This document shows, in pieces, positions 1 to 64,000 of a DNA stretch of 64,000 nucleotides. The notes beneath the pieces are model-generated. The model was not told where the DNA came from. It ran no database searches and saw only the letters and a list, made by a program, of their open reading frames with translations. The stretch's first letter is position 1. Every line of letters begins with the position of its first letter. The translations under genes were made by a program, and so were the position numbers. Source of the stretch: Macrostomum lignano (Eukaryota); contig NIVC01003168.1 in assembly GCA_002269645.1 (NCBI GenBank), positions 51,472 to 115,471 on the forward strand, in the 5' to 3' direction.

Positions 1-22
1 GTGTACACAGCCAATGTCTCAC

Positions 23-3000
23 CTGGCCAACAATTTGTCCACCGTCGATGGCGAGGTAGCTGCGCTGGCCAGAGCCAGTGTCCGCTCGGAGGGTCCGCAG
101 CGAGTCTTTCTTGCCGCCGACTGTGAAGAATGCTGCGGTGGTGGGTAGGCCAATTGATAATGTGTCTCAGCCAATTGATAATGTGTCTCAGCCAATTGAT
201 AATGTGTCTCTGCCAATTGATAATGTGTCTCAGCCCAATAATAATGTGTCTCAGCCAATTGATAATGTGTCTCAGCCAATTGATAATGTGTCTCTGCCAA
301 TTGATAATGTGTCTCAGCCAATTGATAATGTGTCTCTGCCAATTGATAATGTGTCTCAGCCTAATAATAATGTGTCTCAGCCAATTGATAATGTGTCTAT
401 GCCAATTGATAATGTGTCTCTGCCAATTGATAATGTGTCTCTGCCAATTGATAATGTGTCTCTGCCAATTGATAATGTGTCTCTGCCAATTGATAATGTG
501 TCTCTGCCAATTGATAATGTGTCTCAGCCTATTAATAATGTGTCTCTGCCAATTGATAATGTGTCTCTGCCAATTGATAATGTGTCTATGCCAATTGATA
601 ATGTGTCTCAGCCTATTAATAATGTGTCTCTGCCAATTGATCATGTGTCTCAGCCAATTGATAATGTACGCAGTCATGCGTACAGGCACACACTCACACA
701 GGAGTGTACAGCGGCCCTAACTTTATTTATCGTTAGGCATGTACACTTCACTGCGCCTTGGGGGTTGGCCCTCAATGGCGTTAATTGCACAAGCAGAGCC
801 AAGCCACGATTTCAATTTAGCCCCAAATTAATGTGACTGCACTTGGAATCGAGCCTGGGCCGCTGGGACATCAGAGCGCCGGGCTAAACTACTGATTGTT
901 CACTGATTGTTCACAGCTAATCGGTCACTGATTGTTCACAGCTAATCGGTCACTGATTGTTCACAGCTAATCGGTCACTGATTGTTCACAGCTAATCGGT
1001 CACTGATTGTTCACAGCTAATCGGTCACTGATTGTTCACAGCTAATCGGTCACTGATTGTTCACAGCTAATCGGTCACTGATTGGTCACAGCTAATCGGT
1101 CACTGATTGTTCACGGCTAATCGGTCACTGATTGTTCACAGCTAATCGGTCACTGATTGTTCACAGCTAATCGATCACTGATTGGGTCACAGCTAATCGA
1201 TCACTGATTGTTCACAGCTAATCGGTCACTGATTGGTCACAGCTAATCGGTCACTGATTGGTCACAGCTAATTGTTCGCAATGTGTCGAAAATGAATAAT
1301 CGCTCACAGCTCGGGTCCGAGTCCTCGGCCGACGCGTCCACGCTGTTGTCCGAATTGATGCGGACCGGCCGGCCAGTCACCCGGCTGTACAGCTGGATGA
1401 CGGTGTCCGGTTGGAACAGCCAGGCCAGGGACTGCCAGGCCAGCTTCTCCAGTGGATCCAGCGGAAGTTCCGGTTGCTGTTTTTGCTGCTGTTGCTGCTG
1501 CTCCTGCGGCCGCAGCTCCCGGGTGGTCTTGCCGTCCTCTTCGGCCTCGTCCAGCCACCTTTGCAGGTGACATTGGGAAAAGGGGTTGCCCGAATGTGCG
1601 CACTGAGTGTGCATTCTACGAGTAAATGTACACCGAAATGTACATTATAGAAGTAAATGTACATTCTAAGTGTAAATGTACATTCTAAGCGCAAATGTAC
1701 ATTCTAAAAGTAAATTTATATTCTAAGAGCAGATGTACATTCTAAGAGCAGATTTGCATTATACTCATAAGAGCAAATGTACATTCTAAGAGCAAATGTA
1801 CATTCTAAGAGCAAATGTACATTCTAAGAGCAAATGTACATTCTAAGAGCAAATGTACATTCTAAGAGCAGATTTGCATTATACTCATAAGAGCAAATGT
1901 ACATTCTAAGAGCAAATGTACATTCTAAGAGCAAATGTACATTCTAAGAGCAAATGTACATTCTAAGAGCAAATGTACATTCTAAGAGCAAATGTACATT
2001 CTAAGAGCAAATGTACATTCTAAGAGCAAATGTACATTCTAAGAGCAAATGTACATTCTAAGAGCAAATGTACATTCTAAGAGCAGATTTGCATTATACT
2101 CATAAGAGCAAATGTACATTCTAAGAGCAGATTTGCATTATACTCATAAGAGCAAATGTACATTCTAAGAGCAGATGTACATTCTAAGAGTAAACGTGCA
2201 TTTCATAATGAGTACAATGGTAGCAAAGTGCAGAGCATAGAAGTTATCATAGCCCTCACCTGTGACACAAGAAAGTCACTGGCGCGTCCGGCTTCGATGC
2301 CGCAGTCACCTGCACGCTGTCCAGGAACCAGCCGTAGCCGGCGCCTTTGCCGTCGTGCCCGATGACCAGCTTCTTGATGCGGCCGAGGTACACGGCCTCC
2401 AGCTCGAACACGTCAGTCTGGGGAGTACCGGGAGTGTGGCTGGATTTTCAAATGCGCCACTCTACGGGCAGCATCTTAAAAAAGAAAGTTTCAAAAGAAA
2501 ACAACTTGAAGAATGCTGCTCGCGAAATATTCCTGTTGCTGACGGCAGCGTGAAAATTCAATCCGGTTTTAGCGGCCTAATCCCTATTAGCGCGGATTAG
2601 CAGGGAATTAGGGTCAGCCGCTGCGACAGCTGTGAAAAATTCGCGATATTTATCCTTAAAGCTGGCGCATTTGTGTCAGGAGTGAGAAAAAATATATTTT
2701 ATAAATTTTATTCCTCCTGTTTTTGCTTGCTCAGCTCAAAAAATTTTCTGAGTAAAACAACGCCAGAAAAATCTCTTGATGTTTCGCCGTCGGCTGTCAC
2801 TTCTGCTGCAGCCGATGCTGCCGCTCTTGCTGCAGCTGCTACTGCCTGACATTCAGCCCGCGACCGCCTGCTCCGCGACCTCAGTTCGCGAAATTCAAAG
2901 CAAAATTGTGAACGGCAAGCTGGCTGCAATCCGCTGCTCCGACATCAAGGGAATTCTGCGCGGCGGCTCGCTGATGGACCCGGCAACCTACATCGAGTGC

Positions 3001-6000
3001 CTGCCGAACAGCACGGAGCACGCCTGCACCGGCGGCGCCCGGTGTCTCGGCTACCGCTGCGGCTGCCCGGACGGCCTGGTGTACATCGGTGCCCTCGGCT
3101 GCACTGACGTGGACGAGTGCTCGCTGAAGCTGGGCGGCCCGGCCTGCACGGGACCGCAGGATCGGGTCAGCTGCGTGAACCTTCAGGGCGGATTCGCGTG
3201 CAACTGCACCCAGCCGGGCCAGCAGTACCACCCGGAGTGGGGCTGCACCGACTCGCCCGAGTGCGTCTTCCCCTTCGTCTACAGGGGCAAGCGGTACACC
3301 CACTGCACCTCGGCTGACCGCGGCTACCTGTGGTGCGGCCTGAGCGATGATGTGGACCGCGACAACCGGTGGGTGGCGTGCCCGCTGAGCTACGGCACCG
3401 CGCACTGCGTGTTTCCCACGCGCTACCAGGGCGAGCTTCGGTCCGGCTGCTTCGTTGACAAGCCGACCGGCAAGCGGCTATGCTCGCTGACCAGCAACTT
3501 TGATGCCGATCGGGAGGCTGAGCTATGCATGGAGGTTGCTTAGGCCTACCGGACGTGTCACCATCAGCAGCTGTCTGTCATCCTGCGTTTTTTTGGTTTC
3601 TGGGACAAATCTGTGACTTCTTAATTCCTTCATTTTCAGCGCAGTGTTTTCGTCGAACGCAGAATTGATAGACTATATGTTTTCATAAATCATTCACTGA
3701 GAATTCAAAATTGGCAAGTTGGATTTTAAGTTATAAATGTTTCACAACAAAGCACCATGATACTCAAGCGCCAACTAAACTCTTTCGTTGTACTGAACTG
3801 ATCACGCATGAATATAATTAGTGCAACTCAGCTCAGCATTCATCAAAGTACGCACTGAATGTTTTTCTGCCATTTACGAGCGTATTTCAAGCTCGTGTCC
3901 TCACCTGGCCCATTTGAAATGGTTGCTGAGCTCCCGACACCGGCCTTGACAGCTTTCGCGGCCCGGTGTCTCCGTAGTCGCCGAACAGCACGACGCTGAC
4001 TGCGGCTTCGGTGCTGGCGTTGAAGCAGCTACCGGTGCGAACCTCGACGGTGTACTTTTCCACTGCAAGGTTTGGGAGAGTTGGGTTCTTGTGGAACTGC
4101 ATCTCTGTGGCTTGTACACTTGGTGTGGGTTCTTGTGGAACTGCATCTCTGTGGCTTGTACACTTGGTGTGGGTTCTTGTGGAACTGCATCTCTGTGGCT
4201 TGTACACTTGGTGTGGGTTCTTGTGGAACTGCATCTCTGTGGCTTGTACACTTGGTGTGGGTTCTTGTGGAACTGCATCTCTGTGGCTTGTACACTTGGT
4301 GTGGGTTCTTGTGGTACTGCATCTCTGTGGCTTGTACAGTTGGTGTGGGTTCTTGTGGAACTGCATCTCTGTGGCTTGTAAAGTTGGTGTGGGTTCTTGT
4401 GGAACTGCATCTCTGTGGCTTGTACAGTTGGTGTGGGTTCTTGTGGAACTGCATCTCTGTGGCTTGTACTGTTGGTGTGGGTTCTTGTGGAACTGCATCT
4501 CTGTGGCTTGTACAGTTGGTGTGGGTTCTTGTGGAACTGCATCTCTGTGGCTTGTACAGTTGGTGTGGGTTCTTGTGGAACTGCATCTCTGTGGCTTGTA
4601 CACTTGGTGTGGGTTCTTGTGGAACTGCATCTCTGTGGCTTGTACAGTTGGTGTGGATTCTTGTGGAACTGCATCTCTGTAGCTTGTACAGTTGGTGTGG
4701 ATTCTTGTGGATCTGCATCTCTGTAGCTTGTACAGTTGGTGTGGTTTCGTGTGGAACTGCATCTCTGTGGCTTGTACACTTGGTGTGCATTCTTGTGGAA
4801 CTGCATCTCTGTAGCTTGTACAGTTAGTGTGGATTCTTGTGGAACTGCATCTCTGTGGCTTGTACAGTTGGTGTGGATTCTTGTGGAACTGCATCTCTGT
4901 GGCTTGTACAGTTGGTGTGGGTTCTTGTGGAACTGCATCTCTGTGGCTTGTACTGTTGGTGTGGGTTCTTGTGGAACTGCATCTCTGTGGCTTGTACAGT
5001 TGGTGTGGATTCTTGTGGATCTGCATCTCTGTAGCTTGTACAGTTGGTGTGGGTTCTTGTGGAACTGCATCTCTGTAGCTTGTACAGTTGGTGTGGGTTC
5101 TTGTGGAACTGCATCTCTGTGGCTTGTACAGTTGGTGTGGGTTCTTGTGGAACTGCATCTCTGTGGCTTGTACTGTTGGTGTGGGTTCTTGTGGAACTGC
5201 ATCTCTGTGGCTTGTACACTTGGTGTGGGTTCTTGTGGAACTGCATCTCTGTGGCTTGTACACTTGGTGTGGGTTCTTGTGGAACTGCATCTCTGTGGCT
5301 TGTACACTTGGTGTGGGTTCTTGTGGAACTGCATCTCTGTGGCTTTTACAGTTGGTGTGGATTCTTGTGGAACTGCATCTCTGTGGCTTGTACACTTGGT
5401 GTGGATTCTTGTGGAACTGCATCTCTGTAGCTTGTACAGTTGGTGTGGATTCTTGTGGAACTGCATCTCTGTAGCTTGTACAGTTGGTGTGGATTCTTGT
5501 GGAACTGCATCTCTGTAGCTTGTACAGTTGGTGTGGATTCTTGTGGATCTGCATCTCTGTAGCTTGTACAGTTGGTGTGGTTTCTTGTGGAACTGCATCT
5601 CTGTGGCTTGTACACTTGGTGTGGATTCTTGTGGAACTGCATCTCTGTAGCTTGTACAGTTGGTGTGGATTCTTGTGGAACTGCATCTCTGTGGCTTGTA
5701 CAGTTGGTGTGGGTTCTTGTGGAACTGCATCTCTGTGGCTTGTACAGTTGGTGTGGGTTCTTGTGGAACTGCAATTCTGTGGCTTGTACAGTTGGTGTGG
5801 GTTCTTGTGGAACTGCATCTCTGTAGCTTGTACACTTGGTGTGGGTTCTTGTGGAACTGCATCTCTGTGGCTTGTACACTTGGTGTGGGTTCTTGTGGAA
5901 CTGCATCTCTGTGGCTTGTACACTTGGTGTGGGTTCTTGTGGAACTGCATCTCTGTGGCTTGTACAGTTGGTGTGGGTTCTTGTGGATCTGCATCTCTGT

Positions 6001-9000
6001 AGCTTGTACAGTTGGTGTGGGTTCTTGTGGATCTGCATCTCTGTAGCTTGTACAGTTGGTGTGGGTTCTTGTGGAACTGCATCTCTGTAGCTTGTACAGT
6101 TGGTGTGGGTTCTTGTGGAACTGCATCTCTGTGGCTTGTACAGTTGGTGTGGGTTCTTGTGGAACTGCATCTCTGTGGCTTGTACAGTTGGTGTGGGTTC
6201 TTGTGGAACTGCATCTCTGTGGCTTGTACAGTTGGTGTGGGTTCTTGTGGAACTGCATCTCTGTGGCTTGTACACTTGGTGTGGGTTCTTGTGGAACTGC
6301 ATCTCTGTGGCTTGTACACTTGGTGTGGGTTCTTGTGGAACTGCATCTCTGTGGCTTTTACAGTTGGTGTGGATTCTTGTGGAACTGCATCTCTGTGGCT
6401 TGTACACTTGGTGTGGATTCTTGTGGAACTGCATCTCTGTAGCTTGTACAGTTGGTGTGGATTCTTGTGGAACTGCATCTCTGTAGCTTGTACAGTTAGT
6501 GTGGATTCTTGTGGAACTGCATCTCTGTAGCTTGTACAGTTGGTGTGGATTCTTGTGGATCTGCATCTCTGTAGCTTGTACAGTTGGTGTGGTTTCTTGT
6601 GGAACTGCATCTCTGTGGCTTGTACACTTGGTGTGCATTCTTGTGGAACTGCATCTCTGTAGCTTGTACAGTTGGTGTGGATTCTTGTGAAACTGCATCT
6701 CTGTGGCTTGTACACTTGGTGTGGGTTCTTGTGGAACTGCATCTCTGTGGCTTGTACAGTTGGTGTGGGTTCTTGTGGAACTGCAATTCTGTGGCTTGTA
6801 CAGTTGGTGTGGGTTCTTGTGGAACTGCATCTCTGTAGCTTGTACAGTTAGTGTGGTTTCTTGTGGAACTGCATCTCTGTGGCTTGTACACTTGGTGTGC
6901 ATTCTTGTGGAACTGCATCTCTGTAGCTTGTACAGTTGGTGTGGGTTCTTGTGGAACTGCATCTCTGTGGCTTGTACAGTTGGTGTGGGTTCTTGTGGAA
7001 CTGCAATTCTGTGGCTTGTACAGTTGGTGTGGGTTCTTGTGGAACTGCATCTCTGTAGCTTGTACAGTTAGTGTGGGTTCTTGTGGAACTGCATCTCTGT
7101 ATAAACTTGAATAGTTATGGATTATTAAGGAACCGGATGCATAAATGTAGAGTTTACAATGGACTTTGAGTTATTTTCATCGATTTTTGCGCAGAACCAG
7201 AGCTGCAAAATGCACTCTCATTGCTCAGCTGTCGCCAGCAAGCCATTTTTCCATCTCAAACAAAGCCGAGGCAAAAGTCTCCGAGCTCAAAGCAGTCAAA
7301 AGAGGGCAGCAAAAAAGAAAGCAAAACGGATGAATTAAAAAGCGGCTCTCCAGGACGTGCCCGCCCAGCCCGTCATTCTAAAAGCCCCGGCAACCTGTGG
7401 GTCGCTACATTTTCTCCCTAATTACCCCGCTGCTTAGCCTCTCATTTGCCTGTGTTCTCAACTTCAGGCGGGGCAGCAGATTGCGGCGGAGGCAGAGCTT
7501 TGCCGGAGGAGGAGGAGGATCGCTCTTTGTCCAAAAATGGCGCAGGGAGGCTGGGGTGATGAGGCATCGCGGAAGAAATCTAATATCCCATAGAAAGACG
7601 CTAGTTGCTGGGGGACGGAGTAGCCGTTCACGAGATAAGCATTGATGTCGGATTCCATTTCATTAATTCCCCCCCCCAGCCTCCATCGGATTCTCCACGG
7701 ACCTGTCGCCCGAACCGATGGGGGGGGGTTCATTTTCCTTATTCGGACAGATTTTCACCTCTGTTGGGTTAATGAGGGCGGGTCAGAGGGGCATGGATGG
7801 GGAGCTGAGGAAGCAAATTCTGTCGAACGGGGGGAGGCAGTGCATTCTAATTAAACATACTGAACTGGCTCGAAGCTATGTAAGAACATAAAATTGAGCA
7901 TGAGAGCCGTGGCGCCCATACAGATACCTATAGATTTGCATAATGGTAAAGCAAAGTCCGGGGCAGCGCTTAAGCACACTATGCCCGAAGCCAATCAGCC
8001 CGGCATCCCGGCAGCTGAAGACTTTTCCAACAATTCTATAATGCCGAGTCCCCGATCCGGCTAGCAGATTAGGGAGTTAATTAAATGCCTGGACTGAGCC
8101 GCGCCAGTTGCCAGGGGGGGGATTGACGCATTCGGGGCCTATTAATTACCGCCTCGCGTGCCCCGTGCAGGTGGAGCGGACCCCTGCCGCACATGACAGG
8201 CTGCCTGTCACTTGAAGGGGAGGCAGGAGAGGCGGCGAGCAAGAGGGCGAGAGCAAACAATACAAATCACCGAGCGAGCTGCAGTCCTGACCTCAGCTCG
8301 GCAACCTCGCTCTCGGAATTCACTGAAGCCCTCTCGTCTCAACTCCCACACGGCCGTATCCAAGTGGTTGCCCAGGCAACCTCCGCCGACCAATTTCGGG
8401 ATTCAGGAGACGGATAGCTAGTGTTTTCCCCAGCCAGGAAATGAAGAGCTCTCGATGTCAGTAAAAAACAGGATTTGCAAGTGGACTGGCTGTAACTATA
8501 TATAGTCAGATAGATGGCTGGCTGGGCTATTTACAAAAGTCTGATATATTGTGAGCAAAGAGCGGCTCATTGTGGATATTCATCCTGCAAAAAACTTGTC
8601 ATAAAACATGTCCCAGATTTATATACTATTTATAGTCACTCTGCACTGCAGCAGTGGTCAGCAGTCCCAGTCACTCATCTCTGCACTCTGCACTGCAGCA
8701 GTGGTCAGCAGTCCCAGTCACTCATCTCTGCACTCTGCACTGCAGCAGAGGTCAGCAGTCCCAGTAACTCATCTCTGCACTCTGCACTGCAGCAGTGGTC
8801 AGCAGTCCCAGTCACTCATCTCTGCACTCTGCACTGCAGCAGAGGTCAGCAGTCCCAGTCACTCATCTCTGCACTCTGCACTGCAGCAGTGGTCAGCAGT
8901 CCCAGTCACTCATCTCTGTACTCTGCACTGCAGCAGAGGTCAGCAGTCCCAGTCACTCATCTCTGTACTCTGCACTGCAGCAGAGGTCAGCAGTCCCAGT

Positions 9001-11351
9001 CACTCATCTCTGCACTCTGCACTGCAGCAGAGGTCAGCAGTCCCAGTCACTCACTAGGCAGAGGCCTGGCGCCCTCCCGCACTGCTGGCAGCTCCTTGCT
9101 GGGCTCGCAGTCGGGCCGACTGTCCGCAAGCCAGCAGTTGAAGTCGAAGGTGAGCTGCTCAGCCGTGTGCGCGTCCGTCATGACCAGCTGGCCGACGCAC
9201 CAGTCCGGAGCGGGGCCTGAGCAGTCGTGGCTCAGTCGGACTTTCATCACCTCACCGATTGGGCCCGTGTTAATCTAAAAATGTAAAATTTGTTCCTATG
9301 TGAACTCAAAATCACGACTGAATAACATTTTTTCTGAACATTCTGCGAGGAAAATAATAATTGATTACACCTGCCCCAATGGCCAGATGTGCAACCGACA
9401 GCTCAGCCGCAGCTATTGCGCGGCGCATCTGAAGGCTGCGTACGGCTGTTCAGTCCAAGGACTGGGGGGGGGGGTCGCCACACGCACCCTCAATTACCCC
9501 AGCTAATGCTGGCACCCATTTTACAGCTGGGTGAACTGAAGCAATGCAGAGTTAAGTGTCTTGCTTAATGACACAAATTGTTCCGAGTGGGTCGAGAATC
9601 GAACCCCCGACCTTTCAGTCGATACTTCAAAATATTGACTTTAATTAATAAAACCCAACCGTAGTTAAAAAATGAAAAATGGAGAAGCAGATACGGGGCG
9701 ACAACAGCTCGCACTAAAGCACACAATAGCCCAGCAAAGTCGCAGATTGACTTTTGCATGCGCAATGTTTGAGCAAGATTGTACCTGCTGTTGACTCTGT
9801 GCCGGAGTTCGATAACTACTGCTCTGTGGGCAAATATAAGCAAATATGCGTCTTGCCAGCTACCTCGAACTCGTCTTCTTGGCCGGCTTGGAAAGGGTCA
9901 ACAATGCAGTCGGTTTGGATTGGCATGCTGAGCGCTATGGGCTCCGAGCTGCCCTGGCGGCCGTACACTGTGATGAAGACTCGGCTGCTGGTGCCGTGCT
10001 CCTCTGGCCCGGACTGGGTGCTCACCCGAACTTGCCACTGACCCTCTGCGGAGTGACATTCCGAGTTTCACTGAGCAGATTTATTTGAGCAATAAAATAA
10101 CTTGTAAAAGACTTAACTATCTGATCCCAGACTCTTCCATGAGCACTCCTCAGATCCCTGAGTGAGCTACCGCTTTCACTCCTCAGATCCCTGAGTGAGC
10201 TATCGCTTCCACTCTTCAGATCCCTGAGTGAGCTACCGCTTCCACTCCTCAGATCCCTGAGTGAGCTACCGCCGTCACTCCTCAGATCCCTGAGTGAGCT
10301 ACCGCTTCCACTCCTCAGATCCCTGAGTGAGCTACTCCTTCAAAGAGATTCTCAAACTCCAAGTTATCTCCCGCACCGAATTCAAAAGTTTCATAACCCC
10401 GCAGTCATCTCACTCGACTTCGAGGCATTCGCCCGGCTGTCTCGATTGTTGTTGACCCGCCTGCTGCCCGCCGGTTGCAGCGACTTGGCGCCAGCGCCGC
10501 CTTTGCTACCGTCAGCAGCCGGCCCGCCGTTCCAGGCGTTCATCGGCTTGAACTTTTCGGTGCCGGCCACCACCAGGTGATCGGAGCCGTTGTAGATTGC
10601 GGATAGGGACTCGATCTGCACGGCCGATCAGAATAGGGCTAAGTAGACCAGCTACAGACTAGGGTACACAGCAACGATTCAACAATTTAACTCAGCTCAC
10701 CGGCTCGCCGTCCACGGTGTAGAGGCGGCGCACCTGCATCTGGAACATGGCGGACAGGTCGTCCAGCACCTGCTCGTAGTCGCGCACGTTCCGCTTGTTG
10801 AGCAGCACGATGTGCTTCTTGAACGGTTCGCCGTTCTTTCTAGCGTAAATCCGTTTGCAGTCGGCCTGACGAAACGTCGGCGCGTAGGGCGCCGGCCCAG
10901 CCGCGTCCGGTTCTGAGCCCGGGTAGCTGCGGCTGTCCGGCTGGCTGCGCCTCGGCGCTGGCCGGATCGGGTCCGGCGCGGTACCGTTGCGCGCTTTTCC
11001 GCCGGCGCCACGCCAGGCAGGCGGCGGCGGCAGCGGCTGCTGTTGGCCTGGCAGCGCTCCCGCCCGGCGCTGGTTTGTGGAGCAAACGTAGTGGCCCTGG
11101 TTGGCGAAGTCTTCGACTGAGGCGACACGGTCGCGACCTTTCGGCGTGAAGACGGCGCGGACTCCGTAGCTGAGCTCCGGCATGCGGCCGGTGAGCTCGG
11201 TGAGCAGCGTGTCGAGGCCGCGGTAGCGGTTGGGGTGGATGGCCAGCCGCACGGGGTCCTTGTGCTGCACTCCGTCTCGATGGAAGAAGACAGTTTTAGC
11301 CGGACGTGGCCGGTTCTGCTCGTTGCTTGGGCCCAGCTGGGGCAGCGAATC

Positions 11352-11382
<31 letters not shown>

Positions 11383-11570
11383 TGCTCCTCCTGTGGTTGA
11401 TCGCTGTGGCCGTTTTCCATTTTGCCTTCCTCCAAGTCGAAGATTTGCTCTTGCGTTTCGTCGGTACCTTCTGCGGCTGCTGGAGCTGCCGCCGGAACTG
11501 CCTCCTCGTCTGCGAGCGGCCTATCGGAGGGCGGCGCCGGCTCTGGATCCGGCGCGGCTGCTGAGGACAT
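23..11570 (-). CDS. Doublecortin (2x DCX) + PLAT/LH2 (>=2x) protein, RP1/LOXHD1-like architecture; spliced, 3' end outside the window
   Basis: Phase-consistent GT-AG exons (minus strand): 10701-11570 (ATG; DCX1 KTVFFHRDG...GVRAVFTPKG...HYVCS; DCX2 KRIYARKNG...VRRLYTVDGEP), 10414-10615 (IESLSAIYNGSDHLVVAGTEKFK), 9864-10045 (WQVRVST...VFITVYG...PFQAGQEDEFE), 9055-9274 (IGEVMKVRLSHD...WCVGQL...FNCWL), 3905-4062 (YTVEVRTG...VSVVLFGDYGDTG), 2260-2417 (TDVFELEAVYLGRIKKLVIGHDG...WFLDSV), 1308-1558 (WLDEAEEDGKTTREL...IQLYSRVTGRPVRI), 23-132. Family assignment is from motif recognition. Confidence 0.88.
150..666. repeat. 21-bp minisatellite (CCAATTGATAATGTGTCTCTG), about 24 copies
   Basis: Direct reading; intronic. 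Confidence 0.95.
665..890 (-). mobile_element. Putative tRNA-derived SINE, second family
   Basis: Minus-strand head with GGCTCGATTCC B-box. The body (CACACAGG..GTGTACAGCGG...GGCATGTACAC...GCCTTGGGGGTTGGC on plus) is shared with 39600-39850. Confidence 0.45.
891..1270. repeat. 25-bp minisatellite (CACTGATTGTTCACAGCTAATCGGT), about 15 copies
   Basis: Direct reading; intronic. Confidence 0.95.
1625..2190. repeat. 19-bp minisatellite (AATGTACATTCTAAGAGCA) with interspersed variant units
   Basis: Direct reading; fills most of intron 1559-2259. Confidence 0.95.
2779..3543 (+). CDS. Intronless secreted protein: signal peptide, EB/EGF-like module, calcium-binding EGF, two fibronectin type II domains; nested antisense in an intron of the DCX-PLAT gene
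   Basis: Continuous GC-rich ORF of about 254 aa. Hydrophobic N-terminus; CTGGARCLGYRCGCPDG; DVDEC...SCVNLQGGFACNC (cbEGF consensus); CVFPFVYRGKRYTHCT...LWCGLSDDVDRDNRWVAC and CVFPTRYQG...LCSLTSNFDAD (FN2 consensus). It lies in host intron 2418-3904. Confidence 0.85.
   Translation: MFRRRLSLLLQPMLPLLLQLLLPDIQPATACSATSVREIQSKIVNGKLAAIRCSDIKGILRGGSLMDPATYIECLPNSTEHACTGGARCLGYRCGCPDGLVYIGALGCTDVDECSLKLGGPACTGPQDRVSCVNLQGGFACNCTQPGQQYHPEWGCTDSPECVFPFVYRGKRYTHCTSADRGYLWCGLSDDVDRDNRWVACPLSYGTAHCVFPTRYQGELRSGCFVDKPTGKRLCSLTSNFDADREAELCMEVA
4078..7100. repeat. 44-bp minisatellite (GTTGGTGTGGGTTCTTGTGGAACTGCATCTCTGTGGCTTGTACA), about 68 copies
   Basis: Direct reading; source of the dozens of spurious ORFs at 3.9-7.1 kb. 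Confidence 0.97.
8367..8380. promoter_or_regulatory. Full palindromic RFX X-box inside an intron of the DCX-PLAT gene
   Basis: GTTGCCCAGGCAAC (two perfect GTTGCC half-sites) in a GC-rich, non-repetitive intronic island, about 7400-8420. Confidence 0.5.
8637..9052. repeat. 47-bp minisatellite, about 9 copies, starting at the splice donor
   Basis: Unit CAGCAGTCCCAGTCACTCATCTCTGCACTCTGCACTGCAGCAGTGGT. Confidence 0.95.
9365..9620 (-). mobile_element. Second copy of the CORE-SINE (5' head eroded)
   Basis: High identity to 20255-20510 by visual alignment; B-box GGTTCGATTC retained. Confidence 0.7.
10144..10335. repeat. 33-bp minisatellite, about 6 copies
   Basis: Unit CACTCCTCAGATCCCTGAGTGAGCTACCGCTTC. 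Confidence 0.9.
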
Positions 11571-11829
11571 CGAGGCGGCTGCTCAACTGCCAGCGGCAAT
11601 GGGGGAACCAACGCAGTAGGGTGAGGGTCAGTTGCAACTAGTTTGCTTGTCCACCAGAATGTTGGTAGCAAGAGGCTACTCCACGAGGCAAGCGGGCTGG
11701 AGGGAGAGAAACAATGGAAGAGCTGAGGCGAACGGGGAGAGTGCGGAGAGAGGAGAGTCGCGTCGAGCTGAGCGCGCAGTTGCTTAAATAAATGATTAGA
11801 GACACTTCACAAGGCTTGCTGCGCCATCG

Positions 11830-12518
11830 GTTGCCAATGACAACCACCTGGCACGCCAGTGCAGATGCGTATTGGGGTTGGCTGGTGGAGCTACTGGGGG
11901 TAGGGAAGACCAAGTTTAGGACCAAAGAGCACAAATCTGATCCCCGAAGCGCTGCGCAGACAATGGCCCTTCCTCTCTATCAATTCTCTCTCTGTGTTTC
12001 TACTTCTCTCGCCACCCTTTCTCGCGGGCGCCTTCCAAATGCCATGGCAACCAGGGGGGGTCTATTGAGTGGCAGCTGACCCAATAAAAGTAATATGGTA
12101 CCACTGATTCCGTCGTTGCCGGTCCGCCTGACTTTCATAGCCAATTCTCAATATGCAAAGCGCACTGCCCCCGGCTCCGCCCGTGCGAATTGGGCAAACG
12201 GAAAGGCAGGGAGAGACGCAGAATCAAAGACCGGAGTCGCCATGGAGCCTGAGCAGCCCAGGGCGGCCGATTGGAGTGGCGCAGGTGGGGGTCTGGCTTT
12301 GATTACCGAGTGGGGAATTAGTCCCAGCTACAAACTGACTTCTCTGGTTCAATCCGGAGCGCCAGCGGGCCGCAACCAGCGCCCTCCTGTCCGGCTTTTA
12401 TTCTTTGAAGTGGCGACGGGACAATTTTTAGAGGCGCCACACAGCAGTGCTGGATAATCAATTGCGGCCGAGGCGCAGGCACCCCCGTTGCCATGGGGTT
12501 GCCATGGGGTTGCCATGG
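11830..12518. promoter_or_regulatory. Cluster of RFX X-box-like motifs upstream of the DCX-PLAT gene
   Basis: GTTGCCAATGACAAC at 11830-11844; ATGCCATGGCAAC at 12039-12051; three tandem GTTGCCATGG at 12487, 12498 and 12509. All are 0.3-0.95 kb upstream of the ATG at 11570. Confidence 0.55.
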
Positions 12519-14444
12519 TCGCTTTGCGTAGCTAGACAATTTCTGTGAACCGGAACCGGGTCTCGTTGACATTTGATGAAAACATTTTGTTCAAGAGCGG
12601 AACCCTCTGGTGGCCTATGTGTTTACATACGTCCCTCGTGCCTTGGTGGACAGGCAGTTGATGTTTAGGTGGCTCAAGTTGACCAACTGACACTGAAATA
12701 CTCTGTCAGCTTGTCAAACATTCTGAATATTCGTAAAGCATGCTCTCAATAATATACAGAGGAAAATGCAAAAAACTCCCTAGAGCTACTAGAGCCACCA
12801 AAAGACACCAATTAAGAGATCCCTGAGTCGAGTTGAGATTGAGTAACACCGTGGGCTGGCCAAGATAAAGTTCCTCGTTAGTTGTACGAGCGTAGTTAGG
12901 CTTTAAAAGAATAGGCTTCTACTTATGTTCAAAGTTAGGTATGTTAGCATTTTTATGGCATTACCATAGAGTGGAGCGTAGAAATTCATATGAAAAACTA
13001 TTGGGATGCATTAAAACAAAGTAAACGACTTTCGAAAAAAATTTCCTTAAAAATAATCGTAGCACAGAACCTGAAAACTTAATTTTTAAACTTGAGCTTT
13101 TAACAGTGGTTGATTAAATAACTGATTGAACTTTAAATCTAATTACTTCCAATGTTTTAAATTGTCTTTTGTTTAAGTACACATACTGTTTGAGTCACAT
13201 ATCGTTAAAATAACTCAGTTTGAAACGGTAACGCAAATAACAGCGATATAGTAGGTGGAAAGCAATTCAAATTGTCTTTAAATTTACAAAACGACTTGTC
13301 CCTAATAAATTCTAATCTGATCCTAATTCCATCCTAATTCCAGGGGAATTCTTTAATGAATTGAGCAGGCCTGTATCATTTGACTTTTAATGTTACTTAA
13401 ATTTTATTAGTAGAAAAGCAGACTTTACAATGAATCTACACACATATTTTTCTACCATTTAAAAATCAATGACAATGTAATAACTTGAAGAATAATTGTT
13501 TTGTAAGAGATTGAATATTCTAGTCAGAAGGTACTTTGTTGGCGTCCAAATTAATTTTATCTTTTAGCCAAATAAGTTTCCCTGATACATTGTGTTTACG
13601 CTTCTGTAGTATATTCATTTTAATATTGCAATATATTATGTTGTGTATTGTGCATAGTATTGTACGATTATTGACAGTCTGTGGAGCAGTCTTTTGAATT
13701 TCAGATTTTCGCTGGCTCCCTTTTAGTTTTACTTTGTTTGAAACATGCATTTCATAATACTCGTACTACAATTGTAAGTTAACAAACATGAAAACAGCTT
13801 ATTCGACTTCGTACCACTAAACCATTGCAGCCTATATAAAAAATAATTTTTGCCAAACTGTCAATGATAATAAGTGCAAACGGGAAATCACAAAATGAAA
13901 GAGCAATAATACGAGCATGAATTTTTTGCCTTTGCTTTTTTCTTTTTAAATAGAAACAAAAAGATATATCTTACCATTTTATGAAAACCAGAATAGTATT
14001 TTAATTTCTTTGCCACCTGCTTGCAACAAAAAATGAGTCATACACCGCGCGGCAAATAACTCGGTAATTTTGAAAAATTGCTTGTTCTATTTACGTTTTA
14101 TCCGTTTACTAAAACAAAATCTTTACAAATTACAGCACAACTCGTGTAAAAAATTAGTTTGAATTAAAAATTATAGTCGAATTTCATTAGGAATTAATTT
14201 TCTTTTCATTATAAATGTAATCTAGCAGCTTCACGAATCAGTGGATAAGTTAAGTTACGTTCTAGTAGCTTGGGCTTGATTTAGAATTTTTTAAGCGGTC
14301 AAGTCTAAACATCCGTCAGTATTACAGTGTTAACTTAGTTGTAATAGCAAAGAGGATTGGTTAACAATTGTTTAATAATGTTACTAAATTGTCTTACATT
14401 TAGACTAGACAGGAACAATTCAGAATTAATAAATTAGAATAATA

Positions 14445-14538
14445 CCCGGGTGGCGCATAAGTAACTTTACTAATTTGAAACTTTTAGTTTATGTCGATGT
14501 GTATACATGTACGAGTAGTTACTTATGCGCCCCTCGGG
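14445..14538. mobile_element. 94-bp MITE/hairpin with TA flanks (Tc1/mariner-type)
   Basis: CCCGGGTGGCGCATAAGTAACT versus the reverse complement of the right end CCCGAGGGGCGCATAAGTAACT (2 mismatches); TA on both sides. Confidence 0.55.
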
Positions 14539-15045
14539 TATATGTGATGAATTGTATATATATACCTATACCTAAATGTGCTAACGATCTACTAAAAAAA
14601 TTCCTTGCTTGCAATTAGGTACTCGTAGATATAGTCTCAGAACTCAACAGTATGAGAAGGCGTAGTCGGATGGAAGCTAATTTAGGACGACTTAATAGAA
14701 AGAAAACTTGTAGAAAATTTCTTTAGAAAGCCTAAATTCGCGAAGTGCGAGTACTTCAAAGCTATACAAACTTTTCGCCAGTGCGAACTCGGAGCTGTTT
14801 TGGCTTTGTCTTTGCTTAATCTTTTGGATGCGGTTCAGCAACCAGCAGGAAACAGAAGTGACAAAAAACTGTTCATGAGGGAAATTATTTGCAATACCGA
14901 TATACAACTGCTGAGCGTGAACGGCAAATTTCGGCGAATGTGATTCGAACTGCTTAGCAGAGTCGTGAATACTGGAAGAGCCATTCTGGCAGAAGTAACA
15001 GCTTTCCATGAGAAAGCAGCTATGTAGTGAACTCCCCAGATTCAA

Positions 15046-15279
15046 TGCCTTGAAGGGGAGGGGGCATCACAAACCCGAAAAATCACAACTCCGAAAGTTC
15101 TAGTAATGTTCAACACTATTTTGGTTTTCGGAGTTGTGATTTTTCGGGTTTATGATATTTCGGGTTTATGATATTTCGGGTTTGTGATAATTCGGGTTTG
15201 TGATATTTCGGGTTTATAAATGGGAAGTGCTTTCGGAGTTGTGATTTTTCGGGTTTATGATGGCAACCCCTTTGAGGCA
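15046..15279. mobile_element. Foldback/MITE-like element with about 50-bp TIRs and internal 14-15-bp subrepeats
   Basis: Left TGCCTTGAAGGGG...CATCACAAACCCGAAAAATCACAACTCCGAAAG mirrors right CTTTCGGAGTTGTGATTTTTCGGGTTTATGAT...CCCCTTTGAGGCA. Internal TTCGGGTTT(A/G)TGAT repeats. No TSD seen. Confidence 0.55.
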
Positions 15280-15984
15280 CCGAGGGTCACTCAGAATTCC
15301 CTTCTTTTGAGCGATGTAACCTAGAAAGAAGAAGAAGGAGAAACATGATTCGATCGCATGCTTGATATTTACAACAAAGAACTGCATCCTACTCAAAAGT
15401 CAAAACTCACCTAAATAATTATACAATACATGTACTTTCATTTCCAGACGAAGTCACATTCTCCGCAGAGGTGTAGCAGCTGTCTAACTTTTCTAAACTG
15501 GTGATTAACAGTGATTAACTGGTGGGAATACCAAGCCATTTTTCCGCCCATCGAACTACCAACCTCCTCCGTCAAGATATTCAACAATTCTGCCAAAAGT
15601 TCGGATTTTTCCCTTAAGTGCTAGTGTATTCAGTGCACCCCTCAGTGCAGCCTTGCCAACTCTCCAAATTTCATCAGCACGTCCACCACATGTGTCTGCA
15701 TCAGCTGTGACTTCGTTGGTCACTAGCCTTTACCCAGGTGGAGCTTCTGGACCTTCAACAGGTGGCACCACGTGACTATGGACACCCTGTTGCGAATTTC
15801 TTTTGTTTCGCTAATCAAGCCTCGACAGTGGGCAAAGCCGCAACTGCTAGACACCAGGCGTTCACAATACTATTACAGTAAAAACAAAGGAACTTATTTT
15901 TCATCGTAATGGTAATTTCGCTTGATTTTATGTGGACTTAGTTAAAACTTTAAAAATCTGTCTCATGTCCATAGTCACCTTGTC

Positions 15985-18900
15985 AGCTCAAGTGACTCAG
16001 CCAGTTAAAATCGGTCAGTTCGAGTGACTCAGCCAGTTAAAATCGGTCAGTTCAAGTGACTCAGCCAGTTAAAATCGGTCAGTTCAAATGACTCAGCCAG
16101 TTAAAATCGGTCAATTCGAGTGACTCAGCCAGTTAAAATCGGTCAGTTCAAGTGACTCAGCCAGTTAAAATCGGTCAGTTCAAGTGACTCAGCCAGTTAA
16201 AATCGGTCAGTTCAAATGACTCAGCCAGTTAAAATCGGTCAATTCGAGTGACTTAGCCAGTTAAAATCGGTCAGTTCAAGTGACTCAGCCAGTTAAAATC
16301 GGTCAGTTCAAGTGACTCAGCCAGTTAAAATCGGTCAGTTCAAGTGACTCAGCCAGTTAAAATCGGTCAGTTCAAGCGACTCAGCCAGTTAAGATCGGTC
16401 AGTTCAAGTGACTCAAAAGGAATTAAAATCGGTCAGTTCAAGTGACTCAGCCAGTTAAAATCGGTCAGTTCAAGTGACTCAACCGGAATTAAAATTAGCC
16501 AGTTCAAGTGACTCAGCCAGTTAAAATCGGTCAGTTCAAGTGACTCAACCGGAATTAAAATCGGTCAGTTCAAGTGACTCAGCCAGTTAAAATCGGTCAG
16601 TTCAAGTGACTCAGCCAGTTAAAATCGGTCAGTTCAAGTGACTCAACCGAAATTAAAATCGGTCAGTTCAAGTGACTCAGCCAGTTAAAATCGGTCAGTT
16701 CGAGTGACTCAGCCAGTTAAAATCGGTCAGTTCAAGTGACTCAGCCAGTTAAGATCGGTCAGTTCAAGTGACTCAACCGGAATTAAAATCGGTCAGTTCA
16801 AGTGACTCAGCCAGTTAAAATCGGTCAGTTCAAGTGACTCAGCCAGTTAAAATCGGTCAGTTCAAGTGACTCAGCCAGTTAAAATCGGTCAGTTCAAGTG
16901 ACTCAGCCAGTTAAAATCGGTCAATTCGAGTGACTCAGCCAGTTAAAATCGGTCAGTTCAAGTGACTCAGCCAGTTAAAATCGGTCAGTTCAAGTGACTC
17001 AGCCAGTTAAAATCGGTCAGTTCAAATGACTCAGCCAGTTAAAATCGGTCAATTCGAGTGACTTAGCCAGTTAAAATCGGTCAGTTCAAGTGACTCAGCC
17101 AGTTAAAATCGGTCAGTTCAAGTGACTCAGCCAGTTAAAATCGGTCAGTTCAAGTGACTCAGCCAGTTAAAATCGGTCAGTTCAAGCGACTCAGCCAGTT
17201 AAGATCGGTCAGTTCAAGTGACTCAGCCAGTTAAAATCGGTCAGTTCAAGTGACTCAGCCAGTTAAAATCGGTCAGTTCAAGTGACTCAGCCAGTTAAAA
17301 TCGGTCAGTTCAAGTGACTCAACCGGAATTAAAATTAGCCAGTTCAAGTGACTCAGCCAGTTTAAATCGGTCAGTTCAAGTGACTCAACCGGAATTAAAA
17401 TCGGTCAGTTCAAGTGACTCAGCCAGTTAAAATCGGTCAGTTCAAGTGACTCAGCCAGTTAAAATCGGTCAGTTCAAGTGACTCAACCGGAATTAAAATC
17501 GGTCAGTTCAAGTGACTCAGCCAGTTAAAATCGGTCAGTTCGAGTGACTCAGCCAGTTAAAATCGGTCAGTTCAAGTGACTCAGCCAGTTAAGATCGGTC
17601 AGTTCAAGTGACTCAACCGGAATTAAAATCGGTCAGTTCAAGTGACTCAGCCAGTTAAAATCGGTCAGTTCAAGTGACTCAGCCAGTTAAAATCGGTCAG
17701 TTCAAGTGACTCAGCCAGTTAAAATCGGTCAGTTCAAATGACTCAGCCAGTTAAAATCGGTCAATTCGAGTGACTCAGCCAGTTAAAATCGGTCAGTTCG
17801 AGTGACTCAGCCAGTTAAAATCGGTCAGTTCAAGTGACTCAGCCAGTTAAAATCGGTCAGTTCAAATGACTCAGCCAGTTAAAATCGGTCAATTCGAGTG
17901 ACTTAGCCAGTTAAAATCGGTCAGTTCAAGTGACTCAGCCAGTTAAAATCGGTCAGTTCAAGTGACTCAGCCAGTTAAAATCGGTCAGTTCAAGTGACTC
18001 AGCCAGTTAAAATCGGTCAGTTCAAATGACTCAGCCAGTAAAAATCGGTCAATTCGAGTGACTCAGCCAGTTAAAATCGGTCAGTTCAAGTGACTCAGCC
18101 AGTTAAAATCGGTCAGTTCAAGTGACTCAGCCAGTTAAAATCGGTCAGTTCAAATGACTCAGCCAGTTAAAATCGGTCAATTCGAGTGACTTAGCCAGTT
18201 AAAATCGGTCAGTTCAAGTGACTCAGCCAGTTAAAATCGGTCAGTTCAAGTGACTCAGCCAGTTAAAATCGGTCAGTTCAAGTGACTCAGCCAGTTAAAA
18301 TCGGTCAGTTCAAGCGACTCAGCCAGTTAAGATCGGTCAGTTCAAGTGACTCAACCGGAATTAAAATCGGTCAGTTCAAGTGACTCAGCCAGTTAAAATC
18401 GGTCAGTTCAAGTGACTCAACCGGAATTAAAATTAGCCAGTTCAAGTGACTCAGCCAGTTTAAATCGGTCAGTTCAAGTGACTCAACCGGAATTAAAATC
18501 GGTCAGTTCAAGTGACTCAGCCAGTTAAAATCGGTCAGTTCAAGTGACTCAGGCAGTTAAAATCGGTCAGTTCAAGTGACTCAACCGGAATTAAAATCGG
18601 TCAGTTCAAGTGACTCAGCCAGTTAAAATCGGTCAGTTCGAGTGACTCAGCCAGTTAAAATCGGTCAGTTCAAGTGACTCAGCCAGTTAAGATCGGTCAG
18701 TTCAAGTGACTCAACCGGAATTAAAATCGGTCAGTTCGAGTGACTCAGCCAGTTAAAATCGGTCAGTTCAAGTGACTCAGCCAGTTAAAATCGGTCAGTT
18801 CAAGTGACTCAGCCAGTTAAAATCGGTCAGTTTAAGTGACTCAGCCAGTTAAAATCGGTCAGTTCAAGTGACTCAGCCAGTTAAAATCGGTCAGTTCGAG

Positions 18901-19680
18901 TGACTCAGCCAATTAAAATCGGTCAGTTCGAGTGACTCAGCCAGTTAAAATCGGTCAGTTCAAGTGACTCAGCCAGTTAAAATCGGTCAGTTCAAGTGAC
19001 TCAGCCAGTTAAAATCGGTCAGTTCAAGTGACTCAGCCAGCTAAAATCAGTCAGTTCAAGTGACTCAGCCAGCTAAAATCGGTCAGTTCAAGTGACTCAG
19101 CCAGTTAAAATCGGTCAGTTCAAGTGACTCAGCCAGTTAAGATCGGTCAGTTCAAGTGACTCAACCGGAATTAAAATCGGTCAGTTCGAGTGACTCAGCC
19201 AGTTAAAATCGGTCAGTTCAAGTGACTCAGCCAGTTAAAATCGGTCAGTTCAAGTGACTCAGCCAGTTAAAATCGGTCAGTTCAAATGACTCAGCCAGTT
19301 AAAATCGGTCAATTCGAGTGACTCAGCCAGTTAAAATCGGTCAGTTCAAGTGACTCAGCCAGTTAAAATCGGTCAGTTTAAGTGACTCAGCCAGTTAAAA
19401 TCGGTCAGTTCAAGTGACTCAGCCAGTTAAAATCGGTCAGTTCAAATGACTCAGCCAGTTAAAATCGGTCAATTCGAGTGACTCAGCCAGTTAAAATCGG
19501 TCAGTTCAAGTGACTCAGCCAGTTAAAATCGGTCAGTTTAAGTGACTCAGCCAGTTAAAATCGGTTATTTCAAGTGACTCAGCCAGTTAAAATCGGTTAG
19601 TTCAAGTGACTCAGCCAGTTAAAATCGGTCAGTTCAAATGACTCAGCCAGTTAAAATCGGTTAGTTCAAGTGACTCAGGT
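15985..19680. repeat. 32-bp satellite (AGTGACTCAGCCAGTTAAAATCGGTCAGTTCA), about 115 copies, intergenic
   Basis: Direct reading; recurring variant units (AACCGGAATT, AAATGACT/AATTCG) recur in blocks. Confidence 0.97.
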
Positions 19681-20254
19681 CAAAGTCTTGGCCAAGTCTG
19701 CTTCTCTGACAAATAATTGCAGCATTTTCGTGCCATGAGTAGATTAAAAAGTCAGTCAAAATTTGAAACAAAAGAGGGCAATTTGAATCTATTGATTTTC
19801 TATCAAACGGTGTCAATATTGTATTGATCAGCGTGCAGAAAACTAATTGAGATAAGTCCTGATGAGACTCATAAATACGGGCTACATTTGTTATTATCCA
19901 TGAATGAAAGTGCTGTGGGACGAAAATGAGTGTGCACACTGGGTGTGCATCGGACGTTGTCAGTAATGTACCTTAAGCTTAAGCTTTGGAAACTTGGAAA
20001 AAACTTTCTGGAGTTTTCGAACTTTCACTGCAAGCTACAGGTCACTCCATTCGGGAAGCATGTATGAAAATGATTGCAAGGCAAGCTCAAACTTGCTGTT
20101 TGAGTCAACTAACACTCAATGGCCCTTCAAAGGAAATAGAAGTCGGATGAGAGGGCAACTTCTGAAGCAGTCAAAAAGTCAAATCAAAAGGCACTGTAGT
20201 TGCCGACCAACAGTTACGAAAATCGTTGGAGACGAAAGCGGGACTCGCAAACGT

Positions 20255-20510
20255 ACACCTGCCCTAATGGGCAGATGTGCGACCGACAGCTCAGCCGCAG
20301 CTATTGCGCGGCGCATCTGAAGGCTGCGTCCAAGGACTGGAGGGTCGCTACTCACACCCTTAATACCCCAGTTAATGCTGGCACCCATTTTACAGCTGGG
20401 TGAACTGAAGCAATGCAGAGTTAAGTGCCTTGCTCAAGGACACAAACTGTTCCAGTGGGATCAGGAATCGAACCCCCAACCTTTCAGTTGTGATTCCTAC
20501 GCTCTACCAC
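20255..20510 (-). mobile_element. tRNA-derived CORE-SINE (near full length)
   Basis: Minus strand: A-box AGTGGTAGAGCG, B-box GGTTCGATTCC, then TGTGTCCTTGAGCAAGGCACTTAAC...CAGCTGTAAAATGGG, resembling the MIR/CORE domain. A second copy is at 9365-9620. Confidence 0.7.
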
Positions 20511-21261
20511 TTTGTCTCCAATAGAAAATATGGACCGAGTAACTCCATTTGTGCTTCGTGAAAGTTCGCCAAGCATTAACCACGGCTTGCGAATGTGGCT
20601 TGTGATCTTAGAAAAAAAAGAAATTTCAACTGCAGGACTTGAGCCGATCCAGAATTTTTAACTTCAACTATTTTTGCATGACTGCGCACAATCGGTGAAC
20701 TTTTTTACAAGCTCTTCCAAGCACTTTCCAAGGTCCAGCCTGTGCCTTTCAGATTCCAAATGCAAGCAAGTGATATGACTGGTGACACTAACAAATTGCG
20801 GTCAAGTTTCAACGCACCTCCCCCCTGCACTGCTTGCCGAAAAAGTAACTTCTAGGAGGGCTAGTAAATGTTTACTTCTTCTTTACTTCTTAGTTGAAGC
20901 CAGTGTAAATTGCACCACCTGTCCAGATCTCCGGCTGGCCCTCCGGTTTTATACTGAGAGTGGACAGAAGAAGCGGTTTAGATAGCAGAGTTCACCCTTG
21001 CCTGGCAGGGGTGGGCCTTGCATCGCGCTGGCCTGATATCTGGAGGTTGCGCTCGCACTATCTCTAGCACTCATTGCAAGAATTCGGACAGGCAGAAAGC
21101 CGAAAGCACTTTGAATTCGTATTGGCCAATAATAGCAGCAGGCACTGATTCCACCGGCTCTTGCCTGCACTGTTGCATGGCTGCATAACTACAATTTTTA
21201 ATCTTAAATTTAACAATTTTCAACAAAAATGGCAATATGGGAACTCGAATTTCAAAACCAA

Positions 21262-21380
21262 CATCTTGTCTTGTCTGCGGCGCTAAATTGGTGCCAACAT
21301 CTTGTCTGCGGCGCTAAATTGGTGCCAACATCTTGTCCAGGCGCTAAATTGGTGCCAACATCTTGTCCAGGCGCTAAATT
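21262..21380. repeat. 30-31-bp tandem repeat, about 4 copies
   Basis: Unit CATCTTGTCCAGGCGCTAAATTGGTGCCAA. Confidence 0.85.
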
Positions 21381-23231
21381 GGCTTCAAAATCTTTTTTTC
21401 GGGATTTCATCTGACCACCTCACCTTACAAGCCTAACAGGATTGTATAACTTTAACAGCCCTTTAACTTTGATAGCTCCATGCCTGTTGTCAGGTGATTT
21501 GAGAGCTTGGAAATTCTAAGTAAGGCCTTCTAAATGCTTCGACAAAAATGCAAATACATGTCATCTTTTCGCTCACCTATGTCGACTCTTTCTTTAAAAC
21601 TTTAAATAGATTGTTCTCGGAAACAAACCTGTGTCATTTTCGGCCCTCAAAGGTGCGAAAAGGGGTGAAACAAGTGTAAAAAAGGCAAGAAATACGCGCT
21701 GGCAGCTTAGGAAGCAATATTAAAGCAATTTTGCAAGCAAGCAATAACATATAAATTTGAGATTTGAGTACTTGCTCTGACTAGTTCAATGATAAGTATT
21801 CTCAGAGTCTACAATTGATCAGTTTGAGTCGGAAAGCTGAAAGACAACCACCGACCATCGTGGTGAGACCTGGCCTCAAGGTGTTTATTTTCTTTTCCGT
21901 AATGCTTGAGCAGCTTGAGTGCAAAAAATCAGACAAACTAATTAATTTCAAGTGACTGGGGATTTCACCGACTAGTCTGATTTAGGTCACCTAAAATAAT
22001 TACTGTGAAGTTTTGACCAACTGTGTGTCGAATTCTGCACGATTGGCTGACCACGCAGGAAATCTACTGCGGAGCCGGTGCTTCCTGTCATTCTGGACCG
22101 GCTGAATCAAAATTAGCATAATCATTAAGCCGGACTCAGCGGATCGGTCTAAAATGTTTCCAGCTGTCGTCTGATTGTCTATCTTGCAGCGAATTTGCAT
22201 GCATTATATATTTGAGCGACTCAGGTAAGCGAAAGTCTTCTTCTTTCGGGTGAATAGCTACGTGCCGTGTGTTAATGAATGTTGGTTCTGCTAATCAGGC
22301 CGCGCTTTCGTTCTCTAAGAAAACATTCAGTTTAATCGAGATTTCTTTGCTTAGTCTTGACTCTAAGTCCTAAGGGACCCCAGTATGTCAGAGTCCTTTG
22401 CCAGCCGCTGTTGTTGCCACAGTGCTATTCCTGAGCAAATACTCTGAAAGAAACAGGCCTTTTGAGGTAAATTAAACATAAAATACGTCAAACAGTAAAA
22501 TTACTTTGTTTTATTTGACTTATAATGTTGCTTCCCAAGTATTACACATTGCTATACATTCACAAAGGTTGAAAAAATGTTGCGAGAGATGTGGCGCTCT
22601 TCTGTTGATTCTAAAATACTGAAAGGACCAGGCCAGATTGCATGTTTAGCGCTTCTGTATTGAAGCTAGAGCCGATCAATTGATGCTTGCAAGTCCCGCT
22701 GCATGAGTTCTTCAAGTCGCGTAGAAACCTATGTTCGAGCCCGTTCGATCTTGGGTGTTATGCCGGAGTCATGACGAGACTATTGATCCCCTTCAGCCGT
22801 TCCTGCACCCTCTTTGATGCAAACGGCCGTTGTCAGATATTTAAGTCACCGGAAGACGGTGCAAAGGTTTCTGAGCTGGCTTGTCGACCTCTGGGCACGT
22901 GGACTTCAGTCCATTTGCTACGAACGAGCGTCGTGCAGTCCATTGTCTTGCGGATCCGTGATCCTTGCTCTTCTTGAAAATCTCGACCGATATCTGCATG
23001 GCCATCAGATGCACTGTCATGCGTCATGTAATACAACGATCTTTTAGCCTCTGGTACTACCAGATGGATCCATCGGTATAGCAACAGAAACATTGAGTAG
23101 CACTGATCGAGCTAATATCTACTAAAGAAAACAGGACGCCATTTAAAAAAATTCACAATGAAAGACTTTTTTAGGAATTCTAGCAGATTGATGATATCGT
23201 TGAGTCTGGAGGTACTGCATACAGTCAAAAT

Positions 23232-23570
23232 AAACAACAACAACAAAACTTCTCTTGCCAGCCACTCAGTGGCCGGAAAGGGGGGAGAAGTCAGAGAGCG
23301 CGTCTCTGGGCCATAGCCCTCAAAAAGTCACACCCCCCAGCTTGGTCCGGGGCGCCAGTATCAGTCGAAAGACGGTCAGGACATCTCGCCGTTCGCCTTG
23401 GCCTCGCACTTCGAGTAGCGGCTCAGGGCAGCGGGCCTCCGACCGGATGACGTGGCCAGCCAGTCGAAGTCGTCGCCCGCGCAGCAGGTCAGAAGGCCGC
23501 ATCAGGCGTGCCCTTGCGTAGAGCATGGCATTGGTCTGGACCAGTGCGCACTCCGAACGCCTCAGGCAGC
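23232..23570 (-). mobile_element. 3' end of an RTE-type non-LTR retrotransposon
   Basis: LYARARLMRPSDLLRGRRLRLAGHVIR...RGQG, then frameshifted TDTGAPDQAGGCDFLRAMAQRRAL*, a short 3' UTR and a (GTT)n tail. Confidence 0.65.
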
Positions 23571-25736
23571 AAATAAATTGACTAAATAGACTCTTCTGCT
23601 GCATTTAGACCTAGTTCCATGGGGAAATGCTTTATTACCAGTGCCAATCATTGGCAGTTTCATTGAAAATTGTTAATAGAACGAAGCGTAGAGTGCATCA
23701 GTCCCTCTAGTTCTCCCTGCAGGTCTGAGTGCATTAAGGGGGGGGGGGGTTATATGAATCCATTTAAATTTTTGGCGCCTATACAGAGAAACTCAAGACA
23801 ACACAAGGCCTGCGTGCTGAACCAAAGAATTGGCAATTTTATTGGTTTTCAAAGAAGCAAGTGGCACAGAGATTTCAAACGGGGCCTGCAAACACTGGTG
23901 GCAATTGAGAGACGTAGTATGCAAGTTAACCATAAGAGCTGTCATTTTTCCACAGTTAGACAGGAATAAGTAAAGGTCGACTAATCCAGAGTCAAGACGG
24001 AGTGAACCGGAATGTCACAACAGTTCTCTCTTGTGGGAAAAAACAGCCAAAGAGGAATTTTTGGTACACGCTAAGACAATACAGGCATATATTGATGCGG
24101 AACGAACTTTGCTAACCTGCAGTGCAGCCTGCTATTCATAAATAAGCCAGATGGGTAGTGAAAAAAATCTTTTTAAAAGCGACTATCTCCGGCAGGACAG
24201 GTGCAGCGACAGGTGTTGGCAAACGAATTAATAGCATGAAGTGCTGAAGCAAAGTACGAGATGTATCTGAGAACAGCATCCGAACCAGAGACAAAATTAC
24301 TTAGCCAAGAGTTAACCACGAGGCAAGAGAGTAAGTGAAGGTTAAAGCAATCGATAGATATGCAGAAAGCAGCTTCTATAAATTCCAAATTCTAGCGCAA
24401 TAGAATTCCAAATCATAGAGAAAGAATCATACAGTTCTTAGCGCGCATTCGGTGTGGCAGGTTAGTGAAGAGCGAAGTGGCAGAACGAAGGGAACTTATG
24501 GAAAAATTCGGGCAGGATCGAGTAAGTAAGTACATCAGAAAGAGCTAGCAACAATATTTTTGTTCCGGCCTGAAAGCACAAATGTTTCTGTGTGAAAAAG
24601 AGCTTCGATTTGGAATGGAAGGACTCGTTGTCCTAGCCTGAAAAGGGGTTGTGTGGACTAATCTCATGATTGGACAAATAATGCAGGCTCTTGTCAATAG
24701 GGGCGGTTTTAAACTGTACTGAGGGTGACAGCAGGAGGGTGACTGAGGGTGACTGAGGGTAAGAGAAAAAATGACGAGAGAGGCAGAGTTAACCCTTGCT
24801 GGCTTGTGCTTCATTGAGCTTGCCACGCTCTCCCCGGGTCAGAGTACTGTGCGAACACTTGAAAAGCAAAACACGATTCCCCAGTCTCAACTACTCATGG
24901 AAGTACAGGGAGACAGAGAGAAGGGATAGAGCTTGAGTCGAGCGAAGCGGGGAGAGCAAAGTACGTGTTGAGAGCAGGTAGGCCTCCCCTTGCCTAACAG
25001 TTCCCCGTGCCCTAATTTCTCGTGAACTTTTATACGACGGCAAATGGAATTCGTGGCACGAATAAATAAGAGAGTGATGTAGGGGACTGAAAGATTCACA
25101 AGAAGTTGAATAATGGCGGGTACGCAAGTAAGAGCAGTTCACAAAAACAAGACAACAAATCTTCAGGGATCTGGAAATGTCACTAATGGTTTCTAATGGC
25201 ACACATCTGCTCAACAGTTAAAAAAGATAGCTCGAAGATCCGTGGTTGGCAGAATGAAACACAATACGAATTTTAGAATTAAAAACATTTCTCTAAACAT
25301 AAAGGCTGGGATTATAGTTTGACAGGGTGGCACACGGTTCGTAAATCAATAGCCTGTACACAATCGGTAATGCGTTTGGACAAGAAAATCTGTCTTTTTA
25401 ATGCGTAGCTCAGCTTTTCGAGTTAGGGAACTTGATAAGCAAAATTGTTGGGCATTGGAGCCTGACTTTGAAAGCATCTTATATGAAAGCTTAGAGGCTT
25501 TGCTGCTGCTGTATGTTTCTTCCAATATTTACAATACTGAGATTTGATAATTAACTGGGTCAGCCCGCGGACGACTATCTTTCAGAGCAGCGCTCGGGAA
25601 TTTAAAACGGAAGTTGACCTGCCGATCAGGAGAAGGGTACCAGGGTTCATTCTGCTGGGTGACCCCCTTGTAAACAAACAGAACTGAAAACTGGATGCAC
25701 TGAGTCCCCACTGGACCAACTGGGAGGTGGCAGTAA

Positions 25737-28700
25737 TCAGGCAAGTCCCGTGGCAGCCAGTTCCTGCATGATCGGCGGCGCGGCAGTGATCTGCATGACC
25801 TTGGAGCCGTCGCTGTACCGCACGTCCAGCCAACGGATGGGCAGCAGCAGCAGCAGGGCCCGCTTTGCCTTGTAGTTGGCCGCTGCAGGTACAGCCTCCT
25901 GCATGTTAGCCAGACCGTCAAGGTACTGCATGTAGTGCCACTGCGTAGCCTTGACTAGAGCTCGCTCCGCCTCGTCCAGCTCAAGGCCAACGTCGTCCTC
26001 GAGCAAGTACAGGCCGAGCAGGATGAGCGCGGCAACTTGGCGCTGCTCGCCAAACAAGGTGCGAACTTCGCAGTAATAGTTGCGCAACGTTTCGTAGATG
26101 CGCTCAACATCGGCGGCGGTGTAGAGTGGCCGGCCGTCGATGCAGCGGCGTGTCATTAAGCCCATGAAGGTGATCATTGTAGCCGCTTTCGTCTCCAGCA
26201 CCACCTCTTCCAGGCCGCCGTTGGCTGAGCCGTCGCTGCCACTGCCGCTGCCGCTGCCGCTGGCTGCCGCACCACCAGCCTGCTGATTCTCGAGCAGAAG
26301 GACCCACGCGTCGCGCGAGTAATCGTATGAGAGCACGCTAGTAAGCTGGATGCCTCCGAACACCTTGAACTGGGCAAGAATTTATTTAAGGGTTCTCATT
26401 TAATACTACGTTGTCGTAAAGCCCTCCTGACGACGATAGCTTACGATATAGATATACGCCCTCAAAAAGGCGTGCTAAGTACGAAAAAAAGATGCGAAAC
26501 TTCCTTTTGTGAGCTGTCTACTGACAGACAGATCGCAACCTGCAAGAGAGAGAAACAGATTCTGCTATCGACTATTGTAAATAGGTTTTCTACAATTTGC
26601 CTTCAACTATATATACTACTGTTTGATCGGGAATTAACTATAAATTTGAAAGCCTATTTCCAAGCTTGACTGCGTTGACTGCATCCAGACAAAGTCTCTA
26701 AATGGCTGGAGTGACTAAGCGGAAGTTAACGCAGCTGCTCTGTTTATGGTTAAAATACTTTTCTACGTCGAGTACACTCTGAAAGAAGAGATCACGACAC
26801 CAAAAGGTTTACGTACAGTGCACATGTTCCCGTACCCTACCATACAGACTTGCTCACCTTGACAATTCGTCCCAGCAGGTTCTTCTCCATGCTCTCGAAC
26901 CCAGGCAGCTGTGGAATAAGACGAATCATCTTTCGCACGGAACTCTCGAGCGTAGAGAATCCCTCCTCGGAGTTGAACAGCTTGGAGGACATGCATGGGG
27001 TCCGCGCTTCGTACGGCAGCTGATAGCTCTTGACACAGAGCAGAAGCTGCTGATACACCAGTGAGAGCTCAAAGTTGTGCGCCAGAGACTCAATCTCCGT
27101 CAGGGAGCCGCCCCGACTTTCGTCAATATCGCTGGTCGATGAGTCTTCAAAGTTTCCAGCGTCTGCAGCTTCATTGCTTGCTGGAAACTCAACCGGCCGT
27201 GGGGCGCTGGCGGGGGCAAATGCGGTGGAGGCGGCGGCGGCGGCGGTGGGGGCAGAGGTGGAGGTGGCAGCTGTCTTGACGCTGCGGCGTTGGCAGCCGC
27301 AACAGCTGCGGCTGCGGCGGCTGCTGCGGCATTTGATTCATGCAATTGATGAGGCATAGCAGCATGTTGAAGCATGCGCAGCGATGGCATGAGCTGCTCG
27401 GCTGCCAGATCACCTTGACCACCGCCATTAAATCTCGGGACGCCGTGCCGCATGGCATTGCCAGGGAGGCCCATGCTGGCGGCGACGCTCATGCCGGAGA
27501 GCAATTGGTCAACGTTGACATCCGCTGGTACCCGGCACCAGCGGAAGCGCGGCTTCTTGAACGTTGGCCGAGCGCGCGTCTTCAACTTTTCGTCGGCTTC
27601 AGGCGCGGTTGGGGCAGGTGAGAAATTGTTAGTGTCTTGCTGAACAGAGCTGCGAACTTCGGGAACTGGTTGCCCGAACTATTCTTGCCCACCCCAAAGC
27701 TAATCCTGCCTTTCGGGCCATCCCTGGCTGGCCGATCGCCTGGCCACTGGCCCCACCCCCTGCCGTTGTCACCACTCGGATCAACCAGTGGGTGGCTTCA
27801 AAGCACAGGGAGAGGTGGGCTAACGCTCCCAACTGCCGGAAATCCCGCGCGGCTGTCCCCTGTCCTTCCCTCGCCCAATGCAGGGCCCTGCTTGGACTCA
27901 ACCGCAGGGACACCAGGGCGGTGACCACCTCTCGGGACCTGGCTGTTTTGCCAAGCATCGCTACCTCCAGAGAAAAAATCCCATTCTGCCTCTCCGGTGT
28001 CGAGAATGCGGAGCACTTCATCTGCGAATGCCCTGCCTTAGCTCTAGACAGGCTCACCTACCTCGGCCCAAACCCGGACCTCTCCGACGTTTTCAGGCCC
28101 GAGAATCTCTGCCAGCTCATCCGCTACCTAAGGGCTACCGGACGAGCGACCATCCACCTGCTGGACTATCCTGCACTCGCCTCCCCGCTGTATCCGGATG
28201 CCTGGAACCCCCTGCAGCTGAGCAAAGTACGAAGTGCATCCTGCCTATTTAATTAGCTCAGATGCCTCGGGCACCCATGCAGTACGCCGGAAAATGGTGC
28301 CAATGCCAATAAGAAATACTCACACAAGATGAGGTCCTTCTTCATGCCCACGGCGAAGCACTTGCGCAACCGGCATGCGGTGCAGGAGCGCCGGTACTCC
28401 CGCAGAATATTGCAGTTGTTCTGGTGCAGACACTTGATCTGGCTCGGCTGTCAAATTAGAATTTTACTAAATCAGTGTCATTCGATGGGAGATGAACGGA
28501 AAATCTATCAGTTAACGAGCTCACACTTGGGAAACTATTCAATGCTAACCTTTTGATCCCACGTCATCTACTTGTATATGCATACTTTGAAATAGATAAT
28601 AAATTAGCTAATTTCCTTAATGTCATCAGTGTCTCGAGACCCATTTTTCTTCTAACGCTTGCACTTTTAATTTTAGACTCGTATAATGCTCGAACGTCAT

Positions 28701-29642
28701 TACTTTGATTATTTTTTTGATATTATGGGACGAATGGTCTCTTTCTTGTAATCCAGTCGTTAGTAGTTTCTAATTTCCTAAAATACGAGTATACTAATTC
28801 TAAAAGCAGAAAACTACTCCAATAATTGAAGAAGCCCGCCATTTGCATGACTAGGGGGAGCCGTGGGACAAGATGTACGTTCAACTATATGGCATGCATA
28901 CTTCGGAGCGATACGAATACGATTCATTAGCCAAGTGCTTTGCTAATGAGTCGACTAAACGTACCTTCCTTCCTTGAAAGTCAGGCGCCATTGAACTGAA
29001 GGAGGGAAATTCTGTGCCACGATGCTTGCTAGCTCATATGCTCTAGCATATGTTTAGTGCTATATCAGGGGCCGTAGAATGTAGGGCATGACTGCGGGCC
29101 TGAGAGAGGAGGGGAGAGATAACAGAGGGAATAGAGAAGAAGAGAGGAGAAGAGAAGAGAGAAGGGGGTGAGAGAGGAGAGAGGAGAGGAGAGAGGGAGA
29201 GGGGAGAGAGGGGAGATGAGAGAGGAGAGAAGAAAAAAGAGAAGAGAGCTGAGAAGAGACACAAACCTTGAGCGGGCCGGAGTTCGCCGGCCCCTAATGA
29301 GTTCAAATCAAATAAACTCTAAAGGCAAAGGCAAGTTGTCCTTCTTACATCCCGCTTGGCGTTCCGCCGGAAGAATGTCTTGCAAGACTCGCAAGTGGCC
29401 ACTCCGAAATTGTTACCGGATGCTGCCAGCTCACACACACAGCATTTTATTGCCAGTTGCTGTTGCTGCTGTTCTTGCTGCTGCTGCTGCTGTTGTTGTT
29501 GTTGCTGATGATGATGCTGATGCAGCTGAGGTGTCAGCAAAGGCGGTGGCGGCGGTGGCTGGTGGTGCTGCTGCTGGTGCTGACGCACAGTCCAAGCTGG
29601 GTGGCCAAAGAATCGACTGCTCTGAGCTGCACCGTCTCCCAT
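25737..29642 (-). CDS. Nuclear hormone receptor, HR96/NR1J-like (DBD + LBD)
   Basis: Exons 29349-29642 (MGDG..., poly[33 protein letters not shown]), 28324-28447 (KCLHQNNC...[17 protein letters not shown]), 26858-27596 (contains a frame discontinuity near 27200, or a 233-nt intron at 27181-27413; LBD signature [13 protein letters not shown]), 25737-26369 (rest of LBD, TAA stop). A probable non-coding upstream exon has its donor near 29750. An ESCK-type P-box is typical of NR1J/HR96. Confidence 0.82.
27760..28250 (+). mobile_element. 3' fragment of an I/LOA/R1-type LINE (CCHC zinc-finger region) in a nuclear receptor intron
   Basis: [14 protein letters not shown]...[12 protein letters not shown] ... 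[22 protein letters not shown] matches the ORF2 C-terminal W..CR..K / E..EH..C.CPAL...R...LG pattern; degenerate. Confidence 0.65.
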
Positions 29643-31099
29643 GCTGCATTCTGGGGGGGGGGGGGGGGCAGAAGCAGATGGCAAGTGTTTTAGACAACAC
29701 TCCATCACATAATAAAAATCGATTACACATAAAATATGAAGTACTCACCGCGTAAGTCTTATTGTATGTCTCAGTTTCAGCAACAAAAATCCGGTTGGCT
29801 AAACTATTAGCTGTTTTGCTAGTGGAGTTCTGAAACATATATTTAATAGCTCTTTCTATAAACTGTACGCTAGGCTGTTTCTTGAGCAAAGCAGAAAATC
29901 ATGCAACAATGAAAATTGGCTGCTAGCTGCTCTCAGGAGAGGAGGACACGTCGTTTTGAAAAAGTCGGGCACTCCGGGGTGGCGACGCTACTTTGTCAGA
30001 CAATAAAAACTGGCAGAGTGGGGTGGAAAAATGGGAGGGTGGGTTGGCCTCAGAGGACAGGCCGCTTTGCTGAGTCCTGTCTCTTTTTTACCGGCTTGGA
30101 CCAAATAGGCTCTTTCTGTGCGTCTCCCGCCTTGTGAACTTGTGAACGGTAGAGAAAGGTAAATGGACCATGGCATAAAGGCAAGGAAAACCCCTGTTAG
30201 GTTGAGGGTGGGTTGTTAGATAAAACAGAGGCCGTGTGTTCTACCCTCGCGTCCGCCTGCTGCCTCTCCCTTCATTGGTCGAGCACCTTCTAGCCTCCCC
30301 ATCTGACTGGGGCTCAATTTCTGCCCCAGCCCTGCCCCGAAGAGAGAAGTACGCGGCAACCTAGTTGTTGAACTCTAAACTAATGGCCGGGTGGGGCGCC
30401 ACTGCAAAGCGGCTCTGCCCCATAACGACAGGCAGACATGTCACCATAGTACAGCAAAAATTTCTGCCTGAACTGGACATTGAGCACCCGGCTCAGCAAT
30501 TGCAAAAAACACGAATTTTAGAGGCAGAGACAGAGCGATTGACTTCAGCTTGCTATAATGCAAATGAGGCCAGGTTTTTCAACTCTTGCTAAGGCGCACT
30601 GTGGGTCTACTAGGGGTGGCGGTGTTTATTGTTTGATGTTTGGTGTGTTTAATGCCATGATTCGACGATTGTCTATGGCCAAAGCCGTGTATAGGGAGAG
30701 CACTGATTCAATTCAGACTTTAAACTCAGAACCGTTAGAAAAAATGATGTACTTTTTGATGCAGAAAGCGAACAAGTGATAAAGTGAATTAGCATTTTTT
30801 GATGCACTAGTGGACAATTCAAAACTCCAAATGTAATTAAACTGTCAGACCTCATGTGTGCTCAATCAGATGTTTTCATGGGCCAACCAGCGGGACAGGA
30901 AGCACTTTGTGTGAGAAAAGCAGGCGCCAATAGAACGCCAATCCTGTAGATTGATTTCGTCTGGTGGCCTCTCGGACTCCCATTGCCCGGCTGTCATGAC
31001 TTGTGTCTGAATTTAACTGCTGTGTGTCTTAAATTCAATGCTCTGCCTGTGCCATAGACTATGGATGGTGTTTTTTCCATAGACTAAAGTAGAGACAAA

Positions 31100-31293
31100 G
31101 GGCCGTATGCAGAAAGCCTAGTCCAGACTAGCTAGTCCGGACTTGGGTAGTTCAGTCTATAGTCTATGGTCTAGCTAGCCTAGTTCTGCTATAGTAGACT
31201 GGTCTAACTTTGTAATTTCTGCATACCAAATCCAAGTCTAGACTAGCTTTTCAAGACCGGACTACCCTAGACAGAGCTCTCTGCATACGGCCC
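31100..31293. mobile_element. MITE, PIF/Harbinger-like
   Basis: TIR GGGCCGTATGCAGA(A/G)AGC at both ends; 3-bp direct repeat AAA on both flanks (31097-31099, 31294-31296); internal ACTAG-rich inverted subrepeats. Confidence 0.65.
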
Positions 31294-31309
31294 AAAGGTT
31301 GACTTTGTT

Positions 31310-32076
31310 TTTTTGCAGCCCATTTGGGCTTACGCGCATTAGTCCGCTTCTCAGTTTCAACTTAATTTAATCCAAGATACGGTTGCCAATGCAATGGAGC
31401 TTTTGTCTATGGTAGCAAGGCTTGATTTGGTCCAACAAGCATCAATTTGGTCCATAGCTTCATTTGCAACTGCTGCGGAGGAGCAAGATCAGCCCCAGAA
31501 TTGTGAACCATATGCTGGGCTGTCCAAGGAATGCCAACGAAGTGGCTTGCGATCGAAGCACTCGACACAGGTGAACACCCAAATGACATTGCAAGGTTGC
31601 TGAATGTTACAGAAAAGATGGTTTACAGCATCCATCAGCGCGTTGAAACTATGCCGGCAGAGATTGCCTGCGAAACGATGGCAATCGCCAAGGCAAGATG
31701 CTCGAGAGCCTCAGGTCCAACTGCTACTCGATGCAGTTGAGACGAATCCTTTGTTGATATTTCAGAAAATGCAGCAGAAGTTGAAGGAACAGCTCCAGTT
31801 AGTTTTCTGATTTGGAAAGCAGAGCTCTGGAAAAGCGACTGAAAGTTGTTGCTATAGAGACGCTGACATTCCAGCGGTACGCAACAGCCTGCAGACAGTT
31901 GCGAGAAGGCAAGAGTTTGTCCAATGGCTCACGAGAATTTGGACCAAATTGATGCTTGTTGGACCAAATGAAATGCCGCTGTGCCAGCCTTGCTACCATA
32001 GACAAAAGCTCCGTTGCATTAGCAAGCCTATCTTGGATTAAATTTAATGCGCCTAAGCCCAAATGGGCTGCAAAAA
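31310..32076 (+). mobile_element. Non-autonomous Tc1/mariner-type deletion derivative with long terminal inverted repeats
   Basis: TIRs of about 130 bp (TGCAGCCCATTTGGGCTT...GGAGCTTTTGTCTATGGTAGCAAGGCT / mirror at about 31945-32076). The interior has frameshifted helix-turn-helix remnants (PNDIARLLNVTEKMVYSIHQR; LLDAVETNPLLIFQKMQQKLKE) and no DDE domain. Exact ends and TSD are unclear. Confidence 0.65.
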
Positions 32077-32688
32077 GCTAAATTAATGGGTTGGGAACGG
32101 AGAATTTTCGCTCTTGACCTGAGCCTTTAATTAGCAAGCAGATATGAAGTTCAGTTGATTAAAACTACGGCATCTACCGAAACTGTGCTTCCACCCTCAC
32201 TAGGAATTCAGCAGCAACAATGTGCCTAGTGCAATAAATAGACTGGAGTCTCAGAATAGAATTGCCATCTTTCTCAAGGTAACCGTGCTCTCTGAGAGGG
32301 CTGGATCGGGCATGGGCATGACTGAGACGGGACTGATATGAGACAGAGGCAATCTGAAGGACAGCGACACAGCTTGGGCCAGAATAGCATGAGGGAGGGG
32401 AAGCTGGCAAGTTCTGGGTGACAAGCTAAATGCAGACGAGTCTGCTCTGTCCTTGGCAAACAATGAGATATACGAAACCGATAAACTGTACAGCATCCTC
32501 CCAGATTCTCACTGAATTAACTCAGTACACACAGAAGAGTACAGCGCACTGCATAATGCAAGCATTGAGGAGAGAGAAGAAAGTGTCTGAGTCAGCCCAA
32601 TATGCTGTGCACATTATTGGTGGCGTGAATTACAGTGTACTTACACGGTTGCAATGCCCTGCCATGCCGTTGAAACGTGGTCAATTCC

Positions 32689-33350
<662 letters not shown>

Positions 33351-34224
33351 AAATTTAACAAAAAAAAATTAAAAATTTTTAAACACGCCGTGACCTCTCT
33401 TCTCTTTCTCTCTCTACCTCTCTCTTTAAACGTTGCGCACGTCAAAATTATGTCGGTCAGTGCAAATATTCATTCCATACCAGCATTCTATTAATGTTAC
33501 ACTCGCAGCGCGACCTTCTCCCCTTACCAGCAGACCATGGCAGACTTGTGCAATGGGTGAAGCAACTTTGCTCTTTGCTGCTTCGTGCGAGACACACTTT
33601 GCACACTCAGCGCACAATCGCTCGATACTGCCCGTAGTGCAACATGGCCGTCTTACCGCTGCATACATTTACTCTACCGCAGTGTATTTGATAAGAGTCT
33701 AGCTCAGCGGCTGGCTGCAACTACACAGTGTAAGAAATTCCCAACCACTTGCGAGTTTCCATGCCTACACCAAATATGCTAGTACGAAGCGTACTTTCAA
33801 GAGATGCAAAGGTACTTTTAATTTGGATGGTGAGCCGGACAATTAGAACCGGTGATAAGCAAATTCAGGGCAAAGCAAATTCTCCTAAAATCGATATTTT
33901 GAGAAAAAAACAACTAAAATTTCAAAAAATCTTCAAAAATGATTTGAAAAATCGTTAGCAGAAAGAGCTCAAACCTTGGCAACGGTACTGAACAGACACT
34001 TTCAGATATTAAAAATAATATATATTTAAACCCTTGACGCGTTGCTATAAGCACCATCGTTGCCAGATTGGACTCTGCGCTCTCTTGTGTCAGGTGACAC
34101 AATCAGAATTGTCACGTGATAATTTGTCGTTTCTGTGTTTGTCAGTGCAATGCCAACTCCAGCTGCAGCCTTGGGTGATGGCTGGGAGCGCAGGAAGGTT
34201 GCACGGAGTACCTTAGAGTTGAGA

Positions 34225-34425
34225 GCAGCCCGCTACTGCCGACATTGTTTTGCGAGAGCCGTGTCCCTTTACAGGGACTTCCCTATCTAGCATACTGTAT
34301 GGAGAGCTCTGCCCGTGTGACAGCTTCAAGTGGACCCGCATCTTTGAAGCAGCCCTCCTCACATACTAATGGATCCTTTACGATTCCGAGTATATGCATC
34401 CAGCTGCGGAGTCTCGCCAGATGAA
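34225..34425 (+). mobile_element. Possible degenerate RTE-like LINE 3' end running into (GATA)n
   Basis: Weak remnants HCFARA and LSSILYGEL; directly abuts the microsatellite. Confidence 0.3.
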
Positions 34426-34429
34426 GATG

Positions 34430-34903
<474 letters not shown>

Positions 34904-35209
34904 CGAGCTAGATCTCAAAGCCACGCCTCGAGTAAAAGTACACCCCGAGGAATGCACTACTACCTGAGCGTGAATAGTGCAGATTATTCTTAGCTCGTAC
35001 GTCCGAATTCTGCACTTATTAACCTGGTGTGCGGCTTTTTAGCTTTTTTTGAATGCTGCCCTCTCTGCATCTCTAAATTCCAAAAAATCGATCTTGCACA
35101 TCGATCGTGGCATTTTGAATCTCCCTGCAATGAGAACTGGCAGCTGCGACAGCTGTTCTCTAGTGTATTTTTACCATTGCGTTGTACTATCGAAGCAAGC
35201 AGTTTTTCT

Positions 35210-36466
<1,257 letters not shown>

Positions 36467-36798
36467 TTAGTATGTATCTGGCTCTGTGTCTGTCATTTTT
36501 CATAAATGAAAGATCTTAAACTCGCGGTTTCAAATTTCGTGATGGGCTGAAACACGGTTACTCAGATATTTAGACACATTGATAGTCTGTTTAACCTGTG
36601 TAACCTGTTTAAACAACATAATTTTACAATACTTTTTGCTGAAGACATGGAAAAAGAAAAAATTCCTGGTGAACAGAAATTTAAGCAATAAAAAGCCAAG
36701 CACACTATTTCACAACAGCAACAGTAGCGAAGTTTGAATACGCGCTGATTTTTATCAAAAGCTAGGCTGATCGCGAGTCTCCTTAGTAAAAGTATAAT

Positions 36799-39700
36799 TT
36801 AACTGATTTCCAAATCCTTGGAATCGACTGTTGGTGGCAGCATCGCCTGCATCGGCAGATGCTCCACGATCTCGTTGCCATCGGCGAGCTCCTCCGGCGA
36901 TAGCGACGAGAACCGACGACGACCTCCAACCCGGCCGCCGCCGTTCCCGCCGACTCCAACGACTCCGCTGATGACGAAGGTACTGCGGCCTCCGAGACGA
37001 TTGTCGCGGCTCTCCTTGCCGCGTCGGATCTGGCGACGTGTCATCGTGCGGCGGAGCGCAGTCTGCACCTGCAGAGATTGCGGAGGTAATCTGCCAAACA
37101 AAATACCTCCGAGATTTACCGAGTGATAACTGTATATTGAAAAACTATTGACTGACAACTTACCGATTGACCCTACCGATTGACAACCTAGACAACCTAC
37201 CGATTGACAACACCGATTGACAACCTGCCGATTGACAACCTACCGATTGACAACCTACCCATTGACAACCTACCCATTGACAACCTACCCATTGACAACC
37301 TACCCATTGACAACCTACCCATTGACAACCTACCGGTTGACAACACTCATTGACAACCTACCGATCAACACTTTCAATTAATAAACTTACAGGAGTATAA
37401 AAACACGTATTAATTACATGAAAAGGCCAATCCCGACTATCCAAACAAGTAATTTTTTAAACAAAAAGTAAAAAAAAGCGCAACGGCCAACCTCCTTGCT
37501 GAGGAAGCAGTACATGAGCGCCAGGAACAGTCCCTGGAAGCTGAGCATGAAGGACTTCAGAGAGGTGACCACTATGAAGCAGACGGTGTTCATCGGGTCG
37601 GGCAGCAGGCTGATGGCGTTTGTGATGCCCAGCAGCGGCAGCAGCAGCAGAGCCGCTCGGAGGGCTTTTCTTGAAGGGAGTTCAAAAGGAATTTCTGAGA
37701 TACGAGCTAGTTTCGAGTGGGGAAATGAGACACAGCGACAGAGAGCTGAGCATCCAATGCAGATTGCCTAGGCAAAACTGGCATAATGCAATAGGAATTG
37801 GATTCAGAGCAGGGGGAGGCTCCCGCCCGTTCGAGGGATTAAGCGAAGAATTAGTCGCGCAAACACTGAGCGCTTATTTAGGCCCTGTGAACTTTTACTA
37901 TGCTCGTCTGTCCTATTCAAGTAATGTAGAAATTATACAAGCGCTAGTCAGGGATCGGCAAACCTTTTTAACTTAAGGTCCAGAATATAGAATCTAGCGC
38001 ATGGATCTAGGAGAAAAGAGGAGAAGACGGAAGGGAGAGGAGGGGAGATGAGAGAGGAGAGGAGAAAAAAGAAGGGAGAGCTGAGAAGGGCCATAAACCT
38101 TGATGGATTGTTTTTATAGTTTTTATTGCTTAATGTGGCCCGCAGGTCGGAGTTATATGATGCCTGTTTCTTGGTGATTGAGGCCCAGACTATTTAGTTA
38201 ATTTTCGCACTTGAGTTTTAGCACTTCGTTTTGAGAGAGACATTTTAATTCGTTGGCACCTAAAGATGAAGGACACTGCAGTCCCAATGCAACTGAGGCC
38301 AATTTAGCACGCATTTGAAGGCAGATTATTGCTGCATAAAATTAGTTGCCGTAGCGAGAGTCAACTTCCCAGCCCTAATAGCTAAAGTGACGAATTTATC
38401 ATTGTCAGATTTGACAATAATCCTATAATTTCCTATTTCCTTTGTGTATTTTGCGTGTGATAGCCCCCAATTGGGCCGTTTTATTTTGTGCGTGCTGTGT
38501 GTGTGTGTACGAGCTATTTAGAGTGGTTCGTAAAAAAGTTGCACGATCGATATTTTAGGCCTCTCCGCGCGCATGCCGCACGAAGAGGTCCAGTTTTATT
38601 ACTTCTAAATATAGTTTGCCTCGCTTCGGATTAACCGTTTAACTATCTTTTATCTCTCTTCTGACTTTTTAGGACTGTTTAAACTTTCACTGTCCGCCTG
38701 TTGCTAAATTTAGCTTCAATTGTCGGTTGGTTCTTTGTATTTTTTGTCCTACTTAGCTATTGGACAATCTTCTAATCTTCCAAACTGGGGGGGGGGGCAG
38801 AGCAGCTCTGCGTTGAACGCGTCTGACTCTCGCTCCACGACCCCAAGTTTGATTCCGTGCGCAAACACCTTCAATTGGGGCTTGTGCGCGCAAATCGGCC
38901 TGGGGTTGTTCTGCGATTCATACCCAAATCGGGTCTCCATCGTGTCTTCATGGGGTCCACATCGTGTCCTCATCGTGTTCCCATGAGATCCACATCGTTT
39001 CTACATCGTGTTCACATCGGGTCCACATCGGGTCCCCATCGTGTTCCTATGCGATCCACATCATGTCTACATCGTGTTCACATCGGATCCACATCGGGTC
39101 CCCATCGTGTTCCTATGTGATCCACATCATGTCTACATCAGATCCACATCGGGTCCCCATCGTGTTCCTATGTGATCCACATCATGTCTACATCGGATCC
39201 ACATTGGGTCCACATCGGGTCCACATCGTGTCCCCTACTAGTTTGAACTGATTTTTCTAAAATCATTCTCGACGCAGACTACCGTACGCGTGTTAGTGTG
39301 GCAAAAACTTCAAATACGCTTGTGATGCCAATCTAAATGCGAATCTTAGCGAAGGCTCCTCTAGCAGTTCCATAAGTCAATGTTATTCAGTCAAGACAAA
39401 TCGAATTGATCTCTCACCTGATCCGCATGATCTCATTGGACCGGTTCTCTCTCAGTCGCATGACGAGAACCCGCAGCACGTTCAGAAGCAGCACAATGTT
39501 AATCTAGATGGTGGAGCAATTTTCAGATGCAGCTGTAGCTTAATAATAACTATTATTGCAGGACGGCTGAGGGCACCCTGGCGCAACGCAACGCCAATAC
39601 TGTATGCCGGCGTGCACTCATTCACACGCTCACACAGGGTGTACAGCGGTCGTGACTTTCTAATCGTCAGGCATGTACACTCTCAGTGCCTTGGGGGTTG

Positions 39701-42700
39701 GCTCTCTTGGTTGTGCATCGCACGACAGCCTCCCTGGTCAATTTTCGTGCACAAGCTCCAAATGAATGTGTTTGAGCACAGAATCTAACCATGTGGGGTC
39801 TTGGAGCCAGACTCAGACACGTTTACAGCTGAGCTGCTCTCAACCTTATCTTGAGCATAGCAAGCAGCCAAACTATTGCTGTCAGACACAAGTCCTTTTT
39901 ATCAGACACCCTGTCAGATGCAGAGACTACAATGTCACTTCCTGCTTCACATTACGCATTATACTCGCCTACACTTTTCATTGTTTACCAAGCTTTAAGT
40001 CTCGACCAATCACGCATCAGCTGTCCCTCAACCCCAACAAGGAATGTATTGACGCAGAAAAAAGGCCACACATTATAGCCACCTTTTCGGCACTCAGCCT
40101 TGGACTTTGCATCGGATAGTAGTCCTTCTGTCAGACAAATTTCTCTTTTTGTCAGAAATCCACATCTCTTGTCAGCCCTCTTTCTGTCAGGAATTCTGCT
40201 GCTCCTGTCAGACACTAGCAAGAAGGAAAAAATGTCTTCACCCAACTCACGGCAAAAGTGGTCAGCCTGCAGGCGTTCAATATCCAGTAGTCAGCCGAAT
40301 GGAAGGAGTCTTTCCAGCAGCTGAAAATATATTTGGCGAAATTATTGACAGAGAATTATCAACTAATCAGCTCAATCAAGTTTTTGCGCGTTCGCTTTTT
40401 TGAGACGGCATTAGGCGAAAAAAATCAGATAAAAACGAAAACAATCAAAGCGAATTTAAAGAGGAGTCAACTCACTCAGCCGCTGACTGCTTCTTCCGCA
40501 GAAAAACGACGGCAGCCCAGACAGTTGTGGGAACGACTGGAAGGCCTGGAAACAAATGGGGAGACGTTTTAGGACAAAGCGCGACGACGTCTCTTTGCCC
40601 ATTGCCACGTGACTTTCATTCAAGTTGAATCACTTTTGACGAAACTGAGTGCAGGGTATAGAAAGTCAGGGGGCTTTACGAAGCTGTCACGTGATTCAAT
40701 AAAAATCTGACTGGACTGCGTGCACGGTTTAGGGTGCGAGATCAGGGCTGTACGCAGACGTCACGTGATTCAATAAACAGTTCTGACTAGACTGTGTGCA
40801 AGGGGTAGAAAGCCGGGCTTTCGAAGCTGGTCACGTGATTCAATAAAAATCTGACTGGAATGCGTACAGGGTTTAGGGTGCGAGATCAGGGCTGTACGCA
40901 GACGTCACGTGATTCAATAAACAGTTCTGACTAGACTGTGTGCAAGGGGTAGAAAGCCGGGCTTTCGAAGCTGGTCACGTGATTCAATAAAAATCTGACT
41001 GGAATGCGTATATGGTTTAGGGTACGAGATCAGGGCTGTACGCAGATGTCACGTGACTCATAAAAAGTTTACGTAGAATCTGTGCGGAGTAGGAATCAGG
41101 GCTGTAAGCAGCTGTCACGTGACCTACCATATCCAAGCAGATAGTTTCTGCACATGCCGCTGCTTGTCTGAAACACAGTACCGGCAATTTTGCTGTGAAT
41201 GTTGATGCCCTCGATCAGCATCCAAGCAAATATAGAAGTTCGCGTGGTCTCCCAGATGCACTTCAGGCCAGTGCAGGCGTAGGACTGAAAAGGTGGCGAC
41301 TTGGTTCGTGAGAATATTAAAGCTTTGATTGATTCATTCTCATGGATCTTTAGGTTTCCAGATCGCAAAAACACGTTCAATTTTGTAGTCAACTCTTTTC
41401 ATGAAACGATTTGTTTTAAATCAATTTTGTCAAGCCCCAATTACCTGACAGACATTCTTTTGTACAAGTGCAACTCCGATTTTCGTGTCGGGCAAGCATG
41501 CATTTTTCATAGATTTTATCTGTGCCTCTTTTTATTACAGCTCTGCTGAGAAGTGCAGACTGTTTGAGCGGATATTGAATTAGCTGGCAAAGGAAGCCGG
41601 CGTGCAGAGTTAGTGCTGCTGCTGCTGGTGAAGTAGCAGCGTTCGCGACCATGAGACTGAGGGCATTTCTGCTCCAAAATGACAAAACTAACTCTGTTTT
41701 ATTTTACTCTGCTCTTTTCTGCAGGTAGGCATCCCATTTCTCAGAACTGGATGCGCTTATTTAGCTAGACAGACTGCCTAACCCGGTTGCTCAATTGAAA
41801 GCACAAGCGACAAACACGAAGTCTCAACTCGCGTCAGACACATTTGAGCTGCTTGATGACTTACACATTGAGGCATTGCTACAGGCATGAACTATAGGAT
41901 CGGCTGTCTTCAAATTCTCAACCAGCGAAGAAGCGATATAAAATTGGAGCTGGTTAAGCAAACTGGAAGCGGCTAGTAAGCAGCTTTTTGCGTACTTTTA
42001 TTTCTCAAACTCTCACCCTGTCTCTCACTCTGTCTCTCACCCTGTCTCTCACTCTGTCTCTCACCCTGTCTCTCACCCTGTCTCTCACCCTGTCTCTCAC
42101 CCTGTCTTTCACCCTGTCTCTCAACCTGTCTCTCCCCCTGTCTCTGACCCTGTCTCTCATCCTGTCTCTCACTCTGCCTCACACCCTGTCTCTCAACCTC
42201 TCTCTCACCCTGCCTCTCGCCTTGTCTCTCACTCTGTCTCTCACTCTGTCTCTCACCCTGTCTCTCACTCTGTCTCTCACTCTGTCTCTCACCCTGTCTC
42301 TCACCCTGTCTCTCACTCTGTCTCTCACTCTGTCTCTCACCCTGTCTCTCACTCTGTTTCTCACTCTGTCTCTCACCCTGTCTCTCACTCTGTCTCTCAC
42401 TCTGTCTCTTATTCTGTTATAAGTGGTTAGCAGGTAGTTTTTTGGGTGTTTCTTATTTTTTCTATTGAGGGCGCACGGATTCGCAGGCACGCACTTCCTT
42501 GTACCGAGTGCACATCTGCCCTGCCTTTCTCATGGCCAGCCAGTCAGTTTGCAACACTCTTTGCCTTGGGTTTTGTGCCGCGATTAACAGTGAAAATCCT
42601 AAAAAAGCTGTTTCAGTTACCAGAAACTCCAACTTGGCCGCCTGCACTTTGGTCCTGGACGTGGCGATCTCCCTGGAGGCCAGCAGCAGGTGAGCCAAGA

Positions 42701-45700
42701 TCTGCATCAGCATCGCGATGAACAGGTTGCGATGGATCTTGTTTCTCACGCTGCTCAGGCTTCTGGAAGAGAATTGAGCAATGTTACTAATCTTTCAAAT
42801 CTTTCGCGGGAGTAATAGGAATTTCACTCACGAGTAACAGCAGAAGATGGCCACCGCGAAAGCCAACGACATCGACGAAAGTACATCGCCGATAATCTCC
42901 AGGATTTCGTTGACTCGAACAGCCTTGTCGATCATCTTGATGGGGAGTTTTAGGATAGAACTGTCTTGTGGAACATGAATATTTCTCCCTCACTCTCTCC
43001 CTCACTCTCTCCTTCACTCTCTCCTTCACTCTCTCCCTCACTCTCTCCTTCATTCTCTCCTTCACTCTCTCCCTCACTCTCTCCCTCACTCTCTCCCTCA
43101 CTCTCTCCCTCACTCTCTCCCTCACTCTCTCCCTCACTCTCTCCTTCACTCTCTCTCTCACTCTCTCCTTCACTCTCTCCGTCACTCTCTCCCTCACTCT
43201 CTCCCTCACTCTCTCCCTCACTCTCTCCCTCACTCTCTCCCTCACTCTCTCCCTCACTCTCTCCTTCATTCTCTCCTTCACTCTCTCCCTCACTCTCTCC
43301 CTCACTCTCTCCCTCACTCTCTCCCTCACTCTCTCCCTCACTCTCTCCCTCACTCTCTCCTTCACTCTCTCTCTCACTCTCTCCTTCACTCTCTCCGTCA
43401 CTCTCTCCCTCACTCTCTCCCTCACTCTCTCCCTCACTCTCTCCCTCACTCTCTCCCTCACTCTCGACCTCACTCTCTCCTTCACTCTCTCTCTCACTCT
43501 CTCCTTCACTCTCTCCGTCACTCTCTCCCTCACTCTCTCTCTCTCACCTTCTCTCCCTCACACTCTACCTCACTCTCTCCATCACTCTCTCCCTCACTCT
43601 CTCCCTCACTCTCGACCTCACACTCTCCCTCACTCTCGACCTCACTCTCGACCTCACTCTCGACCTCACTCTCGACCTCACTCTTGACCTCACACTCTCC
43701 CTCACTCTCGACCTCACTCTCGACCTCACACTCTCCCTCACTCTCCCTCACTCTCGACCTCACTCTCGACCTCACACTCTCCCTCACTCTCGACCTCACT
43801 CTCGACCTCACTCTCGACCTCACACTCTCCCTCACTCTCGACCTCACTCTCGACCTCCCTCTCTCCCTCACACTCTCCCTCACTCTCGACCTCACTCTCG
43901 ACCTCACTCTCGACCTCACACTCTCCCTCACACTCGACCTCACTCTCGACCTCCCTCTCTCCCTCACACTCTCCCTCACTCTCGACCTCACTCTCGACCT
44001 CACGGTCTCTTACTTTGTCTCTGAGTCTGTATCTCATCGTCTCTCACCGTTTCTCAGCCTGTCTTTCACACCCTGTCTTTCATCCCGTCTTTTTACATGT
44101 CCTTCACTCTGCCTGACTATCTTTCAGTCTGTTGCTCAACGCTAATTCATCAATGGTATCTCTGACTCTCTGCCCCGACAGGAGAAATTTCTTTTCTTTA
44201 AAATTCGCTAAATTTTTAATTTCTAATTTGTCTAGTGTTACAGAGTCTATGCTCACTCTGAACCTCATTCTTTTTATCGCAACTCTGTCTCTCAGAGCCA
44301 TTCCATGCAGTTTAGCTTCAATCAGCTCCTACATTATTTCAATTCCATGTATAGTTTATTAAAAAATGATTTCCTTCAATATACTGCCCTTTCATCAATG
44401 CCTAAATTTGAGTCAGCATAATACTCGAAAAGCGACCTTAGACTCGTCAAGCAGCACTTTTCACTGTTTGTCAATACCGCAGCGGCCATCGGCAGCGCCA
44501 GAGCATCTCAGTCAGTTCCCAGCTGCATCTATCGATCGCCACCTTCTCACCCCTGCTCCGCCTTGCCATTGCGTGTCGCGCACCGATGCGCGCTGAAAAT
44601 CGATCTAAAAGAACTTGCAGGCCAAATTGCCGCATCGGCTAAATTTAATCTGCCGACTGCAAGTCTGAACTTCGCGTGATACATGCAATATTTCCCGCTG
44701 CTCGGTCACCTTGTGTTTCTCAGGGAATTGCGCAAGCCGGTTGCTTTGTCAACCGGCTTCAGTAATAAATAATAACAGCCTGGAATTACAAAACATGCTG
44801 GCTGATTGCTCTGAGGGGAATGATCAGCTGGAAGTAGAGTCACGTGAGTCACTGTAGTCATGTGAGTGACTGGCTGCAGTCATGTGAGTCACTGTAGCCA
44901 TGTGAGTGACTGGCTGTAGTCATGTGAGTGACTGTAGTCATGTGAGTGACTGTAGTCATGTGAGTGACTGTAGTCATGTGAGTGACTGTAGTCATGTGAG
45001 TGACTGTAGTCATGTGAGTGACTGTAGCAATGTGAGTGACTGTAGTCATGTGAGTGACTGTAGTCATGTGAGTGACTGTAGTCTTGTGAGTGACTGTAGT
45101 CTTGTGAGTGACTGTAGTCATGTGAGTGACATGGGGCATCAAGAAGTAAAAACTCACACTGATCTCGGCCGAGGACTTTCCGTCAAGGAACTGATTAGAA
45201 AACGGGGAGAAGCAGGTCGAATAGTTTGAGAAGGACTTGCTGATATTCTCCACCGGATGGCCGTCACCGCCCAGCCAGCGGCCCGAACTGTGGCAAACTC
45301 GATGGGCCCGGCCCTCGGGAACTGTGGCGGCGGGAAGTGATGGAATGGTGTCTGATTCAGAGTGATTGGCACCGGAAGTGACTGATGTCTCCCCTGGATG
45401 TCAGAGTGCTCCCCTAGATAACATCGGGCTAAGACAGAACCGGACTCGGATAGAATCGGACTCAAACAGAATCGGACTCGGACAGAATCGGACTCGGACA
45501 GAATCGGACTCGGACAGAATCGGACTCGGAAAGAATCGGACTCGGACAGAATCGGACTCGGACAGAATCGGACTCGGACAGAATCGGACTCGGACAGAAT
45601 CGGACTCGGACAGAATCGGACTCGGACAGAATCGGACTCGGACAGAATCGGACTCGGACAGAATCGGACTCGGACAGAATCGGACTCGGACAGAATCGGA

Positions 45701-48700
45701 CTCGGACAAAATCGGACTCACAGTCAGGGCAAGGCAGCTTGGCCACCGTGCCGTTCGGAGTTCGAGGCCAGGTGAGGAAGCCGTCATTGTAGGCCGGGCA
45801 AAACCGCCTCTGCTCCTTGCTGAGGGTGGCTGCAAGTTGGCAGGGAGACTCAGTGACAGTAACGCGACTCTGGCTCAGAGCAGTAGTAAACCAGCTAGTC
45901 AGAAAAGTCTTTCAAAGGTAATTCGAGCCAATTTATTCTTAGAGCTCATTAAATGTGTCTGAAAGAAGACTGGAAAATTGAAGAGCTATTCTTACTCATG
46001 ATGCGGCATAAGGATTCTGGATAAATTCTTCGTTCCGGATCGCTGCAGGCAAGAAGATTCAAGAAGACTTCATCTACTATGACGAAATTGAATGAACTGC
46101 AATTATGAGAATGCCGCTGCTTCGGTGGTTCCGGGGTATTTTTCCCGATTTCCTGTTGCGACTCTTTGCGCTTGCCAAACGGCGGTTGAGAAACGGAAGA
46201 ATTTCGTCGGGCTGAACCGGCCCACCGCACCAGGGGTCGGGATGGGGGTTGGCCAAAAACTACAGGGTTGCAGGGCGGGGAGGAAAATCGGGCAAAAAAC
46301 AAAAAACCCCAGCGCTCGCTGTCCCCCCCGCGCTCGTGTTTGCCCCGGGATTTTCGGTGTGAATAATTTATGCTACCTTGGCAGCTGGGCGAACCAGCCA
46401 GCGTTCCCGGGACTTGGGGGGTTCCTCCCGGAACTGCGTGCGGCTCAGCAGGCGGCAGGGGCGCAGGGCGGGGGCAGGAGCAAGGGGGGGGCGCTGGCCA
46501 ATCCTCCAGTTGTCAAAAGTATCCGTCAGGTCCTGTCGGGCGTGCTGATTCCAGCTGGCCAACTTGCTGACCGCTGTGTGTTTTCTAAGAATTTCTTAGC
46601 GCTACCTGGGCAGCACCTGTGTCGGGCGACTTTCTTTAACTTGCGTCGTGATGGGTACTTTCGGATTGTGAGTTCGGGTTCCTCCGAATCTCTGAGTCAC
46701 TCAGAATCTCTAGGTCACTCCGAATTTCTGGGTCGCTCCGAATTTCTGGGTCGCTCCGAATCTCTGAGTCACTCCGAATCACTGGATCACTCCGAATCTA
46801 TGGGTCACTCCGAATCTCTGGGTCACTCCGAATCTATGGGTCACTCCGAATCTCTGGGTCACTTCGAATCTCTGGGTCACTCCGAATCTCTGGGTCACTC
46901 CGAATTTCTGGGTCACTCCGAATCTCTGGGTCGCTCCAAATCTCTGGGTCACTCCGAATCTCTGGGTCACTCCGAATTTCTGGGTCACTCCGAATCTCTG
47001 GGTCACTCCGAATCTATGGGTCACTCCGAATCTCTGGGTCACTTCGAATTTCTGGGTCACTCCGAATCTCTGGGTCGCTCCGAATCTCTGGGTCACTTCG
47101 AATCTCTAGGTCACTCCGAATCTCTGGGTCACTCCGAATTTCTGGGTCACTCCGAATCTCTGGGTCGCTCCAAATCTCTGGGTCACTCCGAATCTCTGGG
47201 TCACTTCGAATCTCTAGGTCACTCCGAATCTCTGGGTCGCTCCGAATCTCTGGGTCACTCCGAATCTATGGGTCACTCCGAATTTCTGGGTCACTCCGAA
47301 TCTCTGGGTCACTCCGAATCTCTGGGTCACTCCGAATCTCTGGGTCACTCCGAAATATGAGGAATACTGAGCTTGTCTCTGCATGTCCCTCTTAATATCA
47401 GGTTTACGCCTAGACATTAGGGTCACTCTGAAGTATAAAATAGACTGAAATAATCCCACTATTAAGTTGGCTATTAAATTAAAGCAATGCGGAAGCAGTC
47501 TCTCCATGGCCGTAGCTCAAACAGTCAAACAGTCCAACTAATGCTTCTCATCTAATTAATAACAATATTCAGCATTCATTATCTGTCGTTAAAAGCTTGA
47601 TCGATGTGAATATTTTTTCCGCCAAGAGAATCGAGGATGGACTGATTAAAAATCCACTGGGAAGGGTAATCCCATTTATCTAATAGGCCACACTGACTGG
47701 GATAAATAGGCCATCATCAGCTTGGCAAGCTCAATGAAAATTATTGATGAGGCTTATGAGGAGAAAGTGCTCATCTGAATTCGCCTCGGTTTATAAGCTT
47801 GCGACAACCAGCGTTCAGTTTCCACTCAGAGCTGCCAGCCAATCAAAATACGAGTTAGCTGATCGAGTCACGTGACTGTTATTAGCCCCCTTAGAGGCAG
47901 GAGATAATGGCCCATTGGATAAACTTATACGCTCGCATGGTGCTGTGAAGCCCCCATTTCTACCCTAGCTTAGATCCTGTAGCCAATGGATATCAGCTTG
48001 TAGAGTCACGTGACTTAACGGTAAGGAGAAACCCGCCTCAATTTCTACCCTAGCTTGGATTCTGTAGCCAATGGAGATCAGCTTGTAGAGTCACGTGACT
48101 TAACGGCAAGGAGAAACCCGCCTCAATTTCTACCCTAGCTTGGATTCTGTAGCCAATGGAGATCGGCTTGTAGAGTCACGTGACTTAACGGCAGGGAGAA
48201 ACCCGCCTCAATTTCTACCCTAGCTTGGATTCTGTAGCCAATGGAGATCAGCTTGTAGAGTCACGTGACTTAACGGTAAGGAGAAACCCGCCTCAATTTC
48301 TACCCTAGCTTGGATTCTGTAGCCAATGGAGATCAGCTTGTAGAGTCACGTGACTTAACGGCAAGGAGAAACCCGCCTCAATTTCTACCCTAGCTTGGAT
48401 TCTGTAGCCAATGGAGATCAGCTTGTAGAGTCACGTGACTTCTTGGCCTCAAATGCGACCTAGCTTAAAATTCTGTAGCCAATAAAGATCAGTCCAGTGA
48501 CTTGGAGTTGCAGAGATCCAACTTCACTTTCTGCCCTAGCCTATCGCTCCATGTAGGATATAATTCGAAAAAAGCCAAGTCAATTTACTTTAATCCATTC
48601 GTAAACCAACTACTCGTAAGGAAACAAGAACAAGCAGGTGAACAGAAAGTCAATGCTAAAAGCCCACTAAACTTCATTAGCCGGCTGTAGTCTGTACACC

Positions 48701-50105
48701 GTCAATGCGATTTTTTATTCGATTTTCATCAACCCAGCAAGAGGCTCCTAATCGACCAGGAAGCAGTTCAGGATCCCCCGCTGCACGCATTGGAATTAAA
48801 TCTCAGCTCAGCTTTTAAGCAGACAAAACAGCCGGATTTGAGGTGGCCACGAAGACAAATGCTCAAAATATGAAGCCTGACGGCTGATGAAGCGGGAGGT
48901 CGAAAAAAGGAGGAAGCGGCGGACGCCTCAGGTGTCCCAGCTAGCTCAGCCGTTTTCAATGGATGAGGCGGAGAGAGGCGGGAGAGGCAGAGCCAGGGGA
49001 AAGCGAGAGTTGAAACTCGACCCAGGCAAATAGACGGCAGGGCTCAGCGCCCGCGCAGGCACGCCCCGCGGTCCGCTCCCAGCCTCTCTGCATGCTGCTT
49101 CATCGCCTTCTTATCCTTGGGTTTTGATTTTTTACCGACGCGGCCGCGCTGAAACGACCGTTGTTACCCCCATCCCCTCCCTCTGTCACTGGACACCCCT
49201 TCCCCACCGCTCCTGTCGCACGGGAGCTAATTAAGAAAGACGAAATCTTTTTTTCGGCAAGGCGGGGGATTTATTGCTCACCGGGTGGCGCCGCGGCTGA
49301 CAGGCCGACTCCGCAATTCGAGGCCGCAGTCCGGGGACAATCCACTTGAACGCGCATTGCCAGGATTCTTGATGAAGCTGAGATGCTGCTCAGCCGGTCA
49401 CTTGAGTCCTGCCTGTGCAACAGCCAGACGGCCGAGACTTTGCGACTGATTTATATCCCTCTTAATGGGGGATTTGGAAGCCGAGGTTATTGGTGGGATT
49501 CGGACGAGCCAATGGGAAAGCTGATGGCGCTGCAAATGTTTTAGCTGAGCGCTGTGCTGGGCTGAGCTCCTGTAGACGGTTGCTGATTCTGAAGAAATTT
49601 ATCGGAGGCAAGCAGAAACAGTGCCTTAGTCTCAACAGATGAAGCAGTTTAAATCTTTGTTGTATTGGAGAGAAAGTTCTTGCTCATTAGTGATTGTTAG
49701 CAGGAGAGTTGCACTACGAGAGGGGAATTGCAATCCGAGGGGGGAATTGCACCCCGAGAGGGGAATTGCAAACCGAGAGGGGAATTGCAATCCGAGAGGG
49801 GAATTGCACTCCGATAGGGGAATTGCACTCCGAGAAAGTAATGTTCACCAAGAGGGGAGTCGCACACCACAAGAGGGGAATTGCACATCACAAGAGGGGA
49901 ATTGCACACCGCGAGAGGGGAATTTTACACCAAGAAGGGAATTGCACACCGCGAGAGGGGAATTTTACACCAAGAAGGGAATTGCACACCGCGAGAGGGG
50001 AATTTTACACCAAGAAGGGAATTGCACACCTAGAGGATAATTGAACACCAAGAGGGGAATTGCATGCCGAGAAGGGAACACTCACCAAGATACCCTTGCC
50101 ATCAT
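36799..50105 (-). CDS. Class B (secretin-like) G protein-coupled receptor, CRF/DH44/PDF-receptor-like
   Basis: Phase-consistent exons: 50086-50105 and 45996-46096 (both tentative), 45722-45829 ([26 protein letters not shown]), 45160-45351 ([11 protein letters not shown]...NYSTC), 42832-42964 (TM1), 42621-42762 ([11 protein letters not shown]2; donor position uncertain), 41128-41284 ([10 protein letters not shown]3), 40476-40545 (GYGLP..VW, TM4), 40251-40320 (CW, ECL2), 39418-39503 ([15 protein letters not shown]5), 37492-37669 ([14 protein letters not shown]...[19 protein letters not shown]6-7), 36799-37068 (C-tail, stop). Confidence 0.88.
37150..37365. repeat. 15-bp minisatellite (CATTGACAACCTACC)
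   Basis: Direct reading; last GPCR intron. Confidence 0.9.
38945..39230. repeat. Degenerate tandem repeat built from CACATCG(G/T)G subunits
   Basis: Direct reading. Confidence 0.8.
39600..39850 (-). mobile_element. Putative tRNA-derived SINE, second family (diverged copy)
   Basis: Minus-strand head AGCTCAGCTGTAA...GGTTAGATTC; about 100 bp of body aligns by eye with 685-775. Confidence 0.45.
40670..41125. repeat. 144-bp tandem repeat (two related halves), about 3 copies, with 7 GTCACGTGA E-boxes
   Basis: GTCACGTGA at 40686, 40760, 40830, 40904, 40974, 41048 and 41114. Confidence 0.9.
42010..42410. repeat. 12-bp minisatellite (CTCAC(T/C)CTGTCT)
   Basis: Direct reading. Confidence 0.93.
42980..44000. 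repeat. 12-bp minisatellite (CACTCTCTCCCT grading into CACTCTCGACCT)
   Basis: Direct reading. Confidence 0.93.
44835..45130. repeat. 18-bp minisatellite (GTAGTCATGTGAGTGACT)
   Basis: Direct reading; the first unit has GTCACGTGA. Confidence 0.93.
45430..45718. repeat. 15-bp minisatellite (GACAGAATCGGACTC), starting at the splice donor
   Basis: Direct reading. Confidence 0.95.
46690..47352. repeat. 18-bp minisatellite (GGTCACTCCGAATCTCTG), about 36 copies
   Basis: Direct reading. Confidence 0.95.
47960..48490. repeat. 85-bp tandem repeat, about 6 copies, each with GTCACGTGAC and AGCCAAT
   Basis: GTCACGTGAC at 48005, 48090, 48175, 48260, 48345 and 48430. Confidence 0.93.
49710..50065. repeat. 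19-21-bp minisatellite (GAGGGGAATTGCACACC..), partly a 40-bp dimer
   Basis: Direct reading. Confidence 0.9.
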
Positions 50106-50774
50106 GGCGGATGCACCGCGACCCGAAATCAGCTGTGTCGACACTGGGCAACCTATCGAAATTCTTCGACACATCGTCCTTGATGCTCCAGAGAGACTAC
50201 AGAGCGCGCGGATTTGTTTATTCCTGTGGCCTCACTGGGTGCTGCGGACTGCTCTTTCGACCAAACATGGGTCGACACCAACTAGATCTCGGCGATCTCG
50301 TGATGCTGTCATCAACCGTCGAGAAAAGACATTTTATACCTGATAGAGTTTTTTGCTGATGGAAACGCGACGGAATTCTCACGAGATCAACAAGCAGTTA
50401 CTTCAGCGGAATTATGCTTCTGACTGAATTACTCGTAATTAGTGTATTTATTTGATACGAACTAGCTACCGATTGTAAAATATCAGCTTCGAAATTTGAG
50501 TACTTATTTGGAGCCCCCAAGTTCTCGGCGGGGCAATATAATGAATTGAGTTGAACTGCCATAAAATGAAGCTCTACTGTGACTGCCGGCTTCCTAACTG
50601 ATCGCAATGATTTTATGCAGCTCCGAGGGGGAGGCGGATGAAGACATTCAATGCCCCGTCTTTCAATTCTTGTTTTACGTCTGCAAAAGATGTCAGACTT
50701 CTTAACCGCAAATATAAAAGTGCATTTTTGAACACTACAGATTGCATTTTAAACTTTTGATAGCCCTACCAAAT

Positions 50775-51665
50775 CACTCTCAGCCCCATGCCACACACAC
50801 TCTCAGCCCCATGCCACACACTCTCAGCCCCATGCCACACACTCTCAGCCCCATGCCACACTCTCAGCCCCATGCCACACTCTCAGCCCCATGCCACACT
50901 CTCAGCCCCATGCCACACACTCTCAGCCTCATGCCACACTCTCAGCCCCATGCCACACACTCTCAGCCCCATGCCACACTCTCTCAGCCCCATGCCACAC
51001 TCTCAGCCCCATGCCACACACTCTCAGCCCCATGCCACACTCTCAGCCCCATGCCACACTCTCAGCCCCATGCCACACTCTCAGCCCCATGCCACACTCT
51101 CAGCCCCATGCCACACACTCTCAGCCTCATGCCACACTCTCAGTCCCATGCCACACACTCTCAGCCTCATGCCACACTCTCAGCCCCATGCCACACACTC
51201 TCAGCCTCATGCCACACTCTCAGCCCCATGCCACACACTCTCAGCCTCATGCACACTCTCAGTCCCATGCCACACACACTCTCAGCCCCATGCCACACAC
51301 TCAGCCCCATGCCACACTCTCTCAGCCCCATGCCACACTCTCAGTCCCATGCCACACACTCTCAGCCCCATGCCACACACTCTCAGCCCCATGCCACACT
51401 CTCAGCCCCATGCCACACTCTCAGCCCCATGCCACACACTCTCAGCCCCATGCCACACTCTCAGCCCCATGCCACACTCTCAGCCCCATGCCACACACTC
51501 TCAGCCCCATGCCACACTCTCAGCCCCATGCCACACTCTCAGCCCCATGCCACACACTCTCAGCCCCATGCCACACTCTCAGCCCCATGCCACACACTCA
51601 GCCCCATGCCACACACTCTCAGCCCCATGCCACACTCTCAGCCCCATGCCACACTCTCAGCCCAT
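50775..51665. repeat. 21-25-bp minisatellite (CTCAGCCCCATGCCACA(CA)CT)
   Basis: Direct reading; lies between the GPCR and prosaposin. Confidence 0.95.
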
Positions 51666-52481
51666 GCCAAACATGGCAAGGTAAAAGAAAAGACAAAAGA
51701 ACATTGCCAGATGCATGCAAGGCGGTACATTTTGCTTTAATTTTCAGCCTATTGTAAACCAAGCACTTTTCGTTTCGTTTTTAATTTATAGAACAATAAA
51801 AAAATTGAGAATTTCAAAATAGCCGAATAGCTCAAAAGGTGTGAAAACTGCAAAATCGAAGTTTGCATTAGATAGAAAAGAAAAGTGAATTGTTTTTTCA
51901 TTCGGTTGCTGGATAAGGACAGCTGGAGTTTTGCATAGGATGAGTTTTTAAAGAAACAATCTGAGCAGAAATGAAAAGCTAATCGATGGCTTCAGAGAAG
52001 TTCATTATTATTGGCCAGCTGATTGGGTTGGCTTGCGCCTGGGGTATCCCAGTGTTGATGCTATTTTTAGCTATTTATAAATTGACGGTGTCCTTATTGG
52101 CTAGAAAAAAATGGTGAGCACATGGGAATTCCTACTGAAGCTATTAATAGAAACAAAACCCGCCACAGGAATCCCTACTGAAGCTATTAATAGCAACAAA
52201 ATCCGTAACGGCAAAGCCTTGGCTTTAGTTTAAAAAACAGCAGCACCACCTGAAAACGACGATATCAATAAATAGTAAGGAAAATAGTTTTTTGCATAAT
52301 TAATAAACAATTTTGCGAGCGAACCGGGAATAACTTATAGTAATAATATTAAAATTTGAGTGCAATAGAAAACACGTATTGGAATCGGGTGCCAAAAATT
52401 CTTGGTTAAATTTGCCATTTTTATTGAGTTCAATGTTGAATATCTGCGACAAAATTATTTATCAAATTCCATGACAAATCC

Positions 52482-64000: not shown

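What the first reader, a model, noticed from the sequence alone, without database searches (positions are those of the whole stretch)
2779..3543. Intronless EGF/FN2 secreted-protein gene nested antisense in a PLAT-splitting intron
Seen: a clean 254-aa ORF (signal peptide, EB/EGF-like, cbEGF, 2x FN2) occupies half of the 1.5-kb intron that splits the host's second PLAT domain. Every other gene here is intron-rich. Known: FN2 domains bind collagen/gelatin and are best characterised in chordate proteins (MMP2/9, mannose receptors, seminal plasma proteins). Inference: a retroposed or otherwise recently inserted gene encoding a small collagen-binding or adhesive secreted protein, with an unusual domain combination for a protostome.
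Basis: partly seen in the sequence, partly recalled or inferred. Interest (0 to 1): 0.7.

Follow-up and report, generated by a model that had tools for sequence, protein, structure and literature searches.

The report
Small secreted-protein gene inside flatworm intron
A real, conserved single-exon gene for a small secreted EGF/fibronectin-type-II protein lies antisense inside an intron of a Macrostomum lignano gene. This layout is ordinary, and nothing marks the gene as a recent or retroposed insertion.

Summary
Window 2779-3543 (+) is a 254-aa ORF with a signal peptide, an EGF-like module, a calcium-binding EGF and two FN2 domains (Pfam fn2 59 and 34 bits, cut-off 22). It fills 51% of a 1487-nt intron (2418-3904, minus strand) that splits the second PLAT domain of a DCX-PLAT gene.

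The window is Macrostomum lignano NIVC01003168.1. The same protein sits in the same intron on three 96-98% identical contigs, with 0 differences in 765 nt of ORF against 7 in 722 nt of intron flank.

A second species carries an uninterrupted ortholog (80% aa identity, dN/dS 0.16, dS 0.8, all 22 Cys kept). So this is a selected protein-coding gene that is old relative to that split.

Retroposition has no support. I found no parent or paralog among 1.84 billion representative proteins, and no poly(A) remnant, target-site duplication or inverted repeat.

FN2 domains were already reported in turbellarians and copepods. Antisense single-exon nested genes are the commonest nested type. The full domain order appears restricted to this lineage, and expression and function remain untested.

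Verdict: an ordinary nested gene, a new member of known kinds, of low interest.

The parts
2779..3543 (+). Complete single-exon CDS (254 aa plus stop) of the nested gene. Corresponds to NIVC01003168.1:54250-55014.
2779..2868 (+). Signal peptide (aa 1-30). Basic MFRRR, then a Leu-rich core, then A-T-A before Cys31. The ortholog has the same layout ending A-A-A before Cys.
   Evidence: read from the sequence. No signal-peptide predictor was available.
2869..2997 (+). N-terminal segment (aa 31-73) with Cys31 and Cys53 and no family match. Conserved in the ortholog (omega 0.13 for aa 31-108).
2998..3102 (+). EGF-like module 1 (aa 74-108, six Cys). Weak EB-module similarity only.
3106..3246 (+). 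Calcium-binding EGF (aa 110-156). Carries D-V-D-E-C and the motif C-V-N-LQGG-F-A-C-N-C.
3262..3381 (+). FN2 domain 1 (Cys162-Cys201), canonical. It keeps Tyr173, Trp185 and Trp198. The Tyr of the usual N-Y-D motif is Val192.
3406..3528 (+). FN2 domain 2 (Cys210-Cys250), divergent. The pocket positions are Leu220, Leu234, Phe241 and Ala247, with no Trp.
   Evidence: No PDB FN2 alignment covers it.
2700..2706 (+). TATAAAT, a candidate TATA box 79 nt upstream of the ATG (inferred).
2650..2660 (+). TTATCCTTAAA, an upstream block shared with the ortholog contig (L004 about 26-38). Possible promoter or 5'UTR element (inferred).
3591..3605 (+). TTTTGGTTTCTGGGA, a downstream block shared with the ortholog contig. 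Probable 3'UTR (inferred).
2418..3904 (-). Host intron, 1487 nt, containing the nested gene. GC is 0.40-0.42 outside the ORF and 0.66 inside it.
3905..4062 (-). Host exon encoding the N-terminal half of PLAT domain 2.
2260..2417 (-). Host exon encoding the C-terminal half of PLAT domain 2.

Best explanation
This is a genuine, independently encoded, single-exon gene of Macrostomum lignano. It lies antisense inside intron 2418-3904 of a DCX-multi-PLAT gene.

The product enters the secretory pathway through a cleavable signal peptide. The mature protein is about 224 aa and rich in disulfides (22 Cys). Its order is an N-terminal Cys pair, an EGF-like module, a calcium-binding EGF, a canonical FN2 and a degenerate FN2.

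The most likely mode of action is as a small extracellular adaptor. FN2-1 would bind a collagen- or gelatin-like or other hydrophobic ligand through its aromatic pocket. The EGF pair would serve as a calcium-stiffened spacer or protein-interaction surface. FN2-2 would be mainly structural.

The gene is old. It predates the copies in the M. lignano assembly and the split from a second species. It has evolved under purifying selection. It is probably transcribed from its own TATA-type promoter and not SL trans-spliced.

Shown: the ORF, the domains, the nesting, the copy number, the selection and the absence of insertion hallmarks. Inferred: secretion, promoter, ligand and physiological role.
For: - Domains: fn2 twice and EGF_CA by Pfam. 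Closest solved structures are the MMP-2/9 and PDC-109 FN2 domains and LDLR EGF-AB.
- Nesting and splice sites.
- Organism and record.
- Copies: three contigs carry the identical protein in collinear 96-98% identical DNA. There are 0 differences in 765 nt of ORF against 7 in 722 nt of intron flank, where about 7.4 would be expected under the same rate (Poisson P about 6e-4).
- Ortholog L004: 79-80% aa identity, dN/dS 0.16, dS 0.82, all 22 Cys invariant, and the NxT sites at 77 and 142 are kept.
- Composition: GC3 of 0.84 matches the host exons at 0.70-0.87, so the composition is native.
- Public annotation: the gene is called on all three contigs of an RNA-seq-guided annotation, including L001, where no host gene is called.
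- Trans-splicing: I saw no [T/C]TNCAG SL-acceptor motif in the 360 nt upstream when reading against the motif.
Against: - No transcript data could be examined here, so independent plus-strand expression, the transcription start and the poly(A) site are unproven.
- No AATAAA lies on the plus strand between the stop and the host exon.
- The nature (DNA or RNA) and species of the ortholog contig are unknown.
- The structure model was unusable (pLDDT 39.6).
- FN2-1 lacks one pocket Tyr and FN2-2 lacks nearly all pocket aromatics, so collagen binding is an extrapolation from vertebrate FN2 domains.
Confidence: 0.7

Rival explanations
1. Recent retrogene. An mRNA of a spliced parent gene was reverse-transcribed and inserted into the PLAT intron not long ago.
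For: The CDS has no introns, although it is built from EGF and FN2 modules. In vertebrate genes such modules are typically separate exons bounded by phase-1 introns (established knowledge, after Patthy). M. lignano genes average about 5 introns. The intron without the ORF would be about 720 nt, close to the 544-nt intron at the same position in PLAT domain 1.
Against: No parent or paralog shares the N-terminal, EGF and FN2 order in 5.8 billion clustered or 1.84 billion representative proteins, nor in the window. There is no A-rich tail, no target-site duplication, and no flank repeat beyond chance. The gene is present in all three diverged copies, with an ortholog at dS about 0.8. So any retroposition would be ancient and its traces erased.
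Confidence: 0.08
2. The ORF is only the last exon of a longer plus-strand transcription unit. That would mean an upstream non-coding exon, or SL trans-splicing or operon membership, so it would not be strictly a one-exon gene.
For: [quoted passage not shown] A CAG at 2764-2766 could serve as an acceptor 12 nt before the ATG. The transcript ends were not observed.
Against: An in-frame TGA lies at 2749-2751, and the signal peptide begins at the ATG in both species. The ortholog has no in-frame CAG upstream. I saw no [T/C]TNCAG motif upstream. No polypyrimidine tract precedes the CAG. Any additional exon could only be non-coding.
Confidence: 0.12
3. Functional rival. The tandem FN2 pair works like vertebrate Binder-of-SPerm / ELSPBP1 proteins, binding choline phospholipids on sperm as a reproductive-tract secretion of this hermaphrodite. 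On this view it is not a collagen binder.
For: The best single-stretch matches to the FN2 pair are ELSPBP1-like and BSP proteins from echidna, reptiles and cattle. The two domains are separated by only 8 residues, as in PDC-109.
Against: FN2-2 lacks the Trp and Tyr residues that hold phosphorylcholine in PDC-109, and FN2-1 lacks one Tyr (plus knowledge of structure 1H8P). Identity is only about 40%. No FN2 or fibronectin entry appears in the held supplements of the M. lignano seminal-fluid in situ screen. dN/dS of 0.16 is not the fast evolution usual for seminal proteins.
Confidence: 0.07
4. The ORF is a non-functional chance ORF, a decaying pseudogene or an annotation artefact in GC-rich intronic DNA.
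For: GC-rich DNA yields long ORFs, for example the antisense 174-aa ORF at 2881-3405 and the repeat-derived ORFs elsewhere in the window.
Against: Four family-level domain matches, 22 conserved Cys, dN/dS of 0.16 and zero changes among three copies.
Confidence: 0.02

Closest known systems
Antisense, single-exon nested (intronic) protein-coding genes of metazoans
   Same: The whole CDS lies within one intron of a larger gene, on the opposite strand, without introns. In humans about 63% of nested genes are antisense and about 41% are single-exon. [quoted passage not shown]
   Different: The host intron is short (1.49 kb, about the M. lignano average of 1.1-1.4 kb), so the nested CDS fills half of it. 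Transcript ends and any interference with the host are unknown.
FN2 collagen-binding domains of gelatinases MMP-2 and MMP-9 and of fibronectin
   Same: FN2-1 aligns end to end with each MMP-2/9 FN2 repeat (31-37 bits per domain). It keeps the four Cys, the F-P-F motif, Tyr173, Trp185 and Trp198.
   Different: There is no catalytic or FN1 context. There are two domains, not three. One pocket Tyr is replaced in FN2-1 and FN2-2 is degenerate. Binding is untested.
BSP / PDC-109 / ELSPBP1 tandem-FN2 sperm-binding proteins
   Same: Small secreted proteins whose main feature is closely spaced FN2 domains. They give the best pairwise matches to the FN2 pair.
   Different: Here an EGF plus cbEGF N-terminal half replaces the short glycosylated N-terminus. 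The choline-binding aromatics are missing in domain 2. Identity is about 40%. There is no evidence of reproductive expression.
Turbellarian FN2-containing proteins (VAL/SCP-TAPS plus FN2 in Schmidtea and Dugesia) and the copepod FN2 expansion
   Same: These are FN2 domains in protostomes, showing that the domain is not confined to vertebrates (PMC3435950; salmon louse genome preprint).
   Different: The architectures differ: SCP/TAPS plus FN2, or trypsin plus FN2, against EGF, cbEGF and two FN2 here. No protein with the present order was found outside this lineage.
Factor XII / HGFA heavy chains (FN2 plus EGF modules)
   Same: They combine FN2 and EGF modules in one secreted protein. The factor XII FN2 domain is a weak hit (E=9e-4).
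   Different: The module order is reversed, and there is no FN1, kringle or protease domain. They are vertebrate-only and not homologous as whole proteins.

Membership tests
FN2 domain (Pfam PF00040) | Profile match above the curated cut-off (22.2 bits) | tested here: met
   FN2-1 scores 59.1 bits and FN2-2 scores 34.0 bits. The whole protein scores 75.5 bits.
FN2 domain (Pfam PF00040) | Four Cys with canonical spacing per domain | tested here: met
   C162/C176/C186/C201 and C210/C224/C235/C250, invariant in the ortholog. Disulfide connectivity was not testable.
FN2 domain (Pfam PF00040) | Aromatic ligand pocket (Tyr, Trp, Tyr, Trp positions as in MMP-2 and PDC-109) | tested here: inconclusive
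   FN2-1 keeps 3 of 4 (Y173, W185, W198; V192 replaces Tyr). FN2-2 keeps 0 of 4 as Tyr or Trp (L220, L234, F241, A247).
FN2 domain (Pfam PF00040) | Gelatin or collagen binding | not testable with these tools
   Needs recombinant protein.
Calcium-binding EGF (PF07645) | Profile match above the cut-off (27 bits), plus D-x-D-E-C and the C-x-[DN]-x4-[FY]-x-C-x-C motif | tested here: met
   28.3 bits on the sub-sequence and 26.4 bits on the whole protein. DVDEC and CVNLQGGFACNC were read from the sequence.
EB module (PF01683) | Profile match above the cut-off (24.3 bits) | tested here: not met
   14.4 bits, E=0.04, covering only profile positions 25-46 of 52.
Nested intronic gene | Entire coding sequence inside a single intron of another gene | tested here: met
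   CDS 2779-3543 lies within intron 2418-3904, whose flanking exons join into one PLAT domain.
Nested intronic gene | Own transcript, independent of the host pre-mRNA | not testable with these tools
   Support is indirect only. It is called as a gene on three contigs of an RNA-seq-based annotation, once without a host call.
Retrogene (processed gene copy) | Intron-containing parent gene elsewhere | tested here: not met
   No protein shares the N-terminal and EGF part except the ortholog. No paralog is in the window. The whole M. lignano genome could not be searched directly.
Retrogene (processed gene copy) | Poly(A) remnant and target-site duplications | tested here: not met
   No A-run lies after the stop. 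The only flank repeats are 71-75% identical over 24 nt. Local alignment of the flanks is within the shuffle range.
BSP / ELSPBP1 family | Tandem FN2 domains with choline-binding aromatics in each domain, and male-tract expression | tested here: not met
   Tandem arrangement is met, with an 8-residue linker. The aromatics are absent in FN2-2. Expression was not testable, and the gene is absent from the seminal-fluid screen supplement.

The most novel reading that the evidence does not exclude
The gene could be a Macrostomum-specific invention: an EGF, cbEGF and double-FN2 protein whose tandem FN2 pair was recruited independently of vertebrates for a BSP/ELSPBP1-like role. That role would be binding sperm or partner membranes, or acting as a component of the worm's reproductive or adhesive secretions. 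If so, it would be a case of convergent use of tandem FN2 modules in reproductive fluids across phyla.
Probability: 0.06. Interest if true: 0.5.

Novelty: new member of a known kind. Interest (0 to 1): 0.2.

Why it matters
It matters little beyond annotation. The result adds one well-supported example of FN2 domains in a free-living flatworm, a domain once thought vertebrate-specific. It also adds a lineage-restricted module order. It shows that a compact 1.5-kb intron can carry a conserved antisense gene through a genome duplication. For Macrostomum researchers it offers a small, easily cloned candidate extracellular-matrix or secretion protein that can be tested by in situ hybridisation and RNAi. 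It does not open a new question about gene origin.

Tried and rejected
1. AlphaFold2 on the two-sequence alignment gave pLDDT 39.6. The model is unusable, so no fold search was run.
2. A scan of JGI metagenome contigs found no relative.
3. A search for host PLAT orthologs returned only three M. lignano fragments, so the orthologous intron in other species could not be inspected.
4. A profile search with the two orthologs added only a bovine BSP hit.
5. The run accession of the ortholog (SRR28338163) appears in no held paper. Its species and library type remain unknown.
6. The held supplements of the M. lignano seminal-fluid screen list no FN2 or fibronectin entry.
7. Neither a transposon origin nor target-site duplication finds support. 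The flanks share no inverted or direct repeat beyond shuffles (inverted score 24 against a null of 18.9 +/- 2.1, maximum 26).
8. A second plus-strand ORF of exactly 254 aa at 8514-9278 looked like a paralog. It is a 47-bp tandem-repeat artefact antisense to host sequence.
9. The minus-strand 174-aa ORF at 2881-3405 was rejected as a host exon. Its third codon positions coincide with first positions of the plus frame, where substitutions are few, and it has no domain.
10. No Rfam family reaches threshold in window 1-12000.


Full report
**What is there**

Window 2779-3543 (+) is an uninterrupted ORF of 254 codons from ATG to TAG. An in-frame TGA lies 30 nt upstream of the ATG.

Pfam finds two fibronectin type II domains: 75.5 bits on the whole protein, and 59.1 and 34.0 bits when each is scanned alone, against a cut-off of 22.2. 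It also finds a calcium-binding EGF, at 26.4 bits on the whole protein and 28.3 bits on the sub-sequence, against a cut-off of 27. Residues 73-154 align to the EGF-A/EGF-B pair of the LDL receptor, and FN2-1 aligns to every FN2 repeat of MMP-2, MMP-9, fibronectin and PDC-109.

By reading the sequence, the first 30 residues form a typical signal peptide: MFRRR, a Leu-rich core, and A-T-A before Cys31. The mature part has 22 cysteines. That count fits one extra pair plus 3+3 (EGF modules) and 2+2 (FN2 domains) disulfides.

**The host and the nesting**

On the minus strand, 3905-4062 and 2260-2417 are exons bounded by ttgcag|, |GTGAGG, ccccag| and |GTGAGG. These match the M. lignano splice motifs reported in PMC8629364. 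Joined, they give a single PLAT domain (49 bits, profile 1-102 of 117).

Upstream on the host strand lie a DCX exon (87 bits) and an earlier PLAT domain that is also split near profile position 55-59, by a 544-nt intron. A further PLAT lies downstream. The public annotation calls a 1291-aa DCX plus PLAT product here. The intron holding the ORF is therefore 2418-3904, 1487 nt, and the ORF fills 51% of it.

**Source and copies**

The window is 100% identical to NIVC01003168.1 from position 51472. NIVC01 is the Macrostomum lignano Mlig_3_7 assembly (PMC5730564), and UniRef names the host fragments as M. lignano.

The identical 254-aa protein is annotated on two further contigs whose DNA is collinear and 96-98% identical over more than 10 kb, host exons and introns included. 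M. lignano is a hidden polyploid (PMC10468722 abstract), so these are homeologs or haplotypes, not separate insertions. Across the three copies there are 0 differences in the 765-nt ORF against 7 in the 722 nt of surrounding intron. About 7.4 differences would be expected at the intron rate, giving a Poisson P of about 6e-4.

**An ortholog and selection**

One other protein in 5.8 billion clusters matches full length: P0002, on a 1069-nt Logan contig (L004) from run SRR28338163. Its real start is the ATG at L004:171, which opens a signal peptide of the same design.

| Measure | Value |
|---|---|
| Amino-acid identity | 79-80% |
| Nucleotide differences at codon positions 1/2/3 | 39/30/90 |
| dN | 0.13 |
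| dS | 0.82 |
| dN/dS | 0.16 |
| Omega, N-terminal part and the two FN2 domains | about 0.13 |
| Omega, cbEGF | 0.29 |

All 22 Cys and both N-x-T sites are kept. The flanks have diverged except for short blocks: TTATCCTTAAA upstream and TTTTGGTTTC-GGGA downstream.

The gene is therefore functional, and it is old relative to that species split. I could not learn which species the run is, nor whether it is DNA or RNA. Either way, the coding sequence is uninterrupted in both species.

**Origin**

A full HMMER pass over 1.84 billion representative proteins gave 857 hits. All of them match only residues of about 155-252, the FN2 region. None shares the N-terminal or EGF part, apart from a generic multi-EGF protein. 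A profile search added only a bovine BSP, and the window holds no paralog.

Insertion hallmarks are also absent. No A-rich tract follows the stop, and there is no target-site duplication. The two 361-nt flanks share no direct or inverted similarity beyond shuffles. GC3 of 0.84 is like the host exons at 0.70-0.87.

Retroposition is therefore unsupported, and 'recent' is contradicted. The lack of introns between modules, which in vertebrates are classic phase-1 exon-shuffling units, is the only hint left of an RNA-mediated past. That hint rests on background knowledge, not on a test done here.

**Transcription unit (inferred)**

A TATAAAT sits at 2700-2706, 79 nt before the ATG. By eye, no [T/C]TNCAG SL-acceptor motif occurs in the upstream 360 nt when one search is read against the motif. 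No AATAAA lies on the plus strand before the host exon; only variants such as TATAAA are present.

The public gene models derive from an RNA-seq-guided transcriptome, and they include this gene on all three contigs, once without any host call. That is indirect evidence for a separate transcript. No read-level data were available to me.

**Likely function**

FN2-1 keeps the F-P-F motif, Tyr173, Trp185 and Trp198, but has Val192 where the N-Y-D tyrosine sits in MMP-2 and PDC-109. FN2-2 has Leu220, Leu234, Phe241 and Ala247 at the four pocket positions. The ortholog likewise has non-aromatic residues at three of these positions and Phe at the fourth. No solved FN2 aligned to FN2-2 in the listed alignments.

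I therefore favour a secreted matrix- or ligand-binding adaptor in which FN2-1 is the binding module and the cbEGF gives calcium-dependent rigidity.

A BSP/ELSPBP1-like phospholipid- or sperm-binding role is a minor rival. Those proteins give the best matches to the FN2 pair. However, the choline-binding aromatics are missing in domain 2, and the M. lignano seminal-fluid screen supplements list no FN2 protein.

**Comparison with what is known**

FN2 domains were long regarded as vertebrate-specific. They have since been reported in turbellarian VAL proteins (PMC3435950) and in 74 salmon-louse genes carrying 192 domain copies. A rotifer FN2 protein is among my hits.

Nested genes are common in animals. 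In humans about 63% are antisense and about 41% are single-exon (PMC3192792). What is particular here is the module order, seen only in this lineage, and the tight fit within an average-sized intron (M. lignano mean 1.1-1.4 kb).

**Verdict**

This is a real antisense nested gene for a secreted EGF/FN2 protein, but it is not demonstrably retroposed and not recent. It is a new member of known kinds, and its interest is low (0.2).

Noticed in passing
window 4082-7100: A 44-bp satellite, 68.6 copies at 96% match, fills the host intron immediately upstream of the PLAT-2 exon. It is open in several frames and gives spurious ORFs of up to 951 aa, one of which reads straight into the exon.
   Followed up: partly
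window 149-667, 900-1272, 1636-2202, 8637-9053, 10144-10335: Most host-gene introns checked carry their own tandem array (periods 21, 25, 19/120, 47 and 33 bp). No tandem array was found in the intron with the nested gene. These arrays account for much of the divergence between the three genome copies.
   Followed up: partly
window 8514-9278 (+): A second ORF of exactly 254 aa. It is not a paralog. It is a product of the 47-bp repeat and of sequence antisense to host exon 9050-9274.
   Followed up: yes
window 2260-4062: The locus is length-symmetric: exon 158 nt, flank 361 nt, ORF 765 nt, flank 361 nt, exon 158 nt. No sequence symmetry accompanies it, and copy L003 has a 1-nt deletion in one flank. 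I take it as coincidence.
   Followed up: yes
window 9275-9818 versus 2418-3904: PLAT domains 1 and 2 of the host are both split near Pfam profile position 55-59. This suggests an intron inherited through domain duplication, and only the second copy holds a gene.
   Followed up: partly
window about 53112-54473 (-) and 60259-60909 (-): Exons of a prosaposin-like gene (SapB_1 and SapB_2, E down to 5.5e-27) and of an oxysterol-binding-protein gene (E=4.5e-25). Both appear to be multi-exon.
   Followed up: partly
window 46092-47360 (+): A 422-aa ORF whose C-terminal two thirds is a SESLGH-type repeat. It is probably another tandem-repeat artefact and not a gene.
   Followed up: no
L004 1-170 versus window 2630-2778: The gene caller extended the ortholog to a TTG at L004:78, giving 281 aa. 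The conserved signal peptide shows that the true start is the ATG at L004:171, giving 250 aa.
   Followed up: yes
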